Assembly (NCBI GenBank): GCA_017937135.1
Contig: JAGBEE010000012.1
Span: 11,250 to 75,249, forward strand
DNA: 64,000 bases
DNA from: Clostridia bacterium
Lineage (GTDB): Bacteria > Bacillota > Clostridia > Oscillospirales > CAG-272
Direction of reading: 5' to 3'
Part shown: positions 1 to 64,000 of the stretch, piece after piece
Layout: every line of letters begins with the position of its first letter
Position numbering within the stretch: the stretch's first letter is position 1
Program-made: the position numbers and the translations under genes
The notes under the pieces: generated by a model
Database searches by the model: none
Told to the model about the DNA's origin: nothing
What the model saw: the letters and a program-made list of their open reading frames with translations, nothing else

Positions 1-305
1 CTTGTGGTGCAGGCATTAGCACAGGAATGTTTATATCTATCGCCTTGAAATCAACACCCTTGTCAGGTGAGGCCTGGGGACTTTCAAACCAAATGACAGC
101 AAGAGCACTGGATGCAATAGGCAAAAACGGCGGTCCTCGCTGTTGTAAAAGAGATTCCTACCTTGCCATTATCGAGGCTGTCAAATTCACAAGCGAAAAG
201 CTACATATAGATATGAAGCAAACCCCCGTAATCTGCACTCGCTCACACTTGAACAATCAGTGCAGACAGGAAAAGTGCCCTTTTCATAAGGATTATGCGG
301 AGTAA
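1..305 (+). CDS. C-terminal part of a Cys-rich C_GCAxxG_C_C-like putative redox protein (5' end lies outside the window)
   Basis: The reading frame is open from nt 3 (CGAGISTG-MFISIAL...), so listed ORF 27..305 continues upstream. A G-x-CGAxxG-like motif sits at the window edge, with CC and CxxxxC motifs further on. The stop codon is followed by a hairpin terminator. Confidence 0.4.
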   Translation, partial: CGAGISTGMFISIALKSTPLSGEAWGLSNQMTARALDAIGKNGGPRCCKRDSYLAIIEAVKFTSEKLHIDMKQTPVICTRSHLNNQCRQEKCPFHKDYAE

Positions 306-339
306 TAAGGTTTAATTTTGATATGCAGTAAACAAAGAA

Positions 340-377
340 AGACGGCTCTATAAAAGAGGAGCCGTCTCTATTTTTTG
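340..377 (+). terminator. Intrinsic terminator between convergent genes
   Basis: GACGGCTC (341-348) pairs with GAGCCGTC (359-366), followed by TCTATTTTTT. Confidence 0.6.
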
Positions 378-449
378 ATTTTAGTATTTAACTTTGACCA
401 ATAGATATCGTTTGACAATTCGTGGTTTGTAGTTTAAAAATAATCGAGT

Positions 450-1433
450 TCAATCTATATCATCATACCACTGCAATCCCAGAGGATTTCGCCATTCGTC
501 TATCAAATTATCTGCAATATCTATAAAATAGTCATCAAAATTCCAGTGCGCCTGTTCGCAGTTTTCATCAAAAGCAAGTTCGCAGTATTCCTTGAAGAAG
601 CTTTTACATCCATTCAAGAGTTTCGAAATCAAGTCTTCTGAGAAACAAATGTAGTAAATAGCTAAATCGCCTGGATTATATTCAACATCCGTTCTTAAAA
701 CCGTTGGATATGAGTCTTTAAGGTTTTTGTATGTAGATAGATTATTATGCTTTAAAAAATGCCAAATAAGATATAATTTATCGTAATGCTCAAACGATGG
801 CAAATCCTCAACCTTTTTGTCTTTTCCTTTAGCTGCTGCATAGAGAACGGTTCTGTTAAATTCACCTTTTTTACCAAGCGTATTGCTTCTATCTAGAACT
901 TTAACTGTAATTGCTTCGATTTTTGATGTAGTTTGAAGTAAAAATTGAGAATACAAGCTTGCCCAAACTTGATAGACTTTGTTTTCATATTCGCGCTGAT
1001 TATGATCATTTTTAATTGTCGCAAATGCACAAGCAGCTCCATATCCGGAAATTCCATTTTGAAAATTACCGTAATCGCCAGGGAAAAGCTCTTTTGGTTT
1101 TTCAATTTTCGCAAGTTGTTCTTCAATAGAAATTTTAAAAGTTTTTTCCCATTCGTTAATTATAGATTCAACCACATCCATGAACAAATTGTAGTTGTAG
1201 TCATTTCTGTGAGCTTTTGCAGGGTGAAAAAAGTGAGTTTTTCGATTATTTATAATCTTGAGCTTTTCTTCAGTTAATTCATCACGCGCATAGCACAGCA
1301 TAGTTTTAGGTTCTATTTTTATTCGTCCATGCTTATGGCGAAATACTCCGTAATGTCTTCTATCGGTTTCGGAAAACTCTCTTTTATATTTGTCGCTTAA
1401 ATTGGAATACCTACTGTTTCTTTTTCTTTTCAT
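450..1433 (-). CDS. Hypothetical protein (orphan), basic N-terminus and acidic C-terminus
   Basis: Long uninterrupted ORF. I set the start at ATG 1433 (MKRKRNSRY...) because AAGGAG lies 7 nt upstream; the track start at 1460 has no RBS. No family motif recognised. The gene is visibly more AT-rich than the flanking housekeeping genes. Confidence 0.7.
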   Translation of the reverse strand: MKRKRNSRYSNLSDKYKREFSETDRRHYGVFRHKHGRIKIEPKTMLCYARDELTEEKLKIINNRKTHFFHPAKAHRNDYNYNLFMDVVESIINEWEKTFKISIEEQLAKIEKPKELFPGDYGNFQNGISGYGAACAFATIKNDHNQREYENKVYQVWASLYSQFLLQTTSKIEAITVKVLDRSNTLGKKGEFNRTVLYAAAKGKDKKVEDLPSFEHYDKLYLIWHFLKHNNLSTYKNLKDSYPTVLRTDVEYNPGDLAIYYICFSEDLISKLLNGCKSFFKEYCELAFDENCEQAHWNFDDYFIDIADNLIDEWRNPLGLQWYDDID

Positions 1434-1449
1434 ATGATCTCCTTGTGTG

Positions 1450-1480
1450 AAAAGGGGCACTTCCTGCAGAAAGTGCCCCT
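1450..1480 (-). terminator. Terminator-like hairpin inside the 5' leader of the orphan gene (possible attenuator)
   Basis: On the minus strand, GGGGCACTT-TCTGCAGG-AAGTGCCCC is followed by TTTT, ending about 10 nt before the AAGGAG RBS. Confidence 0.45.
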
Positions 1481-1616
1481 CGCTTAATTGATTATTAAGC
1501 TTTTACATAAGACACTTACGTACCACTTTAATCCTATGCAACAAAATTTGCATCCTCATTTTAGGCACAATTCGTCCCAACAACATAATAGACGAACAAT
1601 TTTCTTATGTGCCGTT

Positions 1617-1645
1617 ATTATAGCACATAAACTTGTCTTCGTCAA
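1617..1645 (-). promoter_or_regulatory. Sigma-A type promoter for the orphan gene
   Basis: The minus strand reads TTGACG, a 17-nt spacer, then TATAAT (plus-strand CGTCAA 1640-1645 and ATTATA 1617-1622). This implies a 5' UTR of roughly 175 nt. Confidence 0.5.
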
Positions 1646-1689
1646 TATAATAACACGAAAAAAGGCTGTGCGCGATGTACCAACAGTAC

Positions 1690-1717
1690 AAAAAGGACAC
1701 CCTATAAAAGGATGTCC
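1690..1717 (-). terminator. Intrinsic terminator of the XRE gene
   Basis: On the minus strand, GGACATCC-TTTTATA-GGGTGTCC (one G-U pair) is followed by TTTTT. The stop codon lies in the loop. Confidence 0.5.
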
Positions 1718-1923
1718 TCAATGCGAACTTCAAAAAGAGTGGCCAAATTCATAAGATTTTCGACTGTCGGCAATTTCGTTCCTTTGGTCCACTCGTAAAT
1801 AACACGAGGGGAATTAAGCATCAAAAATTCTGCCACATATTCATATGTGTAAGGAGACTCGTCTAAAAACTTGTAAATATTAAGCCCGACTTTTTGTTTG
1901 TCCAATTTTTGTTTGTAATTCAT
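1702..1923 (-). CDS. XRE-family helix-turn-helix transcriptional regulator (73 aa)
   Basis: HTH_3-like core LNIYKFLDESPYTYEYVAEFLMLNSPRVIYEWTKGTKLPTVENLMNLATLFEV. Start set at ATG 1923, which has GGGAGG 7 nt upstream. Confidence 0.75.
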   Translation of the reverse strand: MNYKQKLDKQKVGLNIYKFLDESPYTYEYVAEFLMLNSPRVIYEWTKGTKLPTVENLMNLATLFEVRIEDILL

Positions 1924-1979
1924 CTTTAACCTCCCATAAACGAAGATCTTCATTTTGGGATGTGAAGAATTACACAGAT

Positions 1980-2008
1980 AATATACCATAAAATCGTTAA
2001 AAAATCAA
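1980..2008 (-). promoter_or_regulatory. Candidate promoter of the XRE gene
   Basis: The minus strand reads TTGATT, a 17-nt spacer, then TATATT with a TGG extended -10. Confidence 0.4.
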
Positions 2009-2023
2009 TATAGAAAACATTTT

Positions 2024-2038
2024 TGAACCAACGGTTCA
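2024..2038. promoter_or_regulatory. Palindromic candidate operator between divergent regulator genes
   Basis: TGAACC-AAC-GGTTCA is a perfect 6-bp inverted repeat. It lies upstream of the TGgTATAAT extended -10 (2058-2066) of the AbrB-like gene. Confidence 0.35.
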
Positions 2039-2097
2039 TGTAAAAAACATCATGATATGGTATAATATGGTTAACTCGCAAGAAGGAGATGTGAAAA

Positions 2098-2328
2098 ATG
2101 AAAAAACTAAAAGTTGACGATCTTGGTAGAATAGTTATTCCAAAACCATTCCGTAAAGAATTGAATCTTGAAAATGAATCGCCGGTTGTCGTTACACTTG
2201 AGAACAATTCAGTCGTGATACGTCCGGAAAAAGCCGTGTGTAAGTGTTGTGGGATATTTGTGGAATGCGATCGCGATTTTCCTCTGTGTCAAAATTGCGT
2301 AGAGAAAATCAAAAAGGCTTATACTTGA
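2098..2328 (+). CDS. AbrB/MazE/SpoVT-family DNA-binding protein with a Cys-rich C-terminal tail
   Basis: The N-terminus MKKLKVDDLGRIVIPKPFRKEL is the SpoVT-AbrB swapped-hairpin signature. The tail reads CKCCGIFVECDRDFPLCQNC. RBS AAGGAG. Confidence 0.8.
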   Translation: MKKLKVDDLGRIVIPKPFRKELNLENESPVVVTLENNSVVIRPEKAVCKCCGIFVECDRDFPLCQNCVEKIKKAYT

Positions 2329-2350
2329 TTTTAGAAGAAAGGATACATAC

Positions 2351-3679
2351 ATGATGATACAAAAGATATCAAAGTCGTTTAAACATATAAACTATAAGCT
2401 TTTTCTTGCACTAATAGTTCTTGCATTAGCACCGACCATTTACACAACTGTTCGCGTGTTTTTTCTTGGGCAGTTGCCAGGAGAGTATTCATTTTCAATA
2501 GCGGGTCAGTTATCGTGGGTTAACCTGCTTTACGAAATATTAAATGAAGCAATCATTCTGCCGTTATTCTTTTTTGTTGGTAAGGTAAAGGATGATAAAA
2601 ATGAGTTTTCTAACCGAGTAAGAACAGGTATGCTAATCTCACTTGGCGTGTATATGGTTCTTTCTGCAATTGTGCTTATATTCGCAAAGCCATTGCTTAC
2701 GCTTATGGCTACCGATCCAAGCATTATTGAAGCTTCAGCATCATACATACGCATCGAAAGCATCGCAAACATTTTCTCAATTCTCACGCAGTTCGCGCTT
2801 GTTGCGCTTGTTACGGTCAATAAGAGCAAATACCTTTACGCACTTACAGGAGCAAGGCTCGTTTTGTGCCTTGTTTTAGATACATTCTTGGTTTCAACCT
2901 TGCCTGTGTCGGCGAATCTTGGAGTAAACGGAATAGGATATTCAAATATTATTGTTAACGCACTCTTACTTGCTGTATCTATTTTGCTTCTTGCAAGAGA
3001 GGGAATCAAGGTTTTTGCAAAGGCAAAATTAGACTTTTCGTGGGCTAAGGAATTTGCTAAAATAGGTGGAATTTCGGGAGTAGAATCACTTGTTCGTAAT
3101 GTTGCCTATATGGTTATGATTGCACGAATGGTAAATGTGGTAGGAGAGCAGGGAACATATTGGGTTGCCAACAACTTCATTTGGGGTTGGTTGCTTCTTC
3201 CCGTGCTTCAGCTTGGTGAGCTAATCAAGCAAGAGGTTGCAACAAACAAGGAAAATATCCGTCGTAACTCACTTGGCTATTTTGGGATAACAGCGATTAT
3301 ATCGGCTTTGTGGCTTGTAAGTATTCCTTTATGGAAGCCATTTATGACGCATATTCTTTGCTTTACCGATGTTGACAAGCTATTTGAGCTTGTAATGGTT
3401 CTTGTGGGCTTCTATGTCCTATACGCAATTCAAAATGTGTTTGACTCAACCTTTTATGGACTTGGAAAAACAAACTATATGCTTTTTGAATCGGTAGTAA
3501 CGAATACAATTTATTATGGCATTGCATTTATTCTTTATATCACAGGCGTGTGGACCCCGTCACTTATAGGCATAGCGTTGCTATTTGGTATTGGAAACGC
3601 ATTTGATAGTGTCGTATCTCTTGTAGCATATGCGTTCTTACTCAAAAAAGAAAAAATCAATATTTTAAAGGTTGAATAA
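2351..3679 (+). CDS. MATE-family efflux transporter
   Basis: 442 aa, about 12 hydrophobic segments, and length and architecture typical of MATE/NorM-like exporters. Lies 23 nt downstream of the AbrB-like gene. Confidence 0.75.
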   Translation: MMIQKISKSFKHINYKLFLALIVLALAPTIYTTVRVFFLGQLPGEYSFSIAGQLSWVNLLYEILNEAIILPLFFFVGKVKDDKNEFSNRVRTGMLISLGVYMVLSAIVLIFAKPLLTLMATDPSIIEASASYIRIESIANIFSILTQFALVALVTVNKSKYLYALTGARLVLCLVLDTFLVSTLPVSANLGVNGIGYSNIIVNALLLAVSILLLAREGIKVFAKAKLDFSWAKEFAKIGGISGVESLVRNVAYMVMIARMVNVVGEQGTYWVANNFIWGWLLLPVLQLGELIKQEVATNKENIRRNSLGYFGITAIISALWLVSIPLWKPFMTHILCFTDVDKLFELVMVLVGFYVLYAIQNVFDSTFYGLGKTNYMLFESVVTNTIYYGIAFILYITGVWTPSLIGIALLFGIGNAFDSVVSLVAYAFLLKKEKINILKVE

Positions 3680-3796
3680 GGCGAAATTTGCACCTTGGAT
3701 GTAAGTATGCTTGCATGTGGTCAAGGGAAAACTTGATCATTTGATACTATCAATTTTAGAATTGCAAAAGTGCCAAAATAATCGATGTGTAAAGGA

Positions 3797-3830
3797 AAAT
3801 CGGAGACTCAAAAAAGTCTCCGATTTTTTA
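3797..3830 (+). terminator. Intrinsic terminator (bidirectional position)
   Basis: AATCGGAGAC (3798-3807) pairs with GTCTCCGATT (3816-3825), followed by TTTT. Sits between the convergent MATE and yjbR genes. Confidence 0.65.
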
Positions 3831-3929
3831 GTTTGAAAAAATATTTAAAGATAGTCGAAAGGACCCCAAAAAGTAATTGAAACATTGTATAATGTTGTAC
3901 TACAAGCTAAATTTGTGGTGATTATGGTT

Positions 3930-4310
3930 TTATTTTGTCTTTTTGCGAGGGATTTTTGTGCGCGTTAAATCGTAGCTGATTTCGAGCAACCATTTAATGG
4001 TGTCACTATCAACGCTACCGTCAAGCGCAACACTTAGCCAGTGTCCCTTGCTCATGTGGTAAGCTGGGAATATCCCTTTTTCTTGCCAAAGAGAATCCAA
4101 TATTTCCTGTGCGCATTTTAAATTTACAATGTCTATTGTGCCATCTGAAGGTATACCGAGCTTGTTTTTTGAAATAGTCATTACTACTGCAAACCACTTG
4201 CGATTTGCTTTATGGCGAAACACGGCTGTTGTTTCATCACTTTTAAATGGGTGCTCTATAGCCTCATCGTAAAGAAATGGCACAAGCTCTTCAAATTCTT
4301 TTCTGTTCAT
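3930..4310 (-). CDS. MmcQ/YjbR-family DNA-binding protein
   Basis: Family-typical FRHKANRKWFAVV and PAYHMSKGHWLSVALDG. Start set at ATG 4310 (MNRKEF...). The track's extension to 4442 overlaps the uvrA 3' end and is not credible. Confidence 0.8.
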   Translation of the reverse strand: MNRKEFEELVPFLYDEAIEHPFKSDETTAVFRHKANRKWFAVVMTISKNKLGIPSDGTIDIVNLKCAQEILDSLWQEKGIFPAYHMSKGHWLSVALDGSVDSDTIKWLLEISYDLTRTKIPRKKTK

Positions 4311-4314
4311 ATAA

Positions 4315-7149
4315 TTAGTCCTTATAGTCGTTAAGAGCCTTTTTGACATAAATGCCTGTGTATGATTTGGGGTTTTTTGCAACCTGTTCGGGAGTTCCCG
4401 TTGCAACAATTTCTCCACCACCATCGCCGCCCTCGGGGCCAAGGTCGATTATATAATCTGCAGTTTTAATTATATCAAGATTGTGCTCAATAACAATAAC
4501 GCTATTTCCTGCATCTACAAGACGCTGTAGTACGCCAATAAGCTTTTTAACATCGTCAGTATGCAAGCCAGTAGTTGGCTCGTCAAGAATATAAATTGTT
4601 TTTCCGGTTGAACGCTTAGATAGCTCAGTTGCGAGCTTAACCCTTTGCGCCTCACCACCCGAGAGAGTAGTAGAGGATTGACCAATCTTTACATAGCCAA
4701 GACCGACATCGCAAATTGTTTGAAGCTTTTTAGAGATAGATGGAATTTCACTAAAGAATATAGCGCCCTCCTCAGCGGTCATTTCAAGAACATCAGAAAT
4801 ATTTTTGCCCTTGAATTTCACCTCCAAGGTGTCAGTGTTATAGCGCTTGCCCTTACATACGTCGCATTTAACGTAAACGTCAGGCAAAAAGTGCATTTCT
4901 ATCTTTTTTACACCATCGCCCTCACAGCTTTCGCATCGTCCACCCTTTACGTTAAAGGAGAAGCGACCTGGACCGTATGAACGCATTTTAGCATCTGGTG
5001 TTTTAGCGAATAAATCACGTATTTCAGCAAAAAGACCCGTATACGTGGCTGGATTTGAGCGTGGAGTGCGTCCAATTGGAGATTGGTCAATTGCAATTAC
5101 CTTGTCAAGATTTTCGTAGCCCTCAACCCTGTCGCACTTGCCAGGGAAGGTTATAGCGCGATTTAATTTACTTGCAAGCGTTTGAAGCAAAATTCTATTA
5201 ACAAGCGAGGATTTTCCAGAGCCAGAAACACCTGTAACTGCAACGAAGCAGCCAAGAGGAATTTCAACGTTTATATTTTTCAAATTGTTTTCCTTAGCGC
5301 CAATTATTTTCAAAAAGCTACCATTACCTTTGCGTCTTGTAGTTGGAATTTCAATTTTTTCTCTGCCCGAGAGGTAAGCTCCTGTTATGGAGTCTTTATT
5401 CTCCATAACCTCCTTTGGAGTACCACAAGCAACTATTTCTCCGCCGTGTACGCCTGCACCGGGACCCACATCAATAATATAGTCTGATTCGAGCATTGTT
5501 TCCTCATCGTGCTCAACTACAATAACACTATTACCAACATCGCGTAAGCTTTTTAAGGTATTTATGAGCTTGGAGTTGTCTCTTTGGTGTAAGCCAATGC
5601 TTGGCTCGTCAAGAATATATAAAACTCCAACAAGGGAGGAGCCAATTTGAGTTGCAAGTCTTATTCTTTGTGCCTCACCACCAGAGAGAGTAGCGCTTTT
5701 CCTCGCAAGCGTTAGGTATTCAAGACCAACGCTTTTCATAAAGCCCAAGCGCGCTTTGATTTCCTTTAAAATCTCCTTGGCAATTTGAAGCTGTCCACCC
5801 TCGAATTTAAGATTATTTACAAAATCAAGCGCATCCAAAACGCTCATTCTACAAAACTCGTCAATATTCTTGCCATTAACTGTAACTGAAAGAGCTTCTT
5901 TTTTTAGCCTTTGTCCGTGGCAAACAGGGCAGGGGACCTCCTCAATAAACTGCTCATAATACTCAGTATCAAAAACAGACATACGGGATTCCATAGTCTT
6001 AATAATACCCTCGAATTTTACAGTCTGCCTTTTGTGTTGCTTTGCAAAATATCTGTCAACCGTATAGTATTCATCGCCTGTGCCATATAAAAGCGCATTC
6101 ATTTGCTCTTTCGTAAAATCCCTTAGGGGAGTGTCGATATTAAAGCCTAAACGCTCTCCAACAGCAATTAAAAGAGGACCTGTCCAGCTTTCCTTATCAA
6201 CAGTTTTAAAGCCATTTACCTGTATAGCGCCTTGACGTAATGTAAGGTTCTTATCAGGAATAATTTTATCTGGAGAGATGTTTCTCATTTCACCAATTCC
6301 AAGACAATGCTCACAAGCACCAAATGGATTGTTAAATGAAAACGCTCGTGGTTCAAGCTCGCTAAAGCTGATATTGTGCTCCTCGCAGGCGTAGTTTGTT
6401 GAAAACTCGTATTCCTTACCCATACCATCTCTTGGCATTGTAAGAATAGTAACCTTACCATCGCTAGCACGTAACGCATTTTCAACAGAGTCGGAAAGTC
6501 TTGCACGAATTCCTTCCTTCATCACAAGACGGTCAACAACTATGTCTATATTGTGCTTTTTAGTCAGTTCAAGCTCAATATCCTCGCTTAAATCGTACAC
6601 TGTCCCGTCAATTCTTAATCTTGCATAGCCATTTTTGCGCGCGTCAGTAATCACCTTTTCGTGCCTACCCTTTTTACCACGCACACAAGGAGAGAGCACC
6701 ATAAATCTCTCGCCCTGGTCAAGCTCTAAAATCTTGTCAATAATCTGGTCAACGCTTTGTTGCTTAATTTCCTTGCCACAAACGGGGCAGTGGACAGTGC
6801 CAAGTCTTGCGTACAAAAGTCTTAAATAGTCATAAATTTCCGTAACCGTACCAACGGTTGAGCGTGGGTTTTTTGAGGTAGTTTTTTGGTCTATTGAAAT
6901 AGCAGGAGAAAGTCCCTCGATGGAATCAACATCTGGCTTATCCATTTGTCCTAAAAACTGTCTTGCATAGGATGAAAGCGACTCAACAAAGCGCCTGTGA
7001 CCCTCTGCATATATTGTATCAAAGGCAAGAGAAGATTTTCCCGAGCCTGAAAGTCCTGTTAATATAACAAGCTTATCGCGTGGAATAGTCAAATCAATAT
7101 TTTTGAGATTATTTACCCTTGCGCCCTTTATTTCTATTTTATCCTTCAT
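4315..7149 (-). CDS. uvrA: Excinuclease ABC subunit A
   Basis: 944 aa with two ABC modules (GLSGSGKSS and GVSGSGKSS Walker A motifs, two LSGGE signatures) and CxxC zinc modules. Confidence 0.97.
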
Positions 7150-7159
7150 TTTGTTTCCT

Positions 7160-9130
7160 TTATTTTGTATCCTTGCTTTTAGTAATTCTTAATTCTTTAA
7201 TTCTATCGCGTAAATATGCCGCCTTTTCAAAGTCGAGCTTGGATGCAGCCTCGCGCATTTGTTTGGTGTATTCCAATATGAGCTTTTCCTTATCATCCTT
7301 GCTCATTCTGCCAACCTTAGCACGCTCGGATTTCTTACCGAGGTCAATAACATCGTAAACTCCCTTGATAATAGTTTTTGGAATAATACCATTTTCCTCG
7401 TTATATTTTGTTTGAATTTCGCGACGTCGATTAGTTTCGCCAATAGCGTTTTTCATTGATTTTGTTATTGTGTCAGCATACATAATAACTCGGCCGTTTG
7501 CATTACGTGCAGCACGACCAATTGTTTGTATAAGTGACGTTTCTGAACGGAATAGTCCTTCCTTGTCGGCATCGAGTATAGCAACGAGCGATACCTCGGG
7601 AATATCAAGTCCCTCGCGAAGAAGGTTAATTCCCACAAGCACGTCGAACTCACCAAGACGTAGGCTCCTTATTATCTCCATTCTTTCAATCGTATCAACG
7701 TTATGGTGAATATATTTTGCTTTTATATTATTAGCGCTTAGATATTCAGTTAAGTCCTCAGCCATTTTGGTTGTTAAGGTAGTAACTAAAACACGCTCGC
7801 CAGCCTCGCAGCGAAGCTTGATTTCACCCATAACATCATCAACCTGTGTTGAAATAGGACGTATTTCAACCAAAGGGTCAACAAGCCCTGTTGGACGGAT
7901 GAGCTGCTCGGCAAAATTAGTTGAATGCTCCTTTTCAAATGGACCAGGAGTTGCCGAAACGAAAATTGTTTGGTTTAGCTTTGATAAAAACTCCTCAAAA
8001 TAAAGAGGTCTATTATCATAGGCAGATGGCAAACGGAAGCCAAATTCTACAAGATTTTTCTTTCTTGCCAAATCACCACCACTCATACCTCTTATTTGAG
8101 GCACAGCCACGTGGCTCTCATCAATAAACAAAAGAAAATCATCGGGGAAGTAGTCAAGAAGCGTATATGGAGTTGAGCCTGGCTCGCGTCCTGATAAAAT
8201 GCGCGAGTAGTTTTCAACACCCGAGCAAAATCCGATTTCTCTTAGCATTTCAATATCGTACTTTGTACGTTCCTCAATCCTTTGTGCCTCTAATAGCTTG
8301 TTTTGAGACTTAAAAAACTCAACTCTTTCAAGCATTTCCTCATGAATTTGGTTAAGAGCCTTTTCTCTCTTTTCATCAGAAACTACGTAGTGATTAGCAG
8401 GGAATATAGCCGTATATGAAAGGTGTCTTAAAATCTCACCTGTTAATGTGTTTATTTCACAAAGACGGTCAATTTCCTCACCAAAAAACTCAACCCTTAT
8501 CGCCTTATCAGAGGATGAGGCAGGGAAGATTTCAACCACGTCCCCGCGTATTCTAAACTTATTACGTACAAAGTTAACGTCATTTCTTTCATAGTTAAGA
8601 CTTACAAGACGTCTAACGAGCTCATCACGCGACATTTCAGCTCCTTGCCTTAAATCTATAAGCATATTCTTGTATTCTAATGGGTCACCAAGGGAATATA
8701 TACACGAAACACTCGCAACAATTATAACATCACGCCTTTCAAAAAGCGCGCTTGTCGCGCTGTGGCGCAATTTATCAATTTCATCATTTACCATTGCGTC
8801 CTTTTCTATATACATATCCTTACCTGGAATATATGCCTCGGGCTGATAGTAGTCATAGTACGAAACAAAATATTCAACTGCAGAATCAGGGAAAAGCTCT
8901 CTCATCTCGGAGCATACCTGGGCAGCCAAGGTTTTGTTTGGCTCTAAAATAATAGTCGGGCGATTGGTATTGGCAATTACATTTGCCATAGTAAAAGTTT
9001 TACCCGAGCCTGTAACGCCTAAAAGAGTTTGCATTTTTTCGCCACGCAAAACACCATCGGTAAGCTTCCTTATAGCCTGTGGCTGGTCACCCGTTGGCTT
9101 GTATGCGCTTTTTAGAACAAATGTATCCAT
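7160..9130 (-). CDS. uvrB: Excinuclease ABC subunit B
   Basis: 656 aa with GVTGSGKT Walker A, a DESH box and a C-terminal UVR motif ([14 protein letters not shown]). RBS GGAGGG. Confidence 0.97.
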
Positions 9131-9209
9131 ATAGCCCTCCTTGAATTTATTCTTATCCTATTTTATCATAATAAATTTTAAATGTAAATAGATAATATTA
9201 GCCAAAATT

Positions 9210-9230
9210 AAAAGGTCGGAAAAACCGACC
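9210..9230 (-). terminator. Weak intrinsic terminator after hslO
   Basis: On the minus strand, GGTCGG-TTTTT-CCGACC is followed by TTTT. Confidence 0.4.
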
Positions 9231-9240
9231 ATTTTAAATT

Positions 9241-10128
9241 TTATTGATTAAAAAGCTTTTCAATATCGCTTCTTGTAAAATCATATTTTTTGTTACAAAA
9301 ATGGCAGTCAAGGGTGATTTTTTCCTCTTCTCCCTTTTCCTTCTGCTCATTTAAAATACCTAAAACCTCGCTCCTGCCAAGACTGAAAAGCGCCTTTTCG
9401 GTGCGCTCTCTTGAGCAGTTACAGCTATATTCAACCTCAATTTCATCAAATAGGTCATACTCTATACCATTTAATGCGATTTTTAAAATCTCCTCGTTTG
9501 AAAGACCCTGGTCAAATTTGGTTGAGATATTATTTAACATTTTAGCATTTTCCTCAAGGCGAGAAATAACCTCCTCGTCAGCAAAGGGAAGTAGCTGAAT
9601 AAACACTCCACCTGCCGCCTTGCACGTATAATCAGTATCAACTAAAACGCCAAGAGCGCATAGCGTAGGCACCTGCTCGCTAACTGCATAATATTGTGCA
9701 ATATCCTCGGCAACCTCGCCGCTAACAAGCTCGATATTGCCATTGTATGGCACCTCGTCGCCAACGTCCTTAGATACACATAAAATTCCACCGCCGACAA
9801 TGCCAGAAACATCAAGCTTGCCGTTTGGCTTTAGTGGCGCGTCAGCTAAAGGGTTTTGTATATAGCCCTTAACGTTACCATAGTAATCAGCTACAACAAG
9901 CGTAGTGCCGGCAAGGCCGTTGCCACGTATAGCCACAGTCATAGTGCAGTCCTTTTCGGGAAGCATCGTTCCCATAACAGAGGAAGCAGTTAGAAGTCTG
10001 CCAAGAAGAGCAGTAGCAGTAGGGGCAGTTTTGTGATATTCAATAGCGGAATTGACAATATCAGTAGAGTTAATAACATAAGCTCGTGCGCTTCCGTCTC
10101 TTGTCATAGCGCGTAAGATTTTAGACAT
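9241..10128 (-). CDS. hslO: Redox-regulated chaperone Hsp33
   Basis: 295 aa with the C-terminal zinc centre CNCSRE...CHFCNKKY (CxC...CxxC) characteristic of Hsp33. Confidence 0.92.
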   Translation of the reverse strand: MSKILRAMTRDGSARAYVINSTDIVNSAIEYHKTAPTATALLGRLLTASSVMGTMLPEKDCTMTVAIRGNGLAGTTLVVADYYGNVKGYIQNPLADAPLKPNGKLDVSGIVGGGILCVSKDVGDEVPYNGNIELVSGEVAEDIAQYYAVSEQVPTLCALGVLVDTDYTCKAAGGVFIQLLPFADEEVISRLEENAKMLNNISTKFDQGLSNEEILKIALNGIEYDLFDEIEVEYSCNCSRERTEKALFSLGRSEVLGILNEQKEKGEEEKITLDCHFCNKKYDFTRSDIEKLFNQ

Positions 10129-10139
10129 AAAAATTCTCC

Positions 10140-10901
10140 TTATTTAATATTCCTTGCAACAAAGTACCATTTTTCATCATTGTCGCTTGCAGCCTTTTTA
10201 TCTAAGTCACCGTAAACATTAAGAATCTCAAAGCCACATTCCAAAAGCGCCCTTTCAATCTGCTTTTTAGAATAGCATTTTTCTCTTTGACGCTCATCTT
10301 GTCTGTTGTAGGCTCCGTCCTTGTTTTCGGTGAAGATGGAAAGATAAAAATCGCATATTTTGGTTTTCTCATTATAGTAGTTTTGCCAAGCGCAAAGAAC
10401 GCCATCGTTTTCTATAACGAAATCATTTTTGCCATATACATTTTCAAATCTATATGGTGTATTTATATCAAAAATAAACACTCCATCGGGGATAAGATAG
10501 TTATGAACTAAGGAAAAGCACTTTTTCACATCACTAATTTTAGTAAGATAATTGATGCTATCAAGTGAGCATACGCAGGCATCAACCGTGCCGTAAAGCT
10601 CAAAATCTCTCATATCCTGACATAAGAATAAAACGTCATTGATTTTGTTATCATAGCAGTATTCCTTTGCCACAGATAGCATATCCTCGCTTAAATCCAA
10701 GCCTGTCATATCGTAGCCACGGTCCCTTAAAGCAAAGGTTAGCTTGCCAGTGCCACACGCAAGGTCCAAAACCAACGAGGTAGGCACTCTTTCGTATTCC
10801 TTAATCAAAGAGGCACAAAGGTCGGCGAGCTTTTCGTAATCACAGCCGTAATTAAGCGCGTCGTAAACCCTTGAAAGCTCGGTATATTGTTTGTTTTGCA
10901 T
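10140..10901 (-). CDS. Class I SAM-dependent methyltransferase
   Basis: Motif I VLDLACGTG. Start set at ATG 10901 (MQNKQY...), which has GGAGG 6 nt upstream; the track start at 10913 has no RBS. Confidence 0.8.
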   Translation of the reverse strand: MQNKQYTELSRVYDALNYGCDYEKLADLCASLIKEYERVPTSLVLDLACGTGKLTFALRDRGYDMTGLDLSEDMLSVAKEYCYDNKINDVLFLCQDMRDFELYGTVDACVCSLDSINYLTKISDVKKCFSLVHNYLIPDGVFIFDINTPYRFENVYGKNDFVIENDGVLCAWQNYYNEKTKICDFYLSIFTENKDGAYNRQDERQREKCYSKKQIERALLECGFEILNVYGDLDKKAASDNDEKWYFVARNIK

Positions 10902-10971
10902 AGCTACCTCCATTTATCTTATTAAACAATTCTAACACATTTTAATAATAAAGTAAATAGCTAAAACAAAT

Positions 10972-12327
10972 TTATAAAAATTTAACAAGCTTGTAAATGT
11001 CGCCAGCACCCATTATAACGACACAGTCACATTCGCAATTTTTAATATAGCTTGAGGTGGCGCACAAATCCTGTAAGAAAATTCCACCACAATCACGCGC
11101 AAAGCCCTCATCAGTTATTTCATAAATGTTTTCCTCTCTTGCCGAGTATATTGGCAAAATAACAAGCTTACTTGCATCCTCAAACGCCTTTGTAAATTCA
11201 TCATAAAGGAAAAAAGTGCGCGAATAGGTATGAGACTGAAAAACACAAAGTATTTTTTTGTAGCCCATTTCCAAAAGGGCGCAAAGAGAAGCTTTTATTT
11301 CTGTTGGATGGTGAGCATAATCCATAAAAACAGGCGCACCTGTGTCTGTTTTCTTTATTAGCTCCATTCGTCTTTCACTACCCATAAATGATGAAATAGC
11401 ACCACAAATTACGCTTGGAGCGATATTGTTTTCGCTGGCAACCGAAAATGCACATAGGGCATCGTATATAAAGTGCTCACCAAAAAACGTTGACTTGCAC
11501 TTGCCAAGAAGCGCCCCGTTTTTATAGACCTCAAAGCCATAAAAATCGGGAGAGTGTATGATTTTTGCTTTATACATAGCTTCGCTTTTTATTCCAAAGG
11601 TTATTTTTTCCTTGGCTACAATAGAAGTCGATGCTTCATCATCTGCATTTATAAATACGCGCTTAGCCTTATTTGCAAATTTATTAAAGGAGCATTTTAT
11701 ATCATCGAGAGATTTGAAAAAATCTGGGTGGTCAAAATCAATGTTTAAAATCACTGCATCATCACAGGGCAAGGATAGAAAGGAGTTCATATATTCGCAC
11801 GCTTCAAATATACAGCACTGTCCCTTTTTTATTAAGCAAGCACTATCATACAGCTTCATTTCTGCGCCACAAAACGAGGTGGGATTTCTTGAAGCGTAGT
11901 CAAATATATGTGTAATTAGCGCGCAGGTTGTGCTTTTACCGTGCATACCCGATACACCTATTTTTGTTTTGTATCGTGAAATTATATAGCCAAGAAAATT
12001 AGCTCTTGAAATAGTTGGTATTTTTAACTCATTGGCTCTTTTATATTCAAAATTGCTCTCATCAATTGCGCCCGTAAATATTACCATATCCATACAGGAA
12101 ACATTATCGGGAGTTGAGTAATATTTTATATTACAAATTTTCTCAAGCTTTTTTGTAACACGGCTCCTTGTCCTATCATACCCAAAAACCTCCTTGCCAA
12201 GATAGACGCAATATGTGGCAAGAGAGGACATACTAATGCCACCAATTCCTATAAAGAAAATTCTTTTTGCATTTGTGAAAAAATTATGAATTTCATCAAG
12301 CTTAAAATTTGTATTTTCAATAGCCAT
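10972..12327 (-). CDS. murC: UDP-N-acetylmuramate--L-alanine ligase
   Basis: 451 aa with N-terminal FIGIGGISMS and the Mur ligase P-loop GVSGMHGKSTT. Confidence 0.93.
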   Translation of the reverse strand: MAIENTNFKLDEIHNFFTNAKRIFFIGIGGISMSSLATYCVYLGKEVFGYDRTRSRVTKKLEKICNIKYYSTPDNVSCMDMVIFTGAIDESNFEYKRANELKIPTISRANFLGYIISRYKTKIGVSGMHGKSTTCALITHIFDYASRNPTSFCGAEMKLYDSACLIKKGQCCIFEACEYMNSFLSLPCDDAVILNIDFDHPDFFKSLDDIKCSFNKFANKAKRVFINADDEASTSIVAKEKITFGIKSEAMYKAKIIHSPDFYGFEVYKNGALLGKCKSTFFGEHFIYDALCAFSVASENNIAPSVICGAISSFMGSERRMELIKKTDTGAPVFMDYAHHPTEIKASLCALLEMGYKKILCVFQSHTYSRTFFLYDEFTKAFEDASKLVILPIYSAREENIYEITDEGFARDCGGIFLQDLCATSSYIKNCECDCVVIMGAGDIYKLVKFL

Positions 12328-12488
12328 AAAGCAAAAACTCCCAAAAATCTGTCAAAATCGTCAATATTTCACATAAAAATCTATGTGATTTCACCAAAAG
12401 ATTCCAACTTGTACTCAATTTATTCACATTAAATTGATATAATGTATTTGTCAAAAATTAAACGTCTTAAATCGGAGGAAACAAAAAA

Positions 12489-12785
12489 ATGATAGCAACA
12501 GACATCAAAATCAGAAAATACTTTAATGAGGGACCAATGAAGGCAGTCGTATCTGTTACATTCGACGGAGCACTTGCAGTTCACGACATTAAGGTTATTA
12601 ACGCAAAGGATAAGTATTTTATCGTAATGCCAAGCCGTAAGAATCCAGATGGCACATACAGAGATATTGTGCACCCAATTAACTCTGAATTTAGAGCAGA
12701 GCTTGAGGGTGCTGTAATCAAGGCATACTTTGATGGCCTCGCAACTGCAGAGTTTGAGGATGCTACTGTTAGCGAAAACGTATAA
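12489..12785 (+). CDS. spoVG: Septation protein SpoVG
   Basis: 98 aa with the canonical SpoVG N-terminal domain (DIKIRKYFNEGPMKAVVSVTFDGALAVHDIKVI). RBS GGAGGA. Confidence 0.93.
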   Translation: MIATDIKIRKYFNEGPMKAVVSVTFDGALAVHDIKVINAKDKYFIVMPSRKNPDGTYRDIVHPINSEFRAELEGAVIKAYFDGLATAEFEDATVSENV

Positions 12786-12790
12786 ACTAA

Positions 12791-12816
12791 ATGTCGGCGC
12801 TTGCCGACATTTTTTA
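12791..12816 (+). terminator. Intrinsic terminator after spoVG
   Basis: ATGTCGGC-GCTT-GCCGACAT is followed by TTTTT. Confidence 0.7.
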
Positions 12817-12846
12817 ATTTCTTTTTATTTCCTTGCTGGAAAAATA

Positions 12847-12875
12847 TTGACACGCGCGATATAAATTGTTATAAT
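12847..12875 (+). promoter_or_regulatory. Consensus sigma-A promoter of hisS-aspS
   Basis: TTGACA (12847-12852), a 17-nt spacer, then TATAAT (12870-12875) with TG at -15/-14. The leader to the hisS ATG is only about 50 nt. Confidence 0.6.
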
Positions 12876-12930
12876 GTAATATAATACGTTAATATATTAT
12901 GCAAAAACATACTAATTGTGAGGAATTTAT

Positions 12931-14193
12931 ATGGCAGTAAAGATACAAAAGCCAAGAGGCACAATGGACATTTTTCCAAGCGAGGCGCTTATTTGGCAGA
13001 AGATAGAAGAAAAGGCAACGGACGTTGCAAAAAGATTTGGCTTTGGTGAAATTCGCACCCCTACCTTTGAGGAGCTTTCGCTTTTCAAAAGAGGAGTTGG
13101 CGAGGTAACTGACGTTGTACAAAAGGAAATGTACACCTTTCAGGACAGAGAAAATCGTGTTTTTGCGCTTCGTCCCGAGGGAACAGCATCGGTTGTACGC
13201 GCAATTATAGAAAATGGCAAAACCTCTGATGTTATGCCACTTCGTTATTTTTATTTAATCAATTGCTTTAGATACGAAAAGCCACAGGCTGGTAGAAGTC
13301 GTGAGTTTTTCCAATTCGGCACTGAGATGTTCGGCACTAAGGACCCATCAAGTGATGCAACAGTAATTTCACTTGCCGACACTCTTATCAAGGAGCTTGG
13401 CATTAAAGACGTTAAGCTGAATATCAACTCAATAGGCTGTCCTGAGTGTCGCCCCAAGTACAGAGAGGCGCTTGTTGAATATTTTAAGAGCCACGAAGGC
13501 GAGCTTTGCGACACATGCAAGGAAAGACTTAAAACAAACCCCTTGCGCGTTCTTGACTGCAAAAGCCCGATTTGCTCCGAGATAGCAAAGGATGCGCCAA
13601 AAACGATTGATTATTTATGTGATGAATGTCACGAGCACTTTGAGGATTTAAAGGAATATCTCAAGGCGCAAAATATTGATTACACAGTAAACCCAAGAAT
13701 AGTAAGAGGACTTGACTACTACACAAAGACTGTATTTGAATTTATCTGTGACTCAATTGGTGCGCAAAGCACAATTTGTGGTGGTGGTAGATACGACGGA
13801 CTTATGGAGCAGCTTGGTGGACCATCATTACCTGGCATCGGCTTCGGTATGGGTATTACAAGACTTATTTTGGCTATGCAGGCAAGTGGAGTGCTTGACG
13901 AAAAATTGCCCGAGCCACTTCTTTATATTGCACCAATGGGCAAGGAGGCAAAAATCAAGGCGCTTTCCATCGTTGCTAATTTAAGAAATGAGGGTGTATA
14001 TGCCGAATGTGATATAAGCCAAAGAAGCTTAAAGGCACAAATGAAATACGCTGATAAAATCGGTGCAAAATATACACTTATAATAGGTGATAGCGAGCTT
14101 GAAAGTGGCAAGGCACAGCTCAAGGATATGAAAAACAGCACACAAAGCGAAATTGAAATAGACAATATTTGCAAGGTTATCCTTGGCAAGTAA
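12931..14193 (+). CDS. hisS: Histidine--tRNA ligase
   Basis: 420 aa class II aaRS with HisRS-typical KPRGTMD, FRYEKPQAGRSREFFQ and GGGRYDGL. Confidence 0.95.
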   Translation: MAVKIQKPRGTMDIFPSEALIWQKIEEKATDVAKRFGFGEIRTPTFEELSLFKRGVGEVTDVVQKEMYTFQDRENRVFALRPEGTASVVRAIIENGKTSDVMPLRYFYLINCFRYEKPQAGRSREFFQFGTEMFGTKDPSSDATVISLADTLIKELGIKDVKLNINSIGCPECRPKYREALVEYFKSHEGELCDTCKERLKTNPLRVLDCKSPICSEIAKDAPKTIDYLCDECHEHFEDLKEYLKAQNIDYTVNPRIVRGLDYYTKTVFEFICDSIGAQSTICGGGRYDGLMEQLGGPSLPGIGFGMGITRLILAMQASGVLDEKLPEPLLYIAPMGKEAKIKALSIVANLRNEGVYAECDISQRSLKAQMKYADKIGAKYTLIIGDSELESGKAQLKDMKNSTQSEIEIDNICKVILGK

Positions 14194-14204
14194 CGGAGGA
14201 AGAT

Positions 14205-15986
14205 ATGGACATATTTGAAAAGAATGATAAACGCACTCACTATTGTGGCACACTCTCAAAGCAAAATGTAGGACAAAGAGTATGTGTGCTTGGTTGGACT
14301 CAAAAGCAAAGAGACTTAGGCAGCCTTATATTTATCGACCTAAGAGACCGTTCAGGCATTGTTCAGCTTGCGTTTGATGAAAATACAGAAAAATCTATCT
14401 TTGACAAAGCATTTACCGTAAGAGCAGAATTTGTTCTTTGTGCAAAGGGCGTTGTAAGAGAAAGAAGCACAGTAAATAAAAATATTCCAACAGGTGATAT
14501 TGAAATCGCAGTTGATGAATTTAAAATCTTGAACAAGGCACAAACACCACCGTTTGAAATTGTTGACGGTGGAGATGTTAAGGCAGAGCTTCGTATGAAG
14601 CACAGATACCTTGATTTAAGAAGACCCGAAATGCAAAGAAACATTATTGCTCGTTCAAAAATAGTTAATCTTACAAGAAACTACTTTAACGATAATGGCT
14701 TCATTGACATTGAAACACCAAACCTTATAAGACCTACTCCCGAGGGAGCAAGAGACTACTTAGTACCAAGCCGTGTTCACAAGGGTAATTTTTACGCGTT
14801 GCCACAGTCCCCACAAATCTATAAGCAGCTACTTATGTATTCTGGCTTTGACAGATACATACAAATAGCAAGATGCTTCAGAGACGAGGACCTAAGAGCA
14901 GACAGACAGCCTGAGTTTACACAAATAGATATGGAAATTTCATTTACAACAGAGGATGAAATTATCGCTATAAACGAGGGATTTCTCGCATACATTTTTA
15001 AGAATTTTATGAATAAGGAGCTTAAAACTCCATTCCAAAGAATGACCTGGCACGAGGCTATGGAGCGTTACGGCTCGGACAAGCCTGACATTCGTTTTGG
15101 CTTTGAGCTTACAAATATTTCCGATATAGTAAAGAATAGCGAGTTCAAGGTATTTGCAGGCGCTGTTCAAAACGATGGCTCAGTTCGCGCAATTAACGTA
15201 AAGGGTGGAGCTAAGTTTTCAAGGAAGGAAATCGATTCCCTTACTGAAAAGGCAAAGCATTACCACGCAAAGGGACTTGCTTGGCTCAAAAAAGCAAATG
15301 GTGAAATTTCCTCATCCTATGCTAAGTTCTTGACAGAGGATGAAAACAATGCAATAAATCAAAGACTTAATGTCGAGGATGGCGACCTTGTTTTAGTAGT
15401 TGCTGATAAAAATAAGGTAGTTTTCGACACCTTGGGCGCACTTCGTTGTGAATGTGCAAGGCGCTTAGGACTTTTAGACCCTATGGACTTTAAGTTCCTC
15501 TGGGTAACAGAGTTCCCACTCTTTGAGTATAGCGAGGAGGATGGCAGATACTACGCAATGCACCATCCATTCACAGCTCCAATGACAGAGGATTACGAAT
15601 ATATTGACACCGACCCAGGCAGAGTAAGAGCAAGAGCATATGATATTGTTCTCAATGGTACAGAGCTTGGCGGTGGTTCAATTAGAATTAACACAACAGA
15701 AATGCAAGAGCATATGTTTAGCGTGTTAGGTATTAGCAAGGAGGATGCAAACGAAAAGTTCGGCTTCCTGCTTGATGCCTTCAAGTATGGCGTACCCCCT
15801 CACGGAGGACTTGCATTCGGTCTTGACAGACTTGTAACCTTGCTTTTAGGTCTTGAGGACATAAGAGAGGTTATCGCATTCCCGAAGGCGCAAAATGCAT
15901 CTGAAATAATGTCTAAGTGCCCATCATTTGCAAATCCCGACGATTTAAAAGAGCTTGGAATTGCAATTATTGAATCAGAGGAATAA
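14205..15986 (+). CDS. aspS: Aspartate--tRNA ligase
   Basis: OB-fold N-domain plus class II core (FRDEDLRADRQPEFTQID, GGGSIR, PPHGGLAFGLDR). Start set at ATG 14205 with a GGAGGA RBS; the track ATG at 14169 overlaps hisS. Confidence 0.95.
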   Translation: MDIFEKNDKRTHYCGTLSKQNVGQRVCVLGWTQKQRDLGSLIFIDLRDRSGIVQLAFDENTEKSIFDKAFTVRAEFVLCAKGVVRERSTVNKNIPTGDIEIAVDEFKILNKAQTPPFEIVDGGDVKAELRMKHRYLDLRRPEMQRNIIARSKIVNLTRNYFNDNGFIDIETPNLIRPTPEGARDYLVPSRVHKGNFYALPQSPQIYKQLLMYSGFDRYIQIARCFRDEDLRADRQPEFTQIDMEISFTTEDEIIAINEGFLAYIFKNFMNKELKTPFQRMTWHEAMERYGSDKPDIRFGFELTNISDIVKNSEFKVFAGAVQNDGSVRAINVKGGAKFSRKEIDSLTEKAKHYHAKGLAWLKKANGEISSSYAKFLTEDENNAINQRLNVEDGDLVLVVADKNKVVFDTLGALRCECARRLGLLDPMDFKFLWVTEFPLFEYSEEDGRYYAMHHPFTAPMTEDYEYIDTDPGRVRARAYDIVLNGTELGGGSIRINTTEMQEHMFSVLGISKEDANEKFGFLLDAFKYGVPPHGGLAFGLDRLVTLLLGLEDIREVIAFPKAQNASEIMSKCPSFANPDDLKELGIAIIESEE

Positions 15987-16000
15987 AATGAGAATCCCGA

Positions 16001-16388
16001 CCTTAGCGTGATTCCTTAACGGACAAATCACGCTAAACGATGCTTGCCCTCACGGGCAAATGATGTTGCCTATGGCAATGATGTTCACTTTGTGAATGAT
16101 GTTGTGCCTTCGGCACAGTGAGCAAGCATCACATCATTGAAAACGTATGTGAGCAACATCATTATGCGAAGCAAAAACATAACTAACAGAAAAAAGAGAG
16201 GACATTTCGGATTTCCCGATTTGTTCTCTCCTTCTATTTGTATATGGGTTCCTCGAAGCGAAGTATGAGCTTTTTCGGTGGGCACATATATGGCTTTGAG
16301 CTTAGCCCAAGTGTATTTGACCGGTCAAATGTAATGCTCGCACTTAGCGGTGTTTTTCAAATTCTCCGCTAAGAATATCACCCATTCT
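16001..16388 (+). repeat. Intergenic repeat R1, copy A (hairpin-array element)
   Basis: Aligns by eye along its length to the reverse complement of 47272-47638. The core 16040-16140 matches at about 95 of 100 positions. Contains an array of short hairpins separated by AATGATGTT, and a hairpin plus T-run on the minus strand at 16190-16231. Confidence 0.8.
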
Positions 16389-16455
16389 GTCGGGATTTTG
16401 TTTATCTTCTTTTCATTTTTTTAAATACGTGCTATAATTACTATGAGGTGATATT

Positions 16456-16818
16456 ATGCAAACAATAGAAGAGGCATTAGCCAAGCTATCACGCTCAAAA
16501 TTTAGAGGGAGCTTCAAATTGACAAAGGGCGAGAGGGAGTACGTAAATAAGCACGGGCTTGAGGTGATAAGAAATCACACTAAGGACTTTATAAGCAAGC
16601 GCTTAGCACCTGCCTTCATTCCCAATGATGGCGCGCAAACCCCAACCAAGGGACATCCAGCCTTCAAGGCACAGCATGCGTGCGCCTGTTGCTGTCGCTC
16701 CTGTCTGAATAAATGGTATAACGTTCCAAAAAACACGGAGCTAACACATTTGCAACAGGAAAAAATAGTAAATTTATTAATGGCTTGGATAGAAAAGGAA
16801 ATGAACAAAAATAAATAG
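16456..16818 (+). CDS. DUF4186-like protein
   Basis: 120 aa. The central GHPAFKAQHACACCCRSCLNKWY matches what I recall of the DUF4186 signature. A TGcTATAAT extended -10 lies at 16430-16438. Confidence 0.6.
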   Translation: MQTIEEALAKLSRSKFRGSFKLTKGEREYVNKHGLEVIRNHTKDFISKRLAPAFIPNDGAQTPTKGHPAFKAQHACACCCRSCLNKWYNVPKNTELTHLQQEKIVNLLMAWIEKEMNKNK

Positions 16819-16826
16819 GTATTAAA

Positions 16827-17102
16827 ATGGAAAAATGCTATATATATATTTTAAGATGCGCAGACGATACGTTTTATTGTGGCTGGACAAATAATCTGCA
16901 AAGGCGCATAAGGATACACAATGAGGGGAAGGGCGCAAAATATACAAGAAGTCGCTTGCCCGTTAAGATAATTTATTACGAGGAATTTGAGTCATATATA
17001 GAGGCACAAAAAAGAGAATATCAGATAAAACAGCTTACAAGGAAGCAAAAGGAAGAGCTAATTAAAAACGCAACAGATAAAAACGGTGATGTGGCGTTTT
17101 GA
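16827..17102 (+). CDS. GIY-YIG nuclease-family protein (UPF0213/YhbQ-like)
   Basis: 91 aa with YIYILRCADDTFYCGWTNNLQRRIRIHNEG, i.e. the GIY...YxG...R...H/N signature. Lies 8 nt after the DUF4186 gene. Confidence 0.8.
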   Translation: MEKCYIYILRCADDTFYCGWTNNLQRRIRIHNEGKGAKYTRSRLPVKIIYYEEFESYIEAQKREYQIKQLTRKQKEELIKNATDKNGDVAF

Positions 17103-17143
17103 GCTTAGAGTAATAATCAAATTTCATAATAGTAAAGTTATAC

Positions 17144-17173
17144 AAAACTCCCGATTTTTGCCGGGAGTTTTTG
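17144..17173 (+). terminator. Intrinsic terminator after the GIY-YIG gene
   Basis: AAACTCCCG (17145-17153) pairs with CGGGAGTTT (17162-17170), followed by TT. Confidence 0.7.
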
Positions 17174-17196
17174 TATTATATATAGAAATATAAAAA

Positions 17197-17240
17197 ACTT
17201 TACAGATAACTTGACAGATGTAAAGTATTTATGGTAAAAT
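17197..17240 (+). promoter_or_regulatory. nadA promoter with overlapping inverted repeat (candidate NiaR operator)
   Basis: TTGACA (17211-17216), an 18-nt spacer, then TGgTAAAAT (-10 at 17235-17240). ACTTTACA (17197-17204) and TGTAAAGT (17219-17226) form an 8-bp inverted repeat bracketing the -35. Confidence 0.5.
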
Positions 17241-17269
17241 AATAAAAAATTTTTAGGGAAAGACATAAA

Positions 17270-18178
17270 ATGGAAAGTATAGTTAACCAAATAAACGAAC
17301 TAAAAAAGCAAAAAAACGCCATCATAATGGCGCACTATTATACAACCGATGAGGTACAAAGGGTTGCCGATTATGTAGGAGACTCCTTTTATCTTGCAAA
17401 AGCCGCAAAGAACACAAATGCTGACATAATTGTATTTTGTGGAGTTGCATTTATGGGAGAAAGTGTAAAGATATTAAACCCGGAAAAAAAGGTTTTAATG
17501 CCCGATATGAATGCGGACTGTGCTATGGCGCATATGGCAAGCGTAGAAACAATAAACAAAATGCGTGAAAGATACGAGGATTTAGCAGTAGTATGCTACA
17601 TAAATTCCACAGCAGAATTAAAGTGTCACAGTGATGTGTGCGTCACCTCATCAAATGCTGTAAAAATAGTTAAGTCCTTGCCAAACAAAAATATCTTTTT
17701 CATACCCGACCAAAACCTTGGCAGATATGTAAAGAAGGAAGCTCCGGAGAAGAATATAATTTTAAATGACGGATATTGTCCTGTGCACGTAAAAATTGAT
17801 GAGAAGTGGCTAAAGGATATGAAAAGCGAGCATCCAAATGCACTTGTTTTGACACATCCTGAGTGCACCGACGAGATTATAAAGCTATCTGATTATATAG
17901 GAAGCACAGCCGACATTTTGAAATTTGCAAAAAACAGCGATAAGAAGGAATTTATAATTTGTACAGAGGACGGTGTTTCATACCCACTAAAAAACAATAA
18001 TCCCGAAAAAGTATTTTATTTCTTGCCAAAGGAATATAGGTGCTTGGATATGAAATTAAACACTCTTAATAAGATTTTACACGTTTTAAAGACAGAGGAA
18101 AATGAGGTTTTTGTTAGTGATGAAACAAGAGAAAAATCACTAAAGCCACTTGACACAATGCTTGAAATGGCAAAATGA
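17270..18178 (+). CDS. nadA: Quinolinate synthase
   Basis: 302 aa. NadA-typical N-terminus (NAIIMAHYY), three-domain length, and conserved Cys residues. Confidence 0.92.
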   Translation: MESIVNQINELKKQKNAIIMAHYYTTDEVQRVADYVGDSFYLAKAAKNTNADIIVFCGVAFMGESVKILNPEKKVLMPDMNADCAMAHMASVETINKMRERYEDLAVVCYINSTAELKCHSDVCVTSSNAVKIVKSLPNKNIFFIPDQNLGRYVKKEAPEKNIILNDGYCPVHVKIDEKWLKDMKSEHPNALVLTHPECTDEIIKLSDYIGSTADILKFAKNSDKKEFIICTEDGVSYPLKNNNPEKVFYFLPKEYRCLDMKLNTLNKILHVLKTEENEVFVSDETREKSLKPLDTMLEMAK

Positions 18179-18185
18179 GGTTAAT

Positions 18186-19463
18186 ATGAAAACAGACATT
18201 TTAATCGTAGGTAGTGGAGTCGCAGGACTTTTTTGTGCGCTTCATTTACCAAGTGATAAAAAAATCACTATAATAACAAAAAGGTCGCTTGATAAAAGTG
18301 ATTCGTTTTTGGCACAGGGTGGAATTTGTGTTTTGAGAGATGAGAATGACTATGACTCATATTTTGAGGACACAATGAAGGCTGGTCACTATGAAAACAA
18401 CAAAAAATCAGTCGATATAATGATTTCATCCTCACGCGAGGTAATAAACGACCTCGTATCCTTTGGAGTAAATTTCCAAAAGAAAAATGGAGAATTTCTC
18501 TACACCAAGGAGGGTGCTCATTCAAGAGAAAGAATACTTTTCCACGAGGACGAGACGGGTAAGGAAATTACCTCAAAGCTTTTAAGCTGCGCGCAAGCAA
18601 GAGATAACATAACAATATTAGACCATACAACAATGGTAGATATTATTGAAGAGAATAACACCTGCTATGGCGCAATTTGCCACGATAATGACGGAGAGTA
18701 TTTTTCAATTTATGCCGACTATACAATGCTTGCAACAGGTGGCATTGGAGGTCTTTTCAAGCACTCAACAAACTTTTCACACCTTCGTGGAGATGCCTTG
18801 GCAATAGCCCTAAAGCATAATATTAAATTAAAAAACATAGATTACATACAAATTCACCCAACAACCTTCTACACAACAAAGCCTGAGAGCAGGAGCTTTT
18901 TAATTTCTGAGTCGGTAAGAGGTGAGGGCGCGATTTTGCTAAACTCCAAGGGCGAGCGTTTTGTAAACGAGCTTTTGCCACGTGATGTCGTTACAAATGC
19001 AATTTATGAGGAAATGAAAAAGGAAGGCTCAAGTCACGTATGGCTTTCAATGGAAAGAATACCAAAGGACGAGATAAGAAAGCATTTCCCACACATTTGT
19101 CAGCACTGCCTTGATGAGGGCTATGATCCAACAAAGGAGCCAATTCCTGTTGTCCCTGCACAGCACTATTTTATGGGTGGAATAGACGTTGATGAAAACA
19201 GCAAAACATCAATGCACCGCCTATATTCAGCAGGTGAGGCGTCGTGCAATGGTGTGCATGGTAAAAACCGTTTAGCAAGCAATTCGCTCCTTGAGAGTCT
19301 TGTATTTGCTAAGCGTAGCGCCCAGCACATAAGCGCCAATTATGAGAAAACAAATGATATAAAGGAAATATCAATCGACAAGGAAAAATACAAAAATTAC
19401 AAAGAGGAATACGCCACTTTAGTAAAAGAGGCAATAGAAAGGGAGAAAAGCAAAAATGAATAA
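18186..19463 (+). CDS. nadB: L-aspartate oxidase
   Basis: FAD dinucleotide fold DILIVGSGVAGL and FrdA/SdhA-like core. Start set at ATG 18186 after a GAGG RBS; the track start at 18150 overlaps nadA. Confidence 0.9.
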   Translation: MKTDILIVGSGVAGLFCALHLPSDKKITIITKRSLDKSDSFLAQGGICVLRDENDYDSYFEDTMKAGHYENNKKSVDIMISSSREVINDLVSFGVNFQKKNGEFLYTKEGAHSRERILFHEDETGKEITSKLLSCAQARDNITILDHTTMVDIIEENNTCYGAICHDNDGEYFSIYADYTMLATGGIGGLFKHSTNFSHLRGDALAIALKHNIKLKNIDYIQIHPTTFYTTKPESRSFLISESVRGEGAILLNSKGERFVNELLPRDVVTNAIYEEMKKEGSSHVWLSMERIPKDEIRKHFPHICQHCLDEGYDPTKEPIPVVPAQHYFMGGIDVDENSKTSMHRLYSAGEASCNGVHGKNRLASNSLLESLVFAKRSAQHISANYEKTNDIKEISIDKEKYKNYKEEYATLVKEAIEREKSKNE

Positions 19464-20307
19464 CATAACTATGAAAATGATAGCAGATGAGCTTATTTTA
19501 AGCGCGCTCAAGGAGGATATTACAAGCGAGGATATTACAACTAACTCCGTTATGCCAAGCTACTCCTTAGGAGCAGTTGACCTGATTTGCAAGGAGGACG
19601 GAGTTCTTGCCGGAATTGATGTATTCAAAAGGGTATTTGAGCTTCTTGACAATACAACCGAATTTGAAATATATTTTAACGACGGAGATGAGATTAAAAA
19701 GGGAGAAAAGGTTGGAGTTATCAAGGGAGATATAAGAGTGTTGCTCTCTGGTGAGAGGGTTGCGCTTAATTACCTTCAAAGAATGTGTGGCATTGCAACC
19801 TATACCCGTTCAATAGCAAAGCTTTTACAGGGCTCAAAAACAAAGCTTCTTGATACAAGAAAAACAACACCTAATATGCGTATTTTTGAAAAATATGCAG
19901 TAAAGGTTGGTGGTGGAAACAACCACAGATACAATTTGAGTGACGGTATTCTATTAAAGGACAATCATATAGGCGCAGCAGGAGGAGTAAAGGAGGCTAT
20001 TAAAATGGCAAAGGAATATGCTCCATTTGTAAGAAAAATAGAAATTGAGGTAGAAAGCCTTGATATGCTAAAGGAGGCGCTTGAGGCAGGGGCTGATATA
20101 ATTATGCTTGACAATATGAGCGTTGAGGATATGAAGGAAGCAGTTAAGATGGTTGACGGCAAGGCTGAGACTGAATGTAGTGGAAACGTAACAAAGGAAA
20201 ATATAGAAAGACTTATAAATATAGGTGTTGACTATATTTCAAGTGGAGCGCTTACACACTCTGCACCAATTCTTGACCTTTCACTCAAAAATTTACACGC
20301 GATATAA
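19456..20307 (+). CDS. nadC: Nicotinate-nucleotide pyrophosphorylase (carboxylating)
   Basis: 283 aa QPRTase with LDTRKTTPNMR and KDNH motifs. Overlaps nadB by 8 nt. Confidence 0.92.
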   Translation: MNNITMKMIADELILSALKEDITSEDITTNSVMPSYSLGAVDLICKEDGVLAGIDVFKRVFELLDNTTEFEIYFNDGDEIKKGEKVGVIKGDIRVLLSGERVALNYLQRMCGIATYTRSIAKLLQGSKTKLLDTRKTTPNMRIFEKYAVKVGGGNNHRYNLSDGILLKDNHIGAAGGVKEAIKMAKEYAPFVRKIEIEVESLDMLKEALEAGADIIMLDNMSVEDMKEAVKMVDGKAETECSGNVTKENIERLINIGVDYISSGALTHSAPILDLSLKNLHAI

Positions 20308-20320
20308 TGAGGGAAAATAG

Positions 20321-20839
20321 ATGAGAAGAGACGAAAGAAGAAGAGATATAGTAAATATTCTCTTATCAGGAAAGGAAGCTGTCAAGGGCTCGGAGCTTTC
20401 AAAAAGACTACGCGCTTCAAGACAAATTATAGTGCAGGACATAGCACTTTTACGCGCTCAGGGATACGAAATTATTTCAACACATAGTGGCTACATCATA
20501 AAAGATAATCCTTTAATCACGCGTGTTTTTAAGGTGCGCCACACAAGCGAGCAAACACGGGATGAGCTTGAAACAATAGTAGCGCTTGGTGGCACTGTGG
20601 TTGACGTATATGTATGGCACAAGGTTTATGGAAAAATAGAGGCACAGCTTAATATTTTCTCAAGAAGAGGAATAGAAACCTTCCTTGACGGAATAAAAAG
20701 TGGAAAATCAAGCGAGCTTATGAATATAACAGATGGCTATCACTACCACACAGTAAGAGCAGAATCAAATGAGATTTTGGATATTATTGAAAAACAGCTT
20801 GAAACGAAAAATTATATAGTTGCGGAAAAAGAAGGATGA
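20321..20839 (+). CDS. niaR: NAD-biosynthesis transcriptional repressor NiaR (YrxA-type, HTH plus 3H domain)
   Basis: 172 aa with an N-terminal winged HTH (RRDIVNILLSGKEAVKGSELSKRLRASRQIIVQDIALLRAQGYEI) and a His-rich 3H-type C-domain. Positioned at the end of nadABC. Confidence 0.8.
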   Translation: MRRDERRRDIVNILLSGKEAVKGSELSKRLRASRQIIVQDIALLRAQGYEIISTHSGYIIKDNPLITRVFKVRHTSEQTRDELETIVALGGTVVDVYVWHKVYGKIEAQLNIFSRRGIETFLDGIKSGKSSELMNITDGYHYHTVRAESNEILDIIEKQLETKNYIVAEKEG

Positions 20840-21546
20840 AGATAAAAGCAATATTTTTTGATTTAGATGGCACACTTTTGCCAATGAATCAGGACGAATT
20901 TATAAGTAATTACTTTAAAATGCTTACCCAAAAGCTTAGCGAGCACGGATACGAGCCAACAGAATTTTCGAGAGCTATGTGGCAAAGCATTACCGATATG
21001 ATAACCAATGATGGCACTAAAACAAACGAGGAAGTGTTTTGGAATAGAATGAAAAGCTATTATGGTGAAAAAGTCATAGATGACAAATATATATTTGAGA
21101 GCTTTTATGAAAATATCTTCGATGCATTAAGGGTATGTACCTCACGAGACGATGGAGCAAAAAGAGTAATAGACTTAATTAAGAAAAAGGGAGCAAGGCT
21201 TGTCCTTGCAACAAACCCCGTTTTTCCAAGAATAGCAACGCATAAGCGTATCGGTTGGGCGGGACTTAACAAGGATGATTTTGAGATAATCACAACCTAT
21301 GAAAACTCAAGCTTCTGTAAGCCCAACACACATTACTTCCTTGATTTATTAGAACGAATGAATTTAAAGCCAGAGGAATGTATAATGGTAGGTAACGACA
21401 CAAGCGACGATACACCTGCAAGGACTATAGGAATGAAGGTGTTTTTGCTCACCCCGTGTCTAATTAACACAAAAAACATAGATATAAATGATTACCCGCA
21501 CGGCAGCTTTGATGATTTATGTGATTTTATAAATAAAGAGCTTTAA
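20836..21546 (+). CDS. HAD-superfamily hydrolase
   Basis: Motif I FFDLDGTLL and motif IV GNDTSDD. Overlaps niaR by 4 nt. Confidence 0.8.
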   Translation: MKIKAIFFDLDGTLLPMNQDEFISNYFKMLTQKLSEHGYEPTEFSRAMWQSITDMITNDGTKTNEEVFWNRMKSYYGEKVIDDKYIFESFYENIFDALRVCTSRDDGAKRVIDLIKKKGARLVLATNPVFPRIATHKRIGWAGLNKDDFEIITTYENSSFCKPNTHYFLDLLERMNLKPEECIMVGNDTSDDTPARTIGMKVFLLTPCLINTKNIDINDYPHGSFDDLCDFINKEL

Positions 21547-21553
21547 TAAATTA

Positions 21554-21579
21554 ACAGGCAATAAATGCCTGTTTTTTTG
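21554..21579 (+). terminator. Intrinsic terminator after the nad-niaR-HAD operon
   Basis: ACAGGCA-ATAAA-TGCCTGT is followed by TTTTTT. Confidence 0.7.
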
Positions 21580-21643
21580 TTGACTTATTATTAAGGATAA
21601 GCTATACTTTAAATAGGAAATATATCAAAGGATGAGGCTTTAT

Positions 21644-22912
21644 ATGAAAAAAACACATTATGATATAATTGTCGTTGGTGGTGGGTTCGCTGGTGTATCT
21701 TCAGCAATAGCCGCAGCAAGAGAGGGCAAGGACGTTTTGCTTATAGAAAAATATAATTGCTTAGGTGGAGAGGCATCATTTAATATAGTCATTCCTTTTA
21801 TGCCTTATTGGACCTATGACAAGGAAACAAAGGAAAAAATACCTCTTTCAAGAGGAATTTTTGAGGAAATACTAACAAATATAAGAGCGCTTGGTGGAAC
21901 AAGGAAGGATTGGGACTGTTGCTTTGATGAGGAAATATTAAAGCTCGTTTTAAATCGTATGCTAAGGGCAAGTGGAGCAAGCGTGCTTTATCAAACCACC
22001 TTAGTTGGTGCAAATATGCAAAATGGTTACATGAAAAGCATTACCGTAACAAATGTAAGTGGCACGTATGACATTAGCGCAGATTATTTTATAGATGCAA
22101 CGGGTGATGGCAATTTAGCGACACAGGGTGGCTTTGAATACAGAAAGGGAAGGGAGTCAGATGGGCTATGTCAGCCAATGACTCTGTCATTTAGAATAGG
22201 TAATGTAAATAAGGACGAGTACGAAAAATGCAAGAGCGAAATAAATCCACTCTACAAGAAATTGAAAAGGGAAGGCAAAATTAAAAACGAGCGTGAGGAC
22301 CTTTTGATTTTTAAAACGGCTTTTGATACGGAATTGCATTTTAACGCAACGAGAGTTACAAGGCTTGACCCTACAAAAATAGAGGATTTAACTGAGGCGG
22401 AGCTTATAGCAAGAGAGCAGGTATTTGAAATCTTTAATTTTTTAAAGGACAATTTTGAAGCCTTTAAAAATAGCTACATATCAAAAACAGGAATACAAAT
22501 AGGTGTAAGAGAGAGCAGACAAATAGTGGGTGAATATACTCTTTCTAAAAATGATATAATTTCCTGTAAAAAATTTGACGACTCCATCGCTCTTTGTAAT
22601 TATGATATAGATATTCATAGCCCAGACGGTGAAGGAACAAGTCACTATTACTTCAAAGAAGGAGAATACTACGAAATACCATATAGGTGCTTATTACCCA
22701 AGGGCAGTAAAAATCTAATTGTAGCAGGCAGATGTATCAGCGCTGACCACGAGGCACAGGCTTCCCTTAGAATTATGCCAACCTGTGCAGCAATAGGACA
22801 GGGCGCTGGGATAGGGGCTGTAGTTGCACATGATGATAATGTGCCTGTAAATAAAATTGATATAAAAAAGCTACAAGAGAAGCTAATTTTAAATGGCGCA
22901 AAAATACACTAA
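21644..22912 (+). CDS. FAD-dependent oxidoreductase (FAD_oxidored/GidA-like fold)
   Basis: N-terminal DIIVVGGGFAGVSSAIAAAREGKDVLLIEK dinucleotide-binding motif. Start at ATG 21644 is preferred (purine-rich stretch upstream); 21632 is possible. Confidence 0.75.
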   Translation: MKKTHYDIIVVGGGFAGVSSAIAAAREGKDVLLIEKYNCLGGEASFNIVIPFMPYWTYDKETKEKIPLSRGIFEEILTNIRALGGTRKDWDCCFDEEILKLVLNRMLRASGASVLYQTTLVGANMQNGYMKSITVTNVSGTYDISADYFIDATGDGNLATQGGFEYRKGRESDGLCQPMTLSFRIGNVNKDEYEKCKSEINPLYKKLKREGKIKNEREDLLIFKTAFDTELHFNATRVTRLDPTKIEDLTEAELIAREQVFEIFNFLKDNFEAFKNSYISKTGIQIGVRESRQIVGEYTLSKNDIISCKKFDDSIALCNYDIDIHSPDGEGTSHYYFKEGEYYEIPYRCLLPKGSKNLIVAGRCISADHEAQASLRIMPTCAAIGQGAGIGAVVAHDDNVPVNKIDIKKLQEKLILNGAKIH

Positions 22913-22921
22913 AAACAAATA

Positions 22922-23179
22922 GGGGCTGTCGCATTAAGCGACAGCCCCTTGTTTGTGGATAGTGAAATGAGTGCCCCAAGGCGAGATTCGTACACGTAGG
23001 CGTACTTCGTACGGTAGAGTGCTAGGTCGCGCCTAAAAAACAGATGTTAAAATGAAGAGAGCTTGCAACAAAACCGCAAGCTCTCAACCTTAAAATTTTA
23101 CTAAAATAAATGTTTATACTTAATTTCAAGAGGGAATGTGTCTGTTTATAATCTGCGCTTATTGCAACATCCTCTTTTT
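22922..23179 (+). repeat. Intergenic repeat R2, copy 1 (convergent-terminator module)
   Basis: About 257 bp, near-identical in direct orientation to 38118-38374. Starts with the hairpin GGGGCTGTCGC-ATTAA-GCGACAGCCCC. Contains CGTAC-TTC-GTACG and GAGAGCTTGC...GCAAGCTCTC hairpins. Ends at the stop codon of the ABC exporter. Confidence 0.8.
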
Positions 23180-24929
23180 ATATAGTAGAATAAAGCTTGT
23201 ACAAATCGGCATATATACCGTTTTTATTCATAAGCTCCTCGTGCGTTCCACTTTCCTCGATACCGTTTTCGGTAAGAACTAAGATTCTGTCAGCGCCCTT
23301 AATAGTTGTCAAACGGTGAGCAATAGTTAAGGTTGTCCTTCCCTTAGCTAGGGCTTCAAGCGATTTTTGAACAAGTCGTTCGCTCTCGTTATCAAGCGCA
23401 CTTGTTGCTTCATCAAGAATCAAAATAGGTGGGTTCTTTAAAAACAGTCTTGCTATAGAAATTCTTTGCTTTTGTCCACCCGAGAGCTTAACCCCACGCT
23501 CGCCAACATATGTATTGTATCCATCGGGCAGCTTTGAAATAAAGTCGTGCGCGCCTGACATTTTTGCCGCATTGATTATTTCCTCGTCAGTTGCATTTTC
23601 CTTTCCGTAAGCAATGTTTTCGCGCACACTACCCGAAAAGAGATAAACGTCCTGTTGAACGACACCAATATTTTGTCTCAAGGAATTTAATGTAACGTCT
23701 CTTATGTCGTTTCCATCAATAGTTATTTTACCACTATCAATTTCGTAAAAGCGAGGGATAAGGGAGCATAGAGTAGTTTTTCCACCACCTGATGGGCCTA
23801 CAATTGCAATGCTTTCTCCAGGCTCAATTGTCAAATCTAAATTCGCTAATACATTTCCCTTTGATGCCTCATATTTGAAGGTAACATCTGAAAAAACGAC
23901 ACGCCCCTGGACATTTTGGAGTGCCTTGGCATCTTCCTTGTCCTTAATTTCAGGCTCAAGGTCCATAATTTCAACAAAACGGTCAATACCAGTTAAGCCT
24001 CTTTGAAATTGCTCCGAAAAGTCAACTATTTTGCGTATAGAGGTAAGAAGTGTATTTACAAATAATAGATATGCAATGTAATCTGCTGCGTTTATTTGAC
24101 CATTAACAAGGAAAATACCACCGGCAATAACTACAACTATATACATTATTCCATCGAAAAGTCTTGTTGTTGATTGGAATGCACCCATAACGTGATACAT
24201 TTTCTTTTTAATTGATAAAAATCTGCCATTCCTCTTGTCAAATTTATCTTGCTCAACGTTTTCCTTAGCAAAGGATTTGACAACCCTTACTCCTAAGAGA
24301 GAGTCCTCAATTTGCGCGTTGATTTCACCAGTTTCCTTACGTGACTCTCTAAACGCATTTCTTAATCTTTTCCTAAATATCATAAGTGATAAAACGATTA
24401 AAGGAACTGATGCGAATATGATTAGAGTGAGGGGGACACTCATTGTACATAGAATTGAGAATGATACAATTATTTTTATACCTGAAATGAAATATTCCTC
24501 AGGGCAGTGATGAGCGAACTCGGTAACGTCAAATAGGTCTGTGGTAATACGCGACATAAGCGTGCCTATTTTCGTATTATCATAGTAGGAAAACGACAAT
24601 TTTTGCAAATGAGCGAATAAATCGTGCCGCATATCTGTTTCAATACGCGTTCCCATAATATGACCCGTTGATGCCATATAAAAGTTGGCACACGTGTCGA
24701 TAATTCTAAGACCAATATAAATAAATCCACAGGTTAAAATCAGCTCTACGGTAAGAGGTCTTATAGAATCGCCCGTTGCCGCGTTGGTGATTTCTCTTAC
24801 TATCATTGGAAGAACAAGCTCGCACACGGTTGTTAGCGAGGCGCAAAGAAGGTCGGCAAGTAATATCCACTTATATTTTTTGTAATATGGTAAAAATCTT
24901 TTAATAAGACTAAGCTTACTTTTCTTCAT
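23178..24929 (-). CDS. ABC transporter, fused permease/ATP-binding protein (MsbA/multidrug-exporter type)
   Basis: 583 aa with an N-terminal six-helix TMD, Walker A GPSGGGKTT, signature LSGGQKQR and Walker B ILILDEATS. Confidence 0.88.
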   Translation of the reverse strand: MKKSKLSLIKRFLPYYKKYKWILLADLLCASLTTVCELVLPMIVREITNAATGDSIRPLTVELILTCGFIYIGLRIIDTCANFYMASTGHIMGTRIETDMRHDLFAHLQKLSFSYYDNTKIGTLMSRITTDLFDVTEFAHHCPEEYFISGIKIIVSFSILCTMSVPLTLIIFASVPLIVLSLMIFRKRLRNAFRESRKETGEINAQIEDSLLGVRVVKSFAKENVEQDKFDKRNGRFLSIKKKMYHVMGAFQSTTRLFDGIMYIVVVIAGGIFLVNGQINAADYIAYLLFVNTLLTSIRKIVDFSEQFQRGLTGIDRFVEIMDLEPEIKDKEDAKALQNVQGRVVFSDVTFKYEASKGNVLANLDLTIEPGESIAIVGPSGGGKTTLCSLIPRFYEIDSGKITIDGNDIRDVTLNSLRQNIGVVQQDVYLFSGSVRENIAYGKENATDEEIINAAKMSGAHDFISKLPDGYNTYVGERGVKLSGGQKQRISIARLFLKNPPILILDEATSALDNESERLVQKSLEALAKGRTTLTIAHRLTTIKGADRILVLTENGIEESGTHEELMNKNGIYADLYKLYSTI

Positions 24930-25103
24930 TATCTATTAAATATTTCACTCCTTCCTTGTTATACTAATAAAAGTATTATATAACAAAGAAAACTAAATTT
25001 CAATAGAAAACGATTTAAAAAAATTCAAAAAGGTATAGCATTTTTTTACTTTTGTGATATACTATAGAAAATGAAGATGCTTAATTGCTAAAAGGAGGTA
25101 AAA

Positions 25104-26024
25104 ATGGAAATATACGACCTTAAAACTATGCAACGCTGTGAAATAGATGAGCCTTGTGTGGTTGCGCTCGGTACGTTTGACGGGTGTCATATTGGGCATA
25201 TGTCTATTTTTACCGAGACATTTTACTCTGCTAAAAGAAACAAGATGAAAAGCGTAGTATATACCTTTGACTCGATTCCTAAAAGTCATAAAAATTCAGA
25301 GGTCAGAGCTCTTACGACTCTTAATGAAAAAATCAAGATAATAAAAAAGCACGGTATAGATTACGTAGCAATTGATAAATTTGAGAACGTGCGTAATTTA
25401 TCACCAAAGGAATTTTTCGACAATATTTTAGTAAATACTTTGAATGCCAAAATGGCGCTTTGTGGCTTTAATTATCGTTTTGGCAACGGAGCATTAGCAG
25501 ACCCCAATGACTTGGCTCGTTTTTTTGAAAATATTGGGGGGAGTGTCAAAATTTGCGACAAGGTTATGCTTGAAAACGAGGTTTTAAGCTCGACACTTGT
25601 TCGCTCACTTATAGAAAATGGCGAGGTCGAAAAAACGCTTAATTATATAGCTCCATATAGTATTTTTGCAAGGGTTGAATACGGAAAGGCGCTTGGCAGA
25701 AGGCTCGGCTTTCCTACAATAAATCAAAAAATACCAGATGGAAAGGTTTTACCTAAAAGAGGCGTTTACATAACAGAGTGCGAGCTTGGCGAGGATGTTT
25801 ATCCGTCTATAACAAATGTCGGTGTGCGTCCAACAACTGATGGTGATTATAGCGAGCTCAATATGGAAACGTATATAATTGGTTACGACGGTAATTTGTA
25901 TGGCTCTTGTGTAAGGGTAAACTTCTACAAATATTTAAGAGGTGAAATCAAGTTCGATTCCATTGATGCTTTAACAGAACAAATATCCAAGGATGCAACA
26001 GAGGCAAAAGCATATTTTAAATAA
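25104..26024 (+). CDS. ribF: Bifunctional riboflavin kinase / FMN adenylyltransferase
   Basis: 306 aa with an N-terminal nucleotidyltransferase motif (GTFDGCHIGH) and a C-terminal riboflavin kinase domain (GFPTINQ). RBS AGGAGG. Confidence 0.92.
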   Translation: MEIYDLKTMQRCEIDEPCVVALGTFDGCHIGHMSIFTETFYSAKRNKMKSVVYTFDSIPKSHKNSEVRALTTLNEKIKIIKKHGIDYVAIDKFENVRNLSPKEFFDNILVNTLNAKMALCGFNYRFGNGALADPNDLARFFENIGGSVKICDKVMLENEVLSSTLVRSLIENGEVEKTLNYIAPYSIFARVEYGKALGRRLGFPTINQKIPDGKVLPKRGVYITECELGEDVYPSITNVGVRPTTDGDYSELNMETYIIGYDGNLYGSCVRVNFYKYLRGEIKFDSIDALTEQISKDATEAKAYFK

Positions 26025-26242
26025 AACAAAAAAGGTCTTTTCGTGCCAAATGCACAATTTGCGCCCCAACGGGGTCAGCGCAAAATTAATAAAAGACCTT
26101 TACTTATATCATATGCAAATTTTATAAAAATTATACAAACATATATATTTGATAAAAAATTTACAAAAAATACTTGTTTTTCTATTTATAATATGGTAAA
26201 ATACACAATAGAGAATAATTATAAAGTACAAAGGAGTACACA

Positions 26243-28273
26243 ATGAAAAGAATAATCTCTCTTATTTTGTGCTTGCTGATGATAGTTCCAACTATGGTTA
26301 CTGCTGTTTTTGCAACGGACACAGCTCCCGAAAAGACAAATATTGCCTTAAACGGTAGAACCTATCATTCATCTGTATGGAATAATGACAGTAGTGCAAA
26401 GTTCATTAACAACGGATTGCGTAATCACAGCTATCAGTTTTGGCGCCCCAACTCTATTCAAAGACCAGATGGAGAAGGTGTTAATGATAAGCTTCAATAT
26501 TGCGGTATGTCATTTAATGCCTATTACACAACTGACGAAATACATATATACGCTGATAAATATGGTAGCGTAAAGGGTGGCTTTTGTGCTAAGTGTAAGG
26601 AACAGTTTACTGAGGCTCAGCTCATAAATAAAATTTATGAGAAGAACGATAAGGGTGAGGATGTACTTAAGAGTGGTGTTTGTCCTAACGAGGGCTGTGC
26701 TACAGGTGTAAAGCTAACTTATAATGATACGAATAATATCAAATATACCGTAAAGGTTCTTGTGCAGGGCCAATGGATAGAGGCAGGCGTTGGTTATAAT
26801 AATGACGCTGTTTACTACGTTGAGGATGACAAGGTGGTAGGCAATGTTGGTATCGTTACTATCAAATTTAATAAGGTATTCCCACAATTTGATAGTAAGG
26901 GTAACGTTATAATGAACGGTAATGAAAGAGCTCTTACAACATATGCTACAACAAAGAATATTAAAATCGAATGTACAGAATATGGTTCATATAATTCAGA
27001 CCCCGACTACTTCTATGTACACGACTGGTGGAAGGTTCCGATTATCCACGAGGTTGAGGCTATGGGCTATAAGACTGACGATGAAGGAGACGAGTTCTAC
27101 AGACCTAAATTTGACGTTCCAGAGGGAGCAGAGGTTGTGTCCGACGCAGCTCTTGGCGGAATGGCAAGTGCAACAAGCTCACAGGTGACAAGAAATCCTG
27201 GTCTTGGAAACGACCGTGATTCTGGCTCTTATTGGATGGCTAAGAATAAGGTTACATCAGGCGCGAGTGAAAGCTTCTGGGTTGATTTTGATACACCATT
27301 TACAATAAATACCATTTATCTTAACTTCGGTGGTGTTAAAGAGGATCACGCAAATATAGACCTTACATTTGATATCGAAATTAAAGTAGATGGAAAGTGG
27401 ACAAATGTAACAACCGGTAAAAAGGTAAAAACCTCGCAAGCACTTTGGGAGGCAGATGATCTCTTCAAGCAAGGCTTGGGTGGAGACAAGAAGATTACTG
27501 GTATTAAGATAACGTTTACAAGTGCAAAGCAGGGTGGAGCTGATGCAAAGCCTATTTTAACTGAAATTAGCGCACCTATTACAAATGGTGAGCAATGTGT
27601 ATTCCTTTCACAATATTTAAACGCAAACAGAAAAATTTCCACAGCGCAGGGTAACCTTGCGTGTTATGGTGAGGCTATGGCATCCTCAAATATGGACTAT
27701 TCGGGTATTTCTGACCCATCATATATAAATGATGGTAAGGTTAACCCTAATGACCATTCATGGATAGCAAGGGACTTCTTGAAGGGTACATGGTGTGGAG
27801 TTAAGCTCAAGGAGACTCATAAGGTTTCCAAGGTTGTGCTTTTCTTCAATGACCCAATTACAGAGGGTAAGCCAGAGGAGCATATTATGTCATTTGACGT
27901 AGAGGCTCTTGTAAATGGTGAATATCAGGTTATTGCAAGCGCTACATCTTATGACAAAGACAGGAAGCAAGCAATCGTTTCAGTAAATATTGAAAATCCT
28001 GTAGAAACAAGTGAAATTCGTATAGTATTCCAGTCCTATGGTCTTGTATTCCCATACCTTAAGGAAATGGAAATATATGAAAGTGACTTTGTTTATGGTG
28101 CATATCAAGGATATCCTCTTGACGGTTCAAGAACCTTGAATGGTAAGCCAATTACAGAGGTGTTTGGCGAAAAGACATTGCCAAGACGTTCATTCTATCT
28201 CGATATGATTTCTCCTATTGAGTACTTCGAAATAGTAATGAAATACGGCGTTAATGTATTGGATTTTATTTAA
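26243..28273 (+). CDS. Secreted multi-domain protein with discoidin (F5/8 type C)/galactose-binding-like modules
   Basis: Signal peptide MKRIISLILCLLMIVPTMVTAVFA. At least three segments look like discoidin N-termini (NIALNG...SSVWNND; AALGGMASATSS...SYWMA; NLACYGEAMASSN...INDGK...SWIA). The family call is by resemblance only. Confidence 0.55.
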   Translation: MKRIISLILCLLMIVPTMVTAVFATDTAPEKTNIALNGRTYHSSVWNNDSSAKFINNGLRNHSYQFWRPNSIQRPDGEGVNDKLQYCGMSFNAYYTTDEIHIYADKYGSVKGGFCAKCKEQFTEAQLINKIYEKNDKGEDVLKSGVCPNEGCATGVKLTYNDTNNIKYTVKVLVQGQWIEAGVGYNNDAVYYVEDDKVVGNVGIVTIKFNKVFPQFDSKGNVIMNGNERALTTYATTKNIKIECTEYGSYNSDPDYFYVHDWWKVPIIHEVEAMGYKTDDEGDEFYRPKFDVPEGAEVVSDAALGGMASATSSQVTRNPGLGNDRDSGSYWMAKNKVTSGASESFWVDFDTPFTINTIYLNFGGVKEDHANIDLTFDIEIKVDGKWTNVTTGKKVKTSQALWEADDLFKQGLGGDKKITGIKITFTSAKQGGADAKPILTEISAPITNGEQCVFLSQYLNANRKISTAQGNLACYGEAMASSNMDYSGISDPSYINDGKVNPNDHSWIARDFLKGTWCGVKLKETHKVSKVVLFFNDPITEGKPEEHIMSFDVEALVNGEYQVIASATSYDKDRKQAIVSVNIENPVETSEIRIVFQSYGLVFPYLKEMEIYESDFVYGAYQGYPLDGSRTLNGKPITEVFGEKTLPRRSFYLDMISPIEYFEIVMKYGVNVLDFI

Positions 28274-28286
28274 TCTAAATAAAAGA

Positions 28287-28323
28287 GGGGCTGTCGCATT
28301 AAGCGACGCCCCTTTGATTTTTG
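28287..28323 (+). terminator. Intrinsic terminator; third copy of the R2 leading hairpin
   Basis: GGGGCTGTCGC-ATTAA-GCGACGCCCC followed by TTTGATTTTT. Same sequence as at 22922 and 38118. Confidence 0.7.
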
Positions 28324-28324
28324 T

Positions 28325-28363
28325 AAAAAATATGCACCATCAGGAGCGTTTTGATGGTGCATA
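28325..28363 (-). terminator. Intrinsic terminator of the Gfo/Idh/MocA gene
   Basis: On the minus strand, TATGCACCATCA-loop-TGATGGTGCATA (12-bp stem) is followed by TTTTTT. Confidence 0.65.
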
Positions 28364-28369
28364 CTTGTT

Positions 28370-29419
28370 TTAATATTCAAATTTAATAGTTTGATTAAGC
28401 TCGGCAGATTTGAAGGCGCATTCCATAACCTTCATATCAAGGCGCATTTGATCGTGTGTTACGATTTGCGCTTCCTTGCCATCTATGGCATTTACAAAAT
28501 TACGATAGAAATCGTGAACATCGGATTTTGGAATTTCAAGCTCGTATTCCTTTAAGGTAACGCTATCCCTCGGAGCCATAGTTTTAGTAAGACCTGCAGC
28601 AGTCTGAACAGGAATAACCTCGCTTTCATGCCAGTGTAAGCATTTAGCGACCTGTGTTTTTTCTCTCCAGTCCTTAATAAGAGCAGAGCCGTTTTCAGCC
28701 TTCATATAAAATCTTGGCATAGCTATAAAGTTGTACGTGCCAACCTCAACAAAGGCAACAGCACCACTTTTAAAGGTTATTGTAAGATAGAATCCGTCAT
28801 CAACCTCTTTGTTAGTAATGTTAGTAACTGTACAGTTTATTGTATCAATTGTTTCATCCTTGTATATAAGCAAAAGCTGGTCAATTAAGTGAATACCCCA
28901 GTCAAGAATCATTCCACCACCGTGCTCCTTCTCACCTCTCCAGTCGGAGGGAATACCACGTGAGCCGTGGATTCTTGATTCAATACGTAATGGCTTGCCA
29001 ATTTCCTTAGTGTTAGCAAGGTGCTGCATAGCGAGATAGTCAACATCCCATCTTCTGTTTTGATGAACAGTAAAGAGCTTGTTTGATTTCTTTGATGCCT
29101 CAATCATTTTTTCAAGGTCGTCTGAGCTAAGCGCAACAGGCTTTTCACAAATTACGTTTTTGCCACCCTCTAAGCATCTTACAACCGTATCTAAGTGAAC
29201 GTCGTTTGGAATGGCAATAGTAACAAGTTCAACGCTTTTGTCGTTTATAAGCTCATCAAGGGAGGAGTATGCATAAATGCCATTGCTTCTTGCTTTAATT
29301 ACCTTTTCCTCATCTATATCATATATGCCGGCAAGCTCAAGCACATCGCTTTTCAGTGCGTGATTAACGTGCCAAGAGCCCATTCCGCCATAACCAACAA
29401 TTGCAATTTTTTTCTTCAT
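28370..29419 (-). CDS. Gfo/Idh/MocA-family oxidoreductase
   Basis: 349 aa with N-terminal Rossmann KIAIVGYGGMGSWH and the EKP motif (VICEKPVA). Confidence 0.88.
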   Translation of the reverse strand: MKKKIAIVGYGGMGSWHVNHALKSDVLELAGIYDIDEEKVIKARSNGIYAYSSLDELINDKSVELVTIAIPNDVHLDTVVRCLEGGKNVICEKPVALSSDDLEKMIEASKKSNKLFTVHQNRRWDVDYLAMQHLANTKEIGKPLRIESRIHGSRGIPSDWRGEKEHGGGMILDWGIHLIDQLLLIYKDETIDTINCTVTNITNKEVDDGFYLTITFKSGAVAFVEVGTYNFIAMPRFYMKAENGSALIKDWREKTQVAKCLHWHESEVIPVQTAAGLTKTMAPRDSVTLKEYELEIPKSDVHDFYRNFVNAIDGKEAQIVTHDQMRLDMKVMECAFKSAELNQTIKFEY

Positions 29420-29456
29420 TTTGTACCTCTTGAAGTATGTTTAAAATACTATAAAT

Positions 29457-29484
29457 AGTATATCAAAATATTATAAAAAGTCAA
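29457..29484 (-). promoter_or_regulatory. Candidate promoter of the Gfo/Idh/MocA gene
   Basis: The minus strand reads TTGACT, a 16-nt spacer, then TGaTATACT. Confidence 0.4.
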
Positions 29485-29493
29485 TAGATAAAA

Positions 29494-29524
29494 TAAAAAA
29501 TCCTCGCGATTTCGCGAGGATTTT
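29494..29524 (-). terminator. Intrinsic terminator after the sugar ABC ATPase gene
   Basis: AATCCTCGCGA (29499-29509) pairs with TCGCGAGGATT (29512-29522). A T-run follows on the minus strand (A-run 29495-29500 on plus). Confidence 0.65.
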
Positions 29525-29531
29525 GAATTTA

Positions 29532-30644
29532 TTAGTGAATAATGTATTGCTGAGTGTCCTTGTCGAAGAGGTGAATTCTGTTAGCCTCAATAGCAACAGT
29601 GATATTATCACCGGCTCTTGCTTGTGAGCGAGAAGAAACTCTTGCGATAGCATTTTGCTCTCCGATAGAGAGGTAGAGATAAATTTCAGCACCCATAAGC
29701 TCAGTAACATCAACGTTAACGGTTGCAATGTTTTCGGGCATTGTTGAGAGATAAATTGGCTCATCGTGGATACATTCTGGACGAATACCTGCAACAACCT
29801 CTTTGCCAATGTAATCTTGGAGCTTAGGATCAGCAGCCTTTTCAGCAGGAAGCTTCAAGGAAATTCCCTCGAAGGTTACGTAAAGACCATCGTCCTTCTT
29901 TTCAAGAACAGAGTTAATGAAGTTCATTTGAGGAGTACCAATAAATCCAGCAACGAACATATTAACAGGCTTGTCGTAAAGATTTTGAGGAGTATCAACC
30001 TGTTGGATAAGACCATCCTTCATAACTACGATTCTTGTAGCCATTGTCATAGCCTCAACCTGGTCGTGGGTTACGTATACGAATGTTGTACCAACGCGCT
30101 TATGTATCTTTGTGAGCTCGGTTCTCATTGTTGCACGGAGCTTAGCATCAAGGTTTGAAAGAGGCTCGTCAAGCAAGAATACCTTAGGATTTCTAACGAT
30201 AGCACGACCAAGAGCAACACGCTGCTTCTGACCACCTGACATAGCCTTTGGCTTTCTGTCAAGAAGGTGAGCGATACCAAGAATATCAGCAGCCTCTTCA
30301 ACTCTACGCTTAATTTCCTCCTTTGGAGTTTTACGAAGCTTAAGACCGAATGCCATATTTTCGTAAACAGTCATATGAGGATAAAGAGCATAGTTCTGGA
30401 AAACCATCGCAATATCTCTGTCCTTTGGAGCAATGTCGTTCATAAGCTTGTCGCCTATATAAAGCTCGCCCTCTGTAATTTCTTCAAGTCCTGCAATCAT
30501 ACGAAGGGTAGTGGACTTACCACATCCTGAAGGACCAACGAAGATAACAAATTCCTTGTCCTTGATTTCAAGACAAAAGTCTGATACAGCGGTAACGCCG
30601 CCTGGGTATTTTTTATAAATGTGCTTAAGTGATAAACCTGCCAT
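29532..30644 (-). CDS. Sugar ABC transporter ATP-binding protein (MsmX/MalK/UgpC type)
   Basis: Start set at ATG 30644 (MAGLSLKHIYKKY...) with an AAGGAGA RBS. Walker A GPSGCGKST, signature MSGGQKQR, Walker B FLLDEPLS, and a C-terminal regulatory domain. Codon usage looks highly expressed. Confidence 0.88.
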   Translation of the reverse strand: MAGLSLKHIYKKYPGGVTAVSDFCLEIKDKEFVIFVGPSGCGKSTTLRMIAGLEEITEGELYIGDKLMNDIAPKDRDIAMVFQNYALYPHMTVYENMAFGLKLRKTPKEEIKRRVEEAADILGIAHLLDRKPKAMSGGQKQRVALGRAIVRNPKVFLLDEPLSNLDAKLRATMRTELTKIHKRVGTTFVYVTHDQVEAMTMATRIVVMKDGLIQQVDTPQNLYDKPVNMFVAGFIGTPQMNFINSVLEKKDDGLYVTFEGISLKLPAEKAADPKLQDYIGKEVVAGIRPECIHDEPIYLSTMPENIATVNVDVTELMGAEIYLYLSIGEQNAIARVSSRSQARAGDNITVAIEANRIHLFDKDTQQYIIH

Positions 30645-30806
30645 TTTAAATCTCCTTATCATTTCAGAGGGCAAAATAATGCTCGAGAACACACAAAAAT
30701 AGGCAAAATCTCGATTTTTTCAAAAATTGCCATAAAAATGTTATTTTAATACTATTATTATAACAGAAAGTTGCACAAATTGGAATAGTTTTTTTATACA
30801 AAATTT

Positions 30807-30845
30807 GAAAACGCATTTTGTGCAAGGTGCACAAAATGCGTTTTC
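30807..30845 (-). terminator. Perfect 18-bp hairpin downstream of tex (probable terminator)
   Basis: GAAAACGCATTTTGTGCA (30807-30824) pairs perfectly with TGCACAAAATGCGTTTTC (30828-30845) across a 3-nt loop. The downstream U-tract on the minus strand is only modest. Confidence 0.5.
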
Positions 30846-30876
30846 GATTGTTAAAAATTAACAAAATATGCGTTTA

Positions 30877-33036
30877 TTAAAATTTCATAGTTAGGCTAAT
30901 TCTCTTTTTATTGAGGTCAACGTCCAAAATCTTAACGGTTACAATGTCACCAACGCTAAGAACCTCACTTGGGTGCTTAACGAATTTTGTAGATAGCTGT
31001 GAAACGTGAACAAGTCCGTCCTGGTGAACGCCGATGTCAATGAAAGCTCCAAAGTCAATAACGTTACGAACAGTACCTGTCATAGTCATGCCTGGCTTTA
31101 AGTCCTCCATGCCAAGAACGTCATCACGAAGAATAGGCAATGGCAATGAATCACGCACATCACGACCTGGCTTTTCAAGCTCGCCGATAATGTCAAGGAG
31201 CGTAGGCTCACCAATTTCAAGCTCGCCAGCAAGCTTCTTTGTGCCATACTTTGCACATTTGCTTCTTATATCTCTAAGACCAGAGCCAACGCTGTCAAGT
31301 GTATATTCAAATTTAGCAAGGAGCTTCTTTGCAGCCTCGTAGGATTCTGGGTGAACGCCTGTGTTATCAAGGATTTCATTTGAGTCAGGAACTCTTAAGA
31401 AGCCTGCGCATTGCTCGTAAGCCTTTGCTCCGATTTTAGGAACCTTCAAAAGCTCGGATCTCTTCGTGAATTCACCGTTTTCCTCACGATATTTAACAAT
31501 ATTCTTAGCAGAAGCCATATTGATACCTGAAATGTATGAAAGCAAGGAATATGAAGCTGTGTTTACATCAACACCAATGCTGTTTACGCAATCCTCAACA
31601 ACTCCACCAAGAGCCTCGTCAAGACGTGCTTGCTTCATATCGTGCTGATATTGACCAACGCCGATAGATTTTGGGTCGATTTTTACAAGCTCTGCAAGAG
31701 GGTCCTGTAAGCGTCTTGCAATCGAAACAGCAGAACGCTGTGTAACGTCGAAGTCAGGGAATTCCTCAGCGCCAAGCTTGGAAGCAGAGTAAACTGAAGC
31801 ACCTGCCTCACTTACCATAATGTATTTTTTATCGCTTGCAAGCTCCTTGAGAACGCCTGCAATAAATATCTCGCTTTCCTTAGATGCAGTACCGTTACCA
31901 ATAGCAACAACGTCAACACCATACTTTGTAATAAGTCTTGTTACAATCTTAGCTGAGCCCTCAATATCCTCTCTTGGCTTGGTAGGATAGATAACTGCTG
32001 TGTCAATAACCTTACCTGTCTTGTCAACAACAGCGAGCTTACAGCCTGTACGATAGCCGGGGTCATAGCCAAGAACTGTCTTTCCCTTTAATGGAGCCTG
32101 CATAAGAAGATGCTTTAGGTTATCAGAGAAGAGCTTAATTGCGCCCTCGCTTGCATCGTCAAATAATGCAGTTCTAATTTCTCGTTCAACTGAAGGAGCA
32201 ATAAGACGCTCATAGCTATCTGTAATTGCTTCTGTAATATATACCTTTGCAGGGCTTTTGGAATTTGTGATAATGGAAGAGAATAGATAGTTAAGAATAA
32301 TCTCGGAATCAACAACAACGTCAACCTTTAAAAATTCTTCCTTTTCACCTCTGTTAATAGCAAGAATACGGTGACCTGGAATCTTCTTAACGCTTTCATT
32401 ATAATCATAATAAGAGCTATAAACGGAATCCTCATCCTTAGCCTTTTTAGAAACTATTTGACCGTGTTCGGTGGTCAAGGCTCTTATTGCCTTTCTGTAA
32501 TCAGCATTGTCGGAAATATCCTCAGCGATAATGTCCTTAGCGCCATTTATAGCGTCCTCGGCTGTTTTAACAACGAGCTTCTTGTCCTCATTATCCTTTA
32601 TATATTCCTTAGCGATTTCCATAAGGTCATTTTCGTAAGAATCTCTTTGCTCCATAATGAGAAGGGCGAGTGGCTCAAGCCCTTTCTTTCTTGCAATAGA
32701 GGCTCTTGTCTCTCTCTTTGGCTTGAAGGGACGGTAAATATCCTCGACCTCGGTCAAAATTTGAGCCTTTTGAAGTGCCTCAACAATTTCGGGAGTGAGC
32801 TTGCCCTGAGCCTCAATAAGAGAGGAAACCTCAGCCTTTCTTGCCTCTAAATTACGGAGGTATTTAAGTCTGTCATCAAGATTACGAAGAACAGTATCAT
32901 CAAGTGAGCCTGTAACCTCTTTTCTATAACGTGCGATAAATGGGATAGTATTTCCGTCATCAATAAGTCCAACGGTAGCCTCTACCTGGCTGATTTTTAA
33001 GTTAAATTCCTTTGCTAATGCTTCAATAATGTTCAT
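30877..33036 (-). CDS. tex: Tex-like transcription accessory protein (YqgF/RuvC-like, HhH and S1 domains)
   Basis: 719 aa with the Tex N-terminus (IPFIARYRKE), a YqgF-like core and a C-terminal S1 domain (GTVRNVIDFGAFIDIGVHQDGLVHVSQL). Confidence 0.92.
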   Translation of the reverse strand: MNIIEALAKEFNLKISQVEATVGLIDDGNTIPFIARYRKEVTGSLDDTVLRNLDDRLKYLRNLEARKAEVSSLIEAQGKLTPEIVEALQKAQILTEVEDIYRPFKPKRETRASIARKKGLEPLALLIMEQRDSYENDLMEIAKEYIKDNEDKKLVVKTAEDAINGAKDIIAEDISDNADYRKAIRALTTEHGQIVSKKAKDEDSVYSSYYDYNESVKKIPGHRILAINRGEKEEFLKVDVVVDSEIILNYLFSSIITNSKSPAKVYITEAITDSYERLIAPSVEREIRTALFDDASEGAIKLFSDNLKHLLMQAPLKGKTVLGYDPGYRTGCKLAVVDKTGKVIDTAVIYPTKPREDIEGSAKIVTRLITKYGVDVVAIGNGTASKESEIFIAGVLKELASDKKYIMVSEAGASVYSASKLGAEEFPDFDVTQRSAVSIARRLQDPLAELVKIDPKSIGVGQYQHDMKQARLDEALGGVVEDCVNSIGVDVNTASYSLLSYISGINMASAKNIVKYREENGEFTKRSELLKVPKIGAKAYEQCAGFLRVPDSNEILDNTGVHPESYEAAKKLLAKFEYTLDSVGSGLRDIRSKCAKYGTKKLAGELEIGEPTLLDIIGELEKPGRDVRDSLPLPILRDDVLGMEDLKPGMTMTGTVRNVIDFGAFIDIGVHQDGLVHVSQLSTKFVKHPSEVLSVGDIVTVKILDVDLNKKRISLTMKF

Positions 33037-33050
33037 AGTTTGGTCTCCGC

Positions 33051-34100
33051 TTATTTTTCAATATAATCTTTTACAAAATATGTGTGAGTGTGTGCGCTAT
33101 TGCCATATTTATCTCTTATCGTAACTCTGAAATAAACATCGCTTTCTCTAAGGTCGAATTCTGCATGAGTTATAGGCTCAGCACCATCGGCTCTTGTTAC
33201 GTGTCTGTCGGCTCTACAATATGCGTTTATAAAAACGCTTTCAACTGGTGAGCATTCGATAATGATTTTGTTGTTTTCAACGTAAAGCTCCTTAAACTGT
33301 GGAGGATTATCTCTACCACTTGCACAGTAAATGTGACCCTTTTCCATAGCTTCAATTATCTGGTCGTATTTTAGCTCCTTAGCACCGATAAAGGTTGAGC
33401 CACCAAAGGACTCTCTTACACTGTCACCGTGGTTATGGTTGTCATCACCCATCGTGCAAACGAGGTTATACATACCATTTCTTACCATATCGTCATAAAT
33501 GTAAGGGCAGTACTCACTACCTGTTTCAAGCTCGGTTGCATAGTTAAGAATCTCAAGTCCCCAAAGCCCCTTCATATTTATATAGTCGTCTCTTTCGTTG
33601 AGTGACCAATATGGGTGATTGAGCTGAACTAAAAAGCCTGCGTCGTTACAGCGCTTAATCATTTCGTTAATGCCAGCCTTGGAATATTCACGAACAAATC
33701 CATCGCACTTAGTGTCGGGATAACGGTTCTTTAATAACCAAATTTGATCTACACAGGTTGCTGGCTGAAAGGTATTATGTGGGTCCTTTGAAAAAATGTT
33801 TATGTGAACGCATTTCTTTCTAACCCACTCGTTTGTTTCTGTGTCAAATATTTGGGGAAAGCTTTCGTCGCTTGCGTTGACAGCATACTCACTACTGGTA
33901 AGCGCTAAAAACTCGTCATCGTTTAAATCAGAGTGGTCGAGAAGAACGTCGTGGTCTGTGTAGGCTACGATAGAATAACCGTGGTTCTTGTAAACCTCCT
34001 TAACCCTTTCGGGTGTGTAAGCACCATCTGAATGAATGGTGTGACAATGGAAATTGGCTCTATACCAATTTACGTCGTTTGGCAAAAGGTATTTTTTCAT
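33051..34100 (-). CDS. PHP-domain metallophosphoesterase-like protein (paralogue 2)
   Basis: N-terminal NWYRANFHCHTIHSDG (PHP HxH...SDG motif). Start at ATG 34100 overlaps the upstream stop as ATGA. Clear full-length similarity to 34097-35152. Confidence 0.75.
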   Translation of the reverse strand: MKKYLLPNDVNWYRANFHCHTIHSDGAYTPERVKEVYKNHGYSIVAYTDHDVLLDHSDLNDDEFLALTSSEYAVNASDESFPQIFDTETNEWVRKKCVHINIFSKDPHNTFQPATCVDQIWLLKNRYPDTKCDGFVREYSKAGINEMIKRCNDAGFLVQLNHPYWSLNERDDYINMKGLWGLEILNYATELETGSEYCPYIYDDMVRNGMYNLVCTMGDDNHNHGDSVRESFGGSTFIGAKELKYDQIIEAMEKGHIYCASGRDNPPQFKELYVENNKIIIECSPVESVFINAYCRADRHVTRADGAEPITHAEFDLRESDVYFRVTIRDKYGNSAHTHTYFVKDYIEK

Positions 34101-35152
34101 TGTAAATCCTCCCAATAATCGCTAACCTTATAGTAATGTGTATTTGCATTATTTCCATATTTATCTCTTACAGTAATACGGAAATAAATGTCGTTTTTAT
34201 CAAGAGGAAACTCAGCGTGCGTAATGCCACTATCATCTGAAATATTTCTCCATGCTCTTGAATAGCCGGTAAGAATTACGTCTGTTGCCTCTGTGCAGTC
34301 AATTTTGATTATGTTGTCTTCTACGTAAAGAGCCTTTATTCTTGGTGGATTTTTACCACTTGCACAGTAAATATGACCCTTTTCCATAGCCTTTATTACT
34401 TGATCGTATTTTAATTCCTTAGCACCTATAAAGGTTGAGCCTCCAAAGGATTGATTTAAGCTTTTTCCTCTGTTGTGGTTATCGTCACCCATAGAGCAGT
34501 ATAAATTATACATTCCCGAACGGAACATTTCATCATAAATGTGAGGACAGTATTCAGCTCCTGTTAACCTTTCGGTTGCATAGTTAAGTATCTCAAGCGA
34601 CCATAGCCCGTCAACGCCCAAATAATCGCTTCTATCATTTAATGACCAGTTCGGGTGATTGAACTGCACTAAGAAGTTGTTGTCATTAAGACGCTTAATA
34701 GCTTCGTTAATGCTTTCTTTTGTATATTCTCTGTGGTATCCGTCGCATTTTTGCTTACCTACATACTTACCCCCCTGTATCCAAGCAAAGGAGGAGTCAT
34801 CAGCGGCAGGCTGAAAATCAGCGTGCTGATTTTTTGAATAAACACAAAGGTGAATGGTTTTCCTTCTGCGCCAATTATCATAATTACTTGGCTCGTCCTT
34901 ATGAGGGGGAATAGATGGCGTTTCCTCGGTAATAGAATATTCCGAGCTTGTAAGCGTCAAAAACTCGTCGTCATCAAGGTCAGAGTGGTCGAGAAGAATT
35001 TCGTGGTCGGTGTAGGCAACAATAGAGTAGCCCTGCACCTTATATGCTTCCTTGACTTCCTCTGGTGAAAGATTACCATCGGAAATATTGGTATGACAGT
35101 GCATATTTGCCCTGTACCAATTTACATCGTTTGGTAAAAGATATTTTCTCAT
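34097..35152 (-). CDS. PHP-domain metallophosphoesterase-like protein (paralogue 1)
   Basis: NWYRANMHCHTNISDG. Shares long identical blocks with its neighbour (GGSTFIGAKELKYDQ, EKGHIYCASG, RDKYGN). Its start overlaps the rsuA stop as ATGA. Confidence 0.75.
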   Translation of the reverse strand: MRKYLLPNDVNWYRANMHCHTNISDGNLSPEEVKEAYKVQGYSIVAYTDHEILLDHSDLDDDEFLTLTSSEYSITEETPSIPPHKDEPSNYDNWRRRKTIHLCVYSKNQHADFQPAADDSSFAWIQGGKYVGKQKCDGYHREYTKESINEAIKRLNDNNFLVQFNHPNWSLNDRSDYLGVDGLWSLEILNYATERLTGAEYCPHIYDEMFRSGMYNLYCSMGDDNHNRGKSLNQSFGGSTFIGAKELKYDQVIKAMEKGHIYCASGKNPPRIKALYVEDNIIKIDCTEATDVILTGYSRAWRNISDDSGITHAEFPLDKNDIYFRITVRDKYGNNANTHYYKVSDYWEDLQ

Positions 35153-35859
35153 ATTTTATCTCCTTCGAGAAAAAGCTTTTCTTCTGTATCTGACAAATAT
35201 CTCCACTCGCCACGTTTAAGGCTCGTATCAAGCACAATAGGGCCAAAGCTGACTCTTTCAAGATAGGTAATTTTATTGTTAACAGCCTCTGCCATTAGCT
35301 TTATTTGGTGATATTTGCCCTCGGTAAGAGTGATTTCACCACTTGTTAAATCATCATATAGCTTTACTTGGCAGGGCTTAGTAAAATAACCGCCAATGTC
35401 AACTCCGCCTTCAAGTGAAAGAACGTCACTTTTGGAGAGGGGCTTTTCAACCTTAAATTTATAAACCTTTGATACGTGGTGCTTAGGACTTAAAAGCCTG
35501 TGCGACGTATCTCCATCATTAGTTAATATAATAAGACCAAGAGTATTTTTGTCAAGCCTACCGCAAGGGAAAAGCCCTCTTAGCTTATCCTCTGTATCAA
35601 CTAAGTCAACCACAGTTTTCTCGTTTGGGTCGTTAGTTGCGCTAACTACACCATCTGGCTTATTTAACATAATGTAAACATATTTTTTATATTTTACAAT
35701 TTGTGAATTTAAGGTTATAACGTCAGTATCGGGATTTATTTTAGTGTCGGGCGCTTTTACCAAGACGCCATTTACTAACGCCTTGCTAGAGCGAATGAGC
35801 TTTGAAATTTCACTGCGAGAGCCCTTGCCCATAGAAGCCAAAAACTTGTCAAGACGCAT
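35149..35859 (-). CDS. rsuA: Pseudouridine synthase, RsuA family (S4 domain plus catalytic domain)
   Basis: 236 aa with the S4 N-terminus MRLDKFLA and the catalytic GRLDKNTLGLIILTNDG motif. Confidence 0.85.
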   Translation of the reverse strand: MRLDKFLASMGKGSRSEISKLIRSSKALVNGVLVKAPDTKINPDTDVITLNSQIVKYKKYVYIMLNKPDGVVSATNDPNEKTVVDLVDTEDKLRGLFPCGRLDKNTLGLIILTNDGDTSHRLLSPKHHVSKVYKFKVEKPLSKSDVLSLEGGVDIGGYFTKPCQVKLYDDLTSGEITLTEGKYHQIKLMAEAVNNKITYLERVSFGPIVLDTSLKRGEWRYLSDTEEKLFLEGDKI

Positions 35860-35986
35860 AAAAATACCTCCGTTATTGATTCAAATTATAGTATAGCATA
35901 TTTAGAATAAATTGTAAATAAATAAATATAAAATAAAAGGAAAAAAATTGCCTATGTCGGAAAAAATAAAAAATTTAATAAAATTG

Positions 35987-36015
35987 TTGATTTTACAATT
36001 GAAATAAGATATAAT
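35987..36015 (+). promoter_or_regulatory. Candidate sigma-A promoter of the NifU-like/GGGtGRT pair
   Basis: TTGATT (35987-35992), a 17-nt spacer, then TATAAT (36010-36015), within an AT-rich upstream region. Confidence 0.45.
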
Positions 36016-36050
36016 ATATACGAAAAATTTTATTTCAAGGAGAAATACAT

Positions 36051-36743
36051 ATGATTTATTCACACGAAGTAGAACAGATGTGCTCCGTTGCTAAGGGACC
36101 AAAGCACGGTCCAGCTCCCATTCCAGAAGAGGGCAAATGGGTACAAGCAAAGGAAATCACAGACATTTCAGGCTACACACACGGTATTGGCTGGTGTGCA
36201 CCACAGCAGGGCGCTTGTAAGCTCTCACTCAACGTTAAGAATGGCGTTATTGAGGAAGCACTTGTTGAAACCATCGGTTGCTCAGGTATGACTCACTCAG
36301 CTGCTATGGCTGCAGAAATTCTTCCTGGCAAGACAATTTTGGAAGCACTTAACACAGACCTTGTTTGCGACGCAATTAACACCGCTATGCGTGAGCTCTT
36401 CCTTCAAATCGTTTATGGTAGAACTCAGTCTGCATTCTCAGAGGGTGGACTTGTTATCGGTGCTGGTATGGAGGACCTCGGTAAGGGCGCTCGCTCAATG
36501 GTAGGTACAATGTACGGTACAAAGGCAAAGGGTGTTCGTTATCTCGAAATGACAGAGGGCTATTGCACAAGAATGGCTCTTGACAAGGACAATCAGGTTA
36601 TTGGATACGAGTTCGTATCTCTCGGCAAAATGACCGACTTTATTAAGAAGGGCATGGAGCCAAATGAGGCTTACGAGAAGTCCAAGGGTACATATGGTAG
36701 ATTTGCAGATGCAGATCACTACATTGACCCAAGAAAGCAATAA
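36051..36743 (+). CDS. NifU/IscU-like Fe-S scaffold-domain protein with a C-terminal extension
   Basis: 230 aa. The IscU-like block GACKLSLNVKNGVIEEALVETIGCSGMTHSAAMAAEILPGKTILEA has three spaced Cys residues (GWCAP, GCSG, LVCDA). RBS AAGGAGA. Confidence 0.7.
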   Translation: MIYSHEVEQMCSVAKGPKHGPAPIPEEGKWVQAKEITDISGYTHGIGWCAPQQGACKLSLNVKNGVIEEALVETIGCSGMTHSAAMAAEILPGKTILEALNTDLVCDAINTAMRELFLQIVYGRTQSAFSEGGLVIGAGMEDLGKGARSMVGTMYGTKAKGVRYLEMTEGYCTRMALDKDNQVIGYEFVSLGKMTDFIKKGMEPNEAYEKSKGTYGRFADADHYIDPRKQ

Positions 36744-36758
36744 GGAGGTACTACGAAT

Positions 36759-37757
36759 ATGGCATTATTTGAAGGATATGAGAGAAGAGTTGATAAAATC
36801 AACGCTGCTCTTAAGGAATATGGCATTGGCTCTATTGAGGAGTGTAAGGAAATCACTCTTGCTAAGGGTATCGACTGTGATAAGATAGTAAGAGAAACAC
36901 AGCCTATCTGCTTTGAAAACGCAATTTGGGCATACACCGTTGGTGCTGCTATCGCAATTAAGAAGGGCTGCACAAAGGCTGCTGACGCAGCAGCTGCTAT
37001 CGGTATCGGTCTTCAAGCATTCTGTATCCCTGGCTCAGTAGCAGAGAACAGAAAGGTTGGTCTTGGTCACGGTAACCTCGGTAAAATGCTTCTTTCAGAA
37101 GAAACAGAGTGCTTCTGCTTCTTGGCAGGACACGAGTCCTTTGCAGCTGCAGAGGGTGCTATCAAAATTGCTCTTAACGCAAACAAGGTAAGAGTTAAGC
37201 CACTTCGCGTTATCTTGAACGGTCTTGGCAAGGACGCTGCTATGATTATTTCAAGAATCAACGGCTTTACATATGTTGAAACAGAATTTGACCCATATGC
37301 AGAAGAGGTTAAGGTAATCAAAGAGGTTCCTTACTCAAATGGTCCAAGAGCAGACGTTAAGTGCTATGGCTCAGACAACGTTCCAGAGGGCGTTGCAATT
37401 ATGAAGCTTGAAAACGTTGGTGTATCTATCACAGGTAACTCAACCAACCCAACAAGATTCCAACACCCAGTTGCTGGTACATACAAAAAATGGTGCTATG
37501 AAAACGGAGTTAACTACTTCTCAGTTGCATCAGGTGGTGGTACAGGTCGTACACTTCACCCAGATAACATGGCTGCTGGTCCTGCTTCCTACGGTATGAC
37601 AGATACAATGGGACGTATGCACGGTGATGCTCAGTTCGCTGGTTCCTCATCAGTTCCTGCACACGTAGAAATGATGGGTCTTATCGGCGCAGGTAACAAC
37701 CCAATGGTTGGTATGACTGTTGCTGTTGCAGTTGCTATCGAAGAGGCTTGCAAATAA
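36759..37757 (+). CDS. GGGtGRT-family protein (function unknown)
   Basis: 332 aa carrying the literal family signature SGGGTGRTLHPDN. Lies 15 nt after the NifU-like gene with a GGAGG RBS. Strongly biased (ggt/gct/cgt, C-ending) codon usage. Confidence 0.8.
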   Translation: MALFEGYERRVDKINAALKEYGIGSIEECKEITLAKGIDCDKIVRETQPICFENAIWAYTVGAAIAIKKGCTKAADAAAAIGIGLQAFCIPGSVAENRKVGLGHGNLGKMLLSEETECFCFLAGHESFAAAEGAIKIALNANKVRVKPLRVILNGLGKDAAMIISRINGFTYVETEFDPYAEEVKVIKEVPYSNGPRADVKCYGSDNVPEGVAIMKLENVGVSITGNSTNPTRFQHPVAGTYKKWCYENGVNYFSVASGGGTGRTLHPDNMAAGPASYGMTDTMGRMHGDAQFAGSSSVPAHVEMMGLIGAGNNPMVGMTVAVAVAIEEACK

Positions 37758-37866
37758 TCAGCGATTATTTGCAATGAAATTTGACAAGGCAAACGAAATG
37801 CGCATATGCGAATGAAATACTTGCTTCGCAAGAATGAAACGTGCCACAGGGTAAAACCTGTGGCAC
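37751..37866 (+). repeat. Hairpin array with AATGAAA linkers at the 3' end of the GGGtGRT gene
   Basis: Hairpins: CAAATAATC-AGC-GATTATTTG (spans the stop codon), palindrome CGCATATGCG (37801-37810), CTTGC-TTC-GCAAG (37820-37832) and GTGCCACAGG-GTAAAA-CCTGTGGCAC (37841-37866). AATGAAA occurs at 37773, 37811 and 37833. Confidence 0.6.
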
Positions 37867-37884
37867 ATATGTTAGATAAGATAA

Positions 37885-38109
37885 ATAATAAAAATCACGG
37901 TTTATGGTATTTCAGAAGCAACAGCACAAACAAAGCTTTACTGCTGTGGATATATCATAATAGACGGTGAGATAACCTATATTGACAATGGAGCCTTGAG
38001 TGATACAGCTCAAACAAAATCCTACTCAGACTACGGCACAGAGTTCAATGCTGTAGAGACAGTAGAAGCTATTGTTCCAACAAAGGAAACTTACTCACAA
38101 GTAGCATAA
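37885..38109 (+). pseudogene. Possible stranded 3' fragment of a gene (74 codons, no start codon)
   Basis: Open frame IIKITVYGISEATAQTKLYCCGYIIIDGEITYIDNGALSDTAQ...KETYSQVA-stop with no ATG/GTG/TTG start or RBS. Ends 8 nt before the R2 terminator hairpin. Confidence 0.25.
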
Positions 38110-38117
38110 AACGATAA

Positions 38118-38374
38118 GGGGCTGTCGCATTAAGCGACGCCCCTTTTTTGAGGGATAGTGAAATATGCGCAGAAGGCGTGAACTCGTACACGTAGGCGTA
38201 CTTCGTACGGTAGAGTGCGAGGTCGCGTCTAAAAAACAGATATTAAAATGAAGAGAGCTTGCAACAAATTGCAAGCTCTCAACCTTAAAATTTTACTAAA
38301 ATAATTGTTTATACTTAATTTCAAGAGGGAATGTGTCTGTTTTTGGTCTGCACTTATTGCAACATCCCCTTTTT
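38118..38374 (+). repeat. Intergenic repeat R2, copy 2
   Basis: Direct repeat of 22922-23179, with scattered substitutions and a 1-nt deletion in the first hairpin. Again lies between convergent transcription units. Confidence 0.8.
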
Positions 38375-38427
38375 GTTAAATTAGTTTTAATGCCCACGTT
38401 TAACACGCTACATCAAAGCCTAAAATA

Positions 38428-39054
38428 TTATTTTTCCTCACCCTCTAAAATCAAAAGCTCTCTCATAATATTTTCAGGTCTATGCGCATCTATCATAGAA
38501 TAATTACCGCGCTTTCCGATTTTAAGCATTTTTCCTACGTGAAAATAACCGAAAATAAAGGGTGGTAGATGCGTTACAATATCGTTTATATTTCTTATAA
38601 CCAAAAACCTTTCCCACCTTTTATTTAATATTTTCGTTTTTATCCCCCAAATAACCCTTGGAGGGGCAAAGGCATACCCCTGTATTTTATCCCGAATATC
38701 CTCTCGGTTATACCAAATATATTCGTGACATAGCGTAGCAAGCCCGGCACCGTGAGAATAGCCAACACAGATGATTTTTTTATATCTTTTATCAAGTATG
38801 TATTTTTCAAGATGCGCTTCAATGCTCTTCCACACTCGCAAAAGCCCTCTATGTGCAAGCCATACAGTCCTTTCCATTCTTTTATAAGGCTTAAATGGAA
38901 AATCAAGATTGTTTTTCCAGTCCTGTATGCCATTTGAGCACTCAAGATAAATATATAGCGTATCCCCGACTGTGCGTATTGCATAATCGCCTGAATTTTC
39001 AACGTGAATGTAATTTATATTAAGTACATTATAAAATAACTGTGACAGCCTCAT
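38428..39054 (-). CDS. Lipase class 3-like alpha/beta hydrolase
   Basis: 208 aa with the nucleophile-elbow pentapeptide GYSHG (GxSxG) in VGYSHGAGLATL and a downstream Asp/His. The family call is by resemblance. Confidence 0.55.
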   Translation of the reverse strand: MRLSQLFYNVLNINYIHVENSGDYAIRTVGDTLYIYLECSNGIQDWKNNLDFPFKPYKRMERTVWLAHRGLLRVWKSIEAHLEKYILDKRYKKIICVGYSHGAGLATLCHEYIWYNREDIRDKIQGYAFAPPRVIWGIKTKILNKRWERFLVIRNINDIVTHLPPFIFGYFHVGKMLKIGKRGNYSMIDAHRPENIMRELLILEGEEK

Positions 39055-39195
39055 AATAACCTCGGAATTTATATTAGCGCATTATATATTTTACTAAAAA
39101 GTCCTTGCTTTTGACACAAAAAGGTGGTAGTATAAAATAGGTAATAGATAGACCCGAGACAGTTTGGCTCGATTTTATAAAAATGAGGTAAAAAT

Positions 39196-40344
39196 ATGTA
39201 CACTTTTTCATCACTAACCAAATATCTTGATTCAATACTTGTAAGAGAAAAGATTCCCTCTTTTAACTGCCGAGTTTTTCATAAGGGAAAAGAGGTATAT
39301 AGACACTTAGGTGGCTACAAGGATAGGGAAGAGGGAATAAAGCTACAGGGCGATGAATACTACTTTATGTATTCGGCATCGAAGCCGATTACCTGTGCAG
39401 CAGCGCTCCACGCATACGAGGAGGGGAAATTTCTAATTGGTGACCCCGTTTGGTGGTATTTGCCTGAGTTTAGAAATTGCAAGGTTAAAAATGTATTACC
39501 GAATGGAGAAACTGAGCTTGTACCTTTAAAAAGAGATATTTTAATTCACGACCTTTTCTCAATGCAGGCTGGTCTTAATTATGATACAGAAAATATTGAG
39601 ATAAGAAGCATAGGAAATAAAGACCCGAATGCCTCAACTCGCGAAATAATGAAGGGAATTGCAAAAATTCCACTTGAATTTCAACCAGGTGACAACTTTA
39701 ATTACAGCCTTTGCCACGACGTTTTAGCAGCAGTTGTTGAGGTAGCAACAGGCAAGCGCTTTTCAGACTATGTAAAAGAGGTTATTTTTGACCCACTCGG
39801 AATGACACATTCTACATATCGTATAAACGATGAAATCATAGAAAAAATGGCTCAGCAGTATAGACACAACTATTCAACGGGTGAGGCAGAGCTGTTTGGT
39901 AAGAAAAATAACTATATTTTCACAAATGAATACGACAGCGGTGGAGCAGGTATTATATCTACAATGGATGACTATGCAAAATTTGTTTACGCAATGACAA
40001 ACTATGGTGTGGGCGAAAACGGAAGAAGAATACTTGCAAGGGCAACAATAGATTTAATGAGAACAAACGTATTAAGTGGTAAATCACTCGAAAGCTTTTC
40101 AAGCTGGGATACAAATAGAGAATACGGCTATGGCTATGGTGTAAGAACGAAAATAGGTGAGGGTAGAGGTGGAAACCTATCCTCAAAGGGAGAATTTGGC
40201 TGGGACGGAGCAGCAGGCTCATTCCTTTCAATAGACCCCGAAAGACAAATAGGTATAATTTATACTCAGCATATGCTAAATCCATTAAACAACATAACGC
40301 ATGCAAGAATACGCACCCTTGCGACCTTAGCGCTTGGATATTAA
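39196..40344 (+). CDS. Serine hydrolase, beta-lactamase/transpeptidase-like (class C/esterase family)
   Basis: 382 aa with the SxxK motif (YSASKPIT) and Tyr-x-Asn-like and G-x-G C-terminal elements. No signal peptide. Confidence 0.78.
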   Translation: MYTFSSLTKYLDSILVREKIPSFNCRVFHKGKEVYRHLGGYKDREEGIKLQGDEYYFMYSASKPITCAAALHAYEEGKFLIGDPVWWYLPEFRNCKVKNVLPNGETELVPLKRDILIHDLFSMQAGLNYDTENIEIRSIGNKDPNASTREIMKGIAKIPLEFQPGDNFNYSLCHDVLAAVVEVATGKRFSDYVKEVIFDPLGMTHSTYRINDEIIEKMAQQYRHNYSTGEAELFGKKNNYIFTNEYDSGGAGIISTMDDYAKFVYAMTNYGVGENGRRILARATIDLMRTNVLSGKSLESFSSWDTNREYGYGYGVRTKIGEGRGGNLSSKGEFGWDGAAGSFLSIDPERQIGIIYTQHMLNPLNNITHARIRTLATLALGY

Positions 40345-40347
40345 ACG

Positions 40348-40378
40348 AAAATCGAGGCTGTTTTGCCTCGATTTTTTA
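40348..40378 (+). terminator. Intrinsic terminator
   Basis: AAATCGAGGC (40348-40357) pairs with GCCTCGATTT (40365-40374), followed by TTT. Confidence 0.75.
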
Positions 40379-40623
40379 TATTTATAAAACAGAAAGCAAT
40401 CATTTTTTGCAAAAAACATCGCCAAAACGCGACAAAATATGCAAAAAGAGAATAATATTCATTTTTGGCTTTTGCCTTTATTCACGATTTGGTAAAAACG
40501 TAGAATTTTAAAAAATTTTATTTTCAACTTTTATTATTAGTTAACTAATCAATTTTATATATAGTGCACAATCATTTTAGGTATTTGCCTATAATGAAAA
40601 AAATAGTTGAAACTTTTATATGG

Positions 40624-40717
40624 CGTGGAAAACTCAGTTGAAAAAGTGAAAAACTCCAATAAAATCGTGCCAAGTTTTCCACTTTTCCACACTTGACACC
40701 CGTGGAAAAGTGGAAAA
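40624..40717. promoter_or_regulatory. Cluster of five DnaA-box-like words (TTTTCCAC/GTGGAAAA), including a perfect 16-bp inverted repeat
   Basis: CGTGGAAAA at 40624-40632, TTTTCCACT at 40675-40683, TTTTCCACA at 40683-40691 (one mismatch to TTATCCACA), CGTGGAAAA at 40701-40709 and AGTGGAAAA at 40709-40717. The arms 40675-40690 and 40702-40717 are exact reverse complements. Confidence 0.4.
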
Positions 40718-40869
40718 AGTGCTTAATTTTACTCATTTGCCGAAAATCAAGAGTGTAGAAAAATAAAAAAATTCAAAAATTGACTTGACAAAAAAATATT
40801 CACAAAACGATGAATAATTTTAGTAAGATAAAGTAATTCTCAACAAATTGCACAAAAAAATGTATAATT

Positions 40870-41100
40870 TTAATCCTGACTGCTCTTTAAAAAAATAATA
40901 AAGCCACTGCTTAAAAGAAACGTAGAGGCTACTATGTACTCGCACAAATTCCTCATATTTGGTATCACGTGAAATTGTATATAAGCGCTTTGCTCACACA
41001 AAAGCAACGATAAAACGTAAAACGCGCAAAAAATAATAAGAATGTACATAAGCTTAAAGAGATTGTATGCGTGAACTTTTTTAAATCCAAAATTGAACAT
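40870..41100 (-). CDS. Possible small membrane protein (76 aa, two hydrophobic segments)
   Basis: The only ORF in a 1-kb AT-rich gap. An AGGAG-like RBS (plus-strand CTCCTT at 41107-41112) lies 6 nt upstream. No homology recognised and it could be spurious. Confidence 0.3.
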   Translation of the reverse strand: MFNFGFKKVHAYNLFKLMYILIIFCAFYVLSLLLCEQSAYIQFHVIPNMRNLCEYIVASTFLLSSGFIIFLKSSQD

Positions 41101-41357
41101 AAAAGCTCCTTTCTATGATTAAAATTTAAGTCAAGCTACTTAAATATGCTATATCTCCCATTTAATTATAGATTATAAAAATACTGCTTTCAATGCAAAA
41201 TATATACCAAAAATGTAATCAAATTACAATTTGCAAAGCATTTTATGGCTTGTGTATGCTTTGTGTTGAAAAACCGAAAAAGAGCTGAAAATATCAAATT
41301 TTTGATACTATCTATTGCAATTTAAAAAAAATTATTGTATTATATAGTAGTATAAAA

Positions 41358-42695
41358 ATGTATAGAGGAGAAATTGTGTTGGAGGCCAAGATTGAAAAAG
41401 CAGTTGAAAAATATTCCTTAGAGAAAATGTATGATGGCGCAATCGTTGGCTTTTCAGGTGGCGCAGACTCAAGTGCTATTGTTCACTATCTTCACTCAAG
41501 GTGCAAAAACCTTATTTGCGTTCATATAAATCATATGATTCGTGGAGAGGAAGCGCTTCGCGATGAGCTGTTTTGCAAAAAAATCTGTATGGAATACGGT
41601 GTAAAATTCCTATCCTACAGAGTAGATGTTCCGGCGCTTGCTAAGGCGAGAAAAAAGGGGATAGAGGAAACAGCAAGAGAAGAAAGATATAATATATTTA
41701 ATCGCATTTTAAACGATAATCCTGAATATAAATGTATCGTCGTGGCTCATAATTCTGATGACAATGCTGAAACTGTAATATTTAATTTAGCGCGTGGAAG
41801 TGGAGCAAAGGGCATCTCTGGAATTGATGCCTCTAACGGAAATATTGTTCGCCCATTGATTTTTGCAACCAAAAAGGAAATAATTGATTATTGCTTGGCA
41901 AATAATATTGAATATGTACACGATTCAACCAATTCAGATACAGATTATACAAGAAATCATATAAGGCACAAAATCATTCCTGAAATTGAAAAAATAAATC
42001 CAAGCTTTAAGGAAGCGTGCCACAAGCTTGGCTCAATTTTAAAGAGCGACGAGGAATACTTTGATAAAATAGTAAGCGAAATTATAGAAAAAAACGCTAT
42101 AAAAAAGAGCGCAAAAATAAGCCTTCTTTTATCGCTTGAGGACTCAATTTTGTCAAGGCTACTTCGCAAAATGTCTGGAGAAAGGCTTGAATACACATCG
42201 GTTATCAGCTGTAAAAGGTTATTAAAGGAAGCGCACTCGGGCAAATATATAACCCTACCAAATGGAATTTCCTTCAAAATAGAGCACGACAGCGCTATGT
42301 TCATAAGCTCAAAAAAGCTTGAGAAGAAGGAATACAATGTAATAATTGATAAGGATGTAAATTATATTAAAGAAATTGATTCTTATATATGTGTAAATTC
42401 TGCTCCCGAAATTGATGGCTATAACAAGGAAATAGAAATATCATTTAAAGGGGACGAAATTGCTTTTCCACTTTACATAAGAAGCAAAATGGATGGCGAC
42501 ACTATACAAAGTGGAAAAATGACAAAGAAATTAAAAAAGATATTTACCGACAAACATATTCCATCACACCTACGCGATAAAATACCTGTTATTTGTGATA
42601 ACAAGGGTATAATTGGCGTATTCGGAGTTGCGATAAGGGACGGTGCGCGTGGAAAAGACTACACATTATATGCATACAGAAAAACGGAGGTATAA
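41358..42695 (+). CDS. tilS: tRNA(Ile)-lysidine synthetase
   Basis: PP-loop SGGADSS (VGFSGGADSSA) and TilS C-terminal domain. An alternative GTG start at 41376 has a better RBS (AGAGGAG). Confidence 0.88.
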   Translation: MYRGEIVLEAKIEKAVEKYSLEKMYDGAIVGFSGGADSSAIVHYLHSRCKNLICVHINHMIRGEEALRDELFCKKICMEYGVKFLSYRVDVPALAKARKKGIEETAREERYNIFNRILNDNPEYKCIVVAHNSDDNAETVIFNLARGSGAKGISGIDASNGNIVRPLIFATKKEIIDYCLANNIEYVHDSTNSDTDYTRNHIRHKIIPEIEKINPSFKEACHKLGSILKSDEEYFDKIVSEIIEKNAIKKSAKISLLLSLEDSILSRLLRKMSGERLEYTSVISCKRLLKEAHSGKYITLPNGISFKIEHDSAMFISSKKLEKKEYNVIIDKDVNYIKEIDSYICVNSAPEIDGYNKEIEISFKGDEIAFPLYIRSKMDGDTIQSGKMTKKLKKIFTDKHIPSHLRDKIPVICDNKGIIGVFGVAIRDGARGKDYTLYAYRKTEV

Positions 42696-42705
42696 AGAGG
42701 TATAA

Positions 42706-44976
42706 ATGAAGAAGAAAAGTAATCTCGGTGTCATAATTTTCTATGTGCTGATTATTGCAGTAATCGTATTTGCAATAGCATCTATATTCCAAGACACTAA
42801 GGAAGAGGAAAAATACAAGTATAGCGATTTAATTGCTGACTTTGACAGTATGCTCGTTACCGATTGCGTTATAGACGACGGAGAGGGAACGATAACCCTT
42901 AAAATCCTTCAAAAGGATAAGGACGGCAACATATTGGTTGACGATAAGGGCAATTTCAAATATTTAATTAAAACCTATGAGTTTGGTAGCGCAACATATA
43001 ATATGTTTGTTACTAACGATATTCATGAGATTATCGATAAGTATCAAAGCGCTGGAATAGAGCTCAATGTTGATGAAACTCCCGTTGCTGAAACACCTTG
43101 GATTCTTTCATATCTCCCATATATAATCCTGTTTGGACTTATAATAGTGTTTATGTTCTTCTCAATGCGTCAAGCAGGTGGAGGAAAAATGGGTGGCTTT
43201 GGCAAATCTAAGGCAAGGGCTGTCGGAAATGATGAAAAGAGAGTTACCTTCCAGGATGTTGCAGGAGCAGACGAGGAGAAGGAAGAGCTTAAGGAGGTTG
43301 TTGAATACCTCAAAAACCCATCTAAATTTACCGTTTTAGGAGCGAAAATTCCACACGGTGTGCTTCTTGTAGGCCCTCCAGGTACAGGTAAAACCTTGCT
43401 TGCAAAGGCAGTTGCAGGCGAAGCAGGCGTGCCATTTTTCTCAATGTCAGGCTCTGACTTTGTTGAAATGTACGTTGGTGTAGGCGCATCGCGTGTAAGA
43501 GATTTGTTTGATAATGCAAGAAAATCACCTGCTGCTATTATATTCATTGACGAAATTGATGCAGTAGGACGTCAGCGTGGCGCAGGCTTAGGTGGAGGAC
43601 ACGATGAAAGAGAGCAAACGCTTAACCAGCTCCTTGTTGAGATGGACGGCTTTGACGGACATTCAGGTATTATTGTTATGGCAGCGACAAACCGTCCTGA
43701 CATACTTGACTCAGCACTCTTAAGACCTGGACGCTTTGATAGACAAATTACTATTGGCTACCCAGATATGCAAGGACGTGAGGACATATTAAAGGTTCAC
43801 TCAAAGGAAAAGCCATTTGAGGAAAGCGTTAATTTGCATAAAATTGCTCAAACAACAGTTGGCTTTACAGGAGCAGACCTTGCAAATCTTCTTAACGAGG
43901 CTGCACTTTTGGCAGCAAGACGCTCAAAGAGCTTAATTGGTATGGCTGAAATTGAGGATGCCATGATAAAAATAACAGTTGGTACACAAAAGCGCGCAAA
44001 GAAGATGAGTGAGAGGGAAAAGCGCAATACAGCAGTTCACGAGGCTGGTCACGCAATTCTTGCCCACGTTTTACCAACACAAGACCCAGTAAGACAAATT
44101 TCAATTATTCCAAGCGGAAGAGCACTTGGCTATACCTTAACTCCCCCTGTTGAAGACAAGTACAGCGAGTATAAGCAGGAGATGAAGGAAAGAATTGCAA
44201 TGATGCTCGGTGGACGCGTGGCAGAGCAAATCACCTTTGGCGACTACACAGGTGGAGCATCTAACGATATTATGCGTGCAACAGAGGTTGCAAGAAAAAT
44301 GGTTACTGTTTACGGTATGAGTGAGGAGCTTGGAACAATTCACTTTGGCTCACAGCACGGTAGCGAGGCAGTATTCCTTGGCAGAGATTTTGGATCAACA
44401 CCTAACTATGCAGACTCAACAGCAGCTAAAATTGATGCAGAAATTAAGAAAATTGTTGATGAAGCATATGAGCTTGCAAAAAGGCTTCTTACAGAAAACA
44501 AGGAAAAGATTGAGTTTATAACAGAGTTCCTTCTCCGTCACGAGATTATGGATGACGAGCAATTTGAGCTTGCTATGCAGGATGGTACAACAATGGAGGA
44601 CCTCGAAAATCTTATGACCGAAAAGAGAAGAAGAAGCGAGGAGGAAAACAAGAGGCGCAACGAGCAAATGATGGAGAGGAAGCGTCAGGAGCTTGAGGAG
44701 CGTCGCCGTCTTGAAAGGGAGCTTGGCATAAGTGATGACGAGGATGATGTCTTGCCAAATCAAGCAAATTCAAGCACTCCAAATGAAAAGAGCTTTGACC
44801 CTGAGGATGTTTTCGGTGCAGAAAAAGAAGAGAAAGCAGATGGTACCCAGGCAAAGCAAGATGTGGAAAATTCAAATAGCCAGAATACAGAGTCAAATGA
44901 CTCTATAAAAGACAAAGCCGAATCACAGGACAACAAGGATGAAAGCACTAATAAGGACGAAAAGCCAAACGAATAA
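42706..44976 (+). CDS. ftsH: ATP-dependent zinc metalloprotease FtsH
   Basis: 756 aa with an N-terminal TM, AAA+ Walker A GPPGTGKT, Walker [12 protein letters not shown], and zinc motif HEAGHA. Carries a long acidic low-complexity C-terminal tail. Confidence 0.95.
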
Positions 44977-45028
44977 TAAAGCCTGTGATTAAAGCGCGAA
45001 ATTTATTTTTTCGGGTAAATATAAAAAT

Positions 45029-45082
45029 GAGAGAGTATATGGTAAGCAAGGCTTAAAAAGCTTACCAAGCTCTCTCTTTTTA
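45029..45082 (+). terminator. Intrinsic terminator after ftsH
   Basis: GAGAGAG...GGTAAGC-loop-GCTTACC...CTCTCTC is a composite stem followed by TTTTT. Confidence 0.6.
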
Positions 45083-45260
45083 TTTAAACAACTAATCTTA
45101 AGTTGAATTTATATATATGATGAATAAAAGTTAGACAAAATGCACAAATTAACTACTTGTAAATTGTGTATTTGTCCAAAATATCAACAAAAGTCTTGAC
45201 ATAAAAACCATAATATTATATAATTAGGTTGTAAAAATAATTGATTTCAAGGAGTAAATC

Positions 45261-47252
45261 ATGAAAAAGAAAATATTTTTTGTATTAATGATGGTTGCTT
45301 TGATGGTAACTATACTTGCTTCTTGTGGTGCTTCCTGTGAGGAAACAGGACACACCTTTGAAGAAACAGTTATCAAGGCTGCGACCTGTACAACAGCGGG
45401 CTCAGGAACTAAAAAATGTTCCGTTTGTGGTGTGGAAGAGCCTATGACAATTCCACCACTCAAGCACAAGCTTGACAAGAATAACCCTACAAGAACCGTA
45501 GAACCAACCTGTATGGAAAATGGTGCTACATACGCTAAGTGCCAAAATGCTGGCTGTGATTACGAGGAAAAGATTGCAACATTAGATGCAAGCCTTGACT
45601 ACTGTGATCTTGAAGAGAAGAAAACAGAGCCTACCTGCTTGGGCAAGGGTTATACTATGAAGGTTTGTAAGGTTTGTGGTAACGACCAGGATATGCAAAG
45701 CATTGATCCACTCGGTCATACTTATACAAGAGAAAACCCAACTGGAATTACATATAAAGCTCCAGTATGCTTAACTGATGGCTCTATTACAATCAAGTGT
45801 CTTGAATGTGATTTGGAAGAAAATGTTGAAGAGGGCGAATGGACCTACTCAAAATTGAACGATGAGTCATTGGAAATTCCAGAGGTTGTAAAAGCAATAG
45901 CTGCAAACTATGACCTTGAGCCACTTGAACATATTTGGGATGCAAAGAATGAAACACTCAGCGTTGCTCCAACATGCACGGAACCAGGCTACGATATGTG
46001 CAACTGCTCACGTGAGGGCTGTACAGCAGAAGCTGTTAAAACAGCAGATTACGAGCCGCTTAAGCACACATTTGAAAGAGATGGCTTTGATATTAACAAT
46101 GTAGCTCCAGAAGATCGCGAAACTATTATTTCTCCTTCCTGCTGGAACAATAATGGTAAAGACGTAGTTCTTTGCTCTGATTGTAAAGTACAAAGCACAG
46201 AGCACTTTATCGATTTACCTGCTCTTGAGCACTATATTACATACGATGCATCAGATGTAACAGCTGCAACTTGTACAGAGGGCTCATTTGAATACCGTAA
46301 ATGTACAGGTAAGGGCTGTCAATTGGAAAAAGAAAAATTCTATACAGGTGTTAATGCCCTCGGTCACGATATGGTTCTTTACGATGCATTGTTGACAGAT
46401 GGAGAGCCTACATGTAAAACACTTGGTAATTACCCATATCATTGTAGCCGCTGCGAAGCATTTGATAAAGATTATCAAATTAACTTAAAAGGCGAAACAC
46501 AAAAGGATGCGCCTCATATGGGATATACAGCCGGACAATTCACCAACACAGAAAAGGGTGAAAAGGCACCTACTTGTTACGAATATGGTGTATATTACTG
46601 TGAAGACTGTAAAACAACATTTACAGACAAGGATGATAATGCTTGTAAGCCTACAGGTATTCACAGCTACTCATCTGAATATGAAGGTAACGAAGTAGTT
46701 AATCCTACATGTACAGAAGAAGGCTACACAATTTACAGGTGTCAACAGCCAGGCTGTCAAGAGTTTGAACACAGAGATTATGTTGTAAGAGCTGCTCACA
46801 CATTTGATGAGGTAACTAAGGATGGTATCCTTGTATGTACATGTGGTGCACAATATATCAACACAACAACAATAATGAAGGTTGAAGGCGAAACTGCTCT
46901 TCCTGGAGTTGACGGTGTAACTGTTGCTCCAAATGGAACAAAATATCCTGATGCACCCCAAGCTATCGGTACAACCTCTAAGGAATTCAACTTCTCAGCA
47001 GAGGATAAGAACGAGGATGGAGTAAATGACAACCTCGCATACGGACTTATCGAGCTTAAGGGTACGGCTGATACTGTTTATACAGTAAAGGTTTACAATG
47101 CAGATGGTGAATGCACCACTCTAAAGGCTCTTGCATCAGAGCTTAAGGGCGAAACAGTTTATGTTGACCTCTACGAGTGCGACGATGTTGTTAAGGTAGA
47201 GATTTCTGCTACAACAGATGCAACAGTTTCCTTCTACTACAAAAAGGCATAA
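45261..47252 (+). CDS. Lipoprotein with about 10 tandem Cys-triad (C-x3-G-x5-C-x2-C ... H) repeats
   Basis: Signal peptide plus lipobox (MVTILASC). Repeats of the form PTCxxxGxxxxxCxxCG, each followed by (P/A)L(K/G/E)H. C-terminal domain of about 110 aa. RBS AAGGAG. Confidence 0.75.
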   Translation: MKKKIFFVLMMVALMVTILASCGASCEETGHTFEETVIKAATCTTAGSGTKKCSVCGVEEPMTIPPLKHKLDKNNPTRTVEPTCMENGATYAKCQNAGCDYEEKIATLDASLDYCDLEEKKTEPTCLGKGYTMKVCKVCGNDQDMQSIDPLGHTYTRENPTGITYKAPVCLTDGSITIKCLECDLEENVEEGEWTYSKLNDESLEIPEVVKAIAANYDLEPLEHIWDAKNETLSVAPTCTEPGYDMCNCSREGCTAEAVKTADYEPLKHTFERDGFDINNVAPEDRETIISPSCWNNNGKDVVLCSDCKVQSTEHFIDLPALEHYITYDASDVTAATCTEGSFEYRKCTGKGCQLEKEKFYTGVNALGHDMVLYDALLTDGEPTCKTLGNYPYHCSRCEAFDKDYQINLKGETQKDAPHMGYTAGQFTNTEKGEKAPTCYEYGVYYCEDCKTTFTDKDDNACKPTGIHSYSSEYEGNEVVNPTCTEEGYTIYRCQQPGCQEFEHRDYVVRAAHTFDEVTKDGILVCTCGAQYINTTTIMKVEGETALPGVDGVTVAPNGTKYPDAPQAIGTTSKEFNFSAEDKNEDGVNDNLAYGLIELKGTADTVYTVKVYNADGECTTLKALASELKGETVYVDLYECDDVVKVEISATTDATVSFYYKKA

Positions 47253-47271
47253 TTAAATTAAACACGACTCT

Positions 47272-47638
47272 ATTGGGTGATACCTTAGCGAAGAATTTAC
47301 ACTTTAGTAAAAGTGACAGCATCGCATTAGATTGGTCAAATGCGAATATATGCTAAGCCCAAAATATTATAACAAGCAGAGAAAGAGAGAACAAATCGGT
47401 TTTATAAGCCGAAATGTTCTCTCTTTTTTCTGTTAGTGATGTTTTTGCTGACGCAAAAGTGATGTTATGCTTCACATAATGATGTTGCTCGCAAAAGCTC
47501 ACAATGATGTGATGCTTGCCAACTGTGCCGAAGACACAACATCATTCACAAAGTGAACATCACTGCCGTAGGCAACATCATTTGCCCGTGAGGGCAAGCA
47601 TCATTTAGCGTGAATGCTCCGTTAAGAGCATCACGCTA
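47272..47638 (-). repeat. Intergenic repeat R1, copy B (inverted relative to copy A)
   Basis: The reverse complement aligns to 16001-16388. It carries one extra hairpin unit (about 47437-47459) relative to copy A. Confidence 0.8.
47384..47430 (+). terminator. Intrinsic terminator embedded in R1 copy B (serves the lipoprotein gene)
   Basis: AGAGAGAACAAATCGG (47384-47399) pairs with CCGAAATGTTCTCTCT (47409-47424), followed by TTTTT. The equivalent hairpin in copy A (16190-16231) faces the minus strand. Confidence 0.55.
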
Positions 47639-47734
47639 TTTGGAGTCCTGTTTTTTTATTCATCATATATTCACAGGGGCGTAATTTAAAATATTAGAAA
47701 AATCAAAAACAAAGGAATTTTATATAGAATTTAC

Positions 47735-47763
47735 TTGACAACTTAAATGCATAAATGTATAAT
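47735..47763 (+). promoter_or_regulatory. Consensus sigma-A promoter of the aromatic amino-acid operon
   Basis: TTGACA (47735-47740), a 17-nt spacer, then TATAAT (47758-47763). Confidence 0.55.
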
Positions 47764-47843
47764 ATATATTAAATAAATATAAGATTTATTCATATTTTAT
47801 ATTAAATATGTTTTATATCATTGGCAAAGGAGGAATAGATAAA

Positions 47844-48935
47844 ATGAACGAGCTTGAAAAAGCAAGAAAAACAATAACTGAGGTTGATGCCGAAATGGCT
47901 AAGCTCTTTGAAAAAAGAATGAATGCAGCCAAGGTAATTGCTAACTATAAAAAAGAGTATGGCTTGCCAATACTTGATATTCAACGTGAAAATGAGCTTA
48001 TTAAGAAAAATAGCGAATGTATATCAGATGACACTCTTAAAGAGTATTATGTAGAGTTTTTAAAGGATACAATGTCTATTTCTCGCTCATATCAGTCAAG
48101 ATTAAATGAAGGAATGAGAGTTGCGTATAGTGGTGTTGAGGGTGCGTTTGCATATATCGCTTCAAAAAAGCTTTATCCAAATGCCAATTATATTGCATAT
48201 CCCGACTTTGAAGCTGCATATCGCGCAACCGAAAATGGTGAGTGCGATGTTAGCGTTTTACCGATAGAAAACAGCTACGCAGGCGATGTTGGTACAGTAA
48301 TGGACTTGCTCTTTTCTGGCACGCTTTATGTGAATAGAGTTCTCGACCTTGAGGTGAATCATTGCTTGCTTGCAAATGAGGGGGCAACGCTTGCTGATAT
48401 AAAAAGAGTTGTAAGCCACCCACAGGCGCTTGCACAATGCAAGGAGTATATAAGCAATCATTCATTTGAGGAGATTAGCTATAAAAATACTGCACTTGCT
48501 GCCAAAATGGTTAAGGAATCAGGCGACAAAACAATTGGAGCAATAGCTTCAGATGAAACTGCAAGCATTTTTGGTCTTAATATATTAGATTCTCACATAA
48601 ATTCAAGTCGTACAAATACGACAAAATTTGTTGCATTTTCTCGCTCACTTAATTTGTCTGAGCCCAGTAGCAGGAGAAAAATGAATGAGCATTTTATGCT
48701 TGTTTTCACAGTGAGAAACGAGGCAGGCGCACTTGCAAAAACAATTGATATCATTGGTGCGCATAGCTTCAATATGAGAAATCTTTGCTCACGTCCTATG
48801 AAGGAGCTTTTATGGAGCTATTATTTCTTTGTAGAGGCAGACGGAAATATAAACACGCAAAATGGACAGGATATGCTAAGAGAGCTTAGCGCTACTTGTG
48901 ATAAGCTTAAGCTTGTAGGAGCATATAAGTCATAA
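47844..48935 (+). CDS. pheA: Bifunctional chorismate mutase / prephenate dehydratase (P-protein) with ACT domain
   Basis: The N-terminal CM_2 helix bundle (LEKARKTITEVDAEMAKLFEKRM) is followed by a PDT domain (VAYSGVEGAFAY, ENSYAGDV) and ACT. Start at ATG 47844 has a GGAGG RBS; in-frame ATG 47808 is less likely. Confidence 0.9.
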   Translation: MNELEKARKTITEVDAEMAKLFEKRMNAAKVIANYKKEYGLPILDIQRENELIKKNSECISDDTLKEYYVEFLKDTMSISRSYQSRLNEGMRVAYSGVEGAFAYIASKKLYPNANYIAYPDFEAAYRATENGECDVSVLPIENSYAGDVGTVMDLLFSGTLYVNRVLDLEVNHCLLANEGATLADIKRVVSHPQALAQCKEYISNHSFEEISYKNTALAAKMVKESGDKTIGAIASDETASIFGLNILDSHINSSRTNTTKFVAFSRSLNLSEPSSRRKMNEHFMLVFTVRNEAGALAKTIDIIGAHSFNMRNLCSRPMKELLWSYYFFVEADGNINTQNGQDMLRELSATCDKLKLVGAYKS

Positions 48936-48953
48936 ATCGAAAAGGAGGTTACA

Positions 48954-49967
48954 ATGAAGCTATTTGTTGATTTACAGGAGCAGGGCTATGACATCGTTAT
49001 AGAAAGAGGAGCCCTCAACAATCTTGATTCATATCTTGATTTAAACAGAAAGGCTCTTATAGTAACAGACTCAGGAGTTCCCGAGGAATATTCAAAAAAG
49101 GTTCTTGAGCTTTGCAAGGATGGCTATATTGTAACTATTCCACAGGGCGAAAAAAGCAAGTCGTTTGATACATACAAAATGTTACTTGAATATATGGTTG
49201 AAAAATCATTTACAAGGACTGACTGTGTAGTAGCAGTTGGTGGAGGCGTTGTTGGAGATTTAAGTGGCTTTGTTGCTTCAAGCTATATGAGGGGCGTTGA
49301 TTTTTATAACATCCCCACAACTCTTTTGTCGCAGCTTGACTCCTCAATAGGTGGCAAGGTTGCAATTGATTTATTGGGAGTAAAGAATATTGTAGGCGCC
49401 TTTTATCAGCCAAAAAAGGTAATAATAGATTCAAATACATTAAAAACTCTTGATAAAAGACAAATTAGCGCAGGACTTGCCGAGGGCATAAAAATGAGCG
49501 CAACATTTGATAAGGAGCTTTTTGAATTTATAGAAAACAGCCAAAGCTTTGATGACGATATTGATATTATAATTGAAAAATCCTTAAGAATTAAAAAATA
49601 TGTAGTAGAAAACGACCCAAAGGAAAAGGGACTCAGAAGGGTTCTTAATTTTGGACACACAATAGGTCACGCAATAGAAAGCGATGAACAGCTTGGCAAT
49701 CTTTTACACGGTGAATGCGTAGCGCTTGGTATGCTACCACTTAGCTCTTTAGATGTAAGAGAAAGACTGAAAAGGGTTCTTGAAAAATACAATTTGCCAA
49801 CAAAAATAGACACCTCCTCTAAAAGACTTATGAGTTACATAATGCGAGATAAGAAGGCTAAGGGAGAAATGATAACCGTAATCTATGTTGAAAAGCTTGG
49901 CACGTTTGAGATGAAGGATATAAAAATAACAGAAATAAAGGACTATATTGACGGAGGTATTTTATAA
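48954..49967 (+). CDS. aroB: 3-dehydroquinate synthase
   Basis: 337 aa with the GGGVVGDLSGF nucleotide-binding motif and metal-binding His residues (GHTIGHAIE). Confidence 0.9.
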   Translation: MKLFVDLQEQGYDIVIERGALNNLDSYLDLNRKALIVTDSGVPEEYSKKVLELCKDGYIVTIPQGEKSKSFDTYKMLLEYMVEKSFTRTDCVVAVGGGVVGDLSGFVASSYMRGVDFYNIPTTLLSQLDSSIGGKVAIDLLGVKNIVGAFYQPKKVIIDSNTLKTLDKRQISAGLAEGIKMSATFDKELFEFIENSQSFDDDIDIIIEKSLRIKKYVVENDPKEKGLRRVLNFGHTIGHAIESDEQLGNLLHGECVALGMLPLSSLDVRERLKRVLEKYNLPTKIDTSSKRLMSYIMRDKKAKGEMITVIYVEKLGTFEMKDIKITEIKDYIDGGIL

Positions 49968-51061
49968 TGAAAAATACATTCGGACAAAGCATAAGCGTTA
50001 CAATTTTTGGTGAAAGTCACGGAATGGCAATAGGCGCAGTAATTGACGGAATGTGTCCGGGCATTGAAATTGATAACGAATATATAAGGGACGCCCTTAG
50101 CAAAAGACGTCCATCAACTATGGCAGACACTCAAAGGGCAGAAAAGGACAATTTTCAAATTTTGAGTGGAGTCTTTGAGGGTAAAACAACGGGTACTCCA
50201 ATTGCAATAGTAATTCCTAATGAGGATACAAGGAGCAAGGATTACTCAAAAATTAAGAGCGTAGCACGTCCTGCTCACGCGGATTACACTGCTGAGTGCA
50301 AATATCACGGCTATCAGGACTATCGTGGTGGAGGACATTTTTCAGGCAGAGTAACAGCTGCTATTGTTGCAGTGGGCGCTATTATGAACATGGCGCTTAA
50401 GGAGCTAAATATAAAAATAGGCACACACATCTTATCCTGTGGTGGCGTTTATGATAAGGAATTTAGCGACATAGAGAACGAAATAGATAAATTAAATGAA
50501 ATGTCCTTCCCAGTGCTTAGTGATTGCGAGGAGAAAATGATGGAAAAAATTCTCTTGGCAAAAAACGATAAGGATAGCGTAGGCGGAGTATTACAAACAG
50601 CTATTTACGGTATGCCAAGAGGAGTTGGTGAGCCTTGGTTCGATAGCGTAGAGAGCGTGCTTGCACATGCACTTTTCTCCGTTGGAGGAGTAAAGGGAAT
50701 AGAGTTTGGAAAGGGCTTTGAGCTCTCTAAAATGCGTGGAAGCCAAGCCAACGACGAAATGTATATCAGCGAAAATAAGATTTTGACCAAAACAAATAAC
50801 AATGGTGGAATAAATGGTGGAATTACAAATGGTATGCCAATTGTATTTAATACAGCAATAAAGCCAACGCCATCAATAGCACAGAAGCAACAAACAATAA
50901 ATTTTGAAACAAACGAAAATACCAATATAGAAATAGAGGGAAGACACGACCCTGCAATAGTAAGACGCGCTTGCCCCGTTGTAAATGCAATTAGCGCAAT
51001 TTGTATGTGCGATTTGCTTGCACAAAGATATGGTACTGACGTATTTAAAAAGGGTATATAA
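49967..51061 (+). CDS. aroC: Chorismate synthase
   Basis: 364 aa with FGESHG, GGGHFSGR and RHDP motifs. Start overlaps the aroB stop by 1 nt (TAATG). Confidence 0.93.
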   Translation: MKNTFGQSISVTIFGESHGMAIGAVIDGMCPGIEIDNEYIRDALSKRRPSTMADTQRAEKDNFQILSGVFEGKTTGTPIAIVIPNEDTRSKDYSKIKSVARPAHADYTAECKYHGYQDYRGGGHFSGRVTAAIVAVGAIMNMALKELNIKIGTHILSCGGVYDKEFSDIENEIDKLNEMSFPVLSDCEEKMMEKILLAKNDKDSVGGVLQTAIYGMPRGVGEPWFDSVESVLAHALFSVGGVKGIEFGKGFELSKMRGSQANDEMYISENKILTKTNNNGGINGGITNGMPIVFNTAIKPTPSIAQKQQTINFETNENTNIEIEGRHDPAIVRRACPVVNAISAICMCDLLAQRYGTDVFKKGI

Positions 51062-51063
51062 TA

Positions 51064-52302
51064 ATGAAATATGGACTGATTGGAGAGCATTTAAAGCATA
51101 GCTTCTCCAAGGTGATTCACGAGCAAATTGGCGACTACGTGTACGAAATTAAGGAAATTGAACCACAAAATGTCGAGAAATTTATAAAGGAAAGAGAATT
51201 TTTGGGCATCAATGTCACAATTCCTTATAAGGAGGTAGTAATACCTATGCTTGACTATGTTGACAGTAGCGCAAAAAAGATAGGCGCTGTCAACACAGTA
51301 GTTAACAGAAATGGCAAGCTATATGGCTATAATACCGATTATTCTGGTATGTATGCGCTTGTTAGTAGAATTGGCGCAGAAATAAAGGATAAAAAGGTAC
51401 TTATTATTGGCACAGGTGGAACATCAAAAACAGCGCGTGCAGTAGCTACCGATATGGGTGCTAAGGAAATTATATTTGTTTCTAACTCAGTGGTACAGGG
51501 CGCATATTCTTACGATGAAATATATCAAAATCACACGGATATAGATGTTATTTTCAACACGTCCCCCTGTGGAATGTATCCAAATAATCAAGGTATGCCA
51601 ATTGATTTGGAAAAGTTCCCTAACTTAACAGCAGTAGTTGATGTCGTATACAACCCTATAAGAACAAGGCTTGTATTAAAGGCTAAGAAATTAGGTTTAA
51701 AATCCGAGGGTGGCTTGTTTATGCTTGGCGCACAGGCAGTTTATGCCTACGAGCATTTTACAGGCAATAAGATAGATAGCACCCTGCCAGAAAAAATATA
51801 TAAAAATGTTTTAAGTGGTAAGGACAATATCGTTCTTATCGGTATGCCGGCTTCAGGAAAAAGCACTATTGGCAAGCTTTTAGCCGAAAAAACAGGCAAG
51901 GTATTTATTGATACAGACGAGGAAATAGTTAAAAAAGCAAATATGCAGATTTCTGACATTTTCAGCCAGTATGGTGAAGCGTATTTTCGTAAGCTTGAGG
52001 CGGAAATAGTTGAAGAAGTGTCTAAATTTAATGGATATGTTATAGCAACAGGTGGTGGCGCTATCTTAAATAGCAGTAGCGTTGATAGCCTAAAGCAAAA
52101 TGGCACGCTTTACTTTCTTGACCGTTCATTAGAGCTTCTTGCGCCAACGAGCGATAGACCACTATCAAGCAATTTAGATGCTATGAAAAAGCGATACGAG
52201 GAAAGATATCCAATTTATTGCTCGGCTTGCGATGTAAAAATAAATGGCGACTCAACACCAAATGAGGTAGCCAACGAAATTTATAAGGATTATAGTAAAT
52301 GA
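51064..52302 (+). CDS. Fused shikimate dehydrogenase / shikimate kinase
   Basis: The N-terminal 270 aa or so are AroE-like (GLIGEHLKHSFSKVIH, NVTIPYK, GTGGTSK). The C-terminal 150 aa or so are AroK-like with Walker A GMPASGKST and DTD. Confidence 0.88.
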   Translation: MKYGLIGEHLKHSFSKVIHEQIGDYVYEIKEIEPQNVEKFIKEREFLGINVTIPYKEVVIPMLDYVDSSAKKIGAVNTVVNRNGKLYGYNTDYSGMYALVSRIGAEIKDKKVLIIGTGGTSKTARAVATDMGAKEIIFVSNSVVQGAYSYDEIYQNHTDIDVIFNTSPCGMYPNNQGMPIDLEKFPNLTAVVDVVYNPIRTRLVLKAKKLGLKSEGGLFMLGAQAVYAYEHFTGNKIDSTLPEKIYKNVLSGKDNIVLIGMPASGKSTIGKLLAEKTGKVFIDTDEEIVKKANMQISDIFSQYGEAYFRKLEAEIVEEVSKFNGYVIATGGGAILNSSSVDSLKQNGTLYFLDRSLELLAPTSDRPLSSNLDAMKKRYEERYPIYCSACDVKINGDSTPNEVANEIYKDYSK

Positions 52303-52736
52303 AGATTTTAGTTTTAAACGGGCCAAATATCAATTTTCTCGGAATAAGAGAGCCCCATATATATGGCAAGAGCACATATAATGACCTTTTAAAGCTTATT
52401 AAGGAGCACGCACATAATAAAGGCGTTGATGTTTCCTTTTATCAATCTAATCACGAGGGTGATTTAGTTGACCAAATTCAAAAGGCATATTATGACAAAA
52501 TAGATGGAATAATCTTTAATCCTGCTGCTTACACGCACACAAGTGTAGCAATTTTAGATGCTGTAAAGGCAGTAAATATTCCAACAGTTGAGGTGCACAT
52601 TTCAGCAGTTGATAAAAGAGAGGATTTTAGACAAATAAGCTATATTAGCAAAATTGCAATAAAAACAATTAGCGGCAAGGGCTTTGACGGATATATAGAG
52701 GCATTAGATTATTTAAAAGAGTATTTGGAAAAATGA
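52299..52736 (+). CDS. aroQ: Type II 3-dehydroquinate dehydratase
   Basis: 145 aa with MKILVLNGPNINFLGIREPHIYG and NPAAYTHTS. Confidence 0.92.
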   Translation: MKILVLNGPNINFLGIREPHIYGKSTYNDLLKLIKEHAHNKGVDVSFYQSNHEGDLVDQIQKAYYDKIDGIIFNPAAYTHTSVAILDAVKAVNIPTVEVHISAVDKREDFRQISYISKIAIKTISGKGFDGYIEALDYLKEYLEK

Positions 52737-53938
52737 ATATAAAAATTGAAAAAAGTATAGCTCGGGGAGAAATAAACGCCCCACCCTCAAAGAGCTATGC
52801 TCACAGACTTTTGATAGCTTCATCTCTTGCAAGAGGACAGAATACGGTTTTAGGAGTTAGTGACAGCGTAGATATGCAAGCGACGCTTGAATGTCTTAGC
52901 GCACTCGGCATTGAATATTCAAAAAAAGCTGACAGAGTGTCGATAAATGGTGGTGCTTCTTATAAGGAAAGCGCAATCTTCAATTGTCATGAAAGTGGAA
53001 GCACACTCAGATTTTTTATACCGATAGCCTTAGTCATATGCAAGGAAGCAACCTTTATCGGTACACCAAGGCTTATGTCACGTGGTATCGAGATTTATGA
53101 GGAAATATTTAAAAAGCAAAATATAGAATACGAAAAAACAGAAACAACTCTAAAAATAAAAGGCTCACTCAAGGCTGATACGTTTTTTGTAAGAGGAGAT
53201 ATAAGCAGTCAGTTTATAACCGGACTCTTATTTGCCCTACCCTTGCTTGAAAAAGACAGCGTGATTAAGCTTACAACGCCACTTCAAAGCAGTAAGTATG
53301 TTGACGTTACAATAGATGTATTAAAACAGTTCGGCATTGAAATAGAGCAAAGGAAAAACGAAATATACGTTTCGGGCAACCAAAAATACAAGCCACAAAA
53401 TGTAATAGTAGAGGCAGATGCCTCAAACAGCGCATTTTTGGAGGCGTTTAATGTTTTAGGTGGAGACGTGTCGATAAAAGGGCTAAATAAAAATACCCTT
53501 CAACCCGACGGAATATATAAAAAGCTCTTTTTGGAGCTTAAAAACAAAACGCCAACAATTGATTTAAGCTCGTGTCCTGATTTAGGACCTATTACCTTCG
53601 CACTTTCAGCTTGCTTGAATGGTGCTGAGTTTATCGGCACTAAGCGTCTTAAAATCAAGGAGAGCGACAGATGCGAGGCTATGAAAGCCGAGCTTGAAAA
53701 ATTTGGAGTAAAGGTCGAAATAGGGGAAAATAGCGCCATAGTATATGGAGGCACCTTTAAAAAGCCAAATAGAACATTGGACGGTCATAATGATCACAGA
53801 ATAGTAATGGCACTCAGCGTAATAAGCACACTGTGTGGCGCTGAAATAGCAGGGTGCGAGGCAGTAAATAAAAGCTATCCCAATTTCTTTGATGACATAT
53901 CAAAGCTTGGCATAGCTTTAAAGAAAAGCGAGGTGTAG
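52733..53938 (+). CDS. aroA: 3-phosphoshikimate 1-carboxyvinyltransferase (EPSP synthase)
   Basis: 401 aa with PPSKSYAHR, GSTLRF and DHRIVMA motifs. Overlaps aroQ by 4 nt. Confidence 0.92.
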   Translation: MNIKIEKSIARGEINAPPSKSYAHRLLIASSLARGQNTVLGVSDSVDMQATLECLSALGIEYSKKADRVSINGGASYKESAIFNCHESGSTLRFFIPIALVICKEATFIGTPRLMSRGIEIYEEIFKKQNIEYEKTETTLKIKGSLKADTFFVRGDISSQFITGLLFALPLLEKDSVIKLTTPLQSSKYVDVTIDVLKQFGIEIEQRKNEIYVSGNQKYKPQNVIVEADASNSAFLEAFNVLGGDVSIKGLNKNTLQPDGIYKKLFLELKNKTPTIDLSSCPDLGPITFALSACLNGAEFIGTKRLKIKESDRCEAMKAELEKFGVKVEIGENSAIVYGGTFKKPNRTLDGHNDHRIVMALSVISTLCGAEIAGCEAVNKSYPNFFDDISKLGIALKKSEV

Positions 53939-53940
53939 GC

Positions 53941-54798
53941 GTGAAAATAATAAATGATGTAAAATTTTTAATAGTAGGACTCGGTCTTATCGGTGGTAGC
54001 TATGCACAGGCGCTTACAGACCTTGGCTATGAGGTTGGCGCAGTAACACGCTCACAATCCTCAATTGATTATGCAAAGGAGAATGGACTTATTGCCCACG
54101 GTACCACTGAAGTAACTAAGGAATACGTAGAGCAATTTGATATTATAATTTTTGCTCTTTATCCAAAGGTATTTGTTGAATGGCTACAAAAGTATCAGTC
54201 ATATATAAAGGACGGAGCTTTAATAACCGACGTAACAGGCGTAAAGGGTCCAATAGTTTATAAAATTCAAGAGCTATTAAGACCTGAGCTTGAATTTATC
54301 GGTGCTCACCCAATGGCAGGTAAAGAGGTTTATGGTGTTCAAAACGCCGACAAAACAATTTTTAGAAATGCAAACTATATCGTTACTCCAACAGAAAAGA
54401 ATACAAAGCAAGCAATTGAAGCGTGCGAGCAGCTTGGAAAAATCTTAGGCTTTAAGACAATAGCAAGACTAAGCCCCGAGGAGCACGATGAGATGATAGG
54501 CTTTTTGTCACAGCTCACTCACTGTATTGCAGTTTCACTAATGACCTGTAAGGAGTCTGAGAAGCTGGTTGACTACACAGGTGACTCGTTTAGAGACCTA
54601 ACACGTATTGCAAAAATAAATGAGGATATGTGGTGCGAGCTATTTTTGATGAATAAAAAAGAGCTTCTTAGCCAAATGGACTTGTTTATAGATAAATTTA
54701 AGGAGCTAAGAGATTCAATTCAAGACTCCGACACAGAAAAAATAAAAGAAATAATGAGGACTTCGACAAAACGCCGTAAGTACTTTGATAAAAAATAA
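53941..54798 (+). CDS. tyrA: Prephenate dehydrogenase
   Basis: 285 aa with a GTG start, Rossmann VGLGLIGGS and the HPMAG motif. Confidence 0.88.
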   Translation: MKIINDVKFLIVGLGLIGGSYAQALTDLGYEVGAVTRSQSSIDYAKENGLIAHGTTEVTKEYVEQFDIIIFALYPKVFVEWLQKYQSYIKDGALITDVTGVKGPIVYKIQELLRPELEFIGAHPMAGKEVYGVQNADKTIFRNANYIVTPTEKNTKQAIEACEQLGKILGFKTIARLSPEEHDEMIGFLSQLTHCIAVSLMTCKESEKLVDYTGDSFRDLTRIAKINEDMWCELFLMNKKELLSQMDLFIDKFKELRDSIQDSDTEKIKEIMRTSTKRRKYFDKK

Positions 54799-54815
54799 GA
54801 AAAGAGGCAAATACC

Positions 54816-55847
54816 ATGAACATGAACTTCAAAAGAAAACTACCCATTCCACAGGAAATTAAGGAAATGTATCCTATGACCTCTGAAATGCAAGCATTAA
54901 AGGAGGCTAATGATAAAGAGATAGCTAAGGCATTTACAGGCGAAACTGATAAATTTGTCCTTGTTATAGGTCCTTGCTCTGCAGACAGAGAGGATGCGGT
55001 GCTTGACTACATTTCAAGACTTAGAAGGGTACAAGAAAAGGTACAGGATAAAATTATCATTATTCCAAGAATTTACACAAACAAGCCAAGAACAACAGGC
55101 GACGGATACAAGGGAATGCTTCATCAGCCAAACCCAAATGAGAGCCCAGATATGCTAAAGGGACTTATAGCTATCCGAAAGCTTCATATGAAGGCTATTG
55201 AGGAAACAGGCTTCACATGTGCTGACGAAATGCTTTACCCATACAACTATAGATACTTAAATGACCTTCTTTCATACGTAGCAATAGGCGCTCGCTCGGT
55301 AGAGAATCAGGAGCACCGTTTAACAGCAAGTGGACTTGATATTCCTGTAGGAATGAAGAACCCAACAAGTGGAGACCTTTCAGTAATGATGAATTCAATT
55401 ACAGCAGGTCAGCACCAGCACACATTCATTTATCGTGGATGGGAGGTTGAAACAAAGGGTAATCCACTAACACACGCAATTTTAAGAGGATATGTAAATA
55501 GCCAAGGTCAATCCTTCTCGAATTATCACTACGAGGACCTTGTAAATCTTTGCGCACTCTACGCAAAGACGAATCTTGTAAATCCTGGCGTTATAGTTGA
55601 TACTAACCACGCAAACTCAGGCAAGAAGTGGGAGGAGCAAATAAGAATTGCAAAGGAAATCCTACACTCAACACGTCACAACGATGATGTTTGCAAGCTT
55701 GTTAAGGGACTTATGATAGAGTCCTACATTGAGGACGGCAACCAAAAGCCAGACGGATGCGTTTATGGTAAGTCAATTACTGACCCGTGCCTTGGCTGGG
55801 AAAAGACTGAAAGACTTATTCTTGATATTGCAGAGCTTAGAAAGTAA
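54816..55847 (+). CDS. 3-deoxy-7-phosphoheptulonate (DAHP) synthase, class I
   Basis: 343 aa with VIGPCS, KPRTT and GYKG(M)L motifs and IESYIEDGNQ near the C-terminus. Confidence 0.9.
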   Translation: MNMNFKRKLPIPQEIKEMYPMTSEMQALKEANDKEIAKAFTGETDKFVLVIGPCSADREDAVLDYISRLRRVQEKVQDKIIIIPRIYTNKPRTTGDGYKGMLHQPNPNESPDMLKGLIAIRKLHMKAIEETGFTCADEMLYPYNYRYLNDLLSYVAIGARSVENQEHRLTASGLDIPVGMKNPTSGDLSVMMNSITAGQHQHTFIYRGWEVETKGNPLTHAILRGYVNSQGQSFSNYHYEDLVNLCALYAKTNLVNPGVIVDTNHANSGKKWEEQIRIAKEILHSTRHNDDVCKLVKGLMIESYIEDGNQKPDGCVYGKSITDPCLGWEKTERLILDIAELRK

Positions 55848-55854
55848 TATAGAA

Positions 55855-55912
55855 AAACAGCCACTCTGGGGTGAACTAAATGGGATTCACTTCACCCTGT
55901 GGCTGTTTTTTC
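55855..55912 (+). terminator. Intrinsic terminator after the aromatic operon
   Basis: ACAGCCAC...GGGTGAA-loop-TTCACCC...GTGGCTGT is a long stem followed by TTTTTT, with an A-run on the 5' side. Confidence 0.65.
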
Positions 55913-55920
55913 ATTTTTTT

Positions 55921-55959
55921 AATAAAATAGCTCCCGAGCCTAATTAAGCTCAGGAGCTA
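55921..55959 (-). terminator. Intrinsic terminator after the heparinase-like operon
   Basis: On the minus strand, TAGCTCCTGAGC-TTAATTAG-GCTCGGGAGCTA is followed by TTTTATT. Confidence 0.6.
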
Positions 55960-55962
55960 ATT

Positions 55963-57639
55963 TTAACAGTTAATTTTAAATTCAAAGTAGCTCTTGGGCT
56001 CGTTTACATCAATGGAAATAAGGTAAACGTCCTTAGACTCCTTAGCACTACCATCATCGTCGACCTTGACAACGTGTAAATCCTTTTCATATCGTGCACT
56101 AGCCAAGCTTTTATCAAATGTGATGCTTAAATTATCAATAATGATTTCACCATCGCTTATTTTTGGCTCCACATAAGAAACTAATCTTTCCGTAAAGGTA
56201 GCCTTGTTTTCAAATTCAAAGGAATCTCTAATTATAATAGAGCTTTCCAAGGGCTTAATTTGTCTTACAAGCTTTTTTAATTCCTTTACGTCATAAAGCT
56301 CTCTAAAATCAATCTCAAAAACGCCATTTTCGAGCTTGGTATAGGAGCGAGCTCCTCGAATATTAGCTTGATATTTTCCGTTTATTATTGGAACGTTATG
56401 ACTTTTTGAGGAGGGCTCAAGATATTTTTCGTATCTTATATCGGTAAAATAGTCCTTTGTATAAGGTCTTACTCCAATATCTATAAGCACCTGACGGTTA
56501 TCCTTAGACACAATAAATGAGCCAACGTCGTTGTGGTTATGACTCTCACCATTTGTACCGCCCTTAGCGCCAATGGCGTATTTTTCACTACGCTTTATAT
56601 ACCAACCCGCACTCTGCATGTAGCATTCACAAGGATATACGGCATCCTCGTCATAGCTTGGGTCATAGGCATCAATAAAAATAAGTGTGTTAATAAGTGG
56701 ATTTGTTGGCAATGCGTGCCTTTTTTTAGTTGGCATTATGTATTCATTCCCATACATCTTTTTTAAGGTGTACAAAAGAGCAGCGTCGGTTTTTACATCC
56801 ATAGGACAATCACCATAGCTTGTTAATACGTCAGTATCAAGCATTGTGTTTTGATAGAACATAGCTATCTTTTTTGTTTTTTCAAGCTTAAAATAATCGC
56901 GCTGACCATTTGTGTATTCACGAAGCGCAATCGCGTAAGCAAGGAAGGAAACAAAGCCATATCCCCAATATCCAGGGCCCTCTAAGCAAACCCCGTCATC
57001 AGGGAAGCCCTCATAATATTTACGCATATTTTCATCAAATCTTGGAAGGAGCTTGTCAAATTCCTTAGGAAAGACGAGCATAATTGTAATTCCAGTAAAG
57101 CCAGCGCAAACAGAGGTCCAGTTATTATATCTATCCTCCCAATGCCAAATTTGCTTTTTAAACGGATTTAAAATTCTGCGCCTTAGTTCAGTTTTTATTC
57201 TTTTTCTTAGCTGAGGATGAATTTTCTTACCAAGCAAATGATATATTAGAGCAATCGTGCTTCCAATAGTACAGGAGGTAAGGTCAAGCTCATAATAGTT
57301 TTCACTGTTTATATCAGGCACGTGTGCAGGTAACGCCCAAACGTACACACTGAGCATATCATAAAGGCAATCCTCAAGCTCGTGTATGTATTTTTCATCA
57401 CCGTAAATAAGAGACATATATGCAGTGCTAAGGAGCTTGTTAATATGCTCATTGTATGAGCTTTCATAAGCATTACGCTCGCCAATCTCGGCAAACATTC
57501 TGAATTTTGAGAACAAAAGTGTCTTTAATTCAACGTTACTTTTGTTGTAAAATTCAAGATACGCATCTCGTATTTCCTTGTATTTTTTTGACGTTTTATA
57601 CTCATTTAAAAACACAGGGTCAAGAAATTTATCAAACAT
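55963..57639 (-). CDS. Heparinase II/III-like protein (cytoplasmic, paralogue 2)
   Basis: 558 aa with no signal peptide. The C-terminal domain carries GESHNHNDVGSF (the HxHxD-type motif of Hepar_II_III). Collinear similarity to 57639-59339. Confidence 0.7.
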   Translation of the reverse strand: MFDKFLDPVFLNEYKTSKKYKEIRDAYLEFYNKSNVELKTLLFSKFRMFAEIGERNAYESSYNEHINKLLSTAYMSLIYGDEKYIHELEDCLYDMLSVYVWALPAHVPDINSENYYELDLTSCTIGSTIALIYHLLGKKIHPQLRKRIKTELRRRILNPFKKQIWHWEDRYNNWTSVCAGFTGITIMLVFPKEFDKLLPRFDENMRKYYEGFPDDGVCLEGPGYWGYGFVSFLAYAIALREYTNGQRDYFKLEKTKKIAMFYQNTMLDTDVLTSYGDCPMDVKTDAALLYTLKKMYGNEYIMPTKKRHALPTNPLINTLIFIDAYDPSYDEDAVYPCECYMQSAGWYIKRSEKYAIGAKGGTNGESHNHNDVGSFIVSKDNRQVLIDIGVRPYTKDYFTDIRYEKYLEPSSKSHNVPIINGKYQANIRGARSYTKLENGVFEIDFRELYDVKELKKLVRQIKPLESSIIIRDSFEFENKATFTERLVSYVEPKISDGEIIIDNLSITFDKSLASARYEKDLHVVKVDDDGSAKESKDVYLISIDVNEPKSYFEFKINC

Positions 57640-59339
57640 TATTCCACCTCAACTCTAAAGGAAAACTCGTTTTTAGGTTCATTTACGTTAATATCTGTTA
57701 AGTAAATATCAACACCCTTTTTCATGTTTCCGTCTTGGTCTAATTCTGTTGCGTGAACATCCTTTGAATAGCTTGCCTTAGCAAGAGCACCATTAAATTT
57801 GATAATAGCCTTGCCTATTTTGATAGTGTCCCCCTCTATTTTTGGTTCTATATAAGAAACTAATCTTTCTGTAAAGGTAGCATTACCATCAATTTCAAAT
57901 TTGTCAGTTATTGTAACACCATTTTCATCTGGTGCATATTCACGTGTAAGCTCTTTAAGCTCATTAATATCATAAGCAGCCTTGAAATCAACCTTGAATA
58001 TTCCGTTTTCATAATATGTTTTTGGATATGCCTCAGGAACATTTGCTTGATACTGTCCGTTGATTATTGGCACATTGTGTCCTCTTGAGGAGGTTTCAAG
58101 GAAGGTGTACCTTGTTGCACCTTCAAAATACTGTCTTGTATATGGACGTCCCCCCATATCAATTATAACCTGCTTGTTATCTATTGAGAAAATAAATGTA
58201 CCAACGTCGTTATGGTTATGACTTTCACCATTACAGCCTCCACGGGCAGAGAGACCATAATTCTTGGTTCTTTTAACAAACCAACCACAATCTCCCATAT
58301 AATAGGTTGCATTTTCTGAAATATCCTCAGAAACAAAGCTTATATCAAAATCAGTAAATGCTCTTAGCATAAACGGGAAATAGTGAGGCTCATATGCAAG
58401 TGCCTTTTTGGGTGGCAACTGAACATCATTTCCAAAAGATTTTTTCAAGCCAAACATAAAGCCGGCAGGAACACTAACATCGGTTCCAACTCCACAGTCA
58501 CCATAGTTTACAATTACATCCTTGTCCAAAAATAGCTTTTGGAGGAAGGTTGAAATGTTTCTAATCTTATCATTGTCAACCAAATTGTACTGACCATTTG
58601 TAAATTTCTTTTGCATCTTAGCGTATTCCATATAGTAGCCAAAGCCGTAGCTCCAATAGCCTGCGCCCTCTACGCAAACACCATCCTCCTTATATGAACG
58701 GATGTAATCAGCCATATTCTCGTTGAGTCTGTCTCTTGCAAGCTCAAAAAGCTCTGGGCGATTAAGCATAATAGTACAGCCAGTAGCACCAGAGCAAACA
58801 GCAGTCCAGTTGTTGGCTCTGTATTCCCAATGCCATCTTTTAGCAAAAAATGGTTTTACAAGTCTTCTGTCAATTTCATAATCAATTCTTGACTTTATCA
58901 AGGGATGGAGTCTGTCCTCAAGCACTGTCTTAATAATTGCAAGGGCCATTGCCATAGTAGTAGCATCGAGGTCAAGCTCGCAGTTGTTATTTTCATCAAT
59001 GTTCTCAATGTGAGCAGGAAGTGCCCAAACGTATTGGTCGCAAATTTCCCATATTGTATCCTGTAAAAGCTCTAAATAACCTTCGTTTTCAGGATAGAGA
59101 AGAGTCATAAATGCCATAGTGTACATTCTGTGCTGACGCTTAAAGAAGGTTTCTTGGTACGCAGTTCTATCACCCTTGTCCTTAAATAAACGGAACTTAG
59201 AAAATTTTGTTGTTTCTATTTCGCCAATACAGCATTTATTATAATCGACTAAAACAGCATCAATTATATGCTTGTATTCATCCTTGTTTTTTAATCCAGC
59301 CCAAAACTCTTTATTTGCAGCCTTTCCTAAAAGATTCAT
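57639..59339 (-). CDS. Heparinase II/III-like protein (cytoplasmic, paralogue 1)
   Basis: 566 aa with no signal peptide, the identical GESHNHNDVG motif, and shared blocks VWALPAH, SRGHNVPIINGQYQ and ATFTERLVSY. Its stop overlaps the next gene's start (TAATG). Confidence 0.7.
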   Translation of the reverse strand: MNLLGKAANKEFWAGLKNKDEYKHIIDAVLVDYNKCCIGEIETTKFSKFRLFKDKGDRTAYQETFFKRQHRMYTMAFMTLLYPENEGYLELLQDTIWEICDQYVWALPAHIENIDENNNCELDLDATTMAMALAIIKTVLEDRLHPLIKSRIDYEIDRRLVKPFFAKRWHWEYRANNWTAVCSGATGCTIMLNRPELFELARDRLNENMADYIRSYKEDGVCVEGAGYWSYGFGYYMEYAKMQKKFTNGQYNLVDNDKIRNISTFLQKLFLDKDVIVNYGDCGVGTDVSVPAGFMFGLKKSFGNDVQLPPKKALAYEPHYFPFMLRAFTDFDISFVSEDISENATYYMGDCGWFVKRTKNYGLSARGGCNGESHNHNDVGTFIFSIDNKQVIIDMGGRPYTRQYFEGATRYTFLETSSRGHNVPIINGQYQANVPEAYPKTYYENGIFKVDFKAAYDINELKELTREYAPDENGVTITDKFEIDGNATFTERLVSYIEPKIEGDTIKIGKAIIKFNGALAKASYSKDVHATELDQDGNMKKGVDIYLTDINVNEPKNEFSFRVEVE

Positions 59340-60136
59340 TTGTTTTTACCTCCCAATAATGAATATAAGGTTTCTGCTTCCTTAGAAAGTGAGGAAATTT
59401 CACCATCGTGCATAAATTCAAGGAAGCAAATGCGCTCCTTTTCATTACCATCACTTAGAACCTCTAAATAGCTTTGCCACTCTTTGACACCATCAGCTAA
59501 CGGATGCTTTGTGGAGTCCTTTTCCCAGTTAAAAACATGTACGTTTGAAACGTAGGGAATAAGGGCCTTTAACGCCTCTAAATTATATTCAAATGATTTC
59601 GAGTGATTAGGCTGCCAATAAAGTCTTAAATTATCGCAATTAACTGCCTTTATAAATTTAAGAGTATCGTGATAGTCATCTGTAAGGGTAGCAAAATGAC
59701 ATTCAATTGAAAGCGTTAAGCCGTATTTTTTTGCTTGGTTGCAAAGGTCACGTGTTAAGGAAACTGATTTGCAATATTGGTTTTGACACACGTAGGTGTC
59801 CTTTTTTCCCTTTTTACAGCCACAGCAGGGCCAGCCAAGCCAAACTCTAACAGTTTTAGCACCTAATGCCTTAGCTGTCTTTAAAACCTTTTTAAATGGT
59901 AGCGGTGGATGCTCTCCACAGTGGTAAATTAAGCCAAAATAAGAGCCGTAGGAAGCACTTTTTAAGCCAGCACCGTGCATTAAACGTCTCACCTTGCGAG
60001 CAAGCTTTACATTTCCCATAGGAATATGTACATCTCCACCCCATTCAATATATTCAAGGCCACTTTCCTTAGTCTTGCGTATGATTTCGCAAACATCAAG
60101 CTTGCGGAAGGAAATAGATACAAGTCCGCCTTTCAT
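59336..60136 (-). CDS. Sugar phosphate isomerase/epimerase (xylose-isomerase-like TIM barrel)
   Basis: 266 aa. AP_endonuc_2-like layout (GLEYIEWGG, TVRVW, LSIECH, LYWQPNH) with a Cys-rich insertion WPCCGCKKGKKDTYVCQNQYC. Confidence 0.72.
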   Translation of the reverse strand: MKGGLVSISFRKLDVCEIIRKTKESGLEYIEWGGDVHIPMGNVKLARKVRRLMHGAGLKSASYGSYFGLIYHCGEHPPLPFKKVLKTAKALGAKTVRVWLGWPCCGCKKGKKDTYVCQNQYCKSVSLTRDLCNQAKKYGLTLSIECHFATLTDDYHDTLKFIKAVNCDNLRLYWQPNHSKSFEYNLEALKALIPYVSNVHVFNWEKDSTKHPLADGVKEWQSYLEVLSDGNEKERICFLEFMHDGEISSLSKEAETLYSLLGGKNK

Positions 60137-60205
60137 AAAATCCTCCGAAAAACCTAAATCGGTAAAATGCTAAGCAAGCAAGGGAAAACCTTGCTTGCAA
60201 AAAAA

Positions 60206-62161
60206 TTAATAAATGTTTTTGTTTTCTCTGTAATCACGCCATACGTTTTCGAAAAATCCACCGCCCTCTGGCAAAGGACGTACAGGACGAGATGCGCCAC
60301 TGGCAACGCCATTTTCAAGAGTGATTTCAAAAACCTGCTCGTTAAGTGAGCCATCATCAAGCTCAAAACGGAAAATTTCCTCCATTTTTTCGGGCAAATC
60401 TCCATTTTGTGATGTGTAAATAGCAGAGCCCCTTGATTTGCCGCCAACGCTTACATAGTAATCCATAGCTGTTATGTATAGCTGCTGGGCTAAAAGAGCA
60501 TCTCTTAAACGGTAAGCAAGCCACAGCTTGTTTGGCTTGTCAATCTTGACAATTTTGTCAAAGCTATTTATTAGATTTGTGATTTCTTCTATTGTGTTAG
60601 CAAACTGTGAGGAGCTTCTTATAGGTCCTGCTACCTCATCCATTTTCTTTGTAAATTTATCAGTTATCTCGCTTACATTGTCGGTATTGCTTAAAATGCT
60701 TTTTGAAATATTTATGTGCTTCAAAACGGCATTTATAGACACTTGGTCGAATGTTTTTTCATCTGCCAAGTCATTTTCTATATGCTTAGAGATATATTGT
60801 GCTGCTCTTGTTGAGCCTACCTGACCTGCATTGAGTGCGCTTCCACCTGGGCGATAAACGCCGTGGCTACCTGCAACCTCACCACAAGCAAATAGATTTT
60901 TAACGTTTGTCTGCCACCACATATCAATATCAAGACCGCCATTATTGTGCTGTGCGCAAAGAGCAATCTCAAGCATTTCCTTTTCAAGGTCAACGCCCTT
61001 GGAAAGATATAAATCATAAGCTGGCATGTTCATAAACTGAAGTCTCTCTAATGGTGTGCCAAAGCAAGCATGTGCATTTTCAAGATACTCTCTCGCCTCG
61101 CTATCAAGCTTGTCATAGGGAAGAGAGTCCAAGTTGTAAGGATTCTTTCTAAAATCAAGATAAACACGCCTGCCCTTTAATACGCACTCACGGAATACGA
61201 GAAGGTCGATAATTGATGAGCCATTCATTACCTTTTTGCAGTCAAATGGCCATTCATAGCCCTTTCTAAATATCTTAGAGAGGCATGTGCCAATATCATC
61301 AAAATATTCATTTAAGAACTCATATTCATTTCCGTCCTTGTCAACCGAAACAAAGCGCGGAAGCACCTGCATATAAGTGCCAGAAACATTCCATCTTGGA
61401 GCAGTAGAGGCAAGACCATATTGCCACTCGGTAAGGTTTTTACCCTTAACACCTGCTTCAAAGGCAACGCCACTTGCACCGTGGTGACCTATAGGATAAA
61501 CAGTATTTGAGTATATTCCTGCAGGTCCGCCTGTTGCTATAATAGTGTTTTTAGAATTGAATAGAACAAAACGCTCGTTTTCATCGCTTGCAGCCTTGTT
61601 TAAACACAAAACTCCTACACAGGTGTCGCCGTTTTTGATAAATTCAATGATTTGTAGCTTGTCGAAAATTTTAATATCTCTTCGTTCAACCTCTTTTTCA
61701 AGACACTCTGTCATCATTTTTGAGGTTAAAGGACCAACGCTTGTAGCTCTTGCTCTTGGGTCGTGGTCTGTTTTATAACCAACATATTCGCCATAGCGGT
61801 TAACAGGGAATTCAACTCCAAGCTCGCAAAGATGCAAGAATGACATAACGGAGAGCGCTGCCTCGGCATAAGCAATATCACCATCAACGCATTTTCCGTT
61901 GAAGAAGTCCTGTGCCATAGCCTTTGGTGAGTCCGGATAATCAGCACACAAATTCATTTTATAATATGTTTGCTTATCAGAGCCTGTATTACGTGAGGTG
62001 CCCATTTTAACGCCCTCTGTAACAATAGCCACATCCTTCACTCCATAGTCATCAAGACGCAGAGCAGCATTATAGCCTGCAGCTCCTGTGCCTATAACAA
62101 GGGCATCAAGAGAAATTCTTTTTACGCTTATATCGTTTATTTTTAAAGTGGTTTCTATCAT
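60206..62161 (-). CDS. FAD-binding oxidoreductase of the fumarate reductase/succinate dehydrogenase/aspartate oxidase flavoprotein superfamily
   Basis: 651 aa with N-terminal DALVIGTGAAGYNAALRL and GEVAGSHGVYRPGGSALN near the FAD-closing region. Confidence 0.7.
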   Translation of the reverse strand: MIETTLKINDISVKRISLDALVIGTGAAGYNAALRLDDYGVKDVAIVTEGVKMGTSRNTGSDKQTYYKMNLCADYPDSPKAMAQDFFNGKCVDGDIAYAEAALSVMSFLHLCELGVEFPVNRYGEYVGYKTDHDPRARATSVGPLTSKMMTECLEKEVERRDIKIFDKLQIIEFIKNGDTCVGVLCLNKAASDENERFVLFNSKNTIIATGGPAGIYSNTVYPIGHHGASGVAFEAGVKGKNLTEWQYGLASTAPRWNVSGTYMQVLPRFVSVDKDGNEYEFLNEYFDDIGTCLSKIFRKGYEWPFDCKKVMNGSSIIDLLVFRECVLKGRRVYLDFRKNPYNLDSLPYDKLDSEAREYLENAHACFGTPLERLQFMNMPAYDLYLSKGVDLEKEMLEIALCAQHNNGGLDIDMWWQTNVKNLFACGEVAGSHGVYRPGGSALNAGQVGSTRAAQYISKHIENDLADEKTFDQVSINAVLKHINISKSILSNTDNVSEITDKFTKKMDEVAGPIRSSSQFANTIEEITNLINSFDKIVKIDKPNKLWLAYRLRDALLAQQLYITAMDYYVSVGGKSRGSAIYTSQNGDLPEKMEEIFRFELDDGSLNEQVFEITLENGVASGASRPVRPLPEGGGFFENVWRDYRENKNIY

Positions 62162-62173
62162 AATAACTCCAAA

Positions 62174-62929
62174 TTAAAGTCTTTGAATATGCATACCACC
62201 GTCAACTATAATTGATTGACCAGTAGTGTAGCCAAGTGCGCCAGATGAAAGAACGTAAATTGCATTTGCACAGTCCTCTGGAAGGCCCCAGCGTCCAAGA
62301 GGAACAAGACCACCTGCAATTAGGTTGTCGTATTTTTCCTTAACCTTTTCAGTCATACCTGTTGCGATAATACCTGGGCAAATTTCATTTACAGTAATAC
62401 CCTCGCTTGATAAACGGTCTGCAAACAATTTTGTAATCATAGTAGCCCCTGCCTTGGAAATGCAGTATTCGCCACGGCTTGTTGATGATGTATAAGCAGA
62501 GCAGGAGGATACATTTACTATATATCCCTTAATTCCATTTACCTTTTCTTGCTTAATCATTTCGTTAGCAACTAATTGAGTTAGGAAAAGAGTTCCCTTT
62601 GTGTTAATTCCCATAACAAAGTCATAGCTTTCCTCTGTCATTTCAAGAATATCAGCTCTTACTCTTGGAGCAACGCCTGCAACGTTAACAAGCACATCAA
62701 TTCTTCCATATGTATTAATTGCAGTATTAACAAGATTTAATCTGTCCGCGCCATTTGCCAAGTTTCCACTCACATATGTAACATCGGCCATATTAGCAAA
62801 TTTTTCAGCAGCCCTTTCCTTGTCAACAATGTCCATAGCTACAATAGAGTAGCCCTCCTTGTTAAATTTTTCAACGGTAGCATAGCCGATTCCGCCAACT
62901 GCACCTGTAATAATAGCAACCTTTTTCAT
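62174..62929 (-). CDS. SDR-family oxidoreductase (classical short-chain dehydrogenase)
   Basis: 251 aa with TGAVGGIG (TGxxxGxG), NVAG and catalytic YCISK (YxxxK). Confidence 0.88.
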   Translation of the reverse strand: MKKVAIITGAVGGIGYATVEKFNKEGYSIVAMDIVDKERAAEKFANMADVTYVSGNLANGADRLNLVNTAINTYGRIDVLVNVAGVAPRVRADILEMTEESYDFVMGINTKGTLFLTQLVANEMIKQEKVNGIKGYIVNVSSCSAYTSSTSRGEYCISKAGATMITKLFADRLSSEGITVNEICPGIIATGMTEKVKEKYDNLIAGGLVPLGRWGLPEDCANAIYVLSSGALGYTTGQSIIVDGGMHIQRL

Positions 62930-62943
62930 TTCTTACTCCTTTA

Positions 62944-64000
62944 TTATTCTTTTCCGAGAACAAATTTTTTATAAAGAGGCATATAAACCTCACCATCACG
63001 AATAACGCAACCGGGAGTGCCACCCTTGCATCTCATGATTTCAGTACATTTTCCACAGCAAATGCAAAGCTTTTTGGGGTCAAGATTTTTGCCCGAAACA
63101 ATATCATTTGCACACGAAGGATAAGCAAGAGTTTCTCTACCATATCCTGCAAAATCAAACTTGCCCTGATTAATATAGCCAGCGCAAACATTTGCACTAA
63201 CAGCACCGAGGAAGGAAATGCCCGATGAAATAACGGGTGTGCCCTTAATCTCACTAGCGATTTCAGAAATTCCGTCAAGCATTCTTTGAACACCAAACAA
63301 TGGGTGCTCTGGTGGGTCGTATTTGCCTTGAGCAAATGGACGATTTACGTGTGGATTAAAATATGGATTACCCATTGTCATATCTATTAAATCAATACCA
63401 TTTTCAACAAGCCTTTTAACAAGCATTTTTGATTCTGTATAGTCAGGAGTAATTCCACAGCCCTCTTTAACGGCAAAGCCATAAGGATATTCAAAGCCAT
63501 CGTAAACATTGAGCCTTGATGTGATTATAAAGTCGTTTCCCGTAAGCTTTTTAGCTTCCTTAACAGCACCGGTTAATAGCCTTGTACGATTTTCAAAGCT
63601 TCCACCATATTTTCCATCTCTGTTATAAGCAGAAAGAAGCTCACTTAATAAATATCTATGACAGCTCTTGATATCAGCACCATCAAAGCCAAGCCTTTTT
63701 GCTTCGACTGCACCATTTATAAGTGCTTCTTGAACAGTGTCAAGATAGCTGTCAGTAACTATTCTTGATTTATCAATAGGGTTATCCTTTTCAAAAATAG
63801 GGTTGTTGTACGCAATAAGTGGAGCAGGAGTGCCCTCGGGCTTGGAATATCTTCCCGAATGGGTGAGCTGAACTATTACAATAGGCTCAACTCCGTTTTC
63901 CTTAATTCCTGTTTCCTTAATATCGTTTACTATTTTAGCAAAGGAATCCTTGGTTTTGTCGGTTAAGTGCATTTGTCTTGGATTGGCACGACCCTCACCC
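62944..64000 (-). CDS. Old-yellow-enzyme-family NADH:flavin oxidoreductase with a C-terminal Cys cluster (5' end outside window)
   Basis: The frame stays open upstream of the listed ATG 63972 to the window edge (GEGRANPRQ-MHLTDK...). QLTHSGRYS motif, TIM-barrel length, and C-terminal CICCGKCTEIMRCKGGTPGC. Confidence 0.8.
   Translation of the reverse strand, partial: GEGRANPRQMHLTDKTKDSFAKIVNDIKETGIKENGVEPIVIVQLTHSGRYSKPEGTPAPLIAYNNPIFEKDNPIDKSRIVTDSYLDTVQEALINGAVEAKRLGFDGADIKSCHRYLLSELLSAYNRDGKYGGSFENRTRLLTGAVKEAKKLTGNDFIITSRLNVYDGFEYPYGFAVKEGCGITPDYTESKMLVKRLVENGIDLIDMTMGNPYFNPHVNRPFAQGKYDPPEHPLFGVQRMLDGISEIASEIKGTPVISSGISFLGAVSANVCAGYINQGKFDFAGYGRETLAYPSCANDIVSGKNLDPKKLCICCGKCTEIMRCKGGTPGCVIRDGEVYMPLYKKFVLGKE

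Follow-up and report, generated by a model that had tools for sequence, protein, structure and literature searches.

Small, gene-less, multi-copy intergenic repeats of bacteria include BOX, RUP and SPRITE of Streptococcus pneumoniae and the REP/BIME sequences of enterobacteria. They are assembled from exchangeable modules with variable internal units, form strong hairpins and lie after gene ends; SPRITE is terminator-like, and a role in mRNA stabilization or termination has been proposed for REP/BIME. REP and REPIN sequences are reportedly mobilized by RAYTs, which are IS200/IS605-like Y1 HUH transposases. IS1397 and ISKpn1, autonomous members of the IS3 family with a transposase and a target duplication, insert in the loops of REP palindromes. 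Classical 23S rRNA intervening sequences carry an ORF of the PF05635 family (S23p/IVP, Avd-like four-helix bundle). A further point of comparison is the Gut-1 RNA motif (RF01706), which was first catalogued as a ncRNA candidate and noted from human gut metagenomes only (Weinberg et al. 2010, PMC2864571).

The window, that is, the whole 64-kb stretch of DNA that was analyzed, holds two homologous copies of an element of 365–383 bp: copy A at 16003–16385 on the + strand and copy B at 47274–47638 on the − strand. A sequence-only reading of this DNA had described a non-coding element of about 380 bp in two inverted copies. Their homology is borne out by a mean column identity of 82% in a MAFFT alignment of 15990–16400(+) with 47260–47660(−) and by BLAST within the source genome (A versus B, E = 1e-67). 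We likewise confirm that neither copy has a credible ORF or a transposase next to it. Bounded by TTAGCGTGAT and ATCACCCAT, the element is multi-copy and modular; it splits the stem of a host terminator, is absent from the aspS site of relatives and keeps the complementarity of its array. We interpret it, with a probability of roughly 70%, as a non-autonomous mosaic repeat inserted into terminator loops, and the repeat is probably mobile.

The modular architecture resembles that of BOX, RUP, SPRITE, REP and BIME, a comparison made by description, sequence similarity not being expected. The present element differs from them in its array of forward and reverse words with covarying mini-hairpins, in its terminator-loop-specific insertion and in a terminal hairpin common to several families of Clostridia. 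With REP and REPIN it shares a conserved palindromic terminal hairpin, but it does not have the GTAG head typical of REPs. As with IS1397 and ISKpn1, the insertion lies at the center of existing palindromes; in contrast to them, the element is gene-less, shows no visible duplication and has sequence-diverse terminators as targets. Small size, multiple copies, inverted termini and site polymorphism between species are shared with MITEs, from which it differs in that no target-site duplication is seen at eight junctions and no autonomous partner is found near 80 elements.

Modular structure of copies A and B

Each element is a mosaic of a 34-nt terminal hairpin, a word array, a terminator-like hairpin and a conserved 3′ module. 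The likeness to MITE, REP or BOX elements noted in the sequence-only reading is apt, as the element is a mosaic of that type. The features of the two copies and of the adjoining host sequence are as follows.

15984–15986: stop codon of aspS
15992–16001, +: left arm of the interrupted terminator stem of aspS, GAATCCCGAC, reverse complement of 16389–16397; relatives have a plain terminator hairpin there
16003–16036, +: terminal 5′ hairpin of copy A, with the left terminus TTAGCGTGAT (16003–16012), a TTAAC-containing loop and, as an internal repeat of the right terminus, ATCACGCTAA; kept in all copies
16038–16189, +: hairpin array of copy A, with mini-hairpins of 5–7 bp between words
16038, 16061, 16079 and 16097, +: forward words (C/U)GAUG of copy A
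16127, 16132, 16157 and 16178, +: reverse words CAUC(A) of copy A, the one at 16178 degenerate
16039–16047 with 16122–16130: long-range helix of copy A
16190–16245, no strand assigned: terminator-like module of copy A, with an A-run, a two-tier hairpin AGAGAGGACA..TGTTCTCTC and a T-rich tail; of the two strands, the minus strand has the stronger U-run
16246–16283, +: optional hairpin sub-module CCTCGAAGCGAAGTATGAGCTTTTTCGG
16284–16385, +: 3′ module of copy A, with the GGGCTTAGCCC hairpin, the TTTGACCGGTCAAA palindrome, the CTTAGCGG..CCGCTAAG hairpin and the right terminus ATCACCCAT (16377–16385), from the nine-copy alignment
16389–16404, +: right arm of the aspS terminator, GTCGGGATT (16389–16397, complement of 15993–16001), then TTTGTTT
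47263–47270, +: first host-terminator arm at copy B, CACGACTC, of the 663-aa gene ending at 47252; complementary to 47643–47650 at 7 of 8 positions
47274–47370, −: 3′ module of copy B, with the right terminus ATCACCCA at 47274–47281; aligns to 16284–16385
47371–47429, no strand assigned: terminator-like module of copy B; aligns to 16190–16245 and is 100% identical to the copy on contig C1 over 66 nt
47430–47603, −: hairpin array of copy B, by alignment one reverse word and hairpin unit longer than that of copy A
47605–47638, −: terminal 5′ hairpin of copy B, TAGCGTGATGCTCTTAACGGAGCATTCACGCTA; its inner stem differs from that of copy A by compensatory changes
47643–47650, +: second host-terminator arm at copy B, GAGTCCTG, followed by TTTTTTTATT; T-run at 47651–47661

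A proper pairwise alignment extends the similarity over the whole element, from the 5′ hairpin through the 3′ module. In agreement with the near-identical center and patchier flanks first reported, copies A and B are nearly identical from the 5′ hairpin up to and including the terminator-like hairpin, and the 3′ part is patchier yet homologous in both the pairwise alignment and an alignment of nine copies. Relative to each other, copy B has an extra 22-nt unit of a word and a hairpin, and copy A an extra 38-nt hairpin at 16246–16283. The latter is optional: it is present in copy A, C33, C5, C22 and C36 and absent from copy B, C1 and C40. The core folds better than shuffled sequences (z = −6.4).

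The terminator-like module is 85–100% conserved among copies and also occurs apart from the array of the A/B type. A simple consensus terminator scan makes no call in copy A and recovers just the inner stem in copy B, so that the terminator role of 16190–16245 is assigned from its shape; we describe this module as a predicted two-way terminator-like hairpin. The 3′ module is likewise found paired with other array types, and it occurs across the genus.

Aligned copies define the termini as TTAGCGTGAT at the left and ATCAC(C/G)C(A/T)(T/A) at the right. In one copy, C33b, the right terminus is ATCACGCTAA, the exact inverted left terminus. The element is thus small, non-coding and multi-copy with inverted termini, as MITEs are. 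The pair CTTAGCG/CGCTAAG, which had been taken for a terminal inverted repeat, does not mark the ends: in the nine-copy alignment these are GCGTGAT and ATCACCC. As the right terminus repeats the left one imperfectly and in inverted form, one half of the pair CTTAGCG/CGCTAAG belongs to a terminus and the other to a hairpin within the 3′ module. Solo hairpins, consisting of a left terminus, a short loop and a right terminus, are found at C41:13029 and C32:20383 inside intact-looking terminators; they may be leftovers after deletion of the body between the internal and the terminal copies of the right terminus.

The word array and its kinship to Gut-1

In the array, the forward word UGAUG occurs four times and the reverse word CAUCA four or five times. 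Between the words lie mini-hairpins of 5–7 bp whose sequences vary and whose self-complementarity is kept. This arrangement, with its covarying mini-hairpins, had been overlooked in the sequence-only reading. A structure composed of the mini-hairpins, the long-range helix and three word rungs was scored on 19 homologs. Paired cells make up 91%, versus 28–46% with slid partners, 22 pairs are altered on both sides, and the covariation score is 0.247, versus 0.103 ± 0.006 when shuffled.

In the long-range helix, the first word and the 5′ strand of hairpin 1 pair with GGGCAA(A/G)CAUC after hairpin 4, and three positions of this helix are compensatory. Among the copies of the source genome, a C-G pair is possible with the distal partner alone, which favors the long-range helix over a local hairpin at this place. 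In a sister lineage all words shift jointly, from GAUG to GAAG and from CAUC to CUUC, and the first word has changed to a matching pair of its own, UAAG with CUUA. The joint switches and the presence of several word types per genome indicate that the words must match within an element and not one trans factor. The fold with the long-range helix has an energy of −64.0 kcal/mol, a nested ladder fold −66.0 kcal/mol and the minimum-energy fold, which lengthens the word helices and opens some mini-hairpins, −85.2 kcal/mol; nearest-neighbor energies do not choose between them.

An RNA dedicated to one strand is expected to hold more G-U than A-C. Counts of the two in the array are about equal and mirror-symmetric (G-U 53 cells, A-C 45 cells), and an assignment of strand by this route gives no strand. 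The closing pairs are U·G on the + strand in the forward half and U·G on the − strand in the reverse half. Loops of the forward half follow T-N-(N)-C, which complements GNA/GNRA, and those of the reverse half follow G-N-(N)-A. By this mirror symmetry of pair counts and loop rules, the fold may matter as DNA or on either transcribed strand, which suggests a role on both strands or as DNA rather than that of one dedicated RNA.

The RF01706 model spans 77 nt, with three hairpins and GUGAAAU linkers. It matches copy B at 47534–47606(−) with 35.4 bits (E = 2.4e-5; gathering cut-off 50 bits) and, on the opposite strand, at 47434–47490(+) with 23.2 bits; no Gut-1 match to copy A is obtained even at E ≤ 10. 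The cmscan alignment covers model positions 1–77 with three stems matched, and the linker is AUGAUGUU instead of GUGAAAU. The source genome yields 15 Gut-1 matches of 28–47 bits, the best with 46.6 bits, all below the 50-bit gathering score. The original statement that the element could be matched to no familiar ncRNA family is correct insofar as no Rfam family reaches its gathering score in the whole window, copy A being unexplained even at E ≤ 10; it needs amending for the array, which Gut-1 matches below threshold, a kinship that had gone unnoticed.

Both Gut-1 and the present array have three short hairpins with a constant 7–8-nt linker beginning (R)UGA and are gut-associated, and the model fits the forward half of the array as well as, on the opposite strand, its reverse half. 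In contrast, the 77 nt of Gut-1 correspond to one half only, lacking the reverse array, the long-range helix, the end modules and the terminator-loop setting, and Gut-1 is recorded from the human gut, whereas the present family occurs in MAGs from ruminant and other guts. The family is therefore treated here as a relative of Gut-1 and not as a member. Gut-1, an orphan Rfam family since 2010, would accordingly correspond to half of a self-pairing array, and would gain a context as part of a bounded modular repeat in terminator loops of many uncultured gut Clostridia.

Occurrence and insertion sites

The source genome (1.85 Mb, 42 contigs, 93.7% complete) contains six full copies of the A/B type by BLAST, two on contig C13 and one each on C1, C5, C33 and C17. 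The copies on C1, C5 and C33 are 98–99% identical in the core, and their flanks are unrelated. At least ten sister elements have the same 5′ hairpin, terminator module and 3′ module with a different core word, one group with G(U/A)UAUU forward and AAUAUC reverse (GAUAUU/AAUAUC) and another with GAAUUG forward and CAAUUC reverse. The initial count of two copies is thereby superseded by at least six of the same type together with these sister elements. Fragments of the terminator module and the 3′ module occur elsewhere in the genome, several of them at contig ends. At the double-headed locus C35:32834–33312, which is similar to a REPIN doublet, there is a hairpin at both ends, and two arrays share a terminator in the middle.

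The pattern GCGTGWT..AWCACGC is found 16 times in the source genome and 0–18 times per genome in the genus, versus 0–1 for a reversed-pattern control. Of 24 genomes sampled from the genus, 20 contain the repeat family, which also reaches two other taxonomic families of the order. A 28-nt variant of the terminal hairpin, GCGTGATACTCTTAACGGAGTATCACGC, occurs exactly in more than 120 MAG contigs of gut Clostridia from goat, sheep, deer, yak and other guts, labeled by their depositors as Oscillospiraceae, Acutalibacteraceae, Christensenellaceae, Lachnospiraceae and others. At these loci an array of some word type nearly always lies 3′ of the 28-nt hairpin. MAG assemblies break at these elements, several copies being at contig ends, and in annotation an element may be mistaken for an sRNA gene or a regulatory leader.

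The elements occupy the loops of Rho-independent host terminators. Copy-specific inverted repeats and a T-run flank copy A, copy B, C33, C17a, C17b, C22, C40 and C35 (C35b). No direct repeat or target-site duplication is seen at these eight junctions, where the flanks are the inverted arms of a terminator. The split host terminator around the element had escaped the sequence-only reading. Among 45 independent MAG loci, 17 (38%) have a split GC-rich arm with a T tail downstream, compared with 3.0% in mismatched-locus controls; the test takes a GC-rich 7-mer within 24 nt upstream of the element and looks for its reverse complement with a T-rich tail at +296 to +385. It replaced an earlier version with any 8-mer, in which A-runs had raised the background to 24%.

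At the aspS site, the element is found in 0 of 29 genomes examined from the same genus, all of other species, and many of these relatives have a plain short terminator hairpin straight after the aspS stop codon. The orthologous aspS site is thus polymorphic between species for the presence of the element. The closest relatives are approximately 83% identical in aspS. Metagenome contigs searched with the aspS end and left arm gave 0 matches, so this allele seems absent there, and a same-species genome or metagenomic contig with an empty site between identical arms was not found. The lipoprotein gene upstream of copy B is not conserved in relatives, so that for this copy the comparison demonstrates just the absence of the element beside pheA, which is present in 47 relatives and adjoined by the element in 0 of 47.

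The minimum-energy fold of 15986–16404 pairs the host arms around the insert, with z = −9.1 as RNA and z = −8.2 as DNA relative to shuffles. Relative to the genes whose terminators they split, copy A (aspS) is in sense and copy B (the 663-aa gene) in antisense orientation. In 45 of 56 elements the end of a co-oriented ORF precedes the 5′ hairpin, at a median distance of 25 nt.

Probable mobility, alternative explanations and candidate partners

The repeat has probably spread in a manner akin to transposition, entering the exposed loops of terminator palindromes through catalysis by an enzyme acting in trans. The array would then fold back, with forward words paired to reverse words and the mini-hairpins as side branches, and this fold would bring the ends of the insert together. 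Together with the two-way terminator-like hairpin of the element itself, the fold could keep the interrupted host terminator working, and insertions would be tolerated because termination is preserved. If mobile, the repeat targets the loops of hairpins of diverse sequence and is made harmless by an end-joining fold and a spare terminator. The very strong conservation of the array structure and the hairpin loop stands as a counterpoint to purely selfish spread, as do the orientation bias (45 of 56) and the linkage of arrays to PF05635 genes.

The fallback explanation of the sequence-only reading, a plain duplication (local or segmental) of a single intergenic region inside the 64-kb window, has only the inverted copies 31 kb apart in its favor. 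It is refuted by the additional copies in the source genome and in other genomes, and we regard it as practically excluded: other contigs carry four further full copies besides many partial and sister copies, the flanks are unrelated, and the family is widespread across the genus and beyond. We consider it improbable, though far less so, that the elements are sibling sRNA genes, each encoding a structured RNA of about 240 nt with its own terminator that would act in trans, e.g., as a sponge or scaffold via single-stranded UGAUG/CAUCA. The covariation-backed structure is strong, the terminator-like hairpin follows immediately after the array, an A/T-rich TAAAAT-like box lies 15–20 nt upstream of each copy, a weak promoter-like match is present at 15961–15989 inside the end of aspS, and Gut-1 was originally an ncRNA candidate. 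However, no conserved −35/−10 pair is found upstream, and the A-rich box doubles as stop codon and A-tract of the host terminator. Neither the balance of G-U and A-C nor the mirror-symmetric grammar is what a one-strand RNA would show, and the several word types among elements of one genome argue against a common trans target. In addition, the copies lie inside split terminators at lineage-specific positions, and in gene-bearing forms the array is 5′ of the promoter rather than within its own transcript.

A host-selected accessory of 3′-UTRs and terminators, perhaps once mobile, is somewhat less improbable than sRNA genes but still unlikely as the explanation, although it is compatible with the mosaic repeat in terminator loops that we favor. 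Such an accessory would stabilize the mRNA against 3′ exonucleases or improve termination, as proposed for REP/BIME. The co-oriented ORF ends preceding most elements at short distance place the array usually within the transcript of that gene, the fold is very stable, and the host arms remain complementary. On the other hand, the genes that would be served are unrelated and do not have the element in sister species, the orientation of copy B is antisense relative to its host gene, and strand-biased insertion could equally give the sense orientation.

The single RAYT-like HUH protein of the source genome, a 167-aa protein on C16 with the motifs HIHLI ... YIYENP, scores 18.6 bits against Pfam Y1_Tnp (cut-off 23), and a hairpin with the stem of the element terminus lies about 30 nt past its stop codon, a further likeness to REP and REPIN. 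This candidate mobilizer finds no support in relatives: their 22 RAYT loci have ordinary terminators or GTAGGGG-type REPs on their flanks, and counts of 12, 11 and 11 hairpins go with 0 RAYT genes, whereas 0 hairpins go with 2 RAYT genes. A reverse-transcriptase route is rejected, as the source genome has no RVT_1 gene. No recurrent protein family was detected within about 2 kb of the 80 elements, where only spurious ORFs crossing the array form clusters, and the terminal hairpin was found around a gene in the source genome in no further copy except the one after the RAYT-like gene. Phage and plasmid collections, including similarity to plasmid oriT, gave no blastn match, and a literature search on terminator-loop MITEs gave nothing relevant.

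PF05635 offers another candidate. The only PF05635 (23S_rRNA_IVP) gene of the source genome, at C35:17465–17812 behind two tRNA genes and a terminator, has an array of a fourth word type, AAUGAAG/CUUCAU, directly upstream. PF05635 genes are present in 45 of 50 genomes of the genus; among 30 sampled genes, an array lies within 400 nt upstream in 16 and downstream in 2. The gene-bearing order is tRNA, terminator, array, promoter TTGACA-17-TATAAT, ribosome-binding site and gene. The −35 box directly adjoins the final reverse word, so that the array is upstream of the PF05635 promoter.

The resemblance to rRNA intervening sequences lies in the insertion in the loop of a DNA-encoded RNA hairpin, with a long stem around it, and in arrays of the present family directly 5′ of PF05635 genes. 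The differences are that the window copies are gene-less, that the target is an mRNA terminator instead of rRNA, and that the array here is 5′ of the IVP promoter and not in an excised RNA. A literature search on stand-alone PF05635 proteins returned no mobility or RNA-binding role. We tentatively propose, as a possible but doubtful scenario, that the array and the PF05635 protein form an undescribed mobile cassette entering the DNA of RNA hairpin loops, of which the window elements would be MITE-like derivatives. Its targets would be terminators in the present case and helices of rRNA in the classical intervening sequences. The oligomeric protein would recognize the folded array, as ssDNA or RNA, and the array would hold the insert ends so that the host hairpin still closes. 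If the repeat is mobile, PF05635 would be a testable protein partner and a possible tie to rRNA intervening sequences. A derivation of the gene-less elements from gene-bearing cassettes would fit the recurrence of the optional GAAGTATGAG hairpin of copy A 3′ of the PF05635 gene on C35, with a score of 36–39 compared with 16.5 ± 2.4 for shuffles (0/300).

Word arrays and gene content downstream of aspS

Downstream of aspS, the gene that precedes copy A of the repeat element, the intergenic regions of two relatives (loci L060 and L042) contain other arrays of mini-hairpins separated by short repeated words, the word being GTGATAT in one and CATTTCAAG in another. Because arrays with other words occupy this position, the architecture of the array extends beyond the word family of copies A and B. 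In several relatives (L040, L052, L057 and L061), aspS is followed by a small ORF whose product begins MNYTYIL.C.DGTLYCGWTN... and resembles a GIY-YIG/URI-type nuclease. The genome under study (the own genome) has a different gene there, and the neighborhood downstream of aspS is therefore variable.

A promoter is observed close to copy B, the second copy in the window:

Window 47735-47763, + strand: perfect consensus promoter, TTGACA, 17 nt, TATAAT

Copy B ends ~85 nt away, and the promoter precedes the gene starting at 47808, assigned as pheA in the sequence-only reading.

Opposed arrays, loop orientation and contig ends

Own genome, C35:32834-33312 (outside the window): double-headed element
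Own genome, C17:9459-9486 (L006), and loci L147, L159, L177 and L203: terminal-hairpin loop orientation

The double-headed element has a terminal hairpin at each end. Its GAAUUG-word array opposes a GAUAUU-word array, with one common terminator hairpin between them, and the whole is enclosed by a 12-bp split bidirectional terminator with arms ACAGATGCACAA and TTGTGCATCTGT.

Relative to the array, the loop of the terminal hairpin is found in two orientations, CTTAACGG in most copies versus CCGTTAAG in ~5%, which are the flip and flop states of a perfect palindrome. Several contigs of the own genome begin or end within elements (C3:1-300, C4:1-150 and C35:1-150); the repeats have thus probably broken the assembly, leaving element copies undercounted.

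RAYT-like and PF05635 genes

Outside the window, C16:6395-6939 of the own genome: gene for a RAYT-like HUH protein of 167 aa
Outside the window, C35:17090-17812 of the own genome: tRNA/array/PF05635 locus

A trpB-like gene immediately precedes the RAYT-like gene, whose terminator hairpin, AATAGCGTGATGAAAATTCATCACGCTATT, shares its stem with the element's terminus; this identity is not reproduced in relatives. In several of these (L128, L133, L120 and L116), RAYT-like genes are flanked by repeated GTAGGGG..CCCCTAC-type hairpins, which resemble classical REP sequences with a GTAG head; only ~2 such hairpins are found in the own genome.

At the second locus, two tRNA genes are followed by a terminator, a hairpin array and a PF05635 (23S_rRNA_IVP) gene, the only one in the own genome. 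The array word ahead of this gene is AAUGAAG/CUUCAU. In relatives with an equal layout, a consensus promoter (TTGACA-17-TATAAT) separates the array from the PF05635 gene.

Follow-up and report, generated by a model that had tools for sequence, protein, structure and literature searches.

The window analyzed here (the whole stretch of 64,000 nt of DNA from a Clostridia bacterium) contains an element of ~385 nt that is dispersed, modular, gene-less and structurally constrained, and whose presence or absence is polymorphic between near-identical strains. An earlier note, made from the sequence alone, had described an 18-nt-periodic array of mini-hairpins at 16040-16185; the array is not a stand-alone locus but the middle, core module of this larger element. 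We consider it probable that the element is a non-autonomous, mosaic, structured mobile element of the REPIN/BIME/BOX/MITE kind, and that it spreads or is recognized as a folded single strand. It is one copy from a family, not described before, of structured and apparently mobile elements found in Clostridia of gut and rumen.

The periodic array forms the core of an element of ~385 nt

The motif TGATGTT starts at 16061, 16079 and 16097, exactly 18 nt apart, as the earlier note had reported, and Tandem Repeats Finder detects the array with a period of 18, 2.6 copies and a score of 57. The 9-nt word AATGATGTT occurs eight times in the window against 1.3 expected, a count reached in none of 100 shuffles, and seven of the eight occurrences fall in two clusters. 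The four mini-hairpins that had been described, all perfect stems with sequences unrelated to one another, are present on the + strand: H1 (TTGCCC-TCAC-GGGCAA, 16044-16059), H2 (TTGCC-TAT-GGCAA, 16066-16078), H3 (TTCAC-TTT-GTGAA, 16084-16096) and H4 (TGTGCC-TTC-GGCACA, 16103-16117). The complements of the linker that had been claimed for the 3' half are likewise found (ACATCATT at 16131-16138 and AACATCATT at 16155-16163), as is the claimed complementarity of GATGCTTGC (16040-16048) and GCAAGCATC (16122-16130). We conclude that the 18-nt periodic array is real and far above chance.

Homology among copies reaches past 16040-16185, the span first proposed, which is too short, and covers 16003-16384 (copy 1, features given on the + strand). 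From 5' to 3' the element consists of the P0 hairpin, the array, an internal hairpin that resembles a terminator, and module B, without genes, and it is neighbored by aspS (593 aa) on one side and a DUF4186 gene on the other. The left boundary is sharp at TAGCGTGAT (nine copies compared, with unrelated upstream flanks), and homology ends on the right at GATATCACCCA. The P0 hairpin, the 5' end module (TTAGCGTGATT...AATCACGCTAA, 16003..16036), marks the start of homology. The array as a whole (16037..16184), supported by covariation and by covariance model R1, which scores 127 bits on copy 1 at 16036-16163, begins with L0 (ACGATGC, 16037-43), carries words between its hairpins at 16059-67, 16077-85 and 16095-103, and continues after H4 with GCAAGCATCACATCATT (16122-38), a degenerate H5 (16139-54), the anti-word at 16155-63, H6 (16164-73) and, at its 3' end, a degenerate anti-word, ACATAAC (16177-83). 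Copy 1 is thus partly degenerate, with H5 disrupted and the last anti-word mutated, and one hairpin unit is deleted in it relative to the second copy described below.

The internal terminator-like hairpin (GAGAGGACA...TGTTCTCTC, 16196..16230) is preceded by an A run and has a clean T run, TTTTTTCTGTT, on the minus strand, so that it can act bidirectionally; it is kept in copy 2, L003, L048, L152, L124 and L135, and in copy 1 and L003 its + strand contains a G.T wobble. A spacer follows (16231..16297), of which ~40 nt are peculiar to copy 1 (an alignment gap relative to copy 2). Module B, the 3' end module (16298..16384), consists of a CTTAGC/GCTAAG closing helix around a TTGACCGGTCAA hairpin and a second hairpin, ends in ATATCACCCA, and is kept in copy 2, L003, L048 and L152, whose genomic contexts all differ. 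Regarding the neighboring gene, the mechanical open reading frame of aspS starts at a TTG at 14169, homologues (100% identical, 593 aa) begin at an ATG at 14205, and hisS ends at 14193.

The window contains a second, inverted copy

A second copy, in inverted orientation and missed in the earlier note, lies at 47274..47638 on the minus strand. It is 365 nt long and better preserved than copy 1, and comprises module B (47274-47360), the internal hairpin (47384-47424), an array with four words and five anti-words (47435-47605) and P0 (47606-47638). It is 82% identical to copy 1 (15985-16400) across ~400 nt, scores 130 bits with covariance model R1 and has a fold z-score of -12.2. The two window copies are about as distant from each other as are copies from different species, and an identity of 82% within one genome argues against a recent burst. 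The earlier note had named, as what would undo its reading, a degenerate tandem duplication with no copies elsewhere; there are copies elsewhere, and, as shown next, the stems covary.

Selection acts on structure, and one strand appears favored

The proposal that structure, rather than sequence, is under selection holds in a model-based alignment of 41 sequences, in which 90.5% of cells pair. Covariation, the check that the earlier note had suggested, is pronounced: 19 of 28 pairs change on both sides, giving 159 compensatory cells, a result reached in 0 of 500 shuffles and to be compared with at most 26 compensatory cells in slid controls. Pairing of H1-H3 is 97.9% in an independent MAFFT alignment. 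The complementarities noted first, between linker and anti-linker and between GATGCTTGC and GCAAGCATC, prove to be conserved design features, and a sister family (L059) has the same helix. The long-range helix GATGYTTGCC/GGCAARCATC pairs in ~40 sequences and shows compensation in both directions, from T-A to C-G (both window copies) and from C-G to T-A (L093 and L021). Since any word can stand in for any other, MFE folding does not distinguish local hairpins from long-range pairing in alternative registers.

The wobble and G.A features belong to one strand, which in copy 1 is the + strand. G.U outnumbers A.C (59 vs. 15, or 26 vs. 13 with the outermost pairs excluded), about 25 of 35 sequences keep the tandem G.A/A.G of H5, and in 23 of 31 arrays the better fold is that of the + strand; all these figures of strand asymmetry are indicative only, the sequences being related and the alignment fitted to a + strand model. 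Among homologues the units differ in length by 1-4 nt, with loops of 3 or 4 nt and with 5-7 bp in the stems, which, with compensatory substitutions in the stems, rules out a protein-coding repeat.

Both window copies occupy the apical loop of a host terminator

Both window copies sit within the apical loop of a host intrinsic terminator, that of aspS for copy 1 and that of a gene for a 663-aa protein (45261..47252) for copy 2, and they have opposite orientations relative to the genes whose terminators they occupy. Copy 1 is placed exactly between the left half of the aspS terminator stem, AATCCCGAC (15993..16001, +), and the right half with its T run, GTCGGGATTTT (16389..16399, +), and the MFE fold pairs the left half, which the element has separated from its partner, with 16389-16397. 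The same site is empty in the sister genome L165, in which AspS is 98% identical and gene order is the same: the gap between aspS and the DUF4186 gene is only 90 nt and contains the intact, uninterrupted terminator AAAATCCCGACA-GTCT-TGTCGGGATTTT. Copy 2 is placed between CACGACTC (47263..47270, +), a partly decayed left half, and the right half with its T run, GGAGTCCTG-TTTTTTT (47642..47657, +), and its site is empty in L166 (same assembly as L165), where CAGGGCTCC-AAAT-GGAGTCCTG-TTTTTT stands after the orthologue of the 663-aa gene. Within the clade with 99% identical AspS, L167 is filled (5 substitutions) and L169 is empty; in L168 the contig breaks off inside the element. MFE folds of both filled loci close via the host terminator stem, with z-scores of -8 to -12. 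We conclude that terminator-loop occupation by the two window copies is demonstrated by comparison with empty sites. The difference probably arose by insertion rather than by precise loss, a polarity read from the filled and empty ingroup genomes.

Exactly complementary flanks of 9-12 nt are found at copy 1, L003, L152, L048, L127 and L114, and the flanks of copy 2 are complementary with one mismatch. At L003, L048, L152, L127 and L114 the complementary flanks are 11-12 nt long with A and T runs, features from which these loci appear to be split terminators; no empty site turned up for any of the five. No copy was found in ~100 kb from five related species, and seven junction pairs show no consistent duplication.

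The 663-aa protein has no Pfam match and has homologues only in Clostridia MAGs, with identities that drop steeply (99%, 84%, then <=37%); in the sister genome it is 84% identical, compared with 98% for AspS. In a sister species with 92% identical AspS (L160), a short run of mini-hairpins lies just 3' of the aspS terminator (11855-11925), with ACGC-TTGC-GTGT, TGTG-CTTG-CACA and GCC-GAA-GGC and with ATTTCA/ATTCA words between them; the run may be another word family or a remnant, and the DUF4186 gene after it is left uncalled in the record.

The element belongs to a dispersed family with concerted word pairs

Homologues were sought with sequence patterns in collections of genomes and metagenomes, and then with nhmmer and the covariance model. 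Among the matches listed for a first genome-wide pattern of three TGATGTT motifs, most were coding repeats. Taken together, these searches recovered ~40 homologues, from Oscillospiraceae, Acutalibacteraceae, Ruminococcus, Faecousia and unclassified Clostridia MAGs, with further sources in gut or rumen metagenomes and one copy in an IMG/VR contig. Flanking genes and proteins differ, and are unrelated, from locus to locus. Several signs point to multiple copies per genome: two in the 64 kb of the window, two in L139, two word families side by side in L059 and in L048 (see below), and the contig break inside the element in L168. The two copies in L139 flank a single ADP-ribosylglycohydrolase gene, and before one of them (reverse strand, 5110-5146) a tRNA is represented by no more than its 3' portion (T arm and acceptor strand, with the CCA end), which looks like the att-site remnant of an integrated element.

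Three subtypes have the array in common and differ in their end modules. Subtype (a), that of the window, has P0, array, internal hairpin and module B. Subtype (b), linked to tRNA genes, consists of tRNA-CCA, its own covarying terminator hairpin, array, outward promoter and diverse small genes; the conserved outward promoter (TTGACA-17-TGATATAAT) is correctly placed ahead of the diverse genes, and the array is located not in a loop but after the subtype's own terminator, an arrangement that resembles co-option. Subtype (c) has a different P0 and an internal unit of promoter, hairpin and terminator. In L114 (about 1990-2140), L127, L011 and L137, elements of type (c) show a promoter-like TTTACC-17-TATAAC, downstream of which come a ~30-nt hairpin and then a clean intrinsic terminator; such elements may carry a tiny transcription unit inside.

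The word AATGATGTT and its reverse complement, which fills the 3' half, are invariant within the family. The sister family of L059 has the same architecture with the word pair GTGATAT/ATATCAC, and its start/middle helix, TTATATTCGCC/GGCGAATATAA, is complementary and unrelated in sequence to that of the main family. In L048, a relative with rearranged modules carries words of the TTATGAT type (GTTATGATG, GATCATAAC and ATCATAGC), and two word families stand side by side in L059 and in L048. The L048 element (5830-6560, -) is a mosaic of internal hairpin, array, P0-like hairpin, 250-nt spacer and module B, an order different from that in the window, which indicates that modules reassort. Several arrays (e.g. 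L145 and L136) have words and hairpins only, without anti-words, so that the zipper is not universal. In L003 (about 7400-7425, - strand) the H5 loop contains a nested extra mini-hairpin, ATTTGC-GTA-GCAAAT; on a small scale as well, the family may expand through insertion of hairpins into loops.

Among the loci there is no conserved synteny or neighbor gene, with the exception of occasional genes for PF05635 (the 23S rRNA intervening-sequence protein), the only recurrent neighbor family. Pfam identifies such genes directly behind the outward promoter in L021 (4846-5214) and L075 (4471-4917); L158 probably has one as well, judging from its first residues, which are all that can be read. The link is limited to the tRNA-linked subtype, with which it may be coincidental. 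A clustered PF05635 homologue lies ~780 nt upstream of the element in L142. In L059, the sister element (2417-2670, +) lies directly 3' of a terminator that follows tRNA-Gln, and behind it come a promoter and what appears, read by eye, to be a frame-disrupted PF05635 gene; an element of the main family (family A) lies 1.2 kb beyond, giving the order element, gene, element, gene behind the tRNA.

A probable mobile element, proposed to be handled as a folded single strand

The element is present at sites that are intact and empty in close strains, and its copies stand in unrelated contexts, as is general for mobile elements. The element would spread, or be recognized, as a folded single strand (ssDNA in replication or transposition, or RNA), with the hairpins as structural arms and the word/anti-word rungs as the sequence read by a family-specific trans-acting protein. 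Identical words, exact anti-words and their concerted replacement in relatives argue for such a reader rather than for intramolecular pairing alone. The compact fold would join the ends of the element and let the interrupted host terminator stem close, and the internal bidirectional hairpin would serve as a replacement terminator; with a re-closing stem and a replacement terminator, insertions in terminator loops would be tolerated. There is no transposase or recombinase in the 64-kb window, and near the copies no enzyme recurs. A classical MITE has terminal inverted repeats that match a parent IS, and a target-site duplication; here the ends, TAGCGTGAT... and ...ATCACCCA, have only GTGAT in common, inverted, and the seven junction pairs show no consistent duplication. 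The conservation could be accounted for just as well by long-term purifying selection, that is, by a host function.

More specifically, the element might be a hairpin-loop-homing element: a gene-less structured ssDNA or RNA that homes into the apical loops of intrinsic terminators, in the way that IVSs occupy rRNA helices, with a family-specific ladder of 9-nt words and anti-words read by a protein, hairpin arms free in sequence, PF05635 (an S23p/Avd-like four-helix bundle) as the candidate reader, and a second role as a portable terminator/promoter module. We offer this version tentatively and consider it unlikely.

Alternatives to mobility

One alternative is a host-beneficial cis element of 3' ends, a portable terminator, insulator and promoter module, or an mRNA 3' stabilizer, which, whatever its origin, would be selected for termination and downstream expression. 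The association with terminators is constant and the internal hairpin bidirectional; the tRNA-linked subtype combines its own covarying terminator, the array and the conserved promoter; at copy 2 the old terminator half has decayed, as if replaced; and conservation across species is as high as within the genome. However, close strains do without the element at both window sites, copy 1 is partly degenerate, and the element can point either way with respect to the host gene, yet its structural features are strand-specific. Moreover, a plain terminator or stabilizer needs neither an invariant 9-nt word nor its complement. We regard this explanation as unlikely for the element at large, although co-option as a terminator, insulator or promoter module, especially for the tRNA-linked subtype, is plausible.

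A binding-site array in duplex DNA, with nine copies of the 9-bp word in two orientations bound by a nucleoid, topoisomerase or regulatory protein or by a transposase, is in our view improbable. BIMEs bind IHF and gyrase, and multi-site transposon ends bind transposase; words and anti-words here are exact reverse complements that change in concert in sister families, a behavior for which recognition of duplex DNA gives a simple account, and the elements lie downstream of highly transcribed units (tRNA operons and aspS). A duplex array nevertheless leaves unexplained the hairpin spacers kept by compensatory change, the strand asymmetry and the conserved G.A mismatches, and its 18-20 bp spacing is out of helical phase.

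Very improbable, finally, is the CsrB/RsmZ-like transcript suggested in the earlier note, a trans-acting sRNA that would show UGAUG words between hairpins and so titrate another RNA or a protein. In its favor, identical single-stranded words, four to five of them, stand amid stable hairpins, the wobble and G.A features are strand-specific, L145 and L136 have arrays without anti-words followed by a terminator, and hexamers resembling a promoter lie ahead of both window copies (15961-15989 and, on the minus strand, 47690-47662); but promoter-like matches occur at background frequency, nine copies compared upstream of P0 share no conserved promoter, which also speaks against an independent sRNA gene, homology starts abruptly at TAGCGTGAT after unrelated flanks, the words have intramolecular complements in full elements, the repeated motif is UGAUG and not the GGA of CsrB/RsmZ, no partner is known, and the window copies lie in host terminator loops, differ from each other in orientation relative to their host genes, and are absent from strains with 98-99% identical AspS.

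Identities considered and rejected

CRISPR and TIGR arrays have constant repeats and hypervariable spacers and lie beside cas or tas (Nop-domain) genes; a guide array of this type was rejected, the inserts here being palindromic and conserved position by position across species, and the neighbors being aspS, the DUF4186 gene, pheA and the gene for the 663-aa protein without a Pfam match. A composite transposon or island between the inverted copies was rejected as well: the 31 kb between them are housekeeping (nadABC, ribF, tex, tilS and ftsH), and each copy has its own empty site. Likenesses seen by eye to a T-box (GGGTGATACC in module B; wrong position, no Rfam match), to rrn boxA (GCTCTTAAC, inside the hairpin loop of P0), to ssoA CS-6 (TAGCGT; chromosomal and multi-copy context), to Box C (RUGAUGA; no box D partner) and to the Rex box and Chi were dropped. 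An argument from replication orientation was abandoned, GC skew tracking only gene strand with no origin evident. In the 1-kb AT-rich intergenic region upstream of tilS (40345-41357), DnaA-box-like words occur in direct and inverted pairs (GTTTTCCACTTTTCCACA at 40675-40692, GTGGAAAAGTGGAAAAAGTG at 40702-40721 and GTGGAAAAC near 40626); the region may be a DnaA-box cluster, and GC skew shows no sign of an origin there.

The earlier note knew of no described family with this linker, and none that matches was found. Rfam 15, whose families include CsrB/RsmZ, 6S, T-box, HEARO/omega RNAs and group II intron domains, gives no match at gathering score in the whole window and only noise, at E of 1-10, at 15950-16450; on 20 related loci it finds tRNAs only. 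The window contains no tRNA or tmRNA gene, phage and plasmid collections contain no match to the element, and searches of the literature by sequence and by concept returned no description of the family.

Significance

In this family from uncultured Clostridia of gut and rumen the layout is inverted with respect to known repeats, in that the word is constant and the palindromes are free. Terminator loops are occupied cleanly and repeatedly, with empty sites for comparison, which offers a route to understanding how selfish DNA settles in compact genomes with gene expression unbroken, and filled and empty terminators form a natural series for termination with very large structured loops. The concerted word pairs constitute a sequence code that should lead to the mobilizing or binding protein. 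In practice, the elements break MAG assemblies and can be mistaken for sRNA genes or CRISPR-like arrays.

Comparison with known systems

Structured intergenic repeats (REP/BIME, REPIN and BOX) are known mainly from Proteobacteria and streptococci, and the analogy that the earlier note had drawn to BOX or REP/BIME modular repeats points to the right kind of thing. REPINs are non-autonomous, often flanked by A/T runs and tied to termination (PMC3337134). They are mobilized by RAYT tyrosine (HUH) transposases. Like REPINs and REP/BIMEs, the element is non-autonomous, extragenic and multi-copy, with several families per genome possible. As in REPINs, inverted halves fold as a hairpin in ssDNA or RNA, with a spacer that is free in sequence and kept in pairing; here the two halves are the words and anti-words and the GATGYTTGCC/GGCAARCATC helix, and the spacer hairpins covary. 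Unlike in REPs, the constant part is a non-palindromic 9-nt word present 4 + 4-5 times. The constant palindrome with a GTAG head typical of REP (20-30 nt; 20-40 nt across REP/BIME/REPIN) is absent: the palindromes here are 13-16 nt long and differ by position, and it is the linker that is constant. Unlike REPINs, the element has extra modules (P0, internal terminator and module B), a location in terminator loops and a host in Clostridia, not Proteobacteria. No RAYT (HUH/Y1) gene is present in the 64-kb window, and no transposase recurs near the other copies.

Pneumococcal BOX elements (boxA-boxB(n)-boxC) are modular intergenic repeats with variable internal units, complementary ends and a stable overall fold. 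The element resembles them, by architecture alone, in being modular, variable in unit number and foldable as a whole; it differs in its units, which are 45-59 nt in BOX and 18-nt hairpin-plus-word units here, and we know of no terminator-loop targeting described for BOX.

Some IVSs of 23S rRNA carry a PF05635 (S23p) ORF (PMC4990558). An IVS is a selfish, structured insertion, and the element is like it in taking the place of a hairpin's apical loop in RNA, with the host stem as closing helix. It is unlike an IVS in its target, which is not helix 25 or 45 of rRNA but an intrinsic terminator, and in that the window copies have no ORF. IVSs are cut out of the transcript by RNase III. Insertion into a hairpin loop, together with PF05635 at L021, L075 and probably L158 and a remnant at L059, makes the IVS-like reading a lead.

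Other elements have targets set by an extragenic hairpin or terminator, as here: IS1397/ISKpn1 and IS110-family elements insert into REP hairpins, and class C group II introns insert at terminators. No intron or IS RNA family in Rfam matches the element. Unlike the element, these systems are autonomous, with their own transposase or with a ribozyme and reverse transcriptase; and class C introns insert after the hairpin, whereas the element described here lies in the loop.

What the first reader, a model, noticed from the sequence alone, without database searches (positions are those of the whole stretch)
47437..47610. Copy B of the array has one extra unit, and its substitutions preserve pairing only as G-U on one strand
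**Extra unit.** Relative to copy A, copy B contains an additional linker plus hairpin unit (GTGATGTT-TTTGC-TGAC-GCAAA, about 47437-47459). Unit number therefore varies between copies, as with boxB modules in BOX elements.

**Substitutions.** Two substitutions fall in stems:
- TGTGCC/GGCACA in A becomes TGTGTC/GGCACA when B is read on the minus strand (plus-strand 47524-47538).
- TTGCC/GGCAA in A becomes TTGCC/GGCAG (plus-strand 47563-47575).

On the AAUGAUGUU strand both changes give U-G wobble pairs. On the opposite strand they would be C-A mismatches. Two events are only suggestive. They favour an RNA-level structure read from the plus strand at copy A and the minus strand at copy B.

**First hairpin.** The inner stem of the first hairpin also differs between copies while staying paired. 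Copy A has TCC/GGA (within AGCGTGATTCC-TTAAC-GGA...ATCACGCT). Copy B has TGCTC/GAGCA (within AGCGTGATGCTC-TTAACG-GAGCATTCACGCT).
Basis: seen in the sequence. Interest (0 to 1): 0.6.

Follow-up and report, generated by a model that had tools for sequence, protein, structure and literature searches.

The report
Gut-1-type hairpin repeat, copy B
Copy B is one of about twenty copies of a gene-less, hairpin-rich repeat that sits inside transcription terminators of an uncultured ruminant-gut Clostridia bacterium. Its differences from copy A are a slippage deletion in A, compensated stem changes and a few random mutations, and they do not show which strand is used.

Summary
All three observations are real. 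Copy B (window 47272-47638) has a 23-nt linker-plus-hairpin unit (47436-47458) that copy A lacks. The two stem substitutions and the repaired inner stem of the tail hairpin are also there.

The reading needs correcting:
- Nineteen other type I arrays carry the unit, so copy A lost it, by deletion between two TTGCT repeats.
- Across 20 arrays the stems co-vary strongly. Uncompensated wobble pairs in the variable stems are equal on the two strands (7 cells against 7).
- Only the constant linker ends are strand-specific, and they mirror each other in the two halves. Each strand therefore carries a Gut-1-like 5' half.

The element is a modular, terminator-nested repeat with imperfect terminal inverted repeats. 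Its array is a sub-threshold relative of Rfam Gut-1 (RF01706). The orthologous site is empty in 10 of 10 relatives.

Gut-1 arrays co-occur with, and lie just upstream of, Avd-like PF05635 genes (odds ratio 29). Their link to a RAYT-like transposase is weak.

The scan found this before: copy A on this same window, and Gut-1-type arrays noted in at least 196 genomes.

The parts
47263..47270 (+). 5' arm (CACGACTC) of the lipoprotein gene's own intrinsic terminator, split by the element
   Evidence: It pairs 7 of 8 with GAGTCCTG at 47643-47650, which is followed by T7. Every other copy has its own copy-specific flanking inverted repeat plus a T-run. The orthologous spacer in 10 of 10 relatives holds one plain terminator and no element.
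47272..47363 (+). Head module. It starts with the left terminal inverted repeat (ATTGGGTGATACCTTAGCG...), followed by small hairpins.
   Evidence: It aligns to the heads of A, C1, C33, C17b, C40 and relatives at 65-75%. The left end matches the reverse complement of the tail hairpin at 25 of 33 positions, z = 4.8. The head is optional: C5, C36 and C17a lack it or carry another head.
47385..47429 (+). Internal terminator-like hairpin: GAGAGAACAAATCGG, loop, CCGAAATGTTCTCTC, then T6
   Evidence: Seen in the sequence and in the fold. It is the most widely shared module, found in 30+ places in the genome.
47436..47458 (+). Unit F1 (linker GTGATGTT plus hairpin TTTGC-TGAC-GCAAA). This is the 'extra unit' missing from copy A.
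   Evidence: It is present in 19 of 20 type I arrays. In A the deletion lies between two TTGCT repeats.
47459..47523 (+). The rest of the forward half: units F2-F4 with RTGATGTT linkers. It includes the B-private G>A at 47474 and GATGCTTGCCA (47511-47521), the 5' strand of a long-range helix.
   Evidence: The long-range helix with 47592-47602 is 97% paired across 20 arrays, with one co-varying pair (C-G to U-A, 7 cells). Rfam Gut-1 scores 23.2 bits on the plus strand here.
47524..47538 (+). Central hairpin TGTGCC-GAA-GACACA, with the B-private G>A at 47533
   Evidence: Across copies the stem co-varies: TGTGCC/GGCACA, TACGCC/GGCGTA and TTCACC/GGTGAA.
47539..47605 (+). Reverse half: three hairpins (CAC-AAA-GTG, TGCC-GTA-GGCA, TTGCCC-GTGA-GGGCAA) joined by AACATCAY linkers
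   Evidence: Rfam Gut-1 scores 35.4 bits on the minus strand at 47534-47606, against a gathering score of 50. The loop of the last hairpin is GNRA on the plus strand in 19 of 20 arrays.
47606..47638 (+). Tail hairpin TAGCGTGA-A-TGCTC / CGTTAA / GAGCA-TCACGCTA.
   Evidence: The inner stem co-varies: TGCTC/GAGCA, TGTCC/GGACA, TACTC/GAGTA. The hairpin also occurs alone, nested in terminators (G000:C41:13032; G004 L144), and directly after the RAYT-like gene.
47643..47657 (+). 3' arm (GAGTCCTG) and T-run of the host terminator
   Evidence: see the 5' arm.
16004..16390 (-). Copy A. It has the same module order, read on the minus strand, and sits inside the aspS terminator.
   Evidence: The aspS 3' site holds no element in about 73 of 77 related species.

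Best explanation
**What it is.** Copy B is one member of a dispersed, gene-less, modular repeat of a genus of uncultured ruminant-gut Clostridia. The modules, in order, are:
- an optional head that starts with an imperfect inverted copy of the tail;
- an internal terminator-like hairpin;
- a two-armed array of small hairpins joined by one constant 8-9-nt linker, 4-5 forward then 4-5 reverse-complement;
- a tail hairpin.

The whole unit lies inside the loop of the host gene's intrinsic terminator. The array is a linker variant of the Rfam Gut-1 motif.

**Why A and B differ.** They belong to different sub-lineages, and three ordinary processes explain the differences:
- slippage or unequal pairing between the repeated units, which removed 23 nt from A and duplicated units elsewhere;
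- compensated stem changes that keep every hairpin;
- a few private, uncompensated transitions that look like neutral decay. In B these are two G>A changes on the plus strand.

Neither strand is singled out. The two halves are mirror images, so either strand offers a Gut-1-like 5' half.

**How it probably works (inferred).**
- The element spreads by a still unidentified mechanism that targets terminator hairpins.
- A half-array of 4-5 identical linkers held between hairpins probably serves as a multi-site platform for the oligomeric Avd-like PF05635 protein. Genes for that protein carry such arrays just upstream.
For: - **Copies and modules.** At least 15 copies in the genome, with the modules above. 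Three or more linker types, always with mutually complementary forward and reverse sets.
- **Spread.** Found in 23 of 24 sampled genomes of the genus.
- **Insertion.** Copy-specific flanking inverted repeats plus a T-run. Empty orthologous site in 10 of 10 relatives for B and in about 73 of 77 species for A.
- **Terminal inverted repeats.** z = 4.6-6.6.
- **Deletion polarity.**
- **Stem co-variation.** 87% of cells paired against 29-45% when the partner is slid. 54 cells with changes on both sides, 0 of 500 shuffles as high.
- **No strand signal.** G.U equals A.C at 7 cells each in the variable stems. Folding energies are equal, -132.2 and -133.0 kcal/mol. Orientation relative to neighbouring genes is not fixed: 13 convergent, 8 tail-side only, 4 head-side only.
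- **Gut-1 kinship.** Every half-array scores 23-47 bits. Weinberg's own seed sequences show GUGAUAUU linkers, reverse linkers and flanking inverted repeats.
- **PF05635 partner.**
  - Genome-level co-occurrence is 55/9/15/71, odds ratio 29.
  - The only PF05635 gene of this genome is preceded by an array that runs up to its ribosome-binding site.
  - Arrays lie upstream of 15 of 30 such genes in the order sample and 15 of 21 in the genus sample, and these include linker types I-IV.
Against: - No transposase or mechanism of spread is shown.
- No direct repeats (target-site duplications) flank the copies.
- This genome has one PF05635 gene, whose array uses linker AATGAAG, yet most of its dispersed arrays use GTGATGTT or GTGATATT. 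A simple one-protein, one-linker pairing does not hold here.
- In some PF05635 loci a consensus promoter lies between the array and the gene (L269, L260). The array is then not always part of that transcript, so binding as DNA is equally open.
- Co-occurrence counts are not corrected for relatedness.
- No transcription data could be obtained.
Confidence: 0.75

Rival explanations
1. The array is a strand-specific structured RNA, read from the plus strand at copy A and the minus strand at copy B, and its stem substitutions are tolerated only as G-U.
For: - The two substitutions named are U.G on B's minus strand.
- The better Gut-1 match in B is on the minus strand, 35.4 against 23.2 bits.
- Linker-end pairs are wobble-compatible only on the forward-linker strand.
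Against: - Variable stems show 7 G.U against 7 A.C cells over 20 arrays.
- In the 3' half, single events run about 5 sense G.U to 2 A.C, opposite to the prediction.
- 47474 G>A is a counterexample.
- Both of B's private changes are G>A on one strand, as a mutational bias would give.
- The loop of the last hairpin is GNRA on the plus strand.
- Folding energies are equal on the two strands.
- No promoter lies inside the element.
- Orientation relative to neighbouring genes is not fixed.
Confidence: 0.08
2. A REPIN/BIME-like element moved as single-stranded DNA by the genome's single RAYT-like HUH tyrosine transposase. The transposase would recognise the tail hairpin and its inverted copy at the head.
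For: - One RAYT-like gene is present (G000:C16:6439-6939). It scores E = 2e-17 against NCBIfam REP_Tyr_transpos. Its only PDB hit is 4ER8 TnpAREP, with the HUH and YIYxNP motifs aligned.
- The hairpin TAGCGTGATGA-ATTT-TCATCACGCTA follows its stop codon and has the family's tail stem. It is 1 of only 13 such hairpins in the genome.
- The element has inverted hairpin-bearing ends.
- Solo tail hairpins occur nested in terminators.
Against: - The scores are below the curated cut-offs: 63 against 80 bits, and 19.9 against 23.
- The closest orthologues are followed by ordinary terminators, and other paralogues carry classical GTAG REPs.
- Three high-quality genomes have elements but no RAYT-like gene (G013, G022, G024).
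- Across the order, the odds ratio with Gut-1 is only 2.0 (p = 0.10). Genomes with 24-28 arrays have no RAYT-like gene.
Confidence: 0.2
3. A double-stranded DNA array of protein-binding sites, like iterons or operators. The 8-9-bp linker would be the site, four copies in each orientation, and the hairpins would be incidental spacers.
For: - Linkers are spaced about 20-25 bp apart, close to two helical turns.
- All linkers of an array are the same motif in two orientations.
- In L269 and L260 the array lies upstream of a consensus promoter of a PF05635 gene.
Against: - The spacers are always hairpins and co-vary strongly. A duplex-DNA site array does not need this.
- Loops are biased to GNA/GNRA on one strand of each half.
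Confidence: 0.1
4. A host-beneficial terminator reinforcement or 3'-end stabiliser with no partner protein, as proposed for REP, BIME and ERIC elements.
For: - It is always nested in terminators and over-represented between convergent genes (13 of 25).
- It carries its own terminator-like hairpin.
Against: - Relatives manage with plain terminators at the same sites.
- This does not explain the constant linkers or the PF05635 association.
Confidence: 0.1

Closest known systems
Gut-1 RNA motif (Rfam RF01706; Weinberg et al. 2010, PMC2864571)
   Same: - Small hairpins of free sequence are joined by a constant linker (GUGAAAU there; GUGAUGUU, GUGAUAUU and GUGAAGUU here).
- The hairpin bases are extended by the linker ends A-U and U.G, leaving a 3-nt gap.
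- Some published seed sequences already carry GUGAUAUU linkers, downstream reverse linkers, an upstream terminator and flanking inverted repeats.
- Gut-1 matches above the family's cut-off occur in 50 of 151 genomes of the same order.
   Different: - All arrays of this genome score below the gathering score (23-47 against 50 bits).
- The Rfam model covers one half only (three hairpins).
- The 2010 paper says only that the motif occurs in human-gut sequence. It does not describe the mirror-image second half, the nesting in terminators, the other modules or a partner gene.
REP / BIME / REPIN elements with RAYT transposases (Bertels and Rainey 2011, PMC3116915; Bertels et al. 2017, PMC5581495)
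   Same: - Short intergenic palindromes occur in both orientations, and copies sit at gene ends.
- Hairpin-bearing inverted ends are present.
- A RAYT-like gene has a family hairpin beside it.
   Different: - The element is 300-420 nt long with internal modules.
- The hairpin sequences are free and only the linker is fixed, the reverse of REP logic.
- The RAYT link is weak across genomes.
BOX elements of Streptococcus pneumoniae (boxA-boxB(n)-boxC), named from my own knowledge
   Same: Modular intergenic repeat with a variable number of a middle module and extensive predicted structure.
   Different: No sequence comparison was made here. BOX has no constant-linker, free-hairpin array, no mirror-image halves and no known nesting in terminator loops.
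Avd / 23S rRNA-IVP four-helix-bundle proteins (Pfam PF05635), known as the accessory protein of diversity-generating retroelements
   Same: The candidate partner gene of Gut-1-type arrays belongs to this Pfam family (100 bits in this genome).
   Different: I did not look for a reverse transcriptase or template/variable repeats next to these genes. The family's role here is unknown.

Membership tests
Gut-1 RNA (RF01706) | Covariance-model score at or above the gathering score (50 bits) | tested here: not met
   B scores 35.4 bits (minus strand, 47534-47606) and 23.2 bits (plus strand, 47434-47490). Other copies score 28-46.6 bits.
Gut-1 RNA (RF01706) | Three or more hairpins of variable sequence separated by a constant purine-rich linker whose ends extend the stems (A-U, U.G) | tested here: met
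   Alignment to the model. Linker-end pairs are 95-100% paired on the forward-linker strand.
Gut-1 RNA (RF01706) | Expressed as a non-coding RNA | not testable with these tools
No promoter was predicted inside the element.
REPIN-RAYT system | Two inverted REP-like hairpin sequences forming the ends of the element | tested here: met
   The left end matches the reverse complement of the tail hairpin at 75-80% over 21-33 nt, z = 4.6-6.6. The similarity is imperfect.
REPIN-RAYT system | A cognate RAYT gene flanked by the same repeats | tested here: inconclusive
   One RAYT-like gene has a family tail hairpin 3' of it. It scores below the curated cut-offs, and its orthologues lack the hairpin.
REPIN-RAYT system | Repeats and RAYT gene co-distributed across genomes | tested here: not met
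   Odds ratio 2.0, p = 0.10 in 150 genomes. 47 of 64 Gut-1-positive genomes have no homologue. G013, G022 and G024 have elements without one.
Classical MITE (cut-and-paste, DDE transposase) | Terminal inverted repeats plus direct target-site duplications | tested here: not met
   Terminal inverted repeats are present. The flanks are inverted (terminator arms), not direct repeats.
BOX elements | Sequence homology to boxA, boxB and boxC | not tested
   No BOX sequence was compared. The resemblance rests on module logic only.

The most novel reading that the evidence does not exclude
Gut-1-type arrays, including this terminator-nested form, may be the nucleic-acid partners of the pentameric Avd-like PF05635 proteins. 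Each half-array of 4-5 identical linkers would wrap one oligomer, and protein paralogues and linker types would co-diverge. The mirror-image design would let the element work in either orientation at bidirectional terminators. If so, this is an undescribed protein-nucleic-acid system, widespread in gut Clostridia, in which an Avd relative acts with no reverse transcriptase seen beside the one gene read in full here.
Probability: 0.3. Interest if true: 0.75.

Novelty: new variant of a known kind. Interest (0 to 1): 0.4.

Why it matters
- **For the finding as given.** It matters little. The copy-to-copy differences are ordinary repeat evolution and give no strand call.
- **For the family behind it.**
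  - Gut-1 has been an orphan Rfam motif since 2010, then known only from human-gut sequence.
  - This work places a variant of it in named genomes and shows that it is half of a mirror-image array. It also shows that the array rides in a modular element that lands in terminator loops.
  - This work also tests, on 150 genomes, a candidate protein partner (PF05635). Both orphans thereby become experimentally approachable.

Tried and rejected
- **Rfam at gathering thresholds.** Nothing in the window.
- **Automatic G.U against A.C tally.** The apparent bias (5' half 23:2) came almost wholly from the constant linker ends. Counted on the variable stems alone it vanished.
- **Loop polarity.**
  - Loops read T..C in the 5' half and G..A in the 3' half on one strand. 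This conflicts with the linker-end polarity.
  - I could not reconcile the two, so I use neither as a strand call.
- **RAYT as the mobilising enzyme.** Attractive, but weakened.
- **Target-site duplications.** None found. A 'TA' at both ends is part of the tail stem.
- **Internal promoter.** None conserved.
- **Orientation bias relative to neighbouring genes.** None: 8 against 4, p = 0.39.
- **K-turn or box C/D reading of RUGAUGU.** Considered from memory and dropped, because the reverse linkers supply no partner GA.

Full report
**1. The observation**

Copy B lies at window 47272-47638 and is read on the plus strand. Copy A lies at about 16004-16390 and is read on the minus strand. They align over about 390 nt, with 90% identity in the array.

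- **Extra unit.** B has GTGATGTT-TTTGC-TGAC-GCAAA-A at 47436-47458, which A lacks.
- **Central hairpin.** B reads TGTGCC-GAA-GACACA at 47524-47538, and 47533 is A where other copies have G.
- **Second substitution.** B reads CTGCC-GTA-GGCAA at 47563-47575.
- **Tail hairpin.**
  - In B the inner stem at 47607-47637 is TGCTC/GAGCA.
  - In A's lineage it is TGTCC/GGACA.
  - In A itself a 1-nt deletion cuts it to TCC/GGA.

All three observations are confirmed. The element folds far better than shuffles on both strands (-132.2 and -133.0 kcal/mol, z = -9.1 and -9.3).

**2. What the thing is**

*Copies and modules.* A search of the whole 1.85-Mb genome finds more than 15 copies. The modules, in order, are:
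- an optional head of about 90 nt;
- an optional 44-nt spacer;
- a terminator-like hairpin followed by T6;
- the array;
- a tail hairpin, TTAGCGTGA...TCACGCTAA.

*Linker types.* Arrays come in at least three types, and the forward and reverse linkers of a type are always complementary:

| Type | Forward linker | Reverse linker | Where seen |
|---|---|---|---|
| I | RTGATGTT | AACATCAY | six copies in this genome, including A and B |
| II | AGTGATATT | AATATCACT | this genome |
| III | AGTGAAGTT | AACTTCACT | relatives |
| fourth | GTTATGA | TCATAAC | genome G004 |

Every array has its forward linkers first and its reverse linkers second.

*Nesting in terminators.*
- Each whole element is flanked by a copy-specific inverted repeat followed by a T-run.
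- For B the arms are CACGACTC (47263-47270) and GAGTCCTG plus T7 (47643-47657).
- In 10 of 10 relatives that keep the lipoprotein-pheA gene order, the spacer is 134-202 nt with one plain terminator and no element. In this genome it is 556 nt.
- The aspS site of copy A is likewise empty in about 73 of 77 species.
- The element therefore sits in the loop of the host terminator.

*Ends and context.*
- The left end is an imperfect inverted copy of the tail hairpin (75-80% over 21-33 nt, z = 4.6-6.6).
- The tail hairpin also occurs alone inside terminator stems.
- No promoter is predicted inside the element.
- Orientation relative to neighbouring genes is not fixed: 13 convergent, 8 tail-side only, 4 head-side only.
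- The family is present in 23 of 24 sampled genomes of the genus.
- The relatives are ruminant hind-gut MAGs labelled Clostridia, Eubacteriales or Oscillospiraceae.

**3. Kinship with Gut-1**

- With relaxed thresholds, each half of every array matches Rfam RF01706 (Gut-1) at 23-47 bits, against a gathering score of 50. The 5' half matches on the sense strand and the 3' half on the antisense strand.
- The Gut-1 consensus is the same design: hairpins whose bases are extended by linker ends (A-U, U.G), leaving GAA between them.
- Weinberg's Stockholm file, which includes flanks, shows seed sequences with GUGAUAUU linkers, downstream AAUAUCAC linkers, an upstream terminator and flanking inverted repeats (PMC2864571). 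The published motif is thus one half of this kind of element.
- The paper itself says only that Gut-1 is found in human-gut sequence.
- Gut-1 matches above the family's cut-off occur in 50 of 151 sampled genomes of the order.
- All nine top-scoring loci that I read (89-91 bits, nine genomes) lie just after tRNA-type gene ends plus a terminator. They come from at least seven families, yet their arrays are nearly identical by eye.

**4.

*(a) Unit number.*
- All 19 other arrays carry F1 as well as F2.
- In A the 23 nt between two TTGCT repeats are missing. A lost the unit; B did not gain it.
- Other copies show duplications (L063, L078) and losses (L070). Unit number does vary, as slippage between identical linkers would produce.

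*(b) Strand.*
- The stems are real. 87% of cells pair, against 29-45% when the partner is slid. 13 pairs and 54 cells changed on both sides (0 of 500 shuffles reach 54). The co-variation score is 0.184 against 0.096.
- In the variable stems H1-H7, wobble cells on the sense strand equal A.C cells (7 against 7). Other mismatches are at least as frequent.
- B has two private stem transitions, 47474 G>A and 47533 G>A.
  - Both are C.A on the plus strand.
  - Two G>A changes on one strand are what a mutational bias would give.
That base is polymorphic throughout the family, C in 9 arrays and T in 11.
- Only the linker ends have a consistent strand polarity. There are 79 G.U and 0 A.C cells in the 5' half, mirrored by 77 A.C and 13 G.U in the 3' half.
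- Loop polarity runs the other way. Loops read T..C in the 5' half and G..A (GNA, GNRA) in the 3' half on the same strand. I leave this conflict unexplained.

*(c) Tail hairpin.* The inner stem co-varies among lineages (TGCTC/GAGCA, TGTCC/GGACA, TACTC/GAGTA) while the outer stem is constant.

*An additional helix.* An 11-bp long-range helix joins GATG(C/U)UUGCCC in the centre to GGGCAA(G/A)CAUC at the 3' end. It competes with the last local hairpin and is 97% paired, with one co-varying pair. Type III arrays keep it with different letters.

**5. Who moves or uses it**

*RAYT-like transposase.*
- The genome has one RAYT-like HUH tyrosine transposase. It scores E = 2e-17 against NCBIfam REP_Tyr_transpos, below the cut-off. 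Its only PDB hit is 4ER8 TnpAREP.
- Its stop codon is followed by a hairpin with the family's tail stem. This is one of only 13 such hairpins in the genome.
- Against the link:
  - Orthologues lack the hairpin, and other paralogues carry classical GTAG REPs.
  - Three good genomes have elements without the gene.
  - Across 150 genomes of the order the association with Gut-1 is weak (odds ratio 2.0, p = 0.10).

*Avd-like PF05635 protein.* Earlier notes of this scan pointed to a small Avd-like PF05635 gene. I tested that lead here.
- The only such gene in this genome (100 bits) follows two tRNA genes and a terminator. An array (AATGAAG three times, CTTCATT four times) then runs up to its ribosome-binding site.
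- Across the same 150 genomes, Gut-1 and PF05635 co-occur 55/9/15/71 (odds ratio 29, p = 1.6e-17, not corrected for relatedness).
- Arrays lie within about 350 nt upstream of 15 of 30 PF05635 genes in the order sample and 15 of 21 in the genus sample. Their linker types include I, II, III and IV.
- The genus genome without the element (G008) also lacks the gene, and the three genomes without a RAYT-like gene have it.
- Cautions:
  - This genome's dispersed arrays use linkers other than that of its one PF05635 gene.
  - In some loci a consensus promoter lies between the array and the gene, so binding as DNA or as RNA is open.

**6. Verdict**

- **Observation and reading.** The reading is partly supported: unit variation and compensation hold, while the polarity of the indel and the strand inference do not.
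- **Classification.** The element is a new linker and architecture variant of a known but unexplained kind (Gut-1), carried in a terminator-nested modular repeat.
- **Shown.** Its non-coding repeat nature, the empty orthologous sites and the stem co-variation.
- **Inferred.** The way it spreads and the PF05635 platform role.
- **Scan history.** The scan has reported this family before: copy A on this same window, and Gut-1-type arrays noted in at least 196 genomes.

Noticed in passing
G000:C16:6397-6939 (L081/L082), outside the window: A single RAYT-like HUH transposase gene starts one base after the stop of a trpB-like gene. It is followed by the hairpin TAGCGTGATGA-ATTT-TCATCACGCTA plus T5, which has the same stem as the element's tail hairpin. 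In G004 homologues are multi-copy and break contigs.
   Followed up: partly
L230 1090-1824 (G000:C35:17080-17812), outside the window: The layout is two tRNA genes, a terminator, a mirror-image array (AATGAAG three times, CTTCATT four times), then the only PF05635 (Avd/IVP-like) gene. Downstream lies a reverse-complement copy of the 44-nt spacer module of the dispersed elements.
   Followed up: partly
window 22912-23179, 38108-38374 and 28277-28333: A second repeat family has the hairpin GGGGCTGTCGC-ATTAA-GCGACAGCCCC and a block of about 190 nt, 93-96% identical between two places. The same hairpin adjoins a type II array at G000:C17:~420.
   Followed up: no
L112, L114-L120, L123 (nine genomes of the order): All nine top-scoring Gut-1 loci read (about 89-91 bits, nine genomes) look nearly identical although they come from at least seven families. 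They lie directly after tRNA-type gene ends plus a terminator whose stem differs in each. They end with a conserved ..GAGTTCGAATTCATACGC that resembles a tRNA T-arm.
   Followed up: no
L065 1-100 (G007:C186): The 44-nt spacer module (GAACCCCCAAAGCTCATACTTCGCTTCGGGGAACCCCTATAC) is tandemly duplicated and bounded by CCCTATAC repeats. It behaves as an insert of its own.
   Followed up: no
L153 about 2985-3100: Another species has an independent GTGATAT-type array starting right after the aspS stop codon, at the same gene end as copy A.
   Followed up: no
L079 (G026:C45:104650-105550): Two arrays of different linker type (TGAAGY and ATGATGTT) lie in tandem next to a tRNA gene on the opposite strand.
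   Followed up: no
window 47735-47763: A perfect TTGACA-17-TATAAT promoter for the pheA-like gene lies about 100 nt downstream of the element.
   Followed up: no
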